From: a virus
Taxonomy: Duplodnaviria > Caudoviricetes
Direction: 5' to 3' (one strand)
DNA length: 47,196 bases
IMG/VR virus record: IMGVR_UViG_3300044477_000031
Location: 1 to 47,196 of that record
Shown: one piece after another, positions 1-47,196 of the stretch
Layout of the letters: each line of letters begins with the position of its first letter
How positions within the stretch are numbered: the first letter of the stretch is position 1
Program-made: the position numbers and the translations under genes
The notes under the pieces: generated by a model
Told to the model about the DNA's origin: nothing
Seen by the model: only the letters and a program-made list of their open reading frames with translations
Databases searched by the model: none

Positions 1-259
1 CTGGTAGCCCGTGTTGGTGGCCGCTGACCGGTAGCCCGTGTTGGTGGCCGCTGACTGGTTGCCCGTGTTGGTGGCCGCTGACTGGTCGCCCGTGTTGGTG
101 GCCGCTGACCGGTAGCCCGTGTTGGTGGCCGCTGACTGGTTGCCCGTGTTGGTGGCCGCTGACTGGTCGCCCGTGTTGGTGGCCGCTGACCAGTTGCCCG
201 TGTTGGTGGCCGCTGACTGGTAGCCCGTGTTGGTAGCCGCTGACTGGTTGCCCGTGTTG
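1..259. repeat. 27-bp coding tandem repeat, about 9.6 units
   Basis: Unit CYRGTHGCCCGTGTTGGTRGCCGCTGA, encoding SAATNTG(Y/N/D)(Q/R/W) on the minus strand. Confidence 0.97.
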
Positions 260-591
260 CTTTCCCTTGTGTTATTCCTGTCTACCTTCTCGTTGATAAA
301 CTCAACTGCTGCTTTGATTAGTCCGGGCAATTCTATTTCAGCCTTGACTGATATTTTTGTTCCGCAAACCTTCGAATCGCCTTGTCTTTCACCGGTATCT
401 CCATCGATATCAACCTCGGCGAACCTGCTATCTGCTGGGTTATAATACCCAAACACGTCCAGCGGAAACTCGCATGCGTGGAACCCGTGATCGCACAGCT
501 TGGCGCTTTTCTCCTCGTAGCTCTTGCCGACTTCAAACTGGAAGTCACGGCACTTCATGTCCTTATTAAAACCCTTGAATGCCTTAATCAT
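1..591 (-). CDS. N-terminal part of a phage protein with (SAATNTGxx)n repeats (DUF7666-like); continues across the window end
   Basis: Not in the ORF track. Manual translation: MIKAFKGFNKDMKCRDFQFEVGKSYEE...GFHACEFPLDVFGYY...then the repeats. AAGGAG RBS at 601-606; frame is open to position 1. Confidence 0.85.
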   Translation of the reverse strand, partial: MIKAFKGFNKDMKCRDFQFEVGKSYEEKSAKLCDHGFHACEFPLDVFGYYNPADSRFAEVDIDGDTGERQGDSKVCGTKISVKAEIELPGLIKAAVEFINEKVDRNNTRESNTGNQSAATNTGYQSAATNTGNWSAATNTGDQSAATNTGNQSAATNTGYRSAATNTGDQSAATNTGNQSAATNTGYRSAATNTGYQ

Positions 592-677
592 CGTTTGCAT
601 CTCCTTGATAACTCCATTGTAAAGCTATTTTATATTATTTGTAAAGCGTTTTCTTGCCAGTTTTGAACGATTTTTAC

Positions 678-875
678 CTAAAAAAGAAAGCCGGTTTGCG
701 GCTGTTTTTCAGCTATTTTTAACGGCTCAATTACTGTTTTCTTTGTTTCAATATCTACGTTTTCGCGCAAAATGTAACCGGATAGGATTCCTTTAGATTT
801 AATGAAAGCATCGCATTCTATCCGCGTTCCTGTTTTGACCACGGATTCTGAAAGGCAGTCATATACCTCATACAC
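678..875 (-). CDS. hypothetical protein
   Basis: ORF overlapping the upstream stop in the operon. Confidence 0.6.
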   Translation of the reverse strand: MYEVYDCLSESVVKTGTRIECDAFIKSKGILSGYILRENVDIETKKTVIEPLKIAEKQPQTGFLF

Positions 876-1806
876 TTTGCACCTCGATTAGAACCGCTTC
901 AGCTTCTTTTCTGGTTTTGACTATGTTGCTACGGTCGCCAATAAACCCGTTTTTGAGTAGTACCGAAAGACACCTGTTATAGACTTCCTTCGCTGCGTCG
1001 TTCCATTCTATCCCGGCTATCTGGCAATACTTAGCCATTATGTTATATTGTGGAACGAACGGCTTGCCGATCTCTACGCCGTAGTAAAACATACGGATAA
1101 AATCATCGGTATCGAATACGTGTTTCTTTTCAATCTCGACTATTTGCGCGGCTTTCTTTTTGAACATATCATTTTCAATACTGGTAACGACGATCATCTG
1201 CAAGCCTAAAAAGATAAGTCCAAAAACTATTAGCGGTATGTACCTGCTTTCTCGATATGCGCATGGTATCGCGTCGAACACCGCTTGCGCCGTGATATTC
1301 GATTCTGTCTTTTCAGACCGCTTCAATTCTTCAATCATGGCTTTGCGTTCTTTCTGGTTTTCTTCTTTCGCGGCTGTCTCTGTTTTTATTTGCGCGTTTA
1401 TCTCTTCCAGTGTTTCGCGCTTCATTGCCTTTTCATATTGTCCGCGAAGGATTGAAAGTGTTTCGTCATTCCTTGCTATTGCGGTATCGTAGTTTTTCAC
1501 TTCCTGATTCTCATATACATTGACCGCTTTTTTCTGGCTCTGTATTTTTGTAGTTTCAAGCGCGAAAGAGTAATCAAAAAAGAATACTACCGAAACAAAC
1601 ACAATCCACGGTATAACCTGTCCTTTGCTCCACGCCCTAAAAACGAACAGAACACACATGATACCGATAGAAACAAAAGCAACCGCAGTCACGATATCAG
1701 GCGATAGGGAAAGAAAGCAAATAAAGTTGATAACAATATCGACCACAAGGGCAACGATAAGACCACCGGTATCGATTACTGACTCAAGCCGTTTCGGTAT
1801 TCGCAT
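868..1806 (-). CDS. membrane protein (3 N-terminal TM helices, coiled coil, further TM helix)
   Basis: Hydrophobic segments and heptad-rich middle; AAGGAG RBS. Confidence 0.75.
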   Translation of the reverse strand: MRIPKRLESVIDTGGLIVALVVDIVINFICFLSLSPDIVTAVAFVSIGIMCVLFVFRAWSKGQVIPWIVFVSVVFFFDYSFALETTKIQSQKKAVNVYENQEVKNYDTAIARNDETLSILRGQYEKAMKRETLEEINAQIKTETAAKEENQKERKAMIEELKRSEKTESNITAQAVFDAIPCAYRESRYIPLIVFGLIFLGLQMIVVTSIENDMFKKKAAQIVEIEKKHVFDTDDFIRMFYYGVEIGKPFVPQYNIMAKYCQIAGIEWNDAAKEVYNRCLSVLLKNGFIGDRSNIVKTRKEAEAVLIEVQSV

Positions 1807-1812
1807 TTTTGT

Positions 1813-2061
1813 TTACTCCTTGATTGCAATTTCAAGCACATCGCGCTTGTCAAAGCTATTATTGCCGTTATCTATAATGACTTGTGAATATCTCGTATCA
1901 TGAAGAATATAATAACGCGGAAACATCCACCCTCTACGAGGGTCATAATCGCAACGCTTTAATACGCATACCGTCTTGCCTTTATTTTTTATTATATTTT
2001 CTTTTGTTATTGAAAACGGTTTATAACCTTTCTGTTCATTTTCATAATCGAAATATGCCAT
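1813..2061 (-). CDS. hypothetical protein
   Basis: ORF with GGGAG RBS, in operon. Confidence 0.65.
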   Translation of the reverse strand: MAYFDYENEQKGYKPFSITKENIIKNKGKTVCVLKRCDYDPRRGWMFPRYYILHDTRYSQVIIDNGNNSFDKRDVLEIAIKE

Positions 2062-2245
2062 TTTTCACACTCCCCACATTGCCCGTCTTTGGTATTTTTC
2101 AGGATGCTTCTTTTTCCGTTTCTGTTCGAGTTTATACTCTACACAAGCGCGGATTAATTCTGTCATTTTGTTTTCAGGTATCCAGATAGTTTCCGTCATG
2201 TCTATTATCTGTACGCAGTCACTACGTATTTTAATGCGCATGGTT

Positions 2246-2542
2246 TCACTCCTTCAATAATTGATCGCGGATTTTGTCGGCGAGTTCTTCGCGCTTAATC
2301 GGATTAAAAGTTACCTGAACCAAATCATTGCACTTTCCCGCATGAGTCGTTACACGGTTTAGAATATGGTCTATCACGCAAGCACCGTACTTTTTACGCA
2401 TTGCAACGGTATCCGCTATTACGTGCGCGGTCTGAAAACTGTTTATATCTACCGGCTCACCGCAATGCTGGCAGATACCGCCGTCTCTATTGTAGATTTC
2501 AAGGCGCTGTTCGTATAGGTCGAGTTTTGAACGGTCGGTCAT
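2246..2542 (-). CDS. HNH endonuclease-like protein
   Basis: RDGGICQHCG, AHVI and HAGKCN motifs. Confidence 0.75.
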   Translation of the reverse strand: MTDRSKLDLYEQRLEIYNRDGGICQHCGEPVDINSFQTAHVIADTVAMRKKYGACVIDHILNRVTTHAGKCNDLVQVTFNPIKREELADKIRDQLLKE

Positions 2543-2916
2543 TTATTTTTTTTGCACTCAGCGCACTTACGGGCATGATAAGCATCTGAAAAAACGCGTA
2601 TTGCATTTTTACTATATTCTTCATCTAATTCAACATAACAATCGGTTTTTCCATCAATATCAGATTTTTCAAATCCCACGCTTGCTTCTTCTGCTATGCA
2701 TTGAACTAATGTGTCGATATCAATATCCGTTTGATTGTCTTTATCAATACCATTCGACTCAATACAATCATGCCATGCAAGCATGAATATTTTTCGGATA
2801 GTTTCATCTGCATCATGCACAAATCCCCTAGATTCCATTGCGCATATACATTTTACTGTTTGTTCTTTTGACAGTTCATTTGCGTTCTTTTCCATCGCCT
2901 CGTTTCTCCTTTTCAT
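2539..2916 (-). CDS. hypothetical protein
   Basis: ORF with ATGA-type overlap to the next gene. Confidence 0.6.
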   Translation of the reverse strand: MKRRNEAMEKNANELSKEQTVKCICAMESRGFVHDADETIRKIFMLAWHDCIESNGIDKDNQTDIDIDTLVQCIAEEASVGFEKSDIDGKTDCYVELDEEYSKNAIRVFSDAYHARKCAECKKNK

Positions 2917-3036
2917 CTTTCTTGTCTATCACTAAATCAAGTTTCAACTGTTCTTTATCACGCATATAGCACGTATGCCCTGCTTGACGCTTTACTGACT
3001 CGATTGCCTTGATGGGACGGCCGCAGAATTGGCAGA

Positions 3037-3588
3037 TCAAAATACTACCTTGAGCCGTTCAAACTCTTCTTTAATCACTCCTGCGCCTTCTTGCGTTCGC
3101 TTGAAGTTTCCGCGTGATATTGCGGATAGCGCGACGAGCATTAGATAACAATCTACTTCATCTGTAGTCGATAATTCCATATCATATTTTTCAATGACTG
3201 CATTTATATACTCGCGCTTTTCTGACACGCTATTCTTTTTCAGCTTTATTCCGGTTAAAGATTTCCACGTAGCCGGAGTCATTTCGATAATAGGTATTGA
3301 GTAGGAAGAAAAGCAAGAGCGTATAATTCCACCAATCTCGGCTGCTACCGTTACAGATCTAGAAGACGCGCCGAAAGCGTATCCCTCTACAATCAGCATA
3401 TCCCAATCGCGTTCCTTCGCGAGATTGGCAAAGTGCTTAATGTACCATCCAAGAACTTTTAACCGTTCCTCTTTCCGCTGTATCGCATACGTTGATATTT
3501 TACCATCGCGACACACAAGCACACCGGTAGACCTCAACGATGGATCGACAATAATGAAGTTTAGATTTTCCGGCGGCTTGATTATCAT
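3037..3588 (-). CDS. RuvC-like Holliday junction resolvase
   Basis: VDPSLRSTG, IVEGYAF, TPATWK and DEVDC acidic motifs typical of phage RuvC. Confidence 0.85.
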   Translation of the reverse strand: MIIKPPENLNFIIVDPSLRSTGVLVCRDGKISTYAIQRKEERLKVLGWYIKHFANLAKERDWDMLIVEGYAFGASSRSVTVAAEIGGIIRSCFSSYSIPIIEMTPATWKSLTGIKLKKNSVSEKREYINAVIEKYDMELSTTDEVDCYLMLVALSAISRGNFKRTQEGAGVIKEEFERLKVVF

Positions 3589-3593
3589 TACGG

Positions 3594-3866
3594 TTAGTCC
3601 TCTTCCGGCTCTGGAACGGCATCGCCAAGCGCAAGCTGTCCGTTGTCGTCTTCACCGCCCTTGTTTTCGGAAATACCGACCGTGATGACGCATACCTTTT
3701 TCAATCCCTTCGCGAGTTCAGCGATAATATCGGGATCGGAAAGAGTCGCCGAAAACTTCCACCCACCGCCATTGGACTTGATCGAATTGACCGAATCAAT
3801 GGTGCCAACACACTGCACGGTATTCGTTACCTGAATACCGCTTACGTCCTGTTTAGCCATAAACAC
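3594..3866 (-). CDS. hypothetical protein
   Basis: ORF in operon with acidic tail. Confidence 0.65.
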   Translation of the reverse strand: MFMAKQDVSGIQVTNTVQCVGTIDSVNSIKSNGGGWKFSATLSDPDIIAELAKGLKKVCVITVGISENKGGEDDNGQLALGDAVPEPEED

Positions 3867-3869
3867 CCC

Positions 3870-4088
3870 TTAATATTTTTTCATCCGCTTACCGGCGCGA
3901 ATGTTTGCCGCCATCTCTTCCATAACCTTCGACATATATACTGATATACTCATCGGTCGATTGGTTTCTCCATTATGTTGCTTGCGCAATTCCTCACGAA
4001 CGGTTTTATACGTCGACCCGGATATCGCTATATTTCCGATTACTACTTTTTCATCATCGGTTATTTCCTCTTTCGCGCTTCGTCTCAA
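3870..4088 (-). CDS. small DNA-binding protein (possibly ribbon-helix-helix)
   Basis: GGAGG RBS, TTG start, beta-helix-helix pattern. Confidence 0.5.
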   Translation of the reverse strand: MRRSAKEEITDDEKVVIGNIAISGSTYKTVREELRKQHNGETNRPMSISVYMSKVMEEMAANIRAGKRMKKY

Positions 4089-4318
4089 TACGTCCTCCTT
4101 TTTATATTTAATTATAAATCGTTATTATTATTTTGTATAGCCTAACTTTCACTTTCTGCGTATTATTTTTACTATTTCAGCGCGTTCTATCCCGCGTTCA
4201 CTTCGCAAGCATTTCAATTCTTCCCCGCATTCACAATGCAGCAACTTCACGCCTTCGCATTTCGTCCCGCTTTCCTTGTACTTGAACTCCACAATTACCG
4301 CGTCTTCATTTGATTGGA

Positions 4319-4708
4319 TCATAAGCCCCTTCCATTGTTTTGTTTTTCTATCAATGCATATACGTCATGCCGGATTGTTCTGATATCGATTATTACCCAT
4401 GATGAAATTATCCTGATAAGTTTTTCGCCTAATTCATTTGCTTGCTTTTCCGTTAATTCCAGCCGTTTATTGTTTTTAACTATTGCACGTATTTCCCTAT
4501 CGTACTTTTCAAAACTCTTATCACTTATCATTGCAAGTTCATCGGGATACATGGTAAGGATAGCGCCGACTAGATCCTCTGTATTGTAATACTGCGATTC
4601 GCTTGGCCGCTTCAAAACAAGTTCAACGCTGTTTGCGCGTTCGCCGGAAACATAGCCGCCGTTTTTTGCAATGAATCTACTCATGCTATTTGTCCTTATA
4701 CGTCGCAA
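4319..4708 (-). CDS. hypothetical protein
   Basis: ORF directly downstream of the helicase; true start probably the MSRF ATG. Confidence 0.6.
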   Translation of the reverse strand: MRRIRTNSMSRFIAKNGGYVSGERANSVELVLKRPSESQYYNTEDLVGAILTMYPDELAMISDKSFEKYDREIRAIVKNNKRLELTEKQANELGEKLIRIISSWVIIDIRTIRHDVYALIEKQNNGRGL

Positions 4709-5951
4709 TATTCGGATAGAAGTATAGCTCTGATTCTCCTATCCTTCCATCACGATTTTTCTCGACTATGAACTTTGTCATTATGCCTTGTCCATCGTCT
4801 ACTATCTCGCGTTCGCGGTGAAGGAATGCCACAACGTCCGCGTCTTGCTCTGATGCTCCAGTCTCGCGCAAGTCATTCAATCGCGGACGCTTACCCTCTG
4901 CGTCTCTAGTTAACTGGAATAAAACTATTATAGGGATTTTCAAGTCCTTTCGCAAATTAGCAAGCAAGAACATTTTTTCTTTGGCCTTTTCCTGTTCGCT
5001 GTAAAGTTTTGAACGATTAGTAACGCGAGAAAAATGGTCAATGTAAATCTGATTCACACCTTCGCATCTAACAAGATACATTGCTCTTGCGCATATATCA
5101 TGTATCTCATAGGTATGATCGTCAATAACGATAGGAAGCTCTGCGATGTCTCCCATAGCATTACAGATTGCCGTCTGCCCTACAAGGTCTTTAACCCATC
5201 CACCTTTTATACGTTCAGCATTTATTCCGCTCATCGATGCTACCATTCGATAGCCAATACTATCCTCTGACATTTCGCAGGAAAAGAAAGCGACTTTGTT
5301 TTTTTTCTTTGCCTGATCGATTATGAGGCTTGTACATAGTGCGGTTTTTCCTATACTTGGCCTTGCACCGATAATAACAAGCTCATTCTTGATACCGTGA
5401 AGTATTGAATTGATTGCATTAAAACAAGTCGACGAACCTATTTCTATACCGCCATTTTTATAGTTCTTTTCAAATTGATCGCAACACTTCACCATGATGT
5501 CTTTTATCTGTGTAGTCGTTCGCCCACCAGCACTACGGTTTTGAAGTTGAACCAATTCACCAGTAGCGTTTATGAGTTCATCACTGACAAGACCCGGAGG
5601 TGCATCTGCAATCTTTTGCGTTATTATTGCTGCCTTGCGTTTCTGTGAATATGACAAAACGGTTTTTGCGTATGTTTCTGCGTTTCGACCATTCCCTACG
5701 GTATCGGTTAATGTCGCTATCTTTGCAGAATATTCATTACCGTAAATCGGCGCGAACTCACTATGCAAGATTGCTATATCGACGCGTTTTCCTTCTCCGT
5801 AAATCTTGCATATCATTTTGTATAGTTTGCCGTTTATGTCATTATAAAAATCATCACCGGTAATTATGTTCTGAATATCCGGTATAGATGAATTATTATA
5901 AAGCATCGACCCTAACAGTTTCTCTTCATCGTCTTCGCTGATATAAGCCAT
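4686..5951 (-). CDS. dnaB: replicative DNA helicase DnaB
   Basis: GARPSIGKT Walker A, FFSCEM, IYIDH, QLTR, LRETGASEQDAD and KNRDG motifs. Confidence 0.96.
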   Translation of the reverse strand: MAYISEDDEEKLLGSMLYNNSSIPDIQNIITGDDFYNDINGKLYKMICKIYGEGKRVDIAILHSEFAPIYGNEYSAKIATLTDTVGNGRNAETYAKTVLSYSQKRKAAIITQKIADAPPGLVSDELINATGELVQLQNRSAGGRTTTQIKDIMVKCCDQFEKNYKNGGIEIGSSTCFNAINSILHGIKNELVIIGARPSIGKTALCTSLIIDQAKKKNKVAFFSCEMSEDSIGYRMVASMSGINAERIKGGWVKDLVGQTAICNAMGDIAELPIVIDDHTYEIHDICARAMYLVRCEGVNQIYIDHFSRVTNRSKLYSEQEKAKEKMFLLANLRKDLKIPIIVLFQLTRDAEGKRPRLNDLRETGASEQDADVVAFLHREREIVDDGQGIMTKFIVEKNRDGRIGESELYFYPNIATYKDK

Positions 5952-6571
5952 TATTTCTTTCTCCTGTAGTCTTCACCATTCATCGTTATCATAATACCGT
6001 TTTCGTTTAACCGGCTCATTACGTCCGGCGTAACGTAATTATCAATACACCTATCACAACCGCCGTGTTCACATTTTGCGCGTGGGTGATTGTTTGAAAT
6101 AAGTATTGTCGGCAATAATTCCGCATGTCGATAATCTATTATCGCACTAAACCAGTTCATTTCAGCGCCGCTTCCTTTCGTTCTTCCTATCTCATCGATT
6201 ACCAAACAGGGAACGCGCTGTAATTCTGTTATAATGTCGTATTCGGTTTCAGTCGCTTTAGGCGTATACGTTGCCCTGATCCGTGTTGACATATCAAAAG
6301 CAGTACAGATATAGCCTCCTAACTTCTTAATACACGCGACGGCTATATGCGTTTTACCAACGCCGTTCTTGCCAAGCATTACCAGCTTTCTCAATTCACC
6401 GTTTATAATTTGCTCTGCCAGTACCTTAACCTTTTTCTGTTCTTCAGTATCTGCAATAAAGTTTTCAAGAGTTGCGTCAAAATACATTCTGCGAATATTC
6501 ATATCTTGATATTTTCGCTCAATGTTTTGCTTTGCTATTCTTACTTCTATTTCTTCGTAATCGTCTTTCAC
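5951..6571 (-). CDS. DnaC/IstB-like helicase loader ATPase
   Basis: ATLENF, GKNGVGKTH, LVIDEIG, SRL...GEDYR; probable GTG start at 6571. Confidence 0.9.
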   Translation of the reverse strand: MKDDYEEIEVRIAKQNIERKYQDMNIRRMYFDATLENFIADTEEQKKVKVLAEQIINGELRKLVMLGKNGVGKTHIAVACIKKLGGYICTAFDMSTRIRATYTPKATETEYDIITELQRVPCLVIDEIGRTKGSGAEMNWFSAIIDYRHAELLPTILISNNHPRAKCEHGGCDRCIDNYVTPDVMSRLNENGIMITMNGEDYRRKK

Positions 6572-6573
6572 GG

Positions 6574-7287
6574 TCAAGCCTCCTGCATTGAAAACGCACA
6601 TTCCGGCGCGGAGACGGAACTGGTTTTCTTAGGATAAGAGTTTTGAGAAGAATATATACCGGTCTTTTTACTATCATTGCTTATCCAATGTCTAATAGCA
6701 AGATTGTGATTTTTATACTTATATCCTTTTAATTCGATTCCTTCATCTAATTTTTTTATATACTCTTTTGTTTTGTTTTCTCCTAAATCTAATATCAATT
6801 TTTCATATTGGGGTTTAGTAAGTAATACGTGTTTATATTCACCATATTTATTTTTTTCTTCCTGTTGTGTGTTGTTTACTTTGTTATAAGTATTTAGTGT
6901 AGTATCAGTATTTAGTAGTTGCGTATTAGCCGAAATCGGTTTTTCAGTTAACTGATTAGCCGAAATCGGTTTTTCAGTGATTCGGCTTGACTCGTAAACA
7001 AGCCATTTTGTCCCCTTTATTACCCCTTGTTCCCTGATAAATTCTTTATGTATATAACCGGTTTTAACTAATTCAGCCCATGCCGTATCCAATGAATCAC
7101 GACCCTCTACAAAATGTGTGTATATTTCTTCTTTGCGCACTATCCAGTCTTTAGGAAGTGTCATTAGATAAAAATATATACCCTTTGCTCTCGCTGATAA
7201 ATCTGATCTCCGTGGCACCTCATTAGCTACGATGGTAAAGTTTTCTGTTTTATCCGCAATCTTGATAATTGTTTCACTCATAATCAT
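6574..7287 (-). CDS. phage replication initiator (N-terminal wHTH, lambda O-like position)
   Basis: NFTIVANE...DLSARAKGIYFYLMTLPKDW...ELVKTGY motif; lies upstream of the loader and helicase. Confidence 0.85.
   Translation of the reverse strand: MIMSETIIKIADKTENFTIVANEVPRRSDLSARAKGIYFYLMTLPKDWIVRKEEIYTHFVEGRDSLDTAWAELVKTGYIHKEFIREQGVIKGTKWLVYESSRITEKPISANQLTEKPISANTQLLNTDTTLNTYNKVNNTQQEEKNKYGEYKHVLLTKPQYEKLILDLGENKTKEYIKKLDEGIELKGYKYKNHNLAIRHWISNDSKKTGIYSSQNSYPKKTSSVSAPECAFSMQEA
6890..6978. repeat. iteron-like direct repeats, putative replication origin
   Basis: ATTAGCCGAAATCGGTTTTTCAGT at 6925-6948 and 6955-6978, next to AT-rich AGTATTTAGT repeats, inside the initiator gene. Confidence 0.7.
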
Positions 7288-7804
7288 AATCCTCTTCTTT
7301 TATTTTGGTGTATAATATTTCAGGTGCTTTTCGGCATTGCTGAAGTTTTATTATTGAACGGTCAATCATAATTGAAAAGCATTCTTTTGCGTTCTGTTCG
7401 CAGTTATGAAATACTTCAGTTCCACTAAATCGCATAGCCGGATAATCATTTTGCAATAAATAGCGTTCCCGTTGCTTATCATACATAACCTGTTCTTTAG
7501 TCTTTTCGTGCCATTCATGTCCATCTATCTCGATAGCAACGTAGTTTTCTTCAACATAAGGATTATCGAAGTAGATAATAAAATCAACTTTATATCTGCC
7601 TATTTTGAATTGCGGCCTTATTCCAATAATGAAATCTATAAAGCCGTAAGCAGTTTTTATCCTCGCTTGTCCGCGCATCCAGTCTTTTGTTGATTCATCA
7701 TAAGAATATGACACGACTGCCTTTCCGCATTCTGAAACGATTTCAGTTTCTTTTTCCATGAGTCTTTTCAACTCATCGTAAAACATTGTTTCAATTTCGT
7801 TCAT
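7274..7804 (-). CDS. DUF559/Vsr-like PD-(D/E)XK endonuclease domain protein
   Basis: PQFKIGRYKVDF...AIEIDGHEWH...DKQRERYL...RFSGTEV. Confidence 0.85.
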   Translation of the reverse strand: MNEIETMFYDELKRLMEKETEIVSECGKAVVSYSYDESTKDWMRGQARIKTAYGFIDFIIGIRPQFKIGRYKVDFIIYFDNPYVEENYVAIEIDGHEWHEKTKEQVMYDKQRERYLLQNDYPAMRFSGTEVFHNCEQNAKECFSIMIDRSIIKLQQCRKAPEILYTKIKEEDYDYE

Positions 7805-7815
7805 AAAACCACCTT

Positions 7816-7960
7816 AAAAAACGAAAAGCCTTCTTTGCATCCCCCCGGCTGACTAGGCCGTAATCGGTGTAGTGGCACCGATCGGAGATACAAAAAAGGC
7901 TCTTTTATTATCGTCTCCACTAAGACACGATGTCAACGGGTAGTCAAACCGCTGACTCCA
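7816..7960 (-). ncRNA. C4-like antisense RNA with upstream a1/b1-like target hairpins
   Basis: Target loops TGACTA (7932-7956) and TAGTGG (7910-7931) are complementary to loops TAGTCA and CCACTA of a three-way-junction RNA (7824-7903) that ends in a T tract. Confidence 0.8.
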
Positions 7961-7962
7961 CT

Positions 7963-7991
7963 ATTCTAGCACCTGTAACTGCATTTGTACA
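7963..7991 (-). promoter_or_regulatory. sigma70-type promoter for the C4-like leader and replication genes
   Basis: TGTACA-17 nt-TAGAAT with extended -10 TG. Confidence 0.6.
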
Positions 7992-8169
7992 GTGTTTTCC
8001 CGTAAAAACCTTTCAAGTGCAATCGCTGCTATATTGCAGAACCATGTTGACCGTTTCTTGCTAGTACCTTCGCAAATACAAAAGCCTTGATGGTCGATCT
8101 GTAGGAAGGCGTTATACTTGCCGTTGCATTGAGTAACGCGGGTATACTTTTGCTGGATTTGTTTAGCGG

Positions 8170-8463
8170 TTATGCAAATAGATCCCCAATCGGGTTAAAC
8201 TGTCTTTCCCATACGTCATGAAATGAAGGTGATTCCATATCACTAACGAGATCAGCGGCGTGTTTCGCTCCTTCAAGGCCGCATCGTTGCGCGATACAAA
8301 CGCCGTTCTTTACCGTGTCCCATTGCTCAGGAAGAACATGGTATATTTTGCATCCTGCGTGATCGATAGGCGGCTGGCAATTCCTTATATATTCTTGCGG
8401 TTCATAAGATTTTGCCCAAGGGTTTTTATAACGGTATTCCATATCTTTATACCTTTGCCTCAT
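8170..8463 (-). CDS. hypothetical protein
   Basis: ORF in operon. Confidence 0.65.
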   Translation of the reverse strand: MRQRYKDMEYRYKNPWAKSYEPQEYIRNCQPPIDHAGCKIYHVLPEQWDTVKNGVCIAQRCGLEGAKHAADLVSDMESPSFHDVWERQFNPIGDLFA

Positions 8464-9259
8464 CTAATTCTATTTGCCTATTCTTTTTTTCTTTTGCTGT
8501 TTCTTCAAACACAAAATAAGGGCTTGAGTACGTCAACACTTTTTCATTTGCAGCCTTGAAAAAATCTTTTTTAATTTCAAAACCATAACCGCGCCTGTTA
8601 AGATTTTTAGCCGCTAATAATGTAACCGCGCTACCGGCGCAAGGGTCTATTATAACGTCATCTGGATCAGTAAAAATCTCGATAAGTCTTTCCATGAGTG
8701 CAAGCGGTTTTTGTGTAGGATGTATTTTCGGGGTATCGGTATCCTTTGCCCAGTCTTGGCAATTAAATACCATCGAACCTTTATTATTAAACTTAGGCAA
8801 TTTTTCCCGGTAAAACAATAAAGCATATTCGCAGTTACCGACTACACGCATATTTGCTTTTAGCACCTGAGCGGAAAAGTTTTTCCTGAAAACAAGATTG
8901 ATATAATTATTAAGGCCGTGTTTTTTTGCTTCTTCAATCAACATGAATTGCTGTTCAAACGAACAAAACACGATCATGCACGGGGCTTTCCCGCGCTCTT
9001 TTGGTTCGTTAACGAGCATCTTGCTACAAAAGTGAAGAAACTCTGGAACGCGAAAATCCTTATCAGTATCGAAAAATGTTTTTCCTGCCAATTCGCTTTG
9101 TCCGTTTTCATTGTCTCCATCTATGTACCATTGCGGATTTGATCCATAGGCATTAACACCTACGTTATACGGTATATCGGTTAATACCAGCTGTGCTTTT
9201 GGTAGACCATATACCTTGTAATTTTGAAAATGGTCATTAAATAGTTCTATACGCTTCAC
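8447..9259 (-). CDS. DNA N6-adenine/N4-cytosine methyltransferase, beta class
   Basis: TDIPY catalytic motif precedes HPTQKP and the DPCAGS SAM-binding motif; probable GTG start at 9259. Confidence 0.92.
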   Translation of the reverse strand: MKRIELFNDHFQNYKVYGLPKAQLVLTDIPYNVGVNAYGSNPQWYIDGDNENGQSELAGKTFFDTDKDFRVPEFLHFCSKMLVNEPKERGKAPCMIVFCSFEQQFMLIEEAKKHGLNNYINLVFRKNFSAQVLKANMRVVGNCEYALLFYREKLPKFNNKGSMVFNCQDWAKDTDTPKIHPTQKPLALMERLIEIFTDPDDVIIDPCAGSAVTLLAAKNLNRRGYGFEIKKDFFKAANEKVLTYSSPYFVFEETAKEKKNRQIELDEAKV

Positions 9260-9266
9260 GAGATCC

Positions 9267-9512
9267 TCACTTATCAACAAAACTTCCAGCAATCTTACAA
9301 TTAGGAACATATTCAAATATCGACTTATTCGGTACTACGCAAATGAAGTCGCTCCCGCTCGCGTCCGCGTACTGTTTACAATAACGCTTTACCTGATGCG
9401 GTTGAGTCCTCGCGCCGGTTATGGAATTGAGCTTATCTGTCAAGTCCCACATACCATATCGACCGGCTGGCAGATCGTCCATCATCTGATAAAGCGTTTC
9501 TTTGATTGTCAT
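9267..9512 (-). CDS. hypothetical protein
   Basis: ORF coupled by overlap. Confidence 0.65.
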   Translation of the reverse strand: MTIKETLYQMMDDLPAGRYGMWDLTDKLNSITGARTQPHQVKRYCKQYADASGSDFICVVPNKSIFEYVPNCKIAGSFVDK

Positions 9513-9754
9513 AACCGTAACGGCCTTTCTTTCGGTACATTCTGGTAGACTGTCGGTTCATTGCTTAATCTGGCAGGTTTAGAAAACAATGCGGATTCAT
9601 TCCGGCGTGTCTCAAACTCTTGCGCGAGGACCATGAGCATACCGGGATTAGCCAGTTCAGCTTGCGCATATACCGCTTCACGTTCGACGAATAATCCGCG
9701 GTCTGTTAGCGATCTAACATACGTTCGATATAGTGCGCGTTCAAAGTCGGTCAT
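9509..9754 (-). CDS. hypothetical protein
   Basis: GAGGT RBS. Confidence 0.65.
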   Translation of the reverse strand: MTDFERALYRTYVRSLTDRGLFVEREAVYAQAELANPGMLMVLAQEFETRRNESALFSKPARLSNEPTVYQNVPKERPLRL

Positions 9755-9763
9755 CTGTTTACC

Positions 9764-9937
9764 TCACCTGTTATTTTGACGTCGCACTAGCTTTTCCAGT
9801 ATCGCCTCATTAACGAACTCTGTAACCTTGCCCGGTATCATTTCGAGTACCGGGACGGGAACAGAAACTAGAATCTTTTTCTTTTCGATTTCAGGGTCTT
9901 TCGGTGTTCTCCCTGACTTCCCTTTTTTACCACTCAT
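9764..9937 (-). CDS. small ribbon-helix-helix-type DNA-binding protein (57 aa)
   Basis: Manual translation MSGKKGKSGRTPKDPEIEKKKILVSVPVPVLEMIPGKVTEFVNEAILEKL...; GAGGT RBS. Confidence 0.6.
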   Translation of the reverse strand: MSGKKGKSGRTPKDPEIEKKKILVSVPVPVLEMIPGKVTEFVNEAILEKLVRRQNNR

Positions 9938-9939
9938 TG

Positions 9940-10176
9940 TTACCTCATCGCCTGTAGGAAGTCTTCATAGATATCTCGGATATCGTTGTCCAGTTTTGTT
10001 ATTAGGTAGCGATGAATAAAGAAGTTCCATGAACTTTGCATCTGCATCGATACCATTCCGATACCTTCGCGCATAATCCGTTCACGTTCCTTCTCGATCA
10101 TGCCAGCATTGCATCGTTCGCACGTTAAGCCGTTCGTACCACTGCAAGGCGTTTCGCAAAGATTGACTGTGCTCAT
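9940..10176 (-). CDS. hypothetical Cys-containing protein
   Basis: ORF in operon. Confidence 0.55.
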   Translation of the reverse strand: MSTVNLCETPCSGTNGLTCERCNAGMIEKERERIMREGIGMVSMQMQSSWNFFIHRYLITKLDNDIRDIYEDFLQAMR

Positions 10177-10430
10177 TTTTTCAGCGCCTTGATTTTATCC
10201 ATGCCAAGTATTCCGTTAACGTTACACTTACACGGCTTAGTGTTCCAGACCTTCTTATCGCAAGGCCATCGATTTTTACAGGATCCATTGCGGAAGTAAA
10301 TGCAAATAGTTTCGCTCATATTCGCCCCGTGTTAAAAGCGCGCACAAGCGCGAACGCTTCCTGCAAGTCCCCTGCTTCGATCCACGTTCCGCGAACGTAG
10401 ACGCTCCATATACCGTTAGTTCGTTTCATG

Positions 10431-10643
10431 TCACGCTCCCTTTACGGCTTCAAGACGAGCCGCGCCGCCAATAGCTACAAAGTCGCCGGAAGCATTCTGT
10501 ACTTCGACATATCGAACGCAGTGCGGCCTATTCGCTTCGATCATCTTTGCTTGTGCTACTATCTGCGCTTCAACCGCGTTGAAAGCCGATACCGTCAGTT
10601 CGTCGTACGTTGTAAAAACTACCTTGTAAAGATTTCGTTTCAT
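10431..10643 (-). CDS. hypothetical protein
   Basis: AAGGAG RBS. Confidence 0.65.
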   Translation of the reverse strand: MKRNLYKVVFTTYDELTVSAFNAVEAQIVAQAKMIEANRPHCVRYVEVQNASGDFVAIGGAARLEAVKGA

Positions 10644-10653
10644 CGTCTGCTCC

Positions 10654-11310
10654 TTATCTCAAATACTGCATATACAGGGTGTATATAACGTCATATCCAT
10701 CGGCGTTATAATGTATCCCTGAACCATCATCATAAATCTCATTTATGTATAACGGGCTTGTTCTATCGCTTAAAGTTTCTGCAAGCGGTATCAACGTAAC
10801 TGATTGAACGATTGGCAGATACCCGTTTATTGCAAGAGCGTTATTTGAAATTGCGTTTACCTTATCAATCGTTTTTGCTTTATTCGGGCAGCATCCCGGT
10901 ATAGTGGTAACAAAAACACGGCTTGATATTGTATACGCGATACATAGACATGACCGAATATTTTTAACACTTTGCATCGTAGACAGATTACTTGCCCAAT
11001 CATTCACGCCTACCGATACGATAACCGCATCAAACCGGATACCGGTATCAGCAATGGCAGAAAGTATGTCGACGTTATCGCCTGAATCAGAACCGCCAAC
11101 GCCGTAATCGAAAACGTCGTAATCGGTGAAAAGCTCGACCGGGAATATAGCAACGCGGCTATCACCAATCAGGCAAAGATTAGGTTTTTCGGTATCAATA
11201 ACGGGATGAGCCAGAACCGCTTCCACCGCGCTATCAGAACCGACCGATTGAGCACAACCGGCAAAAACCGCGATGCTTGCCGAAACCATGATTGCCAGTG
11301 CTTTATTCAT
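10654..11310 (-). CDS. SGNH/GDSL hydrolase lipoprotein
   Basis: Signal peptide ending VFAGC; blocks GDS, GVGG, GVND and DGSGIHYN. Confidence 0.85.
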   Translation of the reverse strand: MNKALAIMVSASIAVFAGCAQSVGSDSAVEAVLAHPVIDTEKPNLCLIGDSRVAIFPVELFTDYDVFDYGVGGSDSGDNVDILSAIADTGIRFDAVIVSVGVNDWASNLSTMQSVKNIRSCLCIAYTISSRVFVTTIPGCCPNKAKTIDKVNAISNNALAINGYLPIVQSVTLIPLAETLSDRTSPLYINEIYDDGSGIHYNADGYDVIYTLYMQYLR

Positions 11311-11351
11311 ACCGTCCATCCTTTGCGTTTTCAACGCCCTATCTGATATTA

Positions 11352-11555
11352 AATATATACAGAAAATGCTTTCTTGTAAAGCTATTTTTTAATTATTTCA
11401 GACGATTTATAACGATTTATTCGCTTATTTTACAAGTGTTTTCTATATACTAGATATAATGGTTTATCTATAAGCAAGATGCTTATTTATATTTTATATA
11501 TACTTTTCACGTTTTTAATGCTTTACAAAAAAACAAAGTTACTATATATTTAATC
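11352..11555. promoter_or_regulatory. divergent early promoters
   Basis: TTTACA-17 nt-TATATT on both strands, each followed by TAAT, in an AT-rich intergenic region between divergent operons. Confidence 0.7.
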
Positions 11556-11568
11556 ATATCAAGGAGGC

Positions 11569-11853
11569 ATGAAATTGGACGGAAAAGAAGAACTTGCGCC
11601 GGGTAAAACTTGCTGGCACTTCTTTCGCGGATCGCTTTCTATCGTCACGATAACCGACATCATGGAAAATGATATGGCCTATCGTGCAACGGTTGATAGC
11701 GGATTCAGGAAAGGCGAAAGCTTTCCGGTACTAGGGGATAACCTGTATCGGTTTCCTGAAGACAAGGATCGGCTGCTTATTGCAATCGATAATGAAACAG
11801 AGCTTTTGCGTATGTACAAAAGCCAAGTGATCTTGAAAAAGAAGGTGATATGA
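11569..11853 (+). CDS. hypothetical protein
   Basis: AAGGAGG RBS; first gene of the rightward operon. Confidence 0.7.
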   Translation: MKLDGKEELAPGKTCWHFFRGSLSIVTITDIMENDMAYRATVDSGFRKGESFPVLGDNLYRFPEDKDRLLIAIDNETELLRMYKSQVILKKKVI

Positions 11854-11978
11854 GAAAGCCAAGCAAAGGCGAGATTATTTTCGGCGTGTTCTTTGTTCTG
11901 GTATTCGGTTTCCTTACATGGATAAATATAGCCATTATTCAAGGCTATCCAATTTTCGGTTTTTAAGGAGTTGAAACG

Positions 11979-12623
11979 ATGGGAATACCCTGTATGATTT
12001 TGGGCCGGTCTGGAGTAGGGAAAAGCGCGAGCATGCGCAACATTCCCGAAGATCGGTATTCATTGGTTGAAGTCAACGGAAAGCCGTTGCCGTTCAAGAC
12101 AAAAAAGCAAGCGTATAACACCGACGATTACGCGAAGATATCGCGCTTTATGCACGATACACCGGCTGATATCATCGTCATCGATGACAGTCAGTATCTC
12201 ATGGCTAATGAGTTTATGCGGCGCGGCAAGGAAAAGGGATACGAAAAGTTTACCGAAATCGGTATCAACTTTTGGAATCTCATCAATGAAGTCCAGAAAC
12301 TTCCAGCAAACAAGATCGTCTATTTCCTTCACCATACCGAAACTGACATTAACGGCGACGTAAAGGAAAAAACTATCGGTAAAATGCTGGACGAAAAAAT
12401 CTGCATCGCCGGAATGTTCACTATCGTGCTATTTGCTGACAAATGCGATAAGGAATACTTTTTCTCCACGCAGTCAGACGGTAAGACGCCCGCGAAAACC
12501 CCTATGGGTATGTTCGATAAAGCGACTATCGACAATGACCTGTACGCGGTTGACGCGGCTATCCGCGCTTACTATGAGTTTGCCGAGCCGTCGATCATCC
12601 CGGCAAAGAAGGCCGCTAAATGA
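11979..12623 (+). CDS. Sak4-like (AAA_24) ATPase / ssDNA annealing protein
   Basis: GRSGVGKS Walker A, VIDDSQYLM, TIGKMLDEK, AKTPMGMF. Confidence 0.85.
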   Translation: MGIPCMILGRSGVGKSASMRNIPEDRYSLVEVNGKPLPFKTKKQAYNTDDYAKISRFMHDTPADIIVIDDSQYLMANEFMRRGKEKGYEKFTEIGINFWNLINEVQKLPANKIVYFLHHTETDINGDVKEKTIGKMLDEKICIAGMFTIVLFADKCDKEYFFSTQSDGKTPAKTPMGMFDKATIDNDLYAVDAAIRAYYEFAEPSIIPAKKAAK

Positions 12624-13483
12624 AAATAACTAACCGCATGAATCTTCCATCGGCTATCGTAGCCGCTTGCCAGACTGACCAGCATAACAAAGCCGGTAAC
12701 TATTCGATAACGACTCTTTTGAAGGGGACAAAAGAGATCGTGCTTACCGCTCGCCATTGGGATGAACTTGAAGAGGATGCCGCCGATAGCATCTGGAAGA
12801 TTTTCGGAAGTGCCGTTCATTCGGTGCTTGAATCAAACGGTAAAGACGGTTTCGCAGAGGAACGCATGACACTTGAGTTTAACGGCGTGACGATTACCGG
12901 GACGATTGACCTTTACGACATGGCGCGGGGAGTGATCGAGGATTACAAAACAGCGTCTGTCTGGAAGATCATTGTCGGCGACTTCAAAGACTGGCACCAG
13001 CAGGGCGTTGGTTATGCGTGGCTTGCGCGTAACAATGGACTCGCGGCGAACGCTTGCAGGTTCACTGCGTTGCTTAAAGACCACAAGAAAGGCGAAGCGC
13101 GGCGCGATAGCAAGTATCCGCAATCTCCCGTCACTGTCTATGAGTTCCCGGTAACCGACGCGGATATATACGACTTTGAGCGTTTTGTCCGCGAGAAGAT
13201 TGCCGATATAATCGCCGCGAATGCTATGCCGGATGATGAAATCGCACCTTGCACCGCCGCCGAAAGATGGGAAAAGGAAACAGTCTACGCGGTTATGAAA
13301 GCAGGGCGCAAGTCATCGCTTAAGAACTTTACCGATAAGGTAGAGGCCGAAAAGTTTGCGGCTGACAATCCGGGTACGTTTATCGAAACGCGTCCCGGCG
13401 ATAGCGTGAAGTGCCGAGAATATTGCAGTGTTTGTGAACACTGCCACTTCTATAAAAACATGATTCAGGAGGAATCGAAATGA
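12620..13483 (+). CDS. PD-(D/E)XK (Cas4-like) exonuclease
   Basis: GSAVH, GTIDLYD...IEDYKT, C-terminal CxxYCxxxxxC. Confidence 0.85.
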   Translation: MKITNRMNLPSAIVAACQTDQHNKAGNYSITTLLKGTKEIVLTARHWDELEEDAADSIWKIFGSAVHSVLESNGKDGFAEERMTLEFNGVTITGTIDLYDMARGVIEDYKTASVWKIIVGDFKDWHQQGVGYAWLARNNGLAANACRFTALLKDHKKGEARRDSKYPQSPVTVYEFPVTDADIYDFERFVREKIADIIAANAMPDDEIAPCTAAERWEKETVYAVMKAGRKSSLKNFTDKVEAEKFAADNPGTFIETRPGDSVKCREYCSVCEHCHFYKNMIQEESK

Positions 13484-14001
13484 TTGGAGACAATTACACA
13501 AGCGATGACATGGGCGCGGCTTTCGAGGAAGGCAAAAAATTGCTGACCGTCGAAAAGATCGAGTTCGTAACATCGACGAACAAAGGAACCGAAGGGATAA
13601 AGGTTCACTTCCTTTTCGGTAGTAACCATGAATACAAAATGAATAAGACGTTTTGGGAATCGAAGTTGCTTAATCGTTTCCTTACGTCATTCATTTCGGC
13701 ATTGAAGCTCGAACCGAAAGAACTTGACGCAGCCGCAAAAGTCGGACGTTTCCGCGAATGGCTTGAGCGTTACGTTCCAGGACGATCCGGTGAGTTCCAC
13801 TGCGAGAAAGGCGAACCGAACGGCGAAGGCAAGCGGTATCTTTCACCGTGGACGCAAGCAGAACTTGACCTACGCGAGTGGCAGCGTTCGCAAGGCAATT
13901 CCCCCACGGCGCCAGAACCTACCGCTGGCAATCGTTTCGCAGACGGTTCAAGCGCGGACGATACTACGCCGCCCGACTTCCCGGATGATATTCCGTTTTG
14001 A
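13480..14001 (+). CDS. single-stranded DNA-binding-like protein
   Basis: Acidic DDIPF tail; follows the Sak4-like and exonuclease genes. Confidence 0.7.
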   Translation: MIGDNYTSDDMGAAFEEGKKLLTVEKIEFVTSTNKGTEGIKVHFLFGSNHEYKMNKTFWESKLLNRFLTSFISALKLEPKELDAAAKVGRFREWLERYVPGRSGEFHCEKGEPNGEGKRYLSPWTQAELDLREWQRSQGNSPTAPEPTAGNRFADGSSADDTTPPDFPDDIPF

Positions 14002-14077
14002 TCTAACCAGCTCCCGCTCAATACCGGGCGGGAGATAAACCGCAAGCCGTGGGCGTATCACGGCAAAGGATGAAATT

Positions 14078-14233
14078 ATGATTCTGTGCTACGGAAAAGA
14101 AGTTAAATCTATCGAGCTAATTCAAAACAAGTGGGGTGTTCGCGCACTTGTTCAGTACGCAAATACCGGCAAGCAGCATGACGTATCACTCGAATCAATT
14201 TCGTGGGTATCGCCCAATTGGTTCGATAAGTAA
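14078..14233 (+). CDS. hypothetical protein (51 aa)
   Basis: Manual ORF MILCYGKEVK...; AAGGA RBS. Confidence 0.45.
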   Translation: MILCYGKEVKSIELIQNKWGVRALVQYANTGKQHDVSLESISWVSPNWFDK

Positions 14234-14287
14234 CCAACCATCATCCCGTCTGAAACATGGCGGGATATTTTCAAGGAGTGAAATGAA

Positions 14288-14476
14288 ATGCAAATAGCCG
14301 CAACTATTCGATACTTTGAACAAATCAGCCCTGAAGGACATATTCAGATGTATGCTAAAACCTTCATGTTTAGTGAAAAAGACACGATTGAATATATGCT
14401 GAAATGTACCGGTATGAAAAATGTTTGCGATCTTAACTTGACGCAAGTTGCAACTGATACAGAATACAAAGCATGA
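14288..14476 (+). CDS. hypothetical protein
   Basis: AAGGAG RBS. Confidence 0.6.
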   Translation: MQIAATIRYFEQISPEGHIQMYAKTFMFSEKDTIEYMLKCTGMKNVCDLNLTQVATDTEYKA

Positions 14477-15123
14477 AAAAACTATTCTTTCGTGGAACTG
14501 TCTCAATCGAAGACTACCGCCGTTTCGTTTCTACCAATCCGCAAGGGCTTGCAGAGAACGTCTTCATAGCGCGGTATGACTTAGGGTTTAAGCAAATCTA
14601 TCGCCAATGGCTACAGAATACGTTTGACATAAATGACAAGCGAAAGGCGAAAGGGAAAGAGGCCGTTGAACTTGATATAACCGTCAAGGCGTATTATGAC
14701 GATAGGACGGTATCGGAAAACGCTCTACTATGGAAGCTCTATACCAATATCGCCGATATAATGAACCATGAAAGCAAAGGCCCTTTCGTAACACCTCAAA
14801 ACCTATATGACATCGACATGGAAGACTATGCGCCTGTTCACGAAATCGATGTACCGGACAACCTTGTTTCTGCTTTCATCCTTGTAGCAGACATGGGAGA
14901 GGATAATATCAAAGGCCATCTGGTAAAGAAGATCGATAACGGAAACGGGACGCATCATCTTGTATTTCGTGAGACTTCTAGTTTTTGGGATACCGTTCGT
15001 TTCTCTGACCTGATAAAAGCGAAGATAGATGAACTGGAAGACATGGGCCGCACACGATGGAATGACGGTTTCGTTAAGGCAATTATCGACGACTTCCACG
15101 CGCACATGAAGGACAAGAAATGA
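14473..15123 (+). CDS. NinB/Orf-like recombination protein
   Basis: RTVSENALLWKLYTNIA and TSSFWDTVRFSDLIKAKIDELEDMG resemble NinB-family motifs. Confidence 0.65.
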   Translation: MKKLFFRGTVSIEDYRRFVSTNPQGLAENVFIARYDLGFKQIYRQWLQNTFDINDKRKAKGKEAVELDITVKAYYDDRTVSENALLWKLYTNIADIMNHESKGPFVTPQNLYDIDMEDYAPVHEIDVPDNLVSAFILVADMGEDNIKGHLVKKIDNGNGTHHLVFRETSSFWDTVRFSDLIKAKIDELEDMGRTRWNDGFVKAIIDDFHAHMKDKK

Positions 15124-15461
15124 TCTTTTACCGTATCCAAAACGCCCGAGGTGAAGGCCCGTTCTATCCAGGTATAACGCGCAAATGGATTGATGGAAGT
15201 ATTGACCGCCCGCAAGCTCCGATACAAGAGCAAATGAAATTACTGCGAGGCCGTAAAGAAGGCGAGTTTTATTGCTACGCTTGCGAGTCGGTCGATGATT
15301 TGCGGTTCTGGTTTAGCGAACCGGAATACAAGAAACTCAAGAAACTTGGGTATTTCGCGTATAAAGTTGACGCTGAATTAGTCGCACGGCTTGACCGGCA
15401 ATGCCTCATAAAGACAGAAAAGAAGCTGAAAAAAGTTTCGCTACCATTTCAGCTTTATTGA
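15120..15461 (+). CDS. hypothetical protein
   Basis: ORF with ATGA overlap. Confidence 0.65.
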   Translation: MIFYRIQNARGEGPFYPGITRKWIDGSIDRPQAPIQEQMKLLRGRKEGEFYCYACESVDDLRFWFSEPEYKKLKKLGYFAYKVDAELVARLDRQCLIKTEKKLKKVSLPFQLY

Positions 15462-15562
15462 AAGTTGACATACCGGTTGTAATCGTTTTCTAAGTAGCAA
15501 GCCTGTACAGCCCTTCAATGTTATGTTATAATCCATGAAACTACCTTAAGGAGGTATTTTGC

Positions 15563-15739
15563 ATGGCGAGGCGTGTTGTTTTCGATGCAACGGATAATCA
15601 GATTGAACGGTTTATTGCTCTAGGTGAGCATGAAAAAGAGATTGGTATTATGGCTCGAAAGGCATTTGAGGAATGGCTTAAAAGGCGAGAATCAAGAGCC
15701 GATAGGTCTAAACGTCAAAAAGCCGGTATAGGCCGGTAA
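15563..15739 (+). CDS. small RHH-like protein (58 aa)
   Basis: Manual ORF MARRVVFDATDNQIERF...; AAGGAGGT RBS and upstream TATAAT. Confidence 0.6.
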   Translation: MARRVVFDATDNQIERFIALGEHEKEIGIMARKAFEEWLKRRESRADRSKRQKAGIGR

Positions 15740-15749
15740 GGAGTAACCC

Positions 15750-16007
15750 ATGCTACATATCAGCTACGAGGACTTTGCCATCGCGCTTTTCGTCGCCTTC
15801 GCTCTCGGCCTTTGCGTCGTGAGTTTTATCGTGTTGCATGAGCAAGAGAAGAAAATCGAGCCGACGGATGAGCAAGTTGATGAAGCATGTTCGCATATGA
15901 ACCCGTTTCATAATGCTTGTACCGATGAGTGGAAGGTTAAAAACCGGCCATACGCTGTTGCATGGCTTGAGGCATGGGAAGCGGCATTGAAAGGATGCAG
16001 GAAGTGA
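15750..16007 (+). CDS. hypothetical membrane-anchored protein
   Basis: AAGGAG RBS, N-terminal TM helix. Confidence 0.65.
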   Translation: MLHISYEDFAIALFVAFALGLCVVSFIVLHEQEKKIEPTDEQVDEACSHMNPFHNACTDEWKVKNRPYAVAWLEAWEAALKGCRK

Positions 16008-16369
16008 ACGCAAAAGAATTAGCGATTGACATTGCAGAAAGTTTTACCGATTGGATGGGTCCATCTTGGCCAATGTGCGGTGCCCAAAACGCTACGAATA
16101 AGCTCGCAGAGATAACAGAAAAAAGACTTTCCGTGTTTGAATCAGAAAAACCAGATGTATGGATAAGCGTAAAAGACAGACTGCCGGTATCGGGAAACCC
16201 TAAAGATGAAAATCTAGGATGGATCGTGTACAAGCCAAGGGCGATAGAAAAGAAGGTTGAAACTACGTATGTTCATCCCGATTGGTGGAGACTTGACGAA
16301 GGAACGACGCAAGAGATCACCCATTGGCAACCCTTTCCCGAACCGCCTAAAACGGCAACCACTTCTTAA
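15974..16369 (+). CDS. DUF551-like protein
   Basis: WISVKDRLP...ITHWQPFPEPP. Confidence 0.8.
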   Translation: MGSGIERMQEVNAKELAIDIAESFTDWMGPSWPMCGAQNATNKLAEITEKRLSVFESEKPDVWISVKDRLPVSGNPKDENLGWIVYKPRAIEKKVETTYVHPDWWRLDEGTTQEITHWQPFPEPPKTATTS

Positions 16370-16793
16370 ACTTCATTAACGCACATAATCCAGCAATTAC
16401 TGCAAGCGCGACGAGTATCGAAAGATACAAATTGCGTTGGCCTTTTAGTTTCTCGACATCAATCGCTAATTTGAACATGACTTTTGACGCTTTCTCAGCC
16501 GCCTTAATATAATCTACAATAGCCGCGTTAGCCGTCTTGATATCTGCATTGAGTTTAACCGCGCTCGCTTCAAGAGTCTTTGCTTTCGCTATTAATGCGG
16601 GATCCTTAACGAGAGTTACGATCTCGTGCGCTTGCGTCTCGACTGTCTGACCGCCTATAATGACATCGGTTTGCGTTTCTATAACGCTACCTGAATCAAT
16701 AGTTGGTATAACAGTTTGACAGCCAGTACAGCCGACGATACACGCGAGAGTAACGACGATAAGAAAAACAATAACGTCAATATTTAACTTCAT
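16347..16793 (-). CDS. lipoprotein with C-terminal TM helix, candidate unimolecular spanin
   Basis: Lipobox-like ACIVGC/CTGC, coiled-coil middle, C-terminal TM plus basic tail; last gene of the lysis cassette. Confidence 0.6.
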   Translation of the reverse strand: MKLNIDVIVFLIVVTLACIVGCTGCQTVIPTIDSGSVIETQTDVIIGGQTVETQAHEIVTLVKDPALIAKAKTLEASAVKLNADIKTANAAIVDYIKAAEKASKVMFKLAIDVEKLKGQRNLYLSILVALAVIAGLCALMKFKKWLPF

Positions 16794-17377
16794 ACCCAAG
16801 CCGTCCTTTGTCGATATTCTGCCGGTGAGTGACCTGAAAGCCATGTAAGCAGTTTATATCCGCTTGGCTTGCTTGCCTTTCCGGTCAGTTTAACGCACTG
16901 ACCTACGTGCTTGTATCCTAATACCATCGGGATAAAATAAACAAGGTCACGCGGATTATGATAGTTTACAACGTGCGAGAAACGCGACTTGAGTTTCTTT
17001 GACGGATTCAATATCGAAGGAGGACAGCCGAAAGTTATGGTGACATCCGGCTCAAACCCCATGCGATGATAAAAGTTTTCATGCGCACGGATTGCAAGCG
17101 CTGCGCCTTGGGAATAACCGACTATCTTGTGAAAGGAAAGTTTTTCGATATCGTGACGGATTGATTCCCATAGTTCATTAAACCCTTTATGCCCGATAAA
17201 CTTGACTTGCGAATCTTTGTATACATCACCCCATGCCATGAAGTTGAAATCCCAATCACTCTTTCCGTTTGAACACTGGAAATACAGCGTATCGTCAATG
17301 ACCTTGTATTGAACGTCTTTACCGGCTGTAGTCCATCCTTGACCGGTTACCTTATTGAATTGCTCAAGTAAACTCAT
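16790..17377 (-). CDS. class 3 lipase (alpha/beta hydrolase)
   Basis: GHKGF, GYSQG nucleophile elbow, TFGCP, DLV and C-terminal His. Confidence 0.88.
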   Translation of the reverse strand: MSLLEQFNKVTGQGWTTAGKDVQYKVIDDTLYFQCSNGKSDWDFNFMAWGDVYKDSQVKFIGHKGFNELWESIRHDIEKLSFHKIVGYSQGAALAIRAHENFYHRMGFEPDVTITFGCPPSILNPSKKLKSRFSHVVNYHNPRDLVYFIPMVLGYKHVGQCVKLTGKASKPSGYKLLTWLSGHSPAEYRQRTAWV

Positions 17378-17604
17378 TTTACGATCCTTGCTTTCTTCAC
17401 TCTACGCGGTTTGCGTTTCCGTTCTTCGCCTTCCTGATAGAACGTAAGACCGTTACGGAAAGAGAATGACTTAATATTGAGCCGGTCGAACGCAGCCGCG
17501 ATACTGAAAAGCAGAACAATAGCGCAAAACAGAATGAACGCCATGACGATAATAATCTCGACAAGCGACAACGCGGCTAACTTTGAAACGATTACTTCAT
17601 TCAT
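17374..17604 (-). CDS. putative holin
   Basis: Long hydrophobic segment and highly basic C-terminus, next to the endolysin. Confidence 0.55.
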   Translation of the reverse strand: MNEVIVSKLAALSLVEIIIVMAFILFCAIVLLFSIAAAFDRLNIKSFSFRNGLTFYQEGEERKRKPRRVKKARIVK

Positions 17605-18074
17605 GCTTTCCCCTTCGTCTCAAAAGAGACATATACGCAATTCCCGTATCCAGTTGTCTTATCAGTAATCAAAACAACTTTTCCAGTTATTGATCTATTC
17701 CAGTGTATCGAAAAATGCGACTTGTCATAATGCCGATCTATCGGCACAACGTCATAAGCTGGATGATCTTTTTTCCAGTCTATTTTATATTGTTGGTCAA
17801 GGTACTGCGTGGTAATAAACGGCTTGACTCCGAATAACTCATTATCAATAAAATAATCAAGTTGCGTTTTGTTTGCTTTCGGCTTTCCGGTATTGATTGC
17901 CGCAAGGTCATACGGCGCTTTCTGTTCGCCTTCAACGCAATCGATATGGAGGTGAATAGCGGTAGACAAGCCAGAATTGCCCATGATGCCGATAACGTCG
18001 CCACGCTTTACCGTGTCTCCTACTTTCCATTCTGGTTTGTCTCGCAAGTGTGCAAAACGAACTGTATATTTCAT
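17601..18074 (-). CDS. M23 peptidase endolysin, circularly permuted
   Basis: FAHL...VKRGDVIGIMGNSGLSTAIHLH lies N-terminal; HPAYD and GYGNCV lie C-terminal. Confidence 0.85.
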   Translation of the reverse strand: MKYTVRFAHLRDKPEWKVGDTVKRGDVIGIMGNSGLSTAIHLHIDCVEGEQKAPYDLAAINTGKPKANKTQLDYFIDNELFGVKPFITTQYLDQQYKIDWKKDHPAYDVVPIDRHYDKSHFSIHWNRSITGKVVLITDKTTGYGNCVYVSFETKGKA

Positions 18075-18086
18075 TGATAACTCCTT

Positions 18087-18842
18087 TTATATTTCCGCGT
18101 CTCTGAATGCGATGAAGGCAGCCCATGCGCCTTCAAAGGTTTCCGCGTTGTCTATAGCGTCTTTCACGGTACGGCAAGCGAATATTGATTGCTCTACCCA
18201 TGCGCTCATTTGTGATACCATGCTAATCATTTCCGCTTGAGTATCAATAGTTATCATATCATTCTCACACGTAATCCAGTAAAGAGGATATGCGCGGGAG
18301 CCTATTGATATTTCAGCGAGATATCCGGTAATGATCTTTTGAGAATCAATGTCAGATCGAACGTGCTTGCCTTTGAAGTCAATCTCTTTGTTGTAATATT
18401 TAGATTCTAAAATAAGCTGGCATTCATGGCGAAATATTTCGATAATTTCGTCTCTGTCTTTCGCATACCGTCCTGCGTACACTTCTTTTTCGGTACGCTC
18501 TCGCCATCCTTCAACTTCATCCCATATAGGACTATTAAGGCCATCGGGCGCAACGGTTATATACTCACCGTCCGGTTCAATGCCTATTTCGGTTATGTGT
18601 ACTTTATTCCCTGATTTATACCATGCGTTTAATGCCCGATAGTCTTTCTCTACGATCCAATCGCCATCTATAAAGCAAGGTATTTCAAACGCGTTATACT
18701 TAGGAGGCTTGACCGATGTATAAAACTTTGAGAACAGAAAATAATCCATCTCGTCATTATTCGGCGTATCTTTGAATCCTTTATCTTTATACGGAGAAGG
18801 AATCAGCGCGCCTGTATTTTCTTGATAGCACCATATACGCAT
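18087..18842 (-). CDS. tail fibre assembly protein (Tfa-like N-terminus, DUF4376-like C-terminus)
   Basis: WIVEKDYR...ITEIG...P motif and WITCEN; directly after the fibre gene. Confidence 0.75.
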   Translation of the reverse strand: MRIWCYQENTGALIPSPYKDKGFKDTPNNDEMDYFLFSKFYTSVKPPKYNAFEIPCFIDGDWIVEKDYRALNAWYKSGNKVHITEIGIEPDGEYITVAPDGLNSPIWDEVEGWRERTEKEVYAGRYAKDRDEIIEIFRHECQLILESKYYNKEIDFKGKHVRSDIDSQKIITGYLAEISIGSRAYPLYWITCENDMITIDTQAEMISMVSQMSAWVEQSIFACRTVKDAIDNAETFEGAWAAFIAFRDAEI

Positions 18843-18851
18843 TAGAGCTCC

Positions 18852-20645
18852 TTAATCGAAAACTGCAATGTCAATCAATTTACAATTATACACAGCACCC
18901 GATACGTTTATTCCTTTTATAGAAACACCGTATACTGTTTTTGGGTATGTTGTATTATTTGTTTGAACAAACGGGCCAACACCTTCGTTCTCGCAAGTTA
19001 GAATAGCGCTATATAGTGCATCTGTCATTGGTACAATAAAGTTTACCCAAAACAAACCAGTGCTAATAAATGTTACTGAATGGACATTCGCTGAGCCTAC
19101 AATTATACGCCTATTCAGTGTAACATTGCCGCTTGTAGTTGCCGATGCATGAGACACGGTAAACGTATTCGCGGTTACTCCGGTTATTGTATATAATCCA
19201 TCAACGCCCGATCCAGAAGTAAAATCGAGATAGACCTTATGGCCCACAATATGACCGTGCGCGGCGAGCGTAACCGTGCAAGTTGTTCCTGTGATAGCGT
19301 AAGTACCGGAAACGTTTGCGGCGGTTGAACCATCAACACTCGCTCTTGCACGGCAAGCGATAGAATTGCGCGTCTGATTTAATATAGCCCCATAACCCGT
19401 AAGTATATTATGTTGCTGACTGCTAGTATCCATAAAACTAGCCGCCATAATTATACTTCCTGCATTTACCGATACAACACCTTCTCCACCCGTTGTCGTA
19501 CATACAAGATTAGGCGCTGATATCATTGAAGCGTATGTTGCATATATTCCTGACGTTACATAATTTGAAACATCAGTAAGCCATATTCCTATATGCGAAG
19601 AGAATTGAGCCATGATACCGCGTCCGCAGTATATAAACTCTCCATCATATACTCTCGCACGACTCGCATAATTGCAGTTTAATCCTACAGACGCATAGTT
19701 AAATCCACCAGATTCAACAATTACCGAAGAGCAATGAAGAGCACTGATACCGATAATCCCAGACTGATAAGAAGCGAACGCGAAAATAGCCGCAATTATT
19801 GGTAATGCCGCATGATTTATTGCACCAAATACAGCAGGGGTTCCACCAACGCCAACAGTTATATAAGCAGGATCAACTGTTACCGATGCGTCAACGGCTG
19901 TTATAGTTATCCACGAAAGGTCTTTCCCGTCTACAATTATTTGCTCTTCCATTACAAAACCAGTGAGCAATTGCAACGTAACGCGAACGCCTGAAAGTTT
20001 ATATTGCGGGAACTTCAATGATACGTTTTCAATAGCCGCGTTAATTGTTGCGAAATCTCCGCCAGTTCCTACGGTGTATGTAACGCTTGCGGTTATAACT
20101 GGAGATGCCGCGGCCATTCTCGGGTCAAGATCGGTAACGAACGGATTAGATAATGAAGGCGTACCAAATGAACCGGCCATTGCCTCTTTCTGACCTGCTG
20201 TAGGAAGATCGGTTATTGCATCTATACCGCCAATGTTATGGGTTGATCCGTGCGTTTCTGGAGGTCTTGCATCAGAAAGTCTTCCGTCATTTGCTTGTAC
20301 TGCTTTCGCGGCAACGCTCTCACCGTCAGTAGCGAATTGTACTTTGCCTTTTACTGTCTCGCTTCCATCAGAAACCCAACCGTCAACCTTTCCGGTTCCA
20401 CTCGATATGACATGAGTATTAGGCGCGGGGTTGTTTGAGCCTAGCTGATCGGTTCCATTCAGTTCATGCGTGAGTTTATGCGCGATTGGATCGCCTTGAA
20501 GTAAATTGTACGGGACACGAACCATCTGCCCGGTTACTGCATCGCCCTGCCATAACTCTGCCTGTTCAGTTCCATCAAAAGGAAGAACAGCTTCATGCAT
20601 ATCAATGGTTCTAACGTATTGTCTAAGTTCTATAGGGTCAGACAT
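18852..20645 (-). CDS. tail fibre / receptor-binding protein
   Basis: HxxTH..G.D repeats, KGKVQFAT, YTVGTGGDFATINAAI, beta-helix-like middle. Confidence 0.85.
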   Translation of the reverse strand: MSDPIELRQYVRTIDMHEAVLPFDGTEQAELWQGDAVTGQMVRVPYNLLQGDPIAHKLTHELNGTDQLGSNNPAPNTHVISSGTGKVDGWVSDGSETVKGKVQFATDGESVAAKAVQANDGRLSDARPPETHGSTHNIGGIDAITDLPTAGQKEAMAGSFGTPSLSNPFVTDLDPRMAAASPVITASVTYTVGTGGDFATINAAIENVSLKFPQYKLSGVRVTLQLLTGFVMEEQIIVDGKDLSWITITAVDASVTVDPAYITVGVGGTPAVFGAINHAALPIIAAIFAFASYQSGIIGISALHCSSVIVESGGFNYASVGLNCNYASRARVYDGEFIYCGRGIMAQFSSHIGIWLTDVSNYVTSGIYATYASMISAPNLVCTTTGGEGVVSVNAGSIIMAASFMDTSSQQHNILTGYGAILNQTRNSIACRARASVDGSTAANVSGTYAITGTTCTVTLAAHGHIVGHKVYLDFTSGSGVDGLYTITGVTANTFTVSHASATTSGNVTLNRRIIVGSANVHSVTFISTGLFWVNFIVPMTDALYSAILTCENEGVGPFVQTNNTTYPKTVYGVSIKGINVSGAVYNCKLIDIAVFD

Positions 20646-20646
20646 T

Positions 20647-22464
20647 TCATACCACCTTTATCAATTCATTGTCAGCATCGGCGGTTCTGATATCGCCGTT
20701 TTCAGTTATTCTCAAGGTCACTGTTTCTGTAAGATCGCCTATCTTTTCAATAAGCGCAAGCCTTACTTTCGTTTGATACTTCTTTATATCGGGAGCAACT
20801 TTAATCACCAAGCAATTCCAGATACCTAACCATTTGCGATTCTCCGTATATAACTCTACCGTTATTATATCATAGATACGCCGGAATATACGATCCTTCC
20901 CGAGCAAAGTAATATCGCAGAACTTTGTAATACGTCCTAACTTCAATGCGTCGTCAGCGGCGCGTGCTTCTGCAATAGCCTTAGTTGTTATGAAAGTATT
21001 GTACGTTATTGTCTGCTTTGTTCTCGCGCTTCTCACAACTTCGTCAAGGCTTGATTGATCGACTACAGTCAAGTATTTATTTGACTTGTAATTCTTATCG
21101 TAGTTTATTTCAATGAACGCGGCAATGGTCTCTCGGTCAGTCTCGATTTGTATCTGCCCGTTTTCGAGATATTCCTCTTTGTAGATATAGTCGCAAGGCG
21201 TTCTATCCCATTTATTCAATCGTATCGTCCGAAGTCCATTAGCGTTGAAGTCGAAACGGAAACGGGTAGAACTTCCTTCCTGAATGAGTTTTATCACATC
21301 ATATAGCTTTTTCTTTTCAGGTAGGTACATCGAAATAGTTTCGATGCTTGCTGCCTCTGCGTTCCATTCAGTTAGATCATAGTTTGAATCGGTAAACTCT
21401 ACACCATTTGCAAGCTGTTCAAGTTTTGCAATTACATCCGGCGCGTGAGTAACCGCGTAGCCTTGCACTCCGATTATCTTGCATTCTCTTGCCGCGTCTC
21501 CAGATTCGCCTCTACCGTCTGCTTGAGATAAGGTGAACTCACCATGGACTAAATCAATTATAGTCGGGGTTACAAGCGTCCATACGCCGTCTATCTCTAC
21601 ATACACAGAACCAAGGGAAGTCAGTTCATTAGCTACACGATATGTTACAACGCCGGTATCAAGTTTTCCGTTCGTACAGATAGCAGGTATTTCAGTCGGT
21701 GAACCGAATACATACGGGATCGGCTTTGACAATAAATCATCATCGGCGTTAGGGTAATCGGCTGCTGAAAACAATTCTGCTGGAACGTCGATATCAAGCG
21801 ATTCGCGAATATCTTTCAACGTGATTTTACCATCTCGCATAGATACGGTTATATCATCAATAAGCATATACGCTACTGGTTCAAGATCATCGCGAACATA
21901 TTCACCGGTTTCATTTCGTGCAAGGTGATAGATTACCGCGTCATTAGAAAACAGCGTCATGTTATTAAGGAAGTCAAGCTCTCCGCCATTGTTCAAGAGC
22001 TTTACCGATCCAGATGCATAAGCAATCTTTGAATAGTTTATCAAGTCTTGCTGTTGCGATACGGATATCGAATCTTTCAACACTGGCAAGTATTCAAAAT
22101 CGTTTATGTATACTACGTTTTCATCGCAGAATCCAAACTGCTTGAGATATTCCGTCGCGTCTAACCTAGGAGAATATAGCAGACCATAGTTAACATATAA
22201 TTGCTGATTAGCAAAATCAAAGAAATACGTGTGCATCGTGTTACGGCATTCGAGTAAATCGTTAACGCGAGTAAAACGGGTGATATAGTTTATGATAACC
22301 GAAAGCACAAATACACGTTCATTTGACGACTCATCAGAAACTCCGAAAGTATTCGTCCAGAAATATGCAAGGCTTTTGGGAAATGGCGTATAGACATAAC
22401 AGAACGGCGAGACATTTGAGAATCTATTTGTTAATGTCCGCAAACCGATTTCAAATATTGTCAC
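20647..22464 (-). CDS. tail tip / hub protein
   Basis: Position in the tail module; KPIPYVFG motif. Confidence 0.7.
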   Translation of the reverse strand: MTIFEIGLRTLTNRFSNVSPFCYVYTPFPKSLAYFWTNTFGVSDESSNERVFVLSVIINYITRFTRVNDLLECRNTMHTYFFDFANQQLYVNYGLLYSPRLDATEYLKQFGFCDENVVYINDFEYLPVLKDSISVSQQQDLINYSKIAYASGSVKLLNNGGELDFLNNMTLFSNDAVIYHLARNETGEYVRDDLEPVAYMLIDDITVSMRDGKITLKDIRESLDIDVPAELFSAADYPNADDDLLSKPIPYVFGSPTEIPAICTNGKLDTGVVTYRVANELTSLGSVYVEIDGVWTLVTPTIIDLVHGEFTLSQADGRGESGDAARECKIIGVQGYAVTHAPDVIAKLEQLANGVEFTDSNYDLTEWNAEAASIETISMYLPEKKKLYDVIKLIQEGSSTRFRFDFNANGLRTIRLNKWDRTPCDYIYKEEYLENGQIQIETDRETIAAFIEINYDKNYKSNKYLTVVDQSSLDEVVRSARTKQTITYNTFITTKAIAEARAADDALKLGRITKFCDITLLGKDRIFRRIYDIITVELYTENRKWLGIWNCLVIKVAPDIKKYQTKVRLALIEKIGDLTETVTLRITENGDIRTADADNELIKVV

Positions 22465-23444
22465 GATACCACCGATGCATATACTCCACCGCCATTAATA
22501 TTGAATAAAAGCTGAAATAAATTAGGCTTACCGTCAGTGTCATTTACGCATGAAGAATATAGTGTTAATGTAAATGGTCCGCGCGTCACACCTAATCCCG
22601 GATCATCTTCTTTGTATTGCACATACATCGTTGCGCCCTCTTCTATTGTTAATCCGGTAACATTAAACGGTATCCCTTCTTGTGTTCCATCATTCCATGT
22701 TGATATAACATCAGCACCATATAATATTCTAACATTATTATCTGTTTGAGCATCTGCATTCTGCCATAGGACTCTGAATGCCTCAAAAGTACACGGCAAG
22801 TTAGCACCAGCTAAAGTTATTTGAAAAAGATTATACCAATTTCCATCTTCAAATAGCCTAGCAGGTTTTGTTTTAGAATCCATTTCGTTATAGTTTGTAT
22901 ATAGCGTATTAGGCAACCCGATTATTAATGCTGAATTATCAGTTGTATCTACATTTGATTCGAGGAAACGCGCCCAGTTATTTCCATAAGCGGTTGAATT
23001 AGCTTTTGCTGTTTCTGCATTCTTAGGTCTTGAATACGCGACAGTGCGAGGGAAGTCAATCAATCCTGCGCCATAAGCAAGCGATTCATCGAATACATAG
23101 AACTTTCCAGTGGTATCATACCAGCCATTCCATTGATCGTTCCATGAAACGTCGGTCAGTGTCGCAACGTATGCAGCGGTTACAAGATTGTTTATATTAT
23201 CGACGGTTAGTTGAATGTAATCTGTTTCGGTTCCGGTTATGGCTACGTCAATGTTAGCTTTATACCATGCGCCGCCGATATAGAAAACAGAACCGCGAAT
23301 AATATAACCGGTTCCCGTTACGACTTTAACCGGCCACGGATTCTTGAATGAAAGCGCAAGCGTATCGGTAATGTCGATCAGTCTTTGCCAGTCGGTTAAA
23401 GAAGCTGGTGAATCGAGCGGTGCAGTCTGTTTATCTATTGCCAT
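22461..23444 (-). CDS. tail protein
   Basis: Gene order. Confidence 0.6.
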   Translation of the reverse strand: MAIDKQTAPLDSPASLTDWQRLIDITDTLALSFKNPWPVKVVTGTGYIIRGSVFYIGGAWYKANIDVAITGTETDYIQLTVDNINNLVTAAYVATLTDVSWNDQWNGWYDTTGKFYVFDESLAYGAGLIDFPRTVAYSRPKNAETAKANSTAYGNNWARFLESNVDTTDNSALIIGLPNTLYTNYNEMDSKTKPARLFEDGNWYNLFQITLAGANLPCTFEAFRVLWQNADAQTDNNVRILYGADVISTWNDGTQEGIPFNVTGLTIEEGATMYVQYKEDDPGLGVTRGPFTLTLYSSCVNDTDGKPNLFQLLFNINGGGVYASVVS

Positions 23445-24166
23445 TATCGAGCCTCCGTAAGTTTTACATTGAATGCGATTCTCTGCGAACTTCTTTCAAC
23501 AGAAGTTAAATAATCAGTTGTACAATAAATAGGCTGATACACCGTATGATTATCTTCGCTGATATCAGCCCAGATAAACCCTTGTCCTACCGCCTGAAAC
23601 TGTTCAATGATTCCGTGATATTCTTCGCGTTCTATCCCTGCAAACTGCAAGCTATATACAAGTAATGAAGGAATGTACTGATATGACACTTGGCCATAGT
23701 CGCTCGATTCCTTTTCGGATAGGTCTTCAAACGCTTTATCGAAGTTAGCGAGCGGCAACGTGTCATAGTGCCCGGTTCCGGCCGCAAGTCCTCCGATATA
23801 AAGATCTTCTGTTACCGCGCATGATGCATCTATCTCGATTATGCGAACGGTTAACGGATCGAAGTACAGCGAACCGCTTTTTAATTGCCGTGCGTTTCCA
23901 GAACAATCTACCGTTTTTGTATCTAGCAGAACACTAAGATTATTATAGAGTCGTATCGTCATTGCGTTCGCATTAGAGTACGCATAGAAAAAGCAGTCTA
24001 TCGAAGTGTTTCGCGGTAATACTATCCGTATCGTATCACCGTATGTCGTCGCCTTAAACTTTTTATAAAGGAATGGTGACTGAACATTCGTTACCGGGTA
24101 ATTAGTGTTTGCGTACAGCGAAGTTATGGCCGCGTCAAGTAGTTCATTCTTGAAAAGAAAAATCAT
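23444..24166 (-). CDS. distal tail-like protein
   Basis: Directly downstream of the tape measure gene. Confidence 0.6.
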   Translation of the reverse strand: MIFLFKNELLDAAITSLYANTNYPVTNVQSPFLYKKFKATTYGDTIRIVLPRNTSIDCFFYAYSNANAMTIRLYNNLSVLLDTKTVDCSGNARQLKSGSLYFDPLTVRIIEIDASCAVTEDLYIGGLAAGTGHYDTLPLANFDKAFEDLSEKESSDYGQVSYQYIPSLLVYSLQFAGIEREEYHGIIEQFQAVGQGFIWADISEDNHTVYQPIYCTTDYLTSVERSSQRIAFNVKLTEAR

Positions 24167-26709
24167 CCTTCACCTCTCACAATACCTTTGCGTACATAGC
24201 TCATTGTGTTCTCGGCCATTCTCTCGCCGTCAACTTCTAGGATAACATGAATAGTCTGTGAACCAGAACCGCCTAACTGCGAAGCTATTGCACTCGCCAT
24301 TTGATTTACGAACGCTTTCCCGGTTTCGCCTGTATTGAATAACACCTCACCGGAGCCGTTCTCAGCAACACGCGCAAGGCTACCACCACCCGAAGGCTCT
24401 ACGATACCACCTGTAGCGAAGCTCTTTATCGGCTTTGATTGATTGATTGTGCCTAGCTGTATCGCGCCTATTGAAGCCGCGACACCGGCAAGAATTAAGC
24501 CGACCCAGAACGGCTGAGTATTAAGCGCGTTTACGACGGCTTGCGCGGTTGAAGCAACGGCGGATAACTTCTTAAGATTCCATGCCTGCATCTCTCCCTT
24601 ATACTCAAGCTCCGCCTTCTTCTTCGCATACTTTTCTTCTATCTTTGACTTTTCAAGTTCTTGTCGTGCCTTCTCTATATTTGTTGCGTCTCCGCTTGCG
24701 ACAGCGGCATCGTATTCCTTTTGCGCTTTCTCTACTGCGGTATCCTCTGACAAGCCAGCCGCTTCCAGTTCTTCCTGCATTTGAAGATCGAGTAGCTCGG
24801 CTTGCCTTTCATACATTGCATCATAGTAATCGGAAAGCGCTGAGATTAAATCGCTGGCACCTCCAAGCATGGTGCTTGTGTTGTCGAGGAACTTTCTTAT
24901 CGATTCTTCTTTTTCAAGATTGTCGTAATATTCGTTCGTCTTATCGATAAGCTCTTGCTTCTGCTCAAGCAACAATTCAGAATCCTGTATCTCTTGAAGC
25001 ATCTCTTGCCTAGCTTTCCCGCTTCCAGATACAGTCTCATTCCCAAGCTCACGAACCTTATCTATCAATAGCTGTTTCTGTGCAAGCTCTTCTTGAGTGA
25101 CTTTTACTTGTTCGTCACGCAATATCTGAATAGCCTTGAGCCGATCTTCTTCTAGCTTCGAACCTTGTTTCCACTGAACCTGATTAAGTTCGTCTATCTG
25201 ATCCTGAAGTTTCTGGTATTCTGATTTTTCACCTTCAAGAATAGAAAGTATATCGCTTCGCGCATTTTTATATTTTTCAAGTTCTTCTTTTGATTGTTTT
25301 GTTTTAACCGCTATATCTTCGGTAGCGTCTGCTGTTTCCTTTGTCAAAGATGCAACGCGCTTTTGAAACTCTACAGTTCCCGGCATATAAGATAGTCGTG
25401 TCTGCTCTACGTCTGCTACGTCCTTTATAGACCGTAACGTACGCTTCATTTCTTCGGTAGTCTTTTCAGACTTTATTCCGATCAACGCTACTTGCTGTAC
25501 CGATATGCCCAAATCTTGCGCAATCTGTTGCGTCATGGCCTGCATTTCGGTGAATGAGCCGCCTCCGCGTGATGCGCGGGCTATCGCCTCTTGAACATCG
25601 GATATCTTTTGCGCGCTTACTCCGGCAAGCTCGCCTATTTCTCCGAACTTTTCGCCGACTTCGGCAAGCATTTTCTTGTTATTCTCTTCGCCAAGCTTCT
25701 TAAGTCCTATATAAAGAGCGGCGATACCCGCAAGTGCAAGCCCTATCGGATTTGCAGAAAGCGCAATCATTGCACCTTGCAAGAGTTTCACCGCTTCTAT
25801 TGCCTTCGCTACACCTAATACAAGAGGGCCGAAACCAGCAGCAAGCGCGGCAACGGTCAGAATAGTTCTGCGCTGTTCATCGCTCATTGATCCTAGGCTT
25901 CCAATAAGCGAACGACCGGCCTTTATAACGTCAAGCATTATCGGCAATAGTTGTTTGCCAAACTCAGCCGCTTCATTCTTAACCATAGCGGTAGTTATGC
26001 GCGTCGAGTTAGCCAGCTCATCAGAAGTGTTGACAAAGTCTCCAGCGAAGCGGCTTGTCTGTTCCATTATCAACGCAAGCCGTGCTTGAGTCTTTGCGTT
26101 TGTATCGAGTTCTTCGCCTGTCTTGACTAATCCTAATTCAAGCGCCTTTGCCTGTACAGCCGCTTCTGTAAGCGATACCGCATAACGCCTTATTGGTTCT
26201 GACTCTCCGCGCAATGCCGACTGAATTGCGAGCATCGAATCTTTTACATCGGTATTGAAGATCGATGCCATATCAGCGGCGCGTTTTGTTAAGTTTATTG
26301 TTTCATCTGCCGCTTCTCTTGCTGAGTATCCAGCATTTTGAAGACCTGCACCGATTACCGCGCTTGACTGATAGAACTCTGCCGCTGATAATCCCGCTTG
26401 CGTTGCCGCTGTTTTACCCCAATCAAGTATTACATCTTTTGATTCTTTGAAAACTACGCTTGCCGCGTTTGCTGATTCATTCGCATCGCTTGCGAACTTC
26501 ACCATAGCAGCACCGGCGGCAACAATAGGAGCTGATATAGTAAGAGACATTTTACCGGCAAGTCGCGTTATATTTTCAGTTGCTTTACCAGTCTCATTTA
26601 TTTTCTTTGCGAGCTTGTCAAACTTTCCTACAGCTCCATTGATATCGCTCTCAAGGTCGGAAAGTTTAACGCGTACACTGGAATATATTGTACCGGCATC
26701 TATGCTCAT
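24163..26709 (-). CDS. tail tape measure protein
   Basis: 848 aa, Ala-rich and helical; RAADMASIFN, SALRGESEP and FATGGIV motifs. Confidence 0.93.
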   Translation of the reverse strand: MSIDAGTIYSSVRVKLSDLESDINGAVGKFDKLAKKINETGKATENITRLAGKMSLTISAPIVAAGAAMVKFASDANESANAASVVFKESKDVILDWGKTAATQAGLSAAEFYQSSAVIGAGLQNAGYSAREAADETINLTKRAADMASIFNTDVKDSMLAIQSALRGESEPIRRYAVSLTEAAVQAKALELGLVKTGEELDTNAKTQARLALIMEQTSRFAGDFVNTSDELANSTRITTAMVKNEAAEFGKQLLPIMLDVIKAGRSLIGSLGSMSDEQRRTILTVAALAAGFGPLVLGVAKAIEAVKLLQGAMIALSANPIGLALAGIAALYIGLKKLGEENNKKMLAEVGEKFGEIGELAGVSAQKISDVQEAIARASRGGGSFTEMQAMTQQIAQDLGISVQQVALIGIKSEKTTEEMKRTLRSIKDVADVEQTRLSYMPGTVEFQKRVASLTKETADATEDIAVKTKQSKEELEKYKNARSDILSILEGEKSEYQKLQDQIDELNQVQWKQGSKLEEDRLKAIQILRDEQVKVTQEELAQKQLLIDKVRELGNETVSGSGKARQEMLQEIQDSELLLEQKQELIDKTNEYYDNLEKEESIRKFLDNTSTMLGGASDLISALSDYYDAMYERQAELLDLQMQEELEAAGLSEDTAVEKAQKEYDAAVASGDATNIEKARQELEKSKIEEKYAKKKAELEYKGEMQAWNLKKLSAVASTAQAVVNALNTQPFWVGLILAGVAASIGAIQLGTINQSKPIKSFATGGIVEPSGGGSLARVAENGSGEVLFNTGETGKAFVNQMASAIASQLGGSGSQTIHVILEVDGERMAENTMSYVRKGIVRGEG

Positions 26710-27362
26710 CTAGCGTTTCCCTTTCGTTTGCATTCCTCTTCAAAGTCCGAATAGATCATGTATGCTCGTGTATCAATGTCACGTTTGTTAAAGTCTGAAA
26801 GTAAGCCGTGACAATAATCAGACGGCCTCCCGCCTGACTTCTTTTGCAATATAGCCGCATTAAGCAATATATCTTTTGTGACAAGCCCTATCTCTGTTCG
26901 TTTTGATCCAAGAATATATTCTGTAATGCTAGCGGTGAAGTCATTCGGCAGCACAAGGTCAAATAGAACGCGCAATGACGCGGCCTTTTGTTCCAGATCG
27001 CTCCTTTCAGGGCCGCGCTCAAGTTTGTTTAAGTCTTTCTGTATATCTATAAAGCGTTCGTTCGCTTCTTTTGCGAAGTCGCCTGCTTGTGCTAATTGAA
27101 ATATCTGTGTATATGTCGGCGATACAAGAGCCGCTTTTATAATGTTATGCTGTATCTCAAGCGTGTTAACGATTGCACGCCAATCTTTTGACGGCGCACT
27201 GTTGTCTGTATCAAGATTTATAAGTGAAAAGTTACCGATAGCCTGTATTTGAAGATCGGAAAGCTCCCGCACTTTCACAAGCACGGGAGTTCCTTTCCAG
27301 TCAACGGATATAAGAGCGCATTCTGCATTGTCGATAGTTGTTTCTTTTTTTGCCTTTCTCAT
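26706..27362 (-). CDS. tail assembly chaperone
   Basis: Between the major tail and tape measure genes. Confidence 0.65.
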   Translation of the reverse strand: MRKAKKETTIDNAECALISVDWKGTPVLVKVRELSDLQIQAIGNFSLINLDTDNSAPSKDWRAIVNTLEIQHNIIKAALVSPTYTQIFQLAQAGDFAKEANERFIDIQKDLNKLERGPERSDLEQKAASLRVLFDLVLPNDFTASITEYILGSKRTEIGLVTKDILLNAAILQKKSGGRPSDYCHGLLSDFNKRDIDTRAYMIYSDFEEECKRKGNAR

Positions 27363-27380
27363 ATCCGTAAACTCCTTTAA

Positions 27381-28301
27381 TTAAACCGCGTCGAACATGG
27401 CGGGAGTCCAGTCTTCGACATCAATCATTTCGGTAATGATCGGGCCGCTTTCCGTTCCGCCTTTCGGCTTATAGTTTACACCGGTAAGCGTGTAATTGGT
27501 AACGCCGAATCCGGCTGCCATGCCATGCTCTCCGAGTGTTCCCTTGCACATACGGAAAGTCTTGTGTTCCCATCCGGTTATCTGGTCTTCCAGGTTTGAT
27601 CCCGAAGAGTAGACGGGGTTGTACGTCTCGATCTCGATAACGACCTTCTTGGTTCCGCTATCAGGCGAAGTGTACGTCTTCCCGTCAACCGAAAGAGTGC
27701 CGCTCTCGATAAGCTCGATAAGCTCGAAATCCTCGGCGGTATCAACGGCGCTTCCGCTCCATCCTTTCTGATATCCTTCGATGATTACTTCGGTGTCTTT
27801 GCCGTTCGCGTCGGTCACCGTCTGCGTGGTATCTTCCTTGAGCGTAGGGGTCGCCGTGAAAGTTTGCATTGTATCGGACTTGATAGCCTTAATACCCTTT
27901 CCCTGTCCGATCATCATGAGCCGTGCGCCGGTTCCGTATACCTGAACGTATGCACCAGTGGTAGAGTTTACCGCCTTGAGCCGTCCGGTAGTAACGTCTT
28001 TGCTGAACGTCCATCCGGTAATGCTCGCTGCCGTAAGCGCGGTCACGCATTCGTCAACGGTAACTGCTGAATCATCAGCCGCAGCCGTAAGGTCGAACGT
28101 CTCCGAAACTACCGCTTCATCATCTACCTTGAGAAAGATAGGAATTGAAGTAATCGTTGCAGTTACGCTTGAAAAATCGAACGGCCCAGCGCCGCCGATA
28201 ACATTGTTGTACTCGGGTCTCGAAAGATCATCATTCAAGGCACGAGCGCGAAGGCGTGAAAGTCCATACCTGTACTTTGCGCCTGATTCTCTCATGGACA
28301 T
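27381..28301 (-). CDS. major tail tube protein
   Basis: Gene order, strong codon bias, Thr/Gly-rich beta protein. Confidence 0.75.
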   Translation of the reverse strand: MSMRESGAKYRYGLSRLRARALNDDLSRPEYNNVIGGAGPFDFSSVTATITSIPIFLKVDDEAVVSETFDLTAAADDSAVTVDECVTALTAASITGWTFSKDVTTGRLKAVNSTTGAYVQVYGTGARLMMIGQGKGIKAIKSDTMQTFTATPTLKEDTTQTVTDANGKDTEVIIEGYQKGWSGSAVDTAEDFELIELIESGTLSVDGKTYTSPDSGTKKVVIEIETYNPVYSSGSNLEDQITGWEHKTFRMCKGTLGEHGMAAGFGVTNYTLTGVNYKPKGGTESGPIITEMIDVEDWTPAMFDAV

Positions 28302-28315
28302 ATTTTATATCTCCC

Positions 28316-28666
28316 TTAAAAAGAATGCGTAGGCATTAAAAATAACGCCTCCATTGAAATAGTGTTATCGTCTGAAACGACATTCACATCCGTATAATCA
28401 ATCAACTGCCCTAGGGCGTTGTGGTTACCACTGTCATCGGTAATAAAATAGTTATTGAGCAAAACAACAACTGATCGTAAATCGTTTTCAAGTATCGCCT
28501 GTGAACCTGCTACATTATGAAGTATCACGCGGATATTTCGCCCGTTAATTCCTTTCTCTGGTTTGATAACTCCATAAGGCGGTGAAGGAATACAGTCACC
28601 GCCGAAACGAACCCATTGCAAAGTAGGATAGTTATTTATAAGGTATGTCAGTATTGCTTCTATCAT
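28316..28666 (-). CDS. tail terminator-like protein
   Basis: Gene order and size. Confidence 0.55.
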   Translation of the reverse strand: MIEAILTYLINNYPTLQWVRFGGDCIPSPPYGVIKPEKGINGRNIRVILHNVAGSQAILENDLRSVVVLLNNYFITDDSGNHNALGQLIDYTDVNVVSDDNTISMEALFLMPTHSF

Positions 28667-29046
28667 GCCGCATCACCCCATATATTCCGCAAGTCTTTCT
28701 GAAACTCTGCGTCAAGATCAATAATGATAGGCACTAATGATTCATGTTTCCTATCATTTGCAAGCTCAAGATATACACCATATTCGACTTTATGTGCAAT
28801 CAAAAAACCTACTTCCGTTTGTGTATCTATCAATGCGCCGAATACAGTATTATATGCAGTCTCTGTTCTATTAGTCCAGAAAGCATTGAATGCCTGAAAC
28901 TTTCTGAATAGTTGTATTGCCTTTGCTGAATAGTATTGTGAAAGAACTACACTGGCATATACCTTACGCGCATTAAAACCTTTTATGTTAAAACAAACAT
29001 CGTCAATGTTTTTCTTTAACGCTTGCTGTTCTGCCTGATAAGACAT
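28663..29046 (-). CDS. neck / tail-completion protein (HK97 gp10-like)
   Basis: WTNRTETA...AHKVEYGVYLELAN motif. Confidence 0.8.
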   Translation of the reverse strand: MSYQAEQQALKKNIDDVCFNIKGFNARKVYASVVLSQYYSAKAIQLFRKFQAFNAFWTNRTETAYNTVFGALIDTQTEVGFLIAHKVEYGVYLELANDRKHESLVPIIIDLDAEFQKDLRNIWGDAA

Positions 29047-29095
29047 TGCTTTATTTTCTTTCGCCCATTTTCGCGTATCGCGTTTTTCAAATGAA

Positions 29096-29269
29096 CTATA
29101 TCTTACCGGCAACTGCAACCTCCGCGCCTATAATCAACTGACTGGCAAGGCGCAACGCTTCTTCAACCGTGAATCCAATCATTTCACCGCATACCATTAT
29201 ATTTACTTTATATTCGGTAGAGATAGTTTCTTTTTTCGGTGCATCAGCGGCGCTTCCCGGTAACGTCAT
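29096..29269 (-). CDS. hypothetical protein
   Basis: ATGA overlap with the upstream gene. Confidence 0.45.
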   Translation of the reverse strand: MTLPGSAADAPKKETISTEYKVNIMVCGEMIGFTVEEALRLASQLIIGAEVAVAGKI

Positions 29270-29556
29270 TTCCCGGCAACCTTTACAAACATTGCTATTA
29301 GCATCGGGAACGCGCTTCCAGAACCAAACAGAACCGCGCTTAAAGCGATGACCCTTGCCGGAGTCCACTTGCGACGTTTAACCATCTTTAATATCTCTGC
29401 TTGAGTATCAAGAATGGTATTGACCGTCACACTCATTTCACCTTGTTTCTGCGATATCTCGTTGACTACAATAACGGTTTCATCCTGCTTCTTTCGCAGA
29501 TAGGTTACGTTATCATAGAGAATATTATGAGCATCACACACACCGCTTGGCTTCAT
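29266..29556 (-). CDS. coiled-coil plus C-terminal TM protein (holin/XhlA-like architecture)
   Basis: Heptad N-terminus and hydrophobic C-terminus. Confidence 0.5.
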   Translation of the reverse strand: MKPSGVCDAHNILYDNVTYLRKKQDETVIVVNEISQKQGEMSVTVNTILDTQAEILKMVKRRKWTPARVIALSAVLFGSGSAFPMLIAMFVKVAGK

Positions 29557-30116
29557 GCTAGTACCACCGTTACTGTATATATTTGAGTTGTAAGATTTTG
29601 CGCTGTTACCGTGTATTCAACCGGATTGGTAAAGTCTTGCGCTCCAATCGGCGATATCATTTGACCATTCTGCACGATAGTAGGAGTCAATGCAGTTACC
29701 GGAGTTCCGATTGGAAGCGTAACCGTTATATTCAAGCCTACGATAACGCCGACTACCGATCCAATCTTGAATGAGCTTAGAGCCTTTGCAGTTGACAGCG
29801 TTACAAGTGTAAGCGATGCACGTTTCCCGTATACCTCGCCCATTGCCCGTATCGAGTCGACCGCGTTTACTTTCCATCCGTTACCGTTTTCAATAAGCAC
29901 GGTATTTTCGGTTACTTGCGTATCATAGTAAAGGTCAACAAACATAGAGAACGAAGTACCAAGCCCTACAGGCGTTGTCTTATTAGACGGCACGCTTGCT
30001 GCCTCATGCGATAGGCGAATAGTCTCGACTATCAAGGATCCATTCTTGAAAAAACTTACATCGGTAGGATTAGCTTGTATAACTCTATCAAATGCATCGC
30101 GGAATTGTTCTATCAT
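29553..30116 (-). CDS. head-closure protein fused to an Ig-like (DUF5018-type) domain
   Basis: C-terminal ITVTLPIGTPVTALTPT...QDFTNPVEYTVTAQN. Confidence 0.7.
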   Translation of the reverse strand: MIEQFRDAFDRVIQANPTDVSFFKNGSLIVETIRLSHEAASVPSNKTTPVGLGTSFSMFVDLYYDTQVTENTVLIENGNGWKVNAVDSIRAMGEVYGKRASLTLVTLSTAKALSSFKIGSVVGVIVGLNITVTLPIGTPVTALTPTIVQNGQMISPIGAQDFTNPVEYTVTAQNLTTQIYTVTVVLA

Positions 30117-30117
30117 G

Positions 30118-31155
30118 TTAATCCTCTACCACGTGGCCTTGAATGACAATTGAAAAGTATGTAAGAGAGCTTAGATTATCTTGCACAATTACCTGAAGCT
30201 CTTCGCCTTTCATACCGTCAAGTCGTACTACTACGCCGTTTTTGTCAAACCCATTAAATGACCTACGAAAACGCAATCCATATTGCCCAGACGGGCCTAG
30301 TGTTGCATCAGTATACTGAACATCATAAGCCCTGATTGCAAACTCGCCATTAGTCCGTGCATTGAATAGATTGTTATATCGTTCTGCTGTTTTCTTAATT
30401 CTGAACATAACACCGTTCGCAAGACCATTGACGATAGCGCCAAACTTTCCATCATCCATTGCCGCATCGTCACGAATAACGCCAAGCATTCTTGTTATAT
30501 CCCATTTCAATGATAAAGGAGGGTATGCCTTGAATAATACCGGCGTAACCGATCCATCTACATTCAATGCGCTTGACGTTCTTTTAGCTTGAGTTCCTAA
30601 CGGATATGTTTTGTTGAACGGCTGATTAACAGTTATGATATTTCCATTTACTGTAACACGTCCTTGATACCATATACCATTCTTAATACAAAGAACATCG
30701 CCGGTCTGCATCCCATGTCCTGCAACAAGTTCGACTGTTCTGGTGTTTACGACTGCATCACTAGCAAGTATTATGTCGCCTAATTCACGGCAAAGATAAA
30801 CGTCGATTATATCTGAATGCTGATCCTGAATAGCAACTTCATGTTTCTTTATTACTGCTATTCCATCATTGGAAACATTAACCGTGGCTTCTGATCCGTC
30901 GCTACATTTCGCCCACACGATTGTATCTTCAGTTTCTGGCGTTATCTGCATAACGTCATCATTACCTTTCGGCCTAAATATCTGCTTTGCTCGAATGAAG
31001 TCATCGGCTGAAGGTTTAGTTTTTGAACAATATATACGAACCTCTGAAGACTTTTTCGCGCCAATATTCCTTTCGTCTATCCATGCGCTTATAGTCTTTC
31101 CCGCGCCTGATATCGGTTCCCAATCTGTCGAATCAATAAGATATGCCGTTACCAT
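30118..31155 (-). CDS. virion-associated protein
   Basis: Long ORF in the head-neck module. Confidence 0.6.
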   Translation of the reverse strand: MVTAYLIDSTDWEPISGAGKTISAWIDERNIGAKKSSEVRIYCSKTKPSADDFIRAKQIFRPKGNDDVMQITPETEDTIVWAKCSDGSEATVNVSNDGIAVIKKHEVAIQDQHSDIIDVYLCRELGDIILASDAVVNTRTVELVAGHGMQTGDVLCIKNGIWYQGRVTVNGNIITVNQPFNKTYPLGTQAKRTSSALNVDGSVTPVLFKAYPPLSLKWDITRMLGVIRDDAAMDDGKFGAIVNGLANGVMFRIKKTAERYNNLFNARTNGEFAIRAYDVQYTDATLGPSGQYGLRFRRSFNGFDKNGVVVRLDGMKGEELQVIVQDNLSSLTYFSIVIQGHVVED

Positions 31156-31631
31156 GTGAAATGCCTCGGTTCACGAACGCCACCGATAGGAGGATGACAA
31201 GTACGAACGAATACGCCGGTATTCACGCCAGCTGTTTCGTCAACGTCTTCTTCCAGTGAATCGATTATTGATTTATAGAATGAGTAAGTAGCGGAAAGAG
31301 TTTGATATTTAACAGATTCAGTACCGCTATCGATGCTTTCAACGCGCATCTCTTTTCCAAGCGCAATTAGAACATCTTTGCATACCTTAACCGTTGCTTT
31401 CTCTACACCGTATAGGTCAACGTATGTCTTTATCTGTTCATCGGATATTTCGATCTTAAGCGTTTTCCATGTACCGTTTTTGTATTCCTGATAAACGCCT
31501 GAATCTGTTATTGAATATGCGGTCTGGTTTGCAGGGCTGACTGGAAGCGTTGCAACTTCGACAAAATTGATAAAGCCGAGCGGGTCATGTAATTTAAGCC
31601 TGATTGTTTTAACGTCGCTGAATGTTGCCAT
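31149..31631 (-). CDS. head-tail adaptor
   Basis: First gene after the capsid gene; ISDEQI motif. Confidence 0.6.
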   Translation of the reverse strand: MATFSDVKTIRLKLHDPLGFINFVEVATLPVSPANQTAYSITDSGVYQEYKNGTWKTLKIEISDEQIKTYVDLYGVEKATVKVCKDVLIALGKEMRVESIDSGTESVKYQTLSATYSFYKSIIDSLEEDVDETAGVNTGVFVRTCHPPIGGVREPRHFTW

Positions 31632-31649
31632 GACTTGCTCCTTGGTTTA

Positions 31650-31721
31650 CGCCGCCTAATGGAATCGAACCATTGACAAATACATTTTGTGTATGTGCTT
31701 TCCCGTCTAAGCTAAAGCGGC
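31650..31721 (-). ncRNA. tRNA-like element with degenerate anticodon loop
   Basis: Acceptor GCCGCTT/AGGCGGC, D-arm GCTT/AAGC with GG, T-arm AATGG-TTCGATT-CCATT; anticodon loop ACAAAAT lacks U33. Confidence 0.7.
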
Positions 31722-31752
31722 AAGAAAACCCGGATAGCTTTCACCATCCGGG
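31722..31752 (-). terminator. intrinsic terminator after the major capsid gene
   Basis: CCCGGATGG-TGAAAG-CTATCCGGG followed by TTTTCTT. Confidence 0.75.
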
Positions 31753-31760
31753 CAATTACG

Positions 31761-32954
31761 TTACGCGAGTTTGACCTCGACAATGTATCCGTATCCAGCG
31801 CCACAAGTAGCACCGACTGCGGACGAACCAAGGAACTGCTTGTAGAACCCACCGAATACTGCGTACCATGCACGCTCTTCGGTCGAGAGTTCAAGTACAG
31901 AACCCATACCGGCTTCCATTGTGAGCGGGCGCTTGTTACCGATCATCATCACGCCGGGAACGAACAGGTAACAAGTACCAGCGGTTACTCCGGGGAACGA
32001 TGCTGTTTCTTTACCGATGGTAAATCCATCGCAAAGCCCCTGATCGTATTCGATGATCTGGCCGATGGGAAGCGCTGGGCTGATACGCCCGGTAGCTCCA
32101 CCGCCGTTCATGTCAAGCTGGCCCTTGATGACGTTCGTTACCTGCCAAGTATCCGCGCTGTTGCAAAGGACGGAAAGCGAAGGCACGGGGATCTTGCGCT
32201 TTGTGTAGATGTCCTTCAGCTGGCGAATCTTTTTGACCGCATTGAGCATGGTCTGGTAGGTATGCTGATCTGGCGTAAGGTCGGAAGTGGTATCGAACGC
32301 TTCTTTCTGCGAAGCCGCGTAGGTAGTTCCAACGATAACACCGCAAGTAGCCGCGTTCTTCTGATCGACATACGCATCGGCTGCGGCCTTGACCACCTTA
32401 TCCATGCTGAACCATTTGTTGTAAAGGAGGTTCGCAAGCGAATCCTTCCAACCAACGGCCTTGATGTCGAGCGAGAACGTATCGAGGTTTCCGGTATTCT
32501 GCTGGATGAGCGGCACGGCATCATTCTCGCCGGATACCGTTTTCATCTGGCCGCGAAAAGGTTCGTAGTCGCGTACGCTCGGGGTCTTCGGCATCTCGAA
32601 GTCGGTAACTTCATTCGCGATAAGCGAAGTAAGGTCACCGGCTTCCTGCGTCTGACGCTGAAGGTCGATGAAATACTTCCCGAAAAAGTCGGTAAGCGCG
32701 GTAGTGTCCGGCGCGTCGGCGGAGTTCTTTGCTTTCAACGCTTCCTGCGCATTCTTCGCACGATAGGCAAGATCATTGATATTGCCGTTTGCGACTTCTG
32801 GCTTAACGCTGAGCATGACCGCCATATCGCGGCCACCGTTCAGGTTCGCTTCCATACCACCACGGAAAACGGGAACCAAAACGCCATTCTTGTTCTTTTC
32901 GTATCCGGCAACGGCATCATCGCGGAGCGTTGCGCTATTGATTACTTTAAGCAT
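31761..32954 (-). CDS. major capsid protein
   Basis: 397 aa, strong codon bias, follows protease and decoration genes, followed by a terminator. Confidence 0.8.
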   Translation of the reverse strand: MLKVINSATLRDDAVAGYEKNKNGVLVPVFRGGMEANLNGGRDMAVMLSVKPEVANGNINDLAYRAKNAQEALKAKNSADAPDTTALTDFFGKYFIDLQRQTQEAGDLTSLIANEVTDFEMPKTPSVRDYEPFRGQMKTVSGENDAVPLIQQNTGNLDTFSLDIKAVGWKDSLANLLYNKWFSMDKVVKAAADAYVDQKNAATCGVIVGTTYAASQKEAFDTTSDLTPDQHTYQTMLNAVKKIRQLKDIYTKRKIPVPSLSVLCNSADTWQVTNVIKGQLDMNGGGATGRISPALPIGQIIEYDQGLCDGFTIGKETASFPGVTAGTCYLFVPGVMMIGNKRPLTMEAGMGSVLELSTEERAWYAVFGGFYKQFLGSSAVGATCGAGYGYIVEVKLA

Positions 32955-32969
32955 TTTCTCTTGTCTCCT

Positions 32970-33773
32970 TTACGCGAGATAACCGACGAGGGTTACTTTG
33001 ATATTGTCACCGGCATCGAAGTTGCTATCAGCAACGATGTCCAGTCCCTTTGCGGCGGTAAATCCAGTTCCCTCGATAACCGCGTCACCGATGGTGAGTC
33101 CGGTAGATCCAAGCACCAGCTTAGCATTGCCGGTCAACTGTGCCTTCGCATAGGTAAGACCGACAACGGGCGTTCCGTTGGTATCCTGTACGGTTACGAC
33201 GGTTCCGGTCGAGTCAGTCCATCCAGTCGCGCCGTCAACCTTGAGGAAAGCGGCGATGAGATGGAAGGTCTTGCTTCCCACCTGTGCATCGGTAATAACG
33301 TGTACCGGAGTGGCAGCGGCTGCGGCGGTCAGCGTTGCAGTCTTCGCAATCAGGATACCAGCAGGATCGGTGATACCATCGACTACAAGCGCAAGCGCGG
33401 TAACGTCAGTATCGACCAATACAGGCTGAATCACTTCAACGCGGAGTACGCCAGAGGCAATCGCGCCAAGCGTGTAACCGATAAGGTAATACCCGGTAGT
33501 CGCGGTATTCGAGAACTTCCCGTCAACCGGGTTCCAATAGACCGCAAGACCAGCGGACGCGAACGTCGCTTCACCGGTTACGAAATCGGCACACTGGACG
33601 ATATGTCCAACGAGTTTCTCGAAAGCGCCGGTAGCCAGCGAAGCAATTGCCTCGCAAGCGCGAAGGGCTTTACCGCCCATAACGGTAAACTGATCCTGAA
33701 TGAGGTCAGCCCCCGTGGTATTCACATAACGACCGCCGTCAGCGGGTTCGCTTTCTGCGTATACAGTAGACAT
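32970..33773 (-). CDS. capsid decoration/cement protein (DUF2190-like N-terminus)
   Basis: ATFASAGLAVYWNP...TATTGYYLIG; position before the capsid gene. Confidence 0.7.
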   Translation of the reverse strand: MSTVYAESEPADGGRYVNTTGADLIQDQFTVMGGKALRACEAIASLATGAFEKLVGHIVQCADFVTGEATFASAGLAVYWNPVDGKFSNTATTGYYLIGYTLGAIASGVLRVEVIQPVLVDTDVTALALVVDGITDPAGILIAKTATLTAAAAATPVHVITDAQVGSKTFHLIAAFLKVDGATGWTDSTGTVVTVQDTNGTPVVGLTYAKAQLTGNAKLVLGSTGLTIGDAVIEGTGFTAAKGLDIVADSNFDAGDNIKVTLVGYLA

Positions 33774-35065
33774 TACTTACCTCCGATATTGATTACCTGA
33801 ATACCGTTGATGGTTTTCGGTTCGTTCGTTGCTTCGCCGTTAAGCGTCTCGATTTTCTGCATGAAAGGATCTGCCTGATTGCCGCGAATTGCTTTCATCA
33901 CCGGGTCAGCGGCAAGTGCGTTCATCGCGTCGTCAAGTTCCTTACCATTCAAGCCCTTGCACTTGCCATACGCATACGCATAGGCGGTGTTTTCGGTCTT
34001 CTTGCCGTCAACGTCTTTCGAGTCAACGCCATACACGGCAACGATCTTGTTCTTGACGATCGCGTCAGCGTTCGCGGTATTCTCGGCGATGATTGCCAAA
34101 ACCTTATCAATCGGTTTCTCGCCAAGATTGAGAGCGTTGAGAGCCTTGACGGTTTCAGCGTTCTTTTCATCTTCCGAATTGCGGAGCTTGTCACCAAGCC
34201 CGATCTTTTTGGCGATATCGTTAACGTTCGCGCTGTTGTTCGCGATTGCGTTACCGATAAAGCCCGTAGCGTCATTCATGGTAATTTCCACGGGTTTTCC
34301 TCCGTTAGTTGATTTGTCGATGAGCGAAATGAGTTCTGATATTTCGGCTTTGTTTTCAACGTCAGCACGGGAGACATACTGTCTCAGCGCGGGGCGCGAT
34401 ACTTTACCATTCAGAATCATTTTGCCGTCGCTATTTTCTTGCGTGATCTGCCCGTTATTCACGAGGTCGCGCATAAGTCCGATATCAATATCCTGCTTGC
34501 CGTTCACCGTCTGACTCATAGCACCTTCTTCTACGGCGTCGTTACGATCTCCACCGCGAGTACCGATGATATGGTATTCATTCATTGACTGGAGTTTCTG
34601 CTGATCATATTGAGGTTTTGAGACAAGCGAGAAACGCAAAAGACCTAGCTTCGCATCGCGAATCAACCCGGCATTGTCGGTAATGAAGCCTTTCGGCGGT
34701 ATGTAAATCTTGAAGTAAGCGGTTCCTGATCCGTCGCCATTCTTTACCATCTTCATACCGGTAACGAATATATCGTTAGCCGGTTTTGAGCTGTCCGAAT
34801 GGCCGTCTTTCGATCCGGGTATCGTGCGTGTTTTCAGGGCTTCGGCGAGTGAATCAAAGTATCCCTCTTCATAAACACCGTTAACGCCCCATATATGAGT
34901 GTTACCGATTACCGGGTACTTGATTGCTTCGACTGAAAAGTATGGAGTAAGGTCATCTTTTAGCAGTTCATTCATCGCGGCGGCTGGTATCGTGTTATCG
35001 ATGTCCCTCGCGGTTATTTCAGTTTGAAGAGTTTGCGCATAATTGAGACAAACAAAATCTTTCAT
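33773..35065 (-). CDS. prohead protease / scaffold fusion
   Basis: N-terminal GH...FSL protease-like region, helical C-terminus, gene order. Confidence 0.7.
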   Translation of the reverse strand: MKDFVCLNYAQTLQTEITARDIDNTIPAAAMNELLKDDLTPYFSVEAIKYPVIGNTHIWGVNGVYEEGYFDSLAEALKTRTIPGSKDGHSDSSKPANDIFVTGMKMVKNGDGSGTAYFKIYIPPKGFITDNAGLIRDAKLGLLRFSLVSKPQYDQQKLQSMNEYHIIGTRGGDRNDAVEEGAMSQTVNGKQDIDIGLMRDLVNNGQITQENSDGKMILNGKVSRPALRQYVSRADVENKAEISELISLIDKSTNGGKPVEITMNDATGFIGNAIANNSANVNDIAKKIGLGDKLRNSEDEKNAETVKALNALNLGEKPIDKVLAIIAENTANADAIVKNKIVAVYGVDSKDVDGKKTENTAYAYAYGKCKGLNGKELDDAMNALAADPVMKAIRGNQADPFMQKIETLNGEATNEPKTINGIQVINIGGK

Positions 35066-35136
35066 GCGTTAAAAATCGCATGGAAATACTAATCGCGCAA
35101 GATTATGATTTAGTAATTATTATTTAGTAATTATTT

Positions 35137-35346
35137 TTATATAATACACTTCAATGATCGTGCAATCCCTTTACGCCGTGTAACTACGCCTTTTTTTATA
35201 AGCGCATCTATTATCTGGCGTGCGTTATATTCTGATGTCCCTATTGCATCCGATACATCTTTTATCGTTGGCCTGTAACCTTCACGATCATAAAATAAAG
35301 TTATAATGTCCTTCACTTGGCTTTGTCTCGGCGTTAATCCGTTCAT
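35137..35346 (-). CDS. stand-alone LexA-type DNA-binding domain protein
   Basis: LTPRQSQV...GYRPTIKDVSDAIG...LIKKGVVTRRKGIARSL; no peptidase domain. Confidence 0.85.
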   Translation of the reverse strand: MNGLTPRQSQVKDIITLFYDREGYRPTIKDVSDAIGTSEYNARQIIDALIKKGVVTRRKGIARSLKCII

Positions 35347-35489
35347 TGATTACCTCGCATCTGTATTATGCCATATATATTATGATAACGCAATATGTTT
35401 ACACTTTTCTGTTTTGTGTCACAATCATTATGAAATAAACACTGTTTTATTGTAATATTGCGGTTTGCATGAATACGTTATATTGTTTC

Positions 35490-35613
35490 ATTACGGACTG
35501 GAAAACCGTGATAATATGAGCTAATATAAAGAATCCCTTTGGGGTTCTGTTTTGTACGCTTATAGCTCAGCGTCCCGGCTTTCCACCGGAAACAGATCAC
35601 CAAAGGTTTTTTT
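35490..35613 (+). ncRNA. second C4-like antisense RNA with upstream targets
   Basis: Targets TGGAAA (hairpin 35490-35512) and TGAGCTA (35517-35523) are complementary to loops TTTCCA and TAGCTCA of the junction RNA 35536-35606, which ends in T7. Confidence 0.78.
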
Positions 35614-35677
35614 GTTTCTGGAACGTTTCGAACTGCGGGTAAAACCACATCATAGAAAGTTGTCAGTCATGGCTTAG

Positions 35678-35906
35678 ATGGACACCGGTTACAGGCCACG
35701 GCGTGGAGTTGTCGATAGATGCGCGTCGTTATTTCCGGCGGTTGATACAAACTGAAAGGCACTAAGTAAAGGCGTATTAGTCATTTACCTCGTTGGCGAT
35801 GCCGTGGCTCCGTAGGGCATGAGTTTATCGCTAGAGACAGCAACCTAACTTGACTTTACCAGTCTTGCTTAGGGGAATTGTCTCGTTAGCTCAACCGGTT
35901 CACCAT
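35678..35906 (+). ncRNA. unknown highly structured non-coding RNA
   Basis: Several nested long-range helices and no ORF with an RBS. Confidence 0.65.
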
Positions 35907-35937
35907 AGGGCATAAAGGTAGATAGATAAGATAAGGT

Positions 35938-36270
35938 TTAAGATTGACGTTTTGCCCTTGACCACTGGACGAACTTGATAGCAAGCGCGGCAAGCTGAAT
36001 TGCTTCGGTTTCCTGTTTGACGGGATCAGTTTCGGCAAAGATTTCGTTGAGTTCCTCGGCTAAAAGAGACATTGGCTCTGCCTTTCCACAGGCTTCAGCA
36101 ATATCATTATCCGCCTTATGTATATCTGCTTCATTTACATGCCATTCGACTTCTTCATCGTCCGGCATGATTATTTCCAGCTTATCCCACGGATGCTGTT
36201 CATCTTGGCGATAGCGTTCGGCTTCTATCTCTGCAAAGATTGTCTGTAGGTCAAAAGAGTTCAGGTGCAT
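35938..36270 (-). CDS. MazG-like NTP pyrophosphohydrolase-fold protein
   Basis: LAEELNEIF...ETEAIQLAALAI pattern; GGAG RBS before the MHLN start. Confidence 0.5.
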   Translation of the reverse strand: MHLNSFDLQTIFAEIEAERYRQDEQHPWDKLEIIMPDDEEVEWHVNEADIHKADNDIAEACGKAEPMSLLAEELNEIFAETDPVKQETEAIQLAALAIKFVQWSRAKRQS

Positions 36271-36457
36271 TCGTTTCTCCTTGTTTCGCTTTAGGCTTGC
36301 CACTACCAAACATTGCACACCGCATACCGCGCCTTGTTTCGCAGTCGTATTGATGGCACCAATGTTTACCGTCTACCTGTTCGTATTGATAGCATTTACC
36401 GCATTCCTTATCAGCAGTACAGGCCTGAAACTCAAAGGCTAAGTGTTCGATTTTCAT
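36251..36457 (-). CDS. hypothetical Cys-rich protein
   Basis: ORF coupled by overlap. Confidence 0.55.
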   Translation of the reverse strand: MKIEHLAFEFQACTADKECGKCYQYEQVDGKHWCHQYDCETRRGMRCAMFGSGKPKAKQGETNAPELF

Positions 36458-36681
36458 TGTAGTGCCTTTTCTATGTCGTTTGCGTCGATGCTTTTCCCGA
36501 AAGGTATTGAAAAGTATTCTGAGCTTCCGATAGTTGACTCAATACGTATCTGGATATCTTCACCGCATTCGGAATATCCTTCCCACTCATCGGACGCAGT
36601 TATTTCAATACCGTATTTTTCAATCAGTGTTTTAAGCTCATTCAGGAACGGCTTAACATTTTCTGGTATAGGCTCTTTCAT
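36454..36681 (-). CDS. hypothetical protein
   Basis: AAGGAG RBS. Confidence 0.65.
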   Translation of the reverse strand: MKEPIPENVKPFLNELKTLIEKYGIEITASDEWEGYSECGEDIQIRIESTIGSSEYFSIPFGKSIDANDIEKALQ

Positions 36682-36740
36682 CGTTTCGTTCTCCTTGTCT
36701 AGCAGTATACACCATGTTTAGATGATTATGCTATAAGATC

Positions 36741-36764
36741 GTCAGGTTGAAGCGCTTGTTAGCA
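36741..36764 (-). other. attC-like left half-site (truncated)
   Basis: TGCTAAC AAGCGCTTCAACCTGAC; contains the stop codon of the cassette 3 gene. Confidence 0.65.
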
Positions 36765-37397
36765 ACCCCTTTTAGCGTCAACCTCTTTGCACTTTTCATG
36801 CAAAACACCTTTGTCTTTCCAATCCTTTAGAGTTTCGTACACGCTCATAAACGCAAAATGATCTTGCATTGCCGCGATGCCTATTTCGCCATTTACCGGT
36901 GCAGCGCCTTTATACCCTGCAAGATACATAATTTGATCGACAACCCGATGAGGCACGATGTTAGTGCAAAATATTAAATCCCACTTTTCAGCAACATCAT
37001 AAAATGAGTTAATCTGTATTTCTGAAATATCCGCGAGTGTTTCAACAACTTCAGGCGTCAGTGCGTTTTCCTTCCAGTCTGAGTTCCCGATAGCGGAGTG
37101 TATGTCTTCATCCATAAAGCAATCTTCTATGTAAACCGAATCAAGGCCATGCTTGAACGCAAACACGAATCCGTCGGGGAGTTTTGTTTCATCGAGCTTG
37201 TACGCTTCTTTTGCAGAAGCCCAATAAAAATACGTCTTCTTTCCTTCGCTTGTGTACTTTATTCCTCGGCCATCCCGTGTTCCGGGAACTTCCCATAAAT
37301 TAACTGATGTGAACGATTTCATGTCCCAACGTCCACCTCCAGTGGTCTCTGCCATTAAATCACCAGTCTTCAGCAAAACGCCTGTTTTATCTTTCAT
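36759..37397 (-). CDS. hypothetical protein (cassette 3)
   Basis: GAGG RBS; stop TAA lies inside GCTAAC. Confidence 0.75.
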   Translation of the reverse strand: MKDKTGVLLKTGDLMAETTGGGRWDMKSFTSVNLWEVPGTRDGRGIKYTSEGKKTYFYWASAKEAYKLDETKLPDGFVFAFKHGLDSVYIEDCFMDEDIHSAIGNSDWKENALTPEVVETLADISEIQINSFYDVAEKWDLIFCTNIVPHRVVDQIMYLAGYKGAAPVNGEIGIAAMQDHFAFMSVYETLKDWKDKGVLHEKCKEVDAKRGC

Positions 37398-37466
37398 GAC
37401 TTCCTCAATCAGGGCTTGGTCGGTAATCGGTATAAGCGGCCCTTGCGCTTATACCGTGGACGATCT

Positions 37467-37600
37467 GGCTAACATTAAGTTAACTGGCAAGGCCCGCTAC
37501 GGGCATCACACAATCCGTCAGAATAATAATGAAAACACCGAGAATAACCTTTCGGCATTGTGCATTTCGGGGACTTGTCCAGTTGAACTTGTTGTTCGAC
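37467..37600 (-). other. attC-like site, 134 bp
   Basis: GTCGAAC AAC AAGTTCAACTGGACAAG ... CTTGCCAGTTAACTT AAT GTTAGCC, with unpaired extra bases on one arm. Confidence 0.8.
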
Positions 37601-37750
37601 GCCGCCAGAAAACAAAGCCTCTATTGATTTGATAATTTCGTTATATTCTCCGTCTGGAACCATGCGCGATATACTGACAGTTCCCATCAATCTTCCGTTT
37701 TCGTATTCAAGCGCGAGTCCTCCGATAACCCTTGAAGTCTTTATCTTCAC
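37475..37750 (-). CDS. hypothetical protein (cassette 2), reading through its attC
   Basis: AAAGGA RBS, GTG start. Confidence 0.55.
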   Translation of the reverse strand: MKIKTSRVIGGLALEYENGRLMGTVSISRMVPDGEYNEIIKSIEALFSGGVEQQVQLDKSPKCTMPKGYSRCFHYYSDGLCDARSGPCQLT

Positions 37751-37821
37751 GGTTTCGTCCTTTCTGGCGGCTTGGTTCGTGTCGGTATAAACGCGCCAGT
37801 GTTTATACCGCTAAAGAATCC

Positions 37822-37881
37822 GTCGAACATTTGGATAACTTGCAACGGTACTCCGTTGTCAAGTTGATCCAGTTGTTAGCT
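37822..37881 (-). other. attC-like site, 60 bp
   Basis: AGCTAAC AAC TGGATCAACTTGACAACGG AGTA CCGTTGCAAGTTATCCA AAT GTTCGAC. Confidence 0.85.
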
Positions 37882-38709
37882 ACTCTTATATTCTTTCGCG
37901 CGTATAGCTGGCCTCGCCCACGTCCTTTGAAACTTCATCCATTCTGAATCGCGTTCTCCTTTTGCGTCTCGATAAAGCATTGCCATAGGCATGAACCCGG
38001 CTTCCATACATTCAAATAGCCGTGATTCAGCCGCGTCGAACGTATCTTTCGGATAACCGACAAGCACATAAGCGCGGAGAGCATGGCTTGCGCGAGTGAA
38101 GCCGCCTTCAAGTAAAATCTTTCCGGCATAGTGAAGAGGGTCTTGATCTTCCGGGCCATCATACGCAAAAAAAAGCTGTTTCGGTTTTAATGCCTTTAAT
38201 TCAGCAACGTGCCACGGTTTTAAGATTGCCGCCTCTAATCCGCCTGTGAACTCGGGCGAGTGTTTTTGTCGTTTAAGCATCGCAAATACTTCGCGCACAT
38301 GGGAATCGGAACAGGCAAGCAAATTATCGTCCAAAATATTCCATCCGTCCTTTACAGGGAGTTCGCGAATAGACGAGCCTTCGCGCTTCCAAACCGAGCA
38401 AAACCAGCACTTATTCGGGCAACCGCGAGAGGTAATTGCATACCCTTCACGGACGTACATTCCCGGTGTAAAATCCTCGCCACGTTGTCCGGTTGCGGGG
38501 CCTCCGATCGTAACCGGTGCAATATGCTTCCACTCACGGGCGAGACGTTCCGCTTCAGGCAAGTCCCATGTCCACGTCACGGAAACATGAACGGCGTCAA
38601 CCTCGGGCGGGAAAAGTCCCGGCTCGCCGGTGAAAGCCAATTCATCGGTAGGTGTTGCGGATGTTCTTCTCGGGAAAACTCGCGCGATCCTCATTTCTTC
38701 CTTTGGCAT
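37876..38709 (-). CDS. radical SAM protein (cassette 1)
   Basis: TSRGCPNKCWFC CxxxCxxC motif, ILDDNLL, YVLVGYP; stop inside AGCTAAC. Confidence 0.9.
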   Translation of the reverse strand: MPKEEMRIARVFPRRTSATPTDELAFTGEPGLFPPEVDAVHVSVTWTWDLPEAERLAREWKHIAPVTIGGPATGQRGEDFTPGMYVREGYAITSRGCPNKCWFCSVWKREGSSIRELPVKDGWNILDDNLLACSDSHVREVFAMLKRQKHSPEFTGGLEAAILKPWHVAELKALKPKQLFFAYDGPEDQDPLHYAGKILLEGGFTRASHALRAYVLVGYPKDTFDAAESRLFECMEAGFMPMAMLYRDAKGERDSEWMKFQRTWARPAIRAKEYKSS

Positions 38710-38752
38710 TTCGTCAGGTATAATCCCGCAGGGATTATCCTGCGGAATGTCC

Positions 38753-38775
38753 AGCTAACATAAATTAGGCTGAAC
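38753..38775 (-). other. core site / attC right half at the array start
   Basis: GTTCAGCCTAATTTAT GTTAGCT. Confidence 0.6.
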
Positions 38776-38795
38776 AGTCTAATATCCTATTAGAG

Positions 38796-38832
38796 ATTGT
38801 ATAGCATGTTTGATTTTTTGTAAAGCTATTTA
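38796..38832 (-). promoter_or_regulatory. promoter driving the cassette array (Pc-like position)
   Basis: AATAGC-TTTACA-17 nt-TACAAT. Confidence 0.7.
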
Positions 38833-38838
38833 TACCGA

Positions 38839-39813
38839 TTAAACGCCGTAAAGCGCCGCCCAGTCAGCTATTCCGTTATCCTCGCCGTTTACGTAGTCTT
38901 TCAGTTCTTTGATGAAAGCGTCGTGATCTTTAAGGACTGGATTAACGCTACATCGGCACTGAGGATGAATTGTGTCGGTATAGTATTGTATTTGCTCTTT
39001 AGTGTAAGGGCCACCAGCGGCTATTTCAGGACAGGTACAGTCCCAATCGATATGAGAAGGCGATAAACGCCATTCAAACATACCCGTTGCCCCGGGATTA
39101 GCGTTCCCCGACTCGATATCCGCTTCCCTGATTGAATTATAAAGCTCCGTCCTTACTACCCGTTGTGTGCGATAGTCAGCCCCAGCCGTTCCTAAGCGCT
39201 TGCGGTATGCGCTTGTATCGACTTCAAGTTTACCCCATCGGCCTAGAACCGCTTCAGGGCCAGTACGTAGGTATTGCTGTATCTCTCTGGCTATCTTTAC
39301 CGGGTCTTTACCGGCTGCTATCTCACCTTCGATATAGGCAAGTATCTTATCGCTGAAATTGTCTATACCGCCCCATATAGAGTCAGATAGGTTATACCGG
39401 GCGCGATTCTCGACCTTTACCGGCGTGTATTCTGCGTTATACAGCTTTTTCTTACGGGTATTGATACGCTCGAAAATGGCGTTTATCTTTTCATCAATGT
39501 CTCGGCCAGCATCACGAAACGCTTCCTTGACGTATTTATCGTCAATGTCAGTCGTACGCTTAACGCCTTTCGATACGCTTGCCTTGATGATTGCTTTTAT
39601 CTCGCGGTATAGGTAATTACGGTCAAGCGCGTCTACGATCTTATCGCGGCTTGCATCGGATAGCGGCCTTGAAGGAAGTCGAGAGATAACGCTTTCAGCC
39701 TTGCGCGTCTGCTTAATATACAGCTCACGGATAGCGACGTTATTAGCGCATTGCAGCTTGCTGATATATGAGACAGTTTCGCGCTTGGCTTTGCGGTATT
39801 CGGATACGGTCAA
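38839..39813 (-). CDS. head morphogenesis protein (SPP1 gp7 / Mu F-like)
   Basis: NLSDSIW, RVVRTE, HPQCRC. Confidence 0.88.
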   Translation of the reverse strand: MTVSEYRKAKRETVSYISKLQCANNVAIRELYIKQTRKAESVISRLPSRPLSDASRDKIVDALDRNYLYREIKAIIKASVSKGVKRTTDIDDKYVKEAFRDAGRDIDEKINAIFERINTRKKKLYNAEYTPVKVENRARYNLSDSIWGGIDNFSDKILAYIEGEIAAGKDPVKIAREIQQYLRTGPEAVLGRWGKLEVDTSAYRKRLGTAGADYRTQRVVRTELYNSIREADIESGNANPGATGMFEWRLSPSHIDWDCTCPEIAAGGPYTKEQIQYYTDTIHPQCRCSVNPVLKDHDAFIKELKDYVNGEDNGIADWAALYGV

Positions 39814-40004
39814 CGCCTACTTTCCTTTACGAGTCGCTTTGTTACGTCTAGTTGTTTCTCTTCAAAGTTATACGTCAATTCAACCGGTATGGGCATTCTG
39901 GATTGTTCTAATGTTTCCATTATGCGCTTATATTGTTTAGGCCGCTTCTTTTCTATTTCGCATAACTCATCATACAAACCTCTGTATAAATAAATTGTCC
40001 CCAT
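39810..40004 (-). CDS. hypothetical protein
   Basis: AAGGAG RBS. Confidence 0.6.
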   Translation of the reverse strand: MGTIYLYRGLYDELCEIEKKRPKQYKRIMETLEQSRMPIPVELTYNFEEKQLDVTKRLVKESRR

Positions 40005-40026
40005 CGTTTCACTCCTTGCCTATTAC

Positions 40027-41421
40027 TTAGGCGTTCTCGCCTTGGCTTATCGCGTCTGTATTGCTAAACGCCTTATGCTTTGCCGTTGCTTTCAATCCTG
40101 CTATAAATGCCTCTGCGTCTGCTTCTGGCATATCGGGATAGGTTCCCTTGATAAAGTAGTATGCATCCTCAAGCGTGAACCCGGCTACGTTGTATAGTGC
40201 CGCAAGGCCTTGCGCCATGGTATTAAAGATCGTCGCCTTTTGCTCTGGTGCTACAAGCGAGAATGCTCCCCACTTTGTATCTACCGTCCCGTAGTTACGC
40301 GACTCGACGAAAGACATAATCTCAAGCGACTTATTAAAAAGCAGGTTGTATGAGCTGGTATCCTCATTCTGCAATCCGCGTATACACGCCACTCCATTGT
40401 TCTTCTGGATATCAGTACTTGCCATATTCCCTACTGCAAGCGACGGCCAAAATATTTCAGGGATATCAGATCCGATGATTATATTCTGCCTAAGTTTATC
40501 AAGCATGTCCATGTGACCTTTAAGCGCATCGGACGAAAGGAATATCATTTGAGCCGCTTCCCCGGTCTTCGACAGATAGAATCGTGAGTCATACATGGTA
40601 TCATTGGCATGAGCAACGCCGGTAAAGCCGTTATTGGTCAGCCAGCTATCGATATTGTCGGTCGAGATATTAAACTTCGGCTGGAGTTCTGCAAGTATCT
40701 CGCATGCGTTTTGCATGATGTCATGGTATGTCTTATACGTGCGCATATTTGCACCTAGCACTGTACGGCCTCGCGGCTGGTTTACCTCTGCAGCATGAGG
40801 GAACGGGATAGGCATAGAAGCGAATACGTTACGGTATGTCTCGTTATCATATTCACCTTGGCTACCCTTGCGAAGCCATTGCACTTCTATGCGGTCTTTT
40901 GTTATTTTCCGCTTTCGTTCGCTGTATTCTACCATACCGTTACCGATAGCAACGCAGAATTGCTCATGCGTCCAGATGGTCAGTATTTCGCTTGTGGAGG
41001 GGTTTATGCCGATACTCTCGATGGTTTCATCCGGGATAAGCTCCCATATCAGTTTACCGGCTTTCGCGTCGTATCTTGGCCATATCCATGTCGTACCGTA
41101 TGTGCATTTAGTTCGCGTGATCGTTGTAAACATATCGGAGTTTTGAGCGATGAGCGTTTTAACCGCCTCGCCTGTTTGATCGTCGCTTGGCGCTGGAGTA
41201 GGAATACCGACTATCGCCGCGGGTATCGTTATAGGCGGTCTGGCAAGCGGTGAAGCGTGTTGTAGTCCTGCCTTTGTCCCGTCTACCAGTCCTTTAAGCG
41301 TTTCCGCATTGCACGGATAACCGCCTGTTTTATCTACGGGATATGGGCGCATGGCCGTTTTCCGCGTAACGTCAACTATATCGCCGCGTTTACGGCCAAA
41401 CAACCATTCTTGTATTCCCAT
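40027..41421 (-). CDS. portal protein
   Basis: 464 aa directly after TerL; YGTTWI motif. Confidence 0.8.
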   Translation of the reverse strand: MGIQEWLFGRKRGDIVDVTRKTAMRPYPVDKTGGYPCNAETLKGLVDGTKAGLQHASPLARPPITIPAAIVGIPTPAPSDDQTGEAVKTLIAQNSDMFTTITRTKCTYGTTWIWPRYDAKAGKLIWELIPDETIESIGINPSTSEILTIWTHEQFCVAIGNGMVEYSERKRKITKDRIEVQWLRKGSQGEYDNETYRNVFASMPIPFPHAAEVNQPRGRTVLGANMRTYKTYHDIMQNACEILAELQPKFNISTDNIDSWLTNNGFTGVAHANDTMYDSRFYLSKTGEAAQMIFLSSDALKGHMDMLDKLRQNIIIGSDIPEIFWPSLAVGNMASTDIQKNNGVACIRGLQNEDTSSYNLLFNKSLEIMSFVESRNYGTVDTKWGAFSLVAPEQKATIFNTMAQGLAALYNVAGFTLEDAYYFIKGTYPDMPEADAEAFIAGLKATAKHKAFSNTDAISQGENA

Positions 41422-41457
41422 ATATCACCGCCTTTTGTCGCGTATTATACCATTGCT

Positions 41458-42801
41458 TTACCGTCGCCGCAATGCCGCCATATCCTCGCGTACTTTGTTG
41501 CTCACTATCCCGCGTGGCTTGAAGAATGCCAATAACAATCCATCGGCACGGTCTGGAGACTTCCCTCCGTTGCGCTTCTTGTATATGTCTTTCGCTTCGA
41601 CGCGCTTTCTTCCTGCTGTATCGTATGTGTAATGTCTTCCAGCAAGCTCTGCCTTGAGAAACTCGTCATCTGGTATCTGGACTTCTTTAATCGGAAATGA
41701 GAACCATAACTCATCGGCTATAGTGACATACTTTTCCTTGTCGCTTACGTCACGGCCTCCGAAATTGACCTCTAGCACGTTCGCGCCCCAAGAGCGTAGA
41801 AGATCTATAACGCCGGGATTATATCCACCATCAACCTTTATTATGATGTCATATCGTTTATCTGCTATCTCCCATACACGAGACGCGACAGCAACGGTAT
41901 CGAATCCATGGACAGAATCCATCTTTATTACCTTAAGGCCATGCCGTCTAACGATAACGCTATCATCATGCCCATACCGCGCAACGTCAACGCCGATCTC
42001 TTCAACGCCTTCCTCTGGCACTTCACGGGTACACGCTGCCTTAATATCGGTTAAGGAAAATACCGCTTTATCGCCTTGAGATCGTGGCATACCCTCCCAA
42101 ATATGTATTGCCTCTTCAGGGTCACGCGCATAGTCTGCATCGCGCTTCTCTGGTAACTCGCTATTATTAAACCATGGATTGTCTAATTGGCCGGGCCTAA
42201 GCGTCAATATACAACTATTTGGCCTTTCATGCTTTACGAATACGTCATATACCGGGTCACACTCTTGAACCCGGTTAAACAGTACCCATACTTCGCATCC
42301 TTTCTTTCGCATAGACGGCAATACGGTTTCGAGGGTCTTATACCCCATGTTATGCGCTTCTTCCATGATTAGGATATCGATATCGTCAAGGGATCTATAG
42401 TTATCGGCTACAATGTCATTGAGTCCACGAAACATGAACTTTGAACCGTTTTTCGTATTCTCTATGTAGGTTTTAGTTACTCGCCATCCACGATAGCCGA
42501 GCTTCTTTATCATGCGTACTATGGTCGAATAGCTTGAAATATCAAGAGTATTTTGAACCTCGCGGGTTATCATTACGTTTACTTTCTCGCCGAAATAACC
42601 GGGGCATTCCCCGAATTGAATTGCAAGGCTCATCGCGCTTGAAGTTTTTGCACCTGCACCACGTCCACCATGCGCTATCTTATATGCGTAGTGCTTGCGC
42701 CATTCATCGAACTTAGGCGCGACCTTCTCACGTTCTATCTGTTCACGGATTGCATTGAATTGGTCTATTGTCAGTTCGCTTAAAGATTTTTCTTCGCCCA
42801 T
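41458..42801 (-). CDS. terL: terminase large subunit (PBSX-like)
   Basis: HGGRGAGAKT, MEEA, GVDVARYGHDDS and SPDRAD motifs. Confidence 0.95.
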   Translation of the reverse strand: MGEEKSLSELTIDQFNAIREQIEREKVAPKFDEWRKHYAYKIAHGGRGAGAKTSSAMSLAIQFGECPGYFGEKVNVMITREVQNTLDISSYSTIVRMIKKLGYRGWRVTKTYIENTKNGSKFMFRGLNDIVADNYRSLDDIDILIMEEAHNMGYKTLETVLPSMRKKGCEVWVLFNRVQECDPVYDVFVKHERPNSCILTLRPGQLDNPWFNNSELPEKRDADYARDPEEAIHIWEGMPRSQGDKAVFSLTDIKAACTREVPEEGVEEIGVDVARYGHDDSVIVRRHGLKVIKMDSVHGFDTVAVASRVWEIADKRYDIIIKVDGGYNPGVIDLLRSWGANVLEVNFGGRDVSDKEKYVTIADELWFSFPIKEVQIPDDEFLKAELAGRHYTYDTAGRKRVEAKDIYKKRNGGKSPDRADGLLLAFFKPRGIVSNKVREDMAALRRR

Positions 42802-43184
42802 TCTTTCGCGGCCTTAACCTTGTCTTCGTAGCTCATTCCTTCTGTAACGTCGGCTGTAGATACATTGGCATTGATTTCGAGCACATCACCGTCTTGAGTT
42901 TGCCGCATCTCGCGAAATAACGCGATAGTCGTCGAATCTGCTTTCTCGATTATCTTTGCTACTGCCTTTTTTGATAGGTCGTCGAATGACTGTTTAACCA
43001 ATTCACCTTTTTCATCTTTAGTTAAATACTGATCTGATATGACATTAGCATAGAAGTCGCGCCACCTTCTTGCCTCACGACGTGCCTCTCCAGATGCTAT
43101 ACCGCCTTTACGCCCTAATTCACTAGCTTCTTGCTTGCTTCGCTTATTTGCCGGTATGAGTTTATCAGGGTTACCGCGTGGCAT
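42780..43184 (-). CDS. terS: terminase small subunit
   Basis: ELGRKGGIASGEARR motif; overlaps terL. Confidence 0.75.
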   Translation of the reverse strand: MPRGNPDKLIPANKRSKQEASELGRKGGIASGEARREARRWRDFYANVISDQYLTKDEKGELVKQSFDDLSKKAVAKIIEKADSTTIALFREMRQTQDGDVLEINANVSTADVTEGMSYEDKVKAAKEWAKKNL

Positions 43185-43559
43185 TTAGTGTTCCTCTTGC
43201 GTTTCGTGATTGCAGTTTACATACTGTCCATTTTCATCTTCTAGAAACTCGCATTTATAAAATGGTTTTTTATAATCTTTATTATGCGTGCAGTCATAGC
43301 ATCCGTTTGAACCGACTCTTTTAATTCCTATCACTTTCCCTGTAATTTCCCCTACAGATTCGAGCTTATAAGGGCATTCTGTTAAACCTCTGTATTCGTA
43401 GTGCTCAAAATAGATTTTGTGAAATTGTTGGTTTTCTTCCTTGCTTAGTTTCTTTGCCAGACATTCTACTAATCGGTCAATGCGTAGGGAATGAGCAATG
43501 GCATCGCTTAACCGTTTCCATGCTGTATTTAGGTTATTGATGGCTTCGATAAAGGTCAT
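43185..43559 (-). CDS. hypothetical protein
   Basis: ORF coupled by overlap. Confidence 0.6.
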   Translation of the reverse strand: MTFIEAINNLNTAWKRLSDAIAHSLRIDRLVECLAKKLSKEENQQFHKIYFEHYEYRGLTECPYKLESVGEITGKVIGIKRVGSNGCYDCTHNKDYKKPFYKCEFLEDENGQYVNCNHETQEEH

Positions 43560-43834
43560 GCTTTTACCGCCTTCGCCTGTTCCCTAGCTTCCTTGCGTTT
43601 CGCTTTCTGTATCTGCTGTTCTTTCCTGTACTGTTCTTCGGTTTTTACCGCATTAAGCCCGTAGAATGTAGCTATCGTGTTTACTGTCTTTGCTGATACC
43701 ATCGTTCTATCGAGGTTTTTACTTTCCGTAAAACTGATAGTTTGCGGTGAAAGGTTTAGCGCACTGGCTACCTCGCGTACGGTAAGCCCTTTATTCCAGC
43801 GGCCTTGTGCTAGCTGTTCTGCTACTGATTTCAT
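43556..43834 (-). CDS. XRE-family HTH protein
   Basis: GLTVREVASALNLSPQTISFTE. Confidence 0.8.
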   Translation of the reverse strand: MKSVAEQLAQGRWNKGLTVREVASALNLSPQTISFTESKNLDRTMVSAKTVNTIATFYGLNAVKTEEQYRKEQQIQKAKRKEAREQAKAVKA

Positions 43835-44025
43835 GCATTCCCCTTAAAAATGACCGTCTTTTCCGGTCTGCCAGTTTTTGTTGCGCTTACGACCTGCGTC
43901 AGTCTATCCGTTTGCAACCGGAATCAACCAATACCGAAATTGACTTGCACAAGCTCGGGTCACTCATGGCTAGCGTGAAGCCGTTTCACTTTTTTATACC
44001 TGAGTCGAACAGGCTTTCTAGCTTT

Positions 44026-44135
44026 TGAACCGGCAACGAATCGAACGTTGCATGGAAAAGAATGTTTACAAAGCCAAGTGCGCTACTTGCACTCCTTCCC
44101 CTCGCGTGTGCGTCTACCCCTTCCGCCACGGTTCA
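44026..44135 (-). ncRNA. tRNA-like RNA (110 nt), anticodon arm replaced by a long stem
   Basis: Acceptor TGAACCG/CGGTTCA, D-arm GGCGGAAGGGGTAGACGC, T-arm GCAACG-TTCGATT-CGTTGC. Confidence 0.75.
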
Positions 44136-44141
44136 TTATCT

Positions 44142-44169
44142 ATTATAACGACTTAAAGCTATTTGTCAA
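44142..44169 (-). promoter_or_regulatory. consensus sigma70 promoter of the tRNA-like RNA
   Basis: TTGACA-16 nt-TATAAT, 6 nt upstream of the RNA 5' end. Confidence 0.85.
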
Positions 44170-44174
44170 GCTAA

Positions 44175-44247
44175 ATAAAAACGCCCTACCGGTGAAACGA
44201 CTTCCGGCAGGGCTGAATCAAGGAGTGGCCGACGATAAAGGCGGCTA
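44175..44247 (-). ncRNA. candidate small RNA with anti-Shine-Dalgarno motif
   Basis: Own promoter (TTGACA-17 nt-TATACC, 44253-44281), hairpin, ACTCCTTGATT, then terminator GCCCTGCCGG...CCGGTAGGGC followed by a T tract. Confidence 0.55.
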
Positions 44248-44285
44248 AGAATGGTATAGCATGGTATGGATAGGCTGTCAAGGAA

Positions 44286-44323
44286 TAAAAAACCGGACGG
44301 TTATGACATAGTTTCCGTCCGGC
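44286..44323 (-). terminator. intrinsic terminator
   Basis: CCGGACGG...CCGTCCGG followed by T6. Confidence 0.75.
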
Positions 44324-44645
44324 GGTTCATGTTTTATTATTCAGTGATTTCGCACATTCAACTATTTATCCGGGTTTTCATGGTCGCCCGGTGCCCTAAC
44401 GGTTGCTACTTACCTGTAGAACTTGAAGCCTGTTTCGTGCTTGAAAGTAATACAAGCATCCATGGCCGTATCCCAAAAATACGCGGTTTGCTTTCACTTG
44501 CCGTATGTCCATCGATTGCAATGGCGCTTATGGCGGTTATTCGCTCTATCGTTTCGATGAACGTAACTTCAATCGGCGTAGTTACGATAGCGTCAGGTAC
44601 AAGAAACGATAGAAAGAAGATGGTGAAGTAAATAGCCGTTACCTC

Positions 44646-44819
44646 CTAGCTTTTTGCAGGTTCTTCCTGCGCTCCGGGTTTTTCGTCGTTGGGATACGGG
44701 CCGACTATTTCGCCATTGTCTGTTCTGACAAAATAACAGCCAGCTTTCGTTCTGATCCATTCGGTATATCCGATCTCTGCCGGATTATCGTATGAACCGA
44801 TCTCTTTGATACCTTGCAT
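44646..44819 (-). CDS. hypothetical protein (57 aa)
   Basis: Manual ORF MQGIKEIGSYDNPAEIGYTEW...; AAGGAGGT RBS. Confidence 0.65.
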   Translation of the reverse strand: MQGIKEIGSYDNPAEIGYTEWIRTKAGCYFVRTDNGEIVGPYPNDEKPGAQEEPAKS

Positions 44820-44850
44820 AGTTTACCTCCTTGATAGATTCGTTTCGTCT

Positions 44851-44923
44851 TGCCCAATAAAGGAATCGAACCCTTGACCTCGGCCTTACAACGGGCGCGC
44901 TCTGCCAACTGAGCTAATCGGGC
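44851..44923 (-). tRNA. tRNA-Thr(UGU), with atypical G32 and a C-C mismatch in the anticodon stem
   Basis: Cloverleaf GCCCGAT/ATTGGGC, D-arm GCTC/GAGC, loop GTTGTAA, T-arm AAGGG-TTCGATT-CCTTT; CCA not encoded. Confidence 0.8.
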
Positions 44924-45025
44924 GAAATAACCGTATCGCCGGTAAACGCGGCTGTCTTGTTCGGTCGCACCCTACCCGGATATAAACCGGGTGCGGGCCC
45001 CTCAGTCTGATAGCTTTGACTGACT

Positions 45026-45233
45026 TGAACCGGCAACGAATCGAACGTTGCACCAGCCGAAGTCCCTCGCGTCGATATAACCGGCATGACGCGCTCTGGT
45101 TTGTGCTACTATCTGGAAAGTATCGCGCTAGCCTTATTACGCACTTTCCACGCCCTGTTAATATGTTTTCAGGCGCACCCACAATCTCGGCCTTAATCCA
45201 GTGATAGCGGCTTCCCTGTCCGCCCTCGGTTCA
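45026..45233 (-). ncRNA. tRNA-like RNA (208 nt) with a ~150-nt insertion in place of the anticodon arm
   Basis: Acceptor TGAACCG/CGGTTCA, D-arm GCGG-ACAGGGAAG-CCGC; 3' 27 nt identical to the 44026-44135 RNA. Confidence 0.7.
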
Positions 45234-45526
45234 TGTTGTCATCTTACGCAAAACGGTTTCCCGTTTAACCTTACGGTCTTCGCTTCGCTTGTGGTCGAAG
45301 TGCGTCCCTTGATGACCGGCTATCCGTTACCTCGCCAACGGCGTTTCACGGTACTACTATTACCTATATCTTTAGATATTCCGTTTGCGTTTTTTCGCTG
45401 GTCTAACGGCTACCCATTATTTCAACACTCATGCGAGTGATGATTTATTTATTACTAGCGTATATCCATATACAGCATATCACGGAAACGCCAGCCGCGA
45501 AAGCTAAATATAAATAAAATGCAAGG

Positions 45527-45784
45527 TCAATGACTTTCAGCGTTATCACTCGCGGCCTTGAGTTCTTTTATCATCTTTGCAACTTCTTCACGTGCGCTGT
45601 CAATAAAAGCTCTTTTTTTAAGCATATCCAATACTTCTTCCAGTACCTCGATTTTGGCTAGGCGTTCGGCGGCTAACCATATTTCAAATGCTATTTTCTT
45701 AAACTCTTCACCTGAATAAATCTGATTAGAGAATCTAGCATTATAGTACTTTTCAAACACTTCCTTAATTTGTTCGTCTGTCAT
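45527..45784 (-). CDS. hypothetical protein
   Basis: ORF coupled by overlap. Confidence 0.65.
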   Translation of the reverse strand: MTDEQIKEVFEKYYNARFSNQIYSGEEFKKIAFEIWLAAERLAKIEVLEEVLDMLKKRAFIDSAREEVAKMIKELKAASDNAESH

Positions 45785-46194
45785 TTCCCGCCTTCCTTTT
45801 TCGTGCGCTCCTCGAACTCGGCGAGAATGGCAAGATAAACCTTTGTCCTTTCGCCGCCGTCCGCTATGTCATTGGGCGGAACTTGTTTAGCCCACTTCTC
45901 CGCGATTTCCTGCGCGAGTGTTTTGGGAAGGGCTCGCATATAAAGAGTTGATTCTCTCGATATTTCGGTCCCGTGTACAGTTCTGCCAATCCATCGCACT
46001 ATTGCTTTACCGGCCCACGATCCTGCGCCGTCCCATACGCCCGGATTCGCTTCCCGTTCGTCGCGGAGACGCTGGACTTCGGCGGCGAGTAGCGCCTGAC
46101 AAGACGCCTTTACTAAAAACAGAGGGCATTCACGCGAACAGCTTGTACTCTTCATCGGTATTGCCATATCCATGCCTTCAAGTGTATTATTCAT
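45781..46194 (-). CDS. hypothetical protein
   Basis: ORF coupled by overlap. Confidence 0.6.
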   Translation of the reverse strand: MNNTLEGMDMAIPMKSTSCSRECPLFLVKASCQALLAAEVQRLRDEREANPGVWDGAGSWAGKAIVRWIGRTVHGTEISRESTLYMRALPKTLAQEIAEKWAKQVPPNDIADGGERTKVYLAILAEFEERTKKEGGK

Positions 46195-46448
46195 TCTGCA
46201 TACTTCCTTGATTTTTCGACCAGTTGGTCGCTACGTACTTCATCTGAAACGCCGTCGTACTGAACGCTTGACATAAACTCGCGCATTTCCCGTATCATCG
46301 CCCTTGCTTCGTCGCGTTCATTGCGGGCGTCGAGAAGATCTTTCGCGTAATCCTTGATTGTTGCGGTCAAGTCTTTGCCCGTTATGTAATCAGCCTTCGA
46401 TTGGCGCACTGCCTGTTCATTGCTCACTCTCTGCTTTGTTTCGCTCAT
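46191..46448 (-). CDS. hypothetical protein
   Basis: GAGG RBS. Confidence 0.65.
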   Translation of the reverse strand: MSETKQRVSNEQAVRQSKADYITGKDLTATIKDYAKDLLDARNERDEARAMIREMREFMSSVQYDGVSDEVRSDQLVEKSRKYAE

Positions 46449-46612
46449 TCTGTTTCCTCTTCGTGTATTCTGGTAAAGTACCTTTCGGTATTCAAGTTTA
46501 TCAGAACCCCTCGTTCAATCTTTTCTATCTGCCGTTCTGACATACCAGGCAGATCGAACTCCTTAACTGTTTTCATGTCTTCCATGTCGAACACCTGCAA
46601 TGTCTTTTTCAT
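46445..46612 (-). CDS. hypothetical protein (55 aa)
   Basis: Manual ORF MKKTLQVFDMED...; AAGGAGG RBS. Confidence 0.55.
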   Translation of the reverse strand: MKKTLQVFDMEDMKTVKEFDLPGMSERQIEKIERGVLINLNTERYFTRIHEEETE

Positions 46613-46683
46613 TCCATCGCCTCCTTACATCAAAACCGCGAGAAAGTCGCTATAAACGGCCTTCTCGTGCGTTATAGCGTTGT

Positions 46684-47196
46684 TTAATCGACTATCCATT
46701 CGACGAACTTGCCGCCCTTGAGCTGGTAGAACGTGTTGGCCTTGATGGTCTTTCCGTCAACCTTCTCGGTTTTGACGCAAAGGATCTCCCCGTCATCGTT
46801 TCGCTCGGTTACGACAATCCAGCAACCGAGAGAGCCACGAGCCTTGCCTTCGTATCCGGTTGCGATGGCTACGGAGTCCTTGCCGGAAACGGTAGCCGCT
46901 GACCAGTTGCCCGTGTTGGTGGCCGCTGACTGGTCGCCCGTGTTGGTGGCCGCTGACTGGTCGCCCGTGTTGGTGGCCGCTGACTGGTAGCCCGTGTTGG
47001 TAGCCGCTGACTGGTTGCCCGTGTTGGTGGCCGCTGACTGGTAGCCCGTGTTGGTGGCCGCTGACTGGTAGCCCGTGTTGGTAGCCGCTGACTGGTTGCC
47101 CGTGTTGGTGGCCGCTGACCGGTAGCCCGTGTTGGTGGCCGCTGACTGGTTGCCCGTGTTGGTGGCCGCTGACTGGTCGCCCGTGTTGGTGGCCGC
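46684..47196 (-). CDS. C-terminal part of the same repeat protein
   Basis: Repeats followed by ...SAATVSGKDSVAIATGYEGKARGSLGCWIVVTERNDDGEILCVKTEKVDGKTIKANTFYQLKGGKFVEWIVD*; TAA at 46684-46686. Confidence 0.85.
   Translation of the reverse strand, partial: AATNTGDQSAATNTGNQSAATNTGYRSAATNTGNQSAATNTGYQSAATNTGYQSAATNTGNQSAATNTGYQSAATNTGDQSAATNTGDQSAATNTGNWSAATVSGKDSVAIATGYEGKARGSLGCWIVVTERNDDGEILCVKTEKVDGKTIKANTFYQLKGGKFVEWIVD
46903..47196. repeat. 27-bp coding tandem repeat, about 11 units
   Basis: Same unit as 1-259; 47098-47196 is identical to 7-105. Confidence 0.97.

Follow-up and report, generated by a model that had tools for sequence, protein, structure and literature searches.

A predicted C4/CI-like cloverleaf attenuator that appears to gate a rare structured RNA in a Caudoviricetes virus

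In phages P1 and P4, the antisense RNAs C4 and CI pair with sites in the leader of their own transcript and so terminate it, and in the systems so described the switch controls protein genes (PMC4825925, PMC5320573, PMC8198154). In a virus record of complete length (IMGVR_UViG_3300044477_000031; 47,196 bases, the whole of which is called the window below), the same architecture recurs in a sequence unrelated to theirs and seems to control a structured RNA that belongs to none of the catalogued families. A search of the literature, largely of open-access papers, found neither a C4-type switch with an RNA output nor a phage RNA antirepressor. The window encodes terminase, head morphogenesis and tape measure proteins, DnaB, Sak4 and RuvC, with its late genes on the minus strand. 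The RNA cassette sits in an 870-base gap flanked on one side by small accessory genes and on the other by a 430-aa ‘scaffold’ gene, without family match and so named from its position before the capsid genes. Relatives of the virus are found in metagenome-assembled genomes bearing conflicting labels. A tyrosine integrase is present in five of 25 records and was found in none of the three that bear the RNA, so that a lysogenic state would be conjectural for these. A tRNA-like sequence with an atypical anticodon arm (31650-31721, minus strand; 48 bits with Rfam) lies between capsid and head-tail genes, and there is a more regular tRNA at 44851-44923.

The likeness to immI of P1/P7 (C4, RF01695; icd; ant1/ant2) lies in a three-helix, tRNA-like cloverleaf, of 71 bases in the window and about 77 in the C4/CI RNAs, whose two loops complement sites in its own transcript (PMC5320573, PMC8198154), and in the slot of the cassette, which in one sister contig is occupied by an Ant-family gene. 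The differences are several. The C4 model RF01695 does not match the cloverleaf at E ≤ 10, the closing stem begins CC rather than with the GG of the RNase P site, a U-tract comes immediately after the cloverleaf, and what lies downstream is non-coding, icd and ant both being absent. With P4 CI (seqA/seqC; IsrK/SeqA leader hairpin) the locus shares an RNA that would terminate its own transcript through leader pairing, as well as a second copy of the architecture ahead of replication genes, as in P4 (PMC4825925); it differs in that seqC-like sites are clear only in the homologous loci L016 and L099 and weak in the window, and in that the regulated product is an RNA. By analogy, the upstream element would work like C4 and CI without being a demonstrated member of their group; from its sequence it is probably a new variant of the C4/CI kind, and would represent a new lineage of cloverleaf attenuators.

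The first-pass annotation of this DNA had placed a C4-type switch upstream of the RNA, and comparison with homologous loci bears it out (Table 1). The window cloverleaf folds with a z-score of -3.28 (one of 200 shuffles as good), and a three-helix cloverleaf is predicted in all five leaders available, those of the window, L038, L016, L099 and L030. The target words are perfectly complementary to the cloverleaf loops; the words vary between homologues and the loops vary in step. For the second loop and first target these read TTTCCA/TGGAAA in the window, TTATCAA/TTGATAA in L038 and TTACCA/TGGTAA in L030, and overall three different words give 6-8 perfect pairs in five of five leaders. The first loop and second target form 6-8 pairs in the window, L038 and L030, and only five in L016 and L099; this match also occurs in a variant contig of sequencing run X7. 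The downstream site (a2/b2, seqC-like) forms 11 pairs in L016 and L099, six with one G-U in L038, and none of six or more in the window. The predicted promoter is weak in the window, where a consensus scan did not call it, and clear in L038 (TTGACT-17-TATTAT); it was placed by register with the latter, at equal distance from a conserved CGGAC word. Blocking the first target lifts the predicted formation of the closing stem to 0.79 in the window, where it is otherwise 0.00, and to 1.00 in L038, where it is otherwise 0.44; in L016 and L099 the stem is predicted to form with or without blocking. C4/CI RNAs are released by RNase P and terminate transcription in trans; for the present locus, folding supports switch behaviour in two of four homologues, the window and L038.

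Table 1. Features of the RNA cassette and of related elements. Positions are those of the window unless a locus is named.
Feature	Position	Strand	Details and basis
LexA-type winged-helix DNA-binding protein, 69 aa	35137..35346	-	Pfam PF01726, E 5e-10
Predicted sigma-70-type promoter	35458..35486	+	-35 TTGCGG 35458-35463; 17-base spacer; -10 TATTGT 35481-35486
Predicted transcription start	~35493	+	From predicted promoter
Leader target sites	35493..35523	+	5' hairpin 35493-35509 presents TGGAAA (35499-35504); TGAGCTA 35517-35523
Cloverleaf and U-tract, predicted conditional terminator	35536..35617	+	U-tract 35607-35617
Cloverleaf parts	closing stem 35536-35542/35600-35606; loop words 35563-35569, 35580-35585	+	
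Stem-loop X	35618..35666	+	Separate module; large conserved loop, stem sequence differs per homologue
Core structured RNA	35680..35914	+	~235 bases; comparison of homologues
Core helices	35685-88/35735-38; 35698-705/35722-29; 35739-43/35750-54	+	Supported by alignment
Core helices	35766-73/35780-88; 35795-99/35828-32; 35807-10/35815-18	+	Supported by alignment
Core helices	35834-40/35878-84; 35844-48/35869-73; 35889-92/35908-11	+	Supported by alignment
Variable hairpin	35852-64	+	Tip of 3' arm; different sequence in each lineage
Candidate pseudoknots	35704-08/35808-12; 35708-12/35840-44; 35758-60/35801-03	+	Near-invariant words
11-base repeat, first copy (CCRWAGRGCAT)	35810..35820	+	Homologue alignment
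11-base repeat, second copy	35903..35913	+	Homologue alignment
Second C4/CI-like switch	7816-7963	-	5' hairpin, two target words, cloverleaf, U-tract
Second-type switch in a relative	L129, near 7974	+	Model-free U-tract scan

A second switch of the same kind, for which Rfam gave no credible match, lies immediately ahead of the operon that runs into the DnaC-like and DnaB genes of the window, and the related record G028 has one at the equivalent place before its replication genes. In both, the loops differ from those of the first switch. A model-free scan reduced 1,675 candidate U-tracts to 12 hits, of which five were known leaders, two were new and five looked spurious and were set aside by eye. 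When 20 stretches from nine RNA-negative records were scanned for the switch architecture, under a stricter filter than that applied to the 1,675 tracts, none of 426 U-tracts passed.

Ninety-seven loci were gathered with the scaffold protein as query. Four distinct full-length copies of the core RNA emerged, the window's included, the others being L038 (with L074, 98.5% identical), L016 with its duplicates, and the record of L029, completed as L099. Core identity to the window is 76%, 68% and 66%, that of L038 to the other pair 61-62%, and that within the L016/L099 pair 94%, so that about three independent lineages are represented. Few DNA stretches are as well conserved between the window and the records G015 and G028 as the RNA region. 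Distribution is narrow: a search of 61 related viral records found the RNA in two, neither of them among the 15 relatives rated at least 90% complete, with one copy per genome, and it occurs in two well-separated clades of the scaffold protein (33 rows, none dropped). Wider searches added nothing. Blastn against phages and plasmids gave no further homologue, the true hits of five viral pattern scans were the same two records alone, and two genome pattern scans gave 13 loci of which the covariance model confirmed none. Model R1 found nothing credible in 26 plus 38 further records, nor in 151 genomes of the phylum of G066, the latter a weak negative, as only 12 candidates were scored in each listed genome. 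The cassette is found in both orientations: twice, in the window and L038, it opposes the late genes with no gene behind it, while L016 and L099 have it at another site and in the direction of the late genes. The patchy presence, together with the varied contents of the slot described below, marks the cassette as an accessory, self-contained unit.

Energy alone does not bear out the description of the region as highly structured. Single-sequence folding gives z = -0.10 for 35620-35935 (42 of 100 shuffles as good) and z = -1.81 for 35676-35908 (12 of 200), and since folding energy is ordinary the case depends on the homologues. Their RNAalifold consensus reaches -54.5 kcal/mol on the plus strand against -42.9 on the minus, favouring the plus strand, as do the G-U-tolerant changes in the core. 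On an unfitted alignment the revised fold (Table 1) has 92.5% of 214 cells paired and 16 cells changed on both sides, against 77.7% of 202 and nine for the fold first proposed, a comparison partly biased towards the revised fold, which derives from these same four sequences. Every cell of helix 35698-705/35722-29 is paired, including a C-G to G-C swap. The words of the candidate pseudoknots are near-invariant and hence offer almost no covariation to judge by. In the 11-base repeats, two positions vary between lineages, both copies changing together.

All nine helices named in the first-pass annotation are complementary where it placed them, and the alignment treats them unequally. The 3' arm (35834-35884) is supported. 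The long-range ATGG/CCAT and ACCGGTT/AACCGGT helices, with 62.5% and 61.5% of cells paired, show no compensatory change and fall away, as does GCCACGGCGT/ATGCCGTGGC (35695-704/35799-808), which is 85% paired, has two columns broken in two of four sequences and lacks compensation. The ACTAA/TTAGT hairpin shows compensation in two columns and could represent an alternative pairing or a pseudoknot. In variant contigs from sequencing runs (four plus four) that are probably DNA, a G to A change at 35740 leaves the revised fold paired at that position and disrupts the CGTCG/CGGCG hairpin. The unit itself needed redrawing at both ends, conservation running past 35906 and stopping at 35914, and 35618-35666 being a separate stem-loop. 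The suggested search for covariation did find compensated helices, but with only four full-length copies, two of them 94% alike, statistical proof is impossible and the covariation is suggestive rather than established; relatedness alone can also beat the shuffles of the covariation tool. Taken together, we consider it highly probable that this is a genuine structured RNA under selection.

That the switch's output is not a protein, as first proposed, agrees with a conserved, structured and non-coding sequence. The longest open reading frames in 35620-35935 are of 20-31 aa and none is kept in homologues. The core copies have no common frame, and synonymous changes make up 5-12 of 42-54 changed codons across all six frames in comparison with homologues, with no synonymous bias in any. 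Both 11-base repeats encode Arg-Ala-stop in one frame, with Tyr for the stop in the second repeat of L016. A hidden peptide was considered and rejected, since a ribosome-binding site is lacking and none of the frames favours synonymous change. A tRNA-like or tmRNA-like end was likewise rejected: acceptor pairing amounts to 3-4 pairs, and the CCA-like 3' word is CCG in L099.

The core RNA lies outside every catalogued family among the 4,227 of Rfam. The suggested Rfam search of the region gave nothing at gathering score and nothing credible at E ≤ 10, with no match to known self-cleaving ribozyme classes at that level or to the covariance models of RNase P RNA, tmRNA, 6S and SRP RNA. Neither did the raiA, ROOL, GOLLD, ARRPOF and HEARO models match in the window and three homologous loci, and ARAGORN found no tRNA or tmRNA genes in four loci. 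The core resembles raiA, ROOL, GOLLD and ARRPOF as a conserved multi-helix non-coding RNA, here in a phage, and raiA and ARRPOF are similar to it in size; it differs in matching none of their covariance models, in being much rarer and in standing behind a C4-like attenuator. Group I introns have a P3-P7 core with a bulged guanosine site, and flanking exons. For a group I intron or GIR1, Rfam gave no match, no gene is interrupted at the locus, and the alignment shows the P7-like helix 35834-40/35878-84 without interruption. As regards retrons, DRTs and DGRs, no reverse transcriptase was found among the window proteins scanned (23, 8 and 43), among 27 of 55 long open reading frames of G028, or adjoining the RNA in L016 or L038. 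Marker words of the RNA went unmatched in supplement files 3-6 of the catalogue of Fremin et al., a negative of limited weight since these files may not hold sequences; the rest of that catalogue, whose candidates are of at most 151 bases, may list part of the RNA (PMC10690425).

The slot divergent from the scaffold gene holds different things in different contigs. It is empty in L040, carries another cloverleaf in L030, where the contig ends, and holds the cloverleaf, stem-loop X and core RNA in L038. In L036 it contains a Bro-N protein of the Ant family (PF02498; phrog_130, E 5e-35) followed by stem-loop X. L036 and L038 have the same promoter and are 93% identical over 1,197 bases comprising the scaffold gene and promoter. 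By sequence comparison, then, the RNA cassette is allelic with an Ant-family gene, an allelism that rests on one contig (L036) since such genes are rare in the family (two of 25 records). A common slot does not prove a common function: in L004, a more distant phage, an HNH gene occupies it. That gene ends on a copy of the last ~25 bases of the RNA, with no core RNA ahead of it, and the same ~25 bases also follow unrelated sequence in one contig of run X3. The L004 gene (5209-5838, minus strand) is a free-standing HNH gene whose last codons overlap the RNA's 3' word.

Stem-loop X travels with either the core RNA or the Ant-family gene, and its loop could be a protein-binding site. The loop is also seen behind the Ant-family gene of L036 (near 87, minus strand), with no cloverleaf upstream, in a contig that ends some 40 bases beyond the stem-loop. 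In the leader of that gene (L036 730-800, minus strand), a hairpin loop complements, by eye, the word just before the start codon, suggesting possible translation control.

The same 870-base gap contains the 69-aa LexA-type open reading frame, too short to include the C-terminal protease domain. In LexA that domain is the route of SOS cleavage; a LexA-like protein without it would escape such cleavage and would presumably need another route of inactivation. All three long records that carry the RNA, from two distant scaffold clades, also have this gene, whereas it is absent from each of the 15 complete records in which no RNA was found. Among 25 long records the domain occurs in four, those three and G010; allowing for G015 and G028 being near-twins, with G010 related to them, the co-occurrences that count as independent number two. 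LexA-like genes also lie near the scaffold gene in several relatives, and occur without detected RNA in G010, G004 and G026 (all incomplete) and in several metagenome contigs. We infer from these arrangements that the LexA-like protein is a candidate partner of the RNA; it is at most a putative repressor, its gene lying in the late region. A link in which the core would be a guide to, or decayed copy of, the LexA-like gene was rejected as chance. The window core and gene have common words of 8-12 bases and score 14, against a maximum of 13 in 2,298 other windows; the G028 core scores the same (14) at an unrelated gene, and the G028 and G015 cores miss their own LexA-like genes.

These features can be accommodated in a tentative scheme, which we regard as plausible while falling short of probable, in which the core is a trans-acting decoy, made when the switch reads through, that sequesters a protein. 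Its role would be the one probably filled, at this position in a sister phage, by an antirepressor of the Ant family. Transcription would start at the predicted site (Table 1). The loops of the nascent cloverleaf would then pair with the leader, as computed for two of four homologues, so that no terminator stem forms and polymerase reads through. Later, by comparison with P4 CI, free cloverleaf RNA would cover the leader sites, letting the stem form and transcription stop at the U-tract, and owing to this shutdown production of the core RNA would be confined to a pulse following infection or induction. The core itself, as comparison of its homologues shows, keeps a multi-helix fold and no reading frame. 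In the weakest step, it would bind a DNA-binding regulator, the phage's own LexA-like protein being the first candidate, perhaps through the two 11-base motifs. The full version, in which a pulse-released 235-base RNA inactivates a non-cleavable LexA-like protein and is interchangeable with a protein antirepressor gene between sister phages, we would call a long shot. Of the functions offered in the first-pass annotation, a protein scaffold would come closest to a protein decoy. The resemblance to 6S RNA, CsrB/RsmZ and CarS lies in the proposed logic only, that of a regulator sequestered by mimicry. CsrB-type RNAs use repeated motifs, and CarS is reportedly a DNA-mimic protein antirepressor; there is no likeness of sequence or fold to 6S RNA or CsrB/RsmZ and no Rfam match, and binding is here a proposal.

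Other readings must be weighed against a protein decoy, and some probability belongs to explanations unforeseen here. The RNA might be a cis-acting leader of the late operon, acting in antitermination or translation control, with the inverted copies antisense or repurposed. In L016 and L099 it ends at a Shine-Dalgarno site just ahead of a small Cys-rich open reading frame, terS and terL on the same strand, as would fit such a leader; the predominance of the cloverleaf in these two, blocked or not, also tells against the scheme above. Yet the window and L038, with no gene downstream, keep the fold, as do the wastewater variants, which argues against a purely cis role, and L025, 96% identical to L016 from terS on, has 372 upstream bases unmatched to L016. 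On balance a cis leader seems rather doubtful. Base pairing offers another route, the core either mopping up the phage's own cloverleaf immunity RNAs as a sponge or acting antisense to a phage or host mRNA. Given two apparent RNA switches in the window, a sponge would be a natural counter-regulator; however, complementarity between the core and the leaders of either switch amounts to 7-10 pairs, several of them G-U, the core positions involved differ between the window and G028, and the word matches to the LexA-like gene are absent in homologues, leaving this improbable.

About as improbable, if not slightly more so, is a ribozyme of an undescribed class that would be self-cleaving, processing or circularising, perhaps by way of the two 11-base repeats. 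The multi-helix fold, invariant junction words and possible pseudoknots suit a catalytic RNA, and the core is of a size with small group I introns or RNase P, but it matches no known family at E ≤ 10, there are no exons to splice and the P7-like helix has no bulged base. We give equally little credence to a mobile element, whether selfish or in decay, of which the RNA component of an HNH-associated element would be one case, or to a DNA-level cassette whose conserved words mark recombination boundaries. Such an origin would explain the patchy occurrence in two distant clades and both orientations, and the recurrence of the last ~25 bases at the end of the HNH gene and in the X3 contig; it sits poorly with the conservation between the window and G015/G028, the G-U-tolerant changes, the single copy per genome and the lack of a core before the HNH gene. 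Least credible, and in our judgement very unlikely, is the replication primer RNA or origin element raised in the first-pass annotation. A switch of the same build does precede the replication genes, and in plasmids the regions required for replication contain ARRPOF-type motifs of comparable size (PMC5737381). Against this, the window has an initiator-type gene as well as a DnaC-like loader and DnaB, the latter two some 29 kb away, most relatives do without the RNA, as do all 15 complete ones and sister contigs, and ARRPOF gave no match.

Beyond the first-pass annotation, the analysis adds that the cassette is allelic with an Ant-family gene, that a LexA-like gene adjoins it and that the replication operon has a second switch. 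A natural comparison is offered by sister contigs in which the slot is empty or holds either an Ant-family gene or the RNA, and the LexA-like protein is a named candidate partner; since most orphan phage RNAs come without such handles, function is here directly testable. If the core binds a repressor, an RNA would be doing the job of a phage antirepressor; if it does not, a new, rare family of structured RNA and a new lineage of cloverleaf attenuators would still stand.

Two further elements of the window deserve mention. An intergenic stretch of 478 bases (37398-37875, minus strand) folds with z = -4.05, none of 100 shuffles being as good, and had no credible match in Rfam or the phage database. 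It is covered by many variant contigs with joints in the wastewater runs, and two short pieces match G010; it may be a further structured RNA or else a mobile element of small size. Finally, 36251-36457 (minus strand) encodes a 68-aa Cys-rich protein with counterparts in four other relatives, and the open reading frame directly 3' of the RNA in L016 and L099 resembles it by eye.

Follow-up and report, generated by a model that had tools for sequence, protein, structure and literature searches.

A region of this phage genome probably serves as an integron platform without an integrase of its own, in which a phage promoter and a 26-bp attI of spirochaete type precede three cassettes bounded by attC, which the IntI of an infected Treponemataceae host likely loads and shuffles. 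The window (the whole stretch of 47,196 bases that was analyzed) is an entire virus record, classed as linear, with a CheckV estimate of 100%, and contains genes for terminase, head morphogenesis, tape measure, DnaB, and a methylase. In the likely source run the region was covered by contigs at a depth of 26 to 37, with breaks only near shared cassette ends. A first-pass annotation of the DNA had already proposed that phage cassettes are served by a host integrase in trans; all its element coordinates on the minus strand hold, and the interpretation is supported. We found no match in the window to PF00589 (tyrosine recombinase, E up to 10), in agreement with that annotation, nor to PF00239 (serine resolvase), while control genomes were positive. 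By definition the array is a CALIN, as it has at least two clustered attC sites and no intI nearby, and it is not a complete integron, since no intI lies beside the attI, which is recognized as heading the array by sequence and position only. Both full sites have attC anatomy, and each cassette holds one gene, all in the same direction, as in integron cassettes. The array would work like an integron most likely via host IntI. The features are listed in Table 1.

TABLE 1 Features of the cassette region and its flanks in the window
Feature	Position	Strand	Description
Head morphogenesis gene, upstream flank	38839..39813	-	phrog_1657, E 1e-31; used to find relatives
Likely cassette promoter	38796..38824	-	Phage-type, sigma70-like, TTTACA-17-TACAAT; consensus match 10/12
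attI-like site	38757..38782	-	26 bp, ends in first core GTT
Cassette 1	37828..38758	-	Hairpin leader, radical SAM gene 37876-38709 (277 aa), attC1
attC1	37822..37881	-	60 bp, full site, two extra bases
Cassette 2	37473..37827	-	Hairpin leader, 91-aa frame 37475-37750 reading through attC2
attC2	37467..37600	-	134 bp, full site, long central region
Cassette 3	36741..37472	-	Hairpin leader, 212-aa gene 36759-37397, left arm of attC
Truncated attC	36741..36764	-	Inverse core, spacer, and left L box only
Promoter and ribosome site of downstream gene	36674..36719	-	Native; directly after head gene in L035, 93% over 46 bases

A scan of the complete window for attC anatomy returned exactly two sites, attC1 and attC2. 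Two sites were found in none of 200 dinucleotide shuffles, and at a strict setting, which both real sites pass, not even one site appeared (0/200). With a covariance model of our own, built from 24 bacterial attC sites only and distinct from that of IntegronFinder, attC1 scored 49.3 bits and attC2 42.5 bits, compared to 11.8 for the best other place, so that the check by covariance model suggested in the first-pass annotation came out positive for both full sites. In the folded sites, each left arm has two unpaired bases (C 37866 and A 37859 in attC1, C 37585 and A 37578 in attC2), i.e., a G and a T on the bottom strand, in line with the extra bases on one arm that had been noticed before. The extra C lies within the left L box and the extra A a few bases further in. 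This G-plus-T pattern is typical of attC. PMC3607928 mentions a G that protrudes in the L box. Core and inverse core are complementary as had been claimed, with 7/7, 8/8, and 6/7 bases matched, and the stop codons of genes 1 and 3 do lie within their inverse cores. The 134-bp palindrome reported earlier applies to the arms of attC2 and not to the site as a whole (fold z of -2.6 versus -7.2 for the 60-bp site); arms like those of attC2 but with a short loop were present in contigs from other samples. A search for exact repeats did not reveal the sites because of their bulges. Long phage attC sites (134 to 136 bp) were seen together with an inverse core that has no stop codon and a gene that runs into the site, namely, attC2 and positions 2100-2235 of L039 and 2537-2672 of L043.

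The last attC retains only its left part, and this truncation is predicted to lock cassette 3 in place. Ends made of a left arm only recur in other phage arrays; approximately 19 of 43 end in a half site, a count subject to an imperfect walker and to bias from the selection of loci. That the terminal sites were broken at one fixed point was considered and rejected, because a left-arm pattern had served to pick the loci and the variability of the loop prevents locating the break. When used as a query, the truncated-site pattern retrieved nine genome loci of mixed taxa, which gave no indication of the host.

The radical SAM gene of cassette 1 matched phrog_9298 (E 2e-21) and follows a leader with a fold z of -4.9. 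A homologue of 81% identity was found in a Treponemataceae genome (L001), without cassette ends and among phage-type genes, and the DNA likeness extends over bases 80 to 871, which correspond to the gene alone. Our scan detected no attC in 19 of the 20 genome loci with radical SAM relatives, the remaining one (L005) having weak candidates. At the other end of the cassette, attC1 is identical over 51/51 bases to a site in L291. The first 71 bases of the cassette 2 leader are identical (71/71) to the leader before an unrelated gene in L231, and the leader of cassette 3 is common to other genes in L239, L243/L253, L281, and L295. No family matched the gene of cassette 2, while that of cassette 3 had 14 homologues, none of them named, and no confident match in the atlas; thus, family, homologue, and atlas searches provided no function for either. 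None of the three cassettes was found whole in another context on one contig.

Upstream of the first cassette, the promoter pointed out in the first-pass annotation is indeed the best match in the interval from 35 to 40 kb (10/12), although the match itself carries no weight, with 9 found there versus 9.4 expected. Since such matches are no commoner than chance in this interval, the support for the likely promoter comes from conservation, both hexamers being unchanged in the relative L045. The same motif occurs at window position 44266 and after the head gene of L037 with no attI following, and it is therefore considered phage type. The 26-bp attI-like site had escaped the earlier annotation, in which the first core was a bare GTT and not the end of a longer site. 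The crossover is predicted at G/TT, between 38759 and 38758. The first 18 bases form an imperfect inverted repeat that folds no better than shuffles (z of 0.23); its arms covary among sites (76/120 pairs versus 53 ± 4.9, kinship among the sites being uncontrolled), and we read the repeat as probable symmetric binding boxes, not as a proven hairpin. The site matches in register the attI found behind intI in the genomes G001 to G003, with 19 of 26 bases common with G003, and reached 11.4 bits on a matrix derived from bacteria only (see below). The strict 26-base pattern had no match in the genome collection, because the bacterial sites differ at several positions, and a 16-base fragment retrieved five viral matches, none of them before a cassette.

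The comparison of the same locus in relatives is consistent with exchange at this position. A single-protein search in viral contigs found no relatives, for which reason we used an alignment of 34 of 60 head-gene homologues, which led to 18 metagenome and 42 viral loci. Only two were close relatives at the locus, one of them on a 2.1-kb contig. L045 is 86% identical over the part that it holds, with 76 of 87 bases identical from the end of the head gene to the core G, and from G/TT on it carries other cassettes (a 65-aa gene, a DUF5131 gene, and a third gene, with two full attC sites), the first inverse core matching its own core. In L035 (89%) the whole module is absent, and the head gene is followed directly by the promoter that lies behind the truncated site in the window. 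The same locus thus exists in three states. Short contigs from two other studies break at 38755-38761, with the attI of the window joined to other leaders, or the leader of cassette 1 joined to an attC right arm; together with L045, they fit the first-pass expectation that boundaries in relatives would coincide with the GTT core. The downstream end was read in 33 of the 60 loci; apart from L045, the module followed the head gene in none of them. Other lone genes occupy this position in L035 and L037, and L039/L062, L043/L053, and L063 have attC sites at another place. The head protein (38839-39813, minus strand) is 90% identical to P0002 overall, with a differing patch near a C-terminal Cys/His motif that suggests a putative recombination event just upstream of the array.

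To avoid circularity, we defined array starts in viral contigs without reference to the attI motif. Of the 35 starts obtained, 33 were distinct, and among these TTA was present at -23 in 30, G at position 8 in 31, and A at position 17 in 32. Scanning the viral collection with the motif only gave 21 matches, 15 of which lead into cassettes (10 seen before and 5 new); the other six, five near-identical copies and one more, amount to two independent sequences with no cassette behind. In L095 there is a mismatch between the first core and inverse core. No phage enzyme emerged: TIGR02249 (E of 0.001) had no match in 50 viral records, 8 of them at least 90% complete, these 50 being a part of the records behind the 103 loci, and PF00589 had none in 19. 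Ten near-complete attI-bearing phages of 30 to 77 kb have only 0 to 6 frames each in common with the window, and any one protein family is present in 6 of the 11 at most, which makes a shared phage recombinase unlikely, although one too diverged for BLAST may be common to them. Several phages have two attI-headed arrays (L125 at 9289-10543, L291 with two sites 1.4 kb apart, G325, G331, and G342), and in two of these, L125 and L291, the flank upstream of the first array is found again at the second. An upstream frame of at least 60 codons ends at the attI or within it in 12 of 43 starts, and these arrays would then be expressed from phage operons. A G precedes the motif in 21 of 43 starts, as if the left end were itself a G/TT box.

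To locate attI in bacteria, we looked for a GTT matching the inverse core of the first cassette in 33 loci around IntI genes, a rule that worked in 11. In G001, G002, and G003 the site has the shape of the phage one and lies 170 to 490 bases behind a co-oriented intI, which is the arrangement given for Treponema in PMC3607928. Candidates L333 and L369 do not fit the motif; they were left out of the matrix together with two near-duplicates, and the eight bacterial sites retained include one (L353) picked by motif. Over 72 loci, only 25 of 25,120 non-attC GTT sites reached 8 bits with this bacteria-only matrix. An attC or left arm was present within 2 kb of 23 of them (background, 2,884/25,120), and 20 had a matching core (background, 186/25,120).

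We infer from the site types, the best matches of the radical SAM gene, and the head-gene relative that the host is a spirochaete, probably of the Treponemataceae. The attC left arm was abundant in genomes of Treponemataceae and other Spirochaetia, with at least 139 loci, and many other taxa had one or few matches, often on short contigs. IntI above the TIGR02249 cutoff was found in 4/5, 29/301, and 3/5 of the genomes searched. The best radical SAM matches (81% and 70%) are in Treponemataceae and Treponema bins, the former (L001) amid frames that we read as repressor-, RusA-, and antirepressor-like, in a genome with IntI. The sole head-gene relative in the genome collection belongs to a Treponema bin, in which IntI was not found. 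A portal search of 301 genomes of the phylum had no match; hence, no prophage of this phage family was found in the genomes searched. The first-pass guess of Treponema-type integrons fits these data, but the three cassettes themselves were not found in bacterial integrons.

The phage cassettes seem to form, for the most part, a separate pool with short attC, long hairpin leaders, and phage-type genes. We compared 80 viral cassettes with 242 from the genome collection. The attC was 70 bp or shorter in 78/80 of the former versus 10/242 of the latter, median cassette lengths were 357 and 871 bp, and GC contents were 0.45 and 0.33, respectively; by a rough test, a longer hairpin was present in 39/85 of the viral leaders versus 16/305 of the others. 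Only 4 of the 80 viral cassette genes had a homologue in the genome-collection set, three of them on a single 1.7-kb contig of phage format. The same leaders and attC sites recur beside unrelated genes across phages, and two pairs of cassettes from different phages aligned over almost their full length (302 bp at 74% and 140 bp at 86%). Exchange with a host-type cassette was seen once, in L392, where a 2.3-kb cassette of 34% GC in a flank of 54% GC, with a host-type leader and a 113-bp attC, stands first behind attI and is followed by cassettes of phage format; its gene codes for an S8 peptidase with IetS matches. In the opposite direction, the Treponemataceae loci L182 and L194 have a long attC and then a phage-type leader like one in L245, a possible case of phage-to-host transfer. 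Viral cargo includes genes read as methylase-like (L265, L273, L285, and L305), an RtcB ligase (L063), and DUF5131 (L045). In many cases the phage leader hairpin (e.g., window 38690-38758, minus strand) looks like a miniature attC with AAC...GTT arms, and at its 3' end it is similar to the interior of the long bacterial attC; these likenesses may bear on cassette formation.

IntI is known to excise cassettes by attC × attC and to insert them by attC × attI recombination (PMC4889954), and the cassettes of CALINs are reachable by IntI in trans (PMC9668308). We propose that, while an intI-bearing spirochaete is infected, its IntI would act on the phage DNA and recombine the folded bottom strand of the attC of a cassette circle with the phage attI at G/TT (38759/38758). 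As insertion takes place at attI, the newest cassette would be the first behind the phage promoter. Cassettes 1 and 2 would be excised by attC × attC recombination, and cassette 3, with no right arm left in its attC, would stay in place. The majority of cassettes would come from other phages of the same hosts and a few from the host chromosomal array.

In the main rival to this proposal, the sites came from integrons, but phage recombination proteins now transfer cassettes from phage to phage by homologous recombination, with the shared leaders, attC arms, and attI as regions of homology and with a minor part for IntI. The window does have AAA_24, PD-(D/E)XK, and NinB-like genes, and the near-identical leaders and attC sites found in different phages beside differing genes, such as those shared with L231 and L291, are what such a process would use. 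Crossovers inside attC would also keep the cores matched, and many arrays end in a half site. That whole cassettes common to clearly different phages are few, the two pairs mentioned above, counts against the IntI reading. Still, we regard homologous recombination as the main driver as unlikely, since it leaves unexplained the site shaped like the host attI, in register at the array starts of phages that share almost no genes, the host-format cassette of L392 placed exactly at G/TT, and the intact extra bases in attC. Host IntI and homologous recombination may both act.

Two further readings have less in their favor. Many genes of the window have no family, and a recombinase other than host IntI might hide among them or be supplied by a helper element or by a host enzyme of Xer type. 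This is very unlikely given that the window matches neither PF00589 nor PF00239, no gene family occurs in all 11 phages, a model built on IntI-linked arrays recognizes the attC sites, and the phage site matches attI beside genes above the TIGR02249 cutoff; the short tyrosine recombinase of Xer-type integron-like systems was likewise absent from our searches (PF00589, 0/19 records and the window; TIGR02249, 0/50). Were the region instead an inert relic of a host chromosomal integron that had entered the phage in a single illegitimate recombination event, the likeness to host attI would hardly be restricted to 26 bp behind a promoter of phage type, nor would the cassettes differ from those of the host in attC length and GC content. 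The truncated last attC, the absence of the module from L035, and the off-target capture proposed for phage CALINs by Qi et al. 2023 (PMC9892861) agree with such a relic, but L045 has other cassettes at the same site, and this already weakened reading appears very improbable. Loading by the host IntI is the reading that we prefer.

Part of this picture is already established. Qi, Rajabal, Ghaly, Tetu, and Gillings 2023 (PMC9892861) reported 17 CALINs in 10,705 phage genomes and recombination of five of six phage attC sites with attI1 through IntI1, as well as an attI at a CALIN start in Shewanella prophage M16-3, a cryptic prophage with a complete integron of its own. The array in the window resembles these CALINs in having at least two attC sites in a phage without intI. 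However, for CALINs of virulent phages the main text of that paper names no attI and compares no relatives, whereas the present comparison shows a minimal attI of host type in many phages without an integrase, cassette swaps between relatives at this site, and cassettes with a format of their own. With the chromosomal integrons of Treponema and Treponemataceae (Wu, Doak, and Ye 2013, PMC3607928; G001 to G003) the phage array shares the attC arms and extra bases, the shape and register of attI, and the first bases of the leader; those integrons differ in encoding IntI, mostly upstream and co-oriented, and the Treponemataceae cassettes of our set differ from those of the phage in being longer (by the medians given above) and AT rich, with attC near 119 bp and a short leader. 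Bacterial CALINs (Cury et al. 2016, PMC4889954) are also short arrays with no nearby intI that are proposed to be reachable by IntI encoded elsewhere, but they are defined regardless of attI, and most are interpreted as integrons that were split or have decayed, or as insertions at secondary sites, rather than as docking sites maintained in viruses. Insertion at attG secondary sites (Loot et al. 2024, as cited in PMC12901181) is similar in that IntI places cassettes away from its own gene; attG sites are described there as divergent from the classical ones, while the phage site matches the classical attI of the host and is conserved across phages. The literature covered, from which most subscription journals were missing, contained nothing on attI-bearing integrase-less phage arrays or on a phage cassette pool in spirochaete phages.

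Phage morons are accessory units with their own promoter inserted between morphogenesis genes, without site-specific recombination sites. The locus in the window is like them an accessory unit, likely with a promoter of its own, between morphogenesis genes but, unlike them, has recombination sites.

If host IntI does load the phage array, integrons would not be just gene-capture devices of bacteria nor phage attC clusters just stray pieces; phages of different lineages would share the host integrase as a tool for exchanging accessory genes, and the host array and the phage pool would be connected. The analysis also supplies a short, testable attI for a host group without cultures, and near-identical gene pairs inside and outside cassettes bear on cassette formation. 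A wider proposition, which we advance tentatively as possible rather than probable, is that spirochaete phages run a cassette economy of their own on the host integrase. Unrelated phages would keep the 26-bp attI as a universal dock and convert ordinary phage genes to cassettes by the addition of a standard leader and a short attC. These cassettes would be traded across lineages, and others would occasionally be drawn from the host array. Such phages would act as factories of cassettes and offer a way to study the origin of integron cassettes, a process that Cury et al. 2016 (PMC4889954) describe as unknown.

Some other features of the genome were observed near the array and elsewhere. At 35137-35346 (minus strand) there is a 69-aa protein that has a LexA DNA-binding domain (PF01726, E 5e-10) and nothing else; L035 and L043 encode homologues. 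As IntI genes are often under LexA control, this protein could affect IntI levels in the host. Next to it, about 580 bases without a long frame (35350-35930) are conserved in L035, inside an 83% match; three sub-threshold Rfam matches in 35300-36000 were judged to be due to chance. At gathering score, Rfam identified in the window two tRNAs only, a tRNA-Leu(CAA) at 31649-31722 among structural genes and a tRNA-Thr(TGT) at 44851-44923, both on the minus strand.
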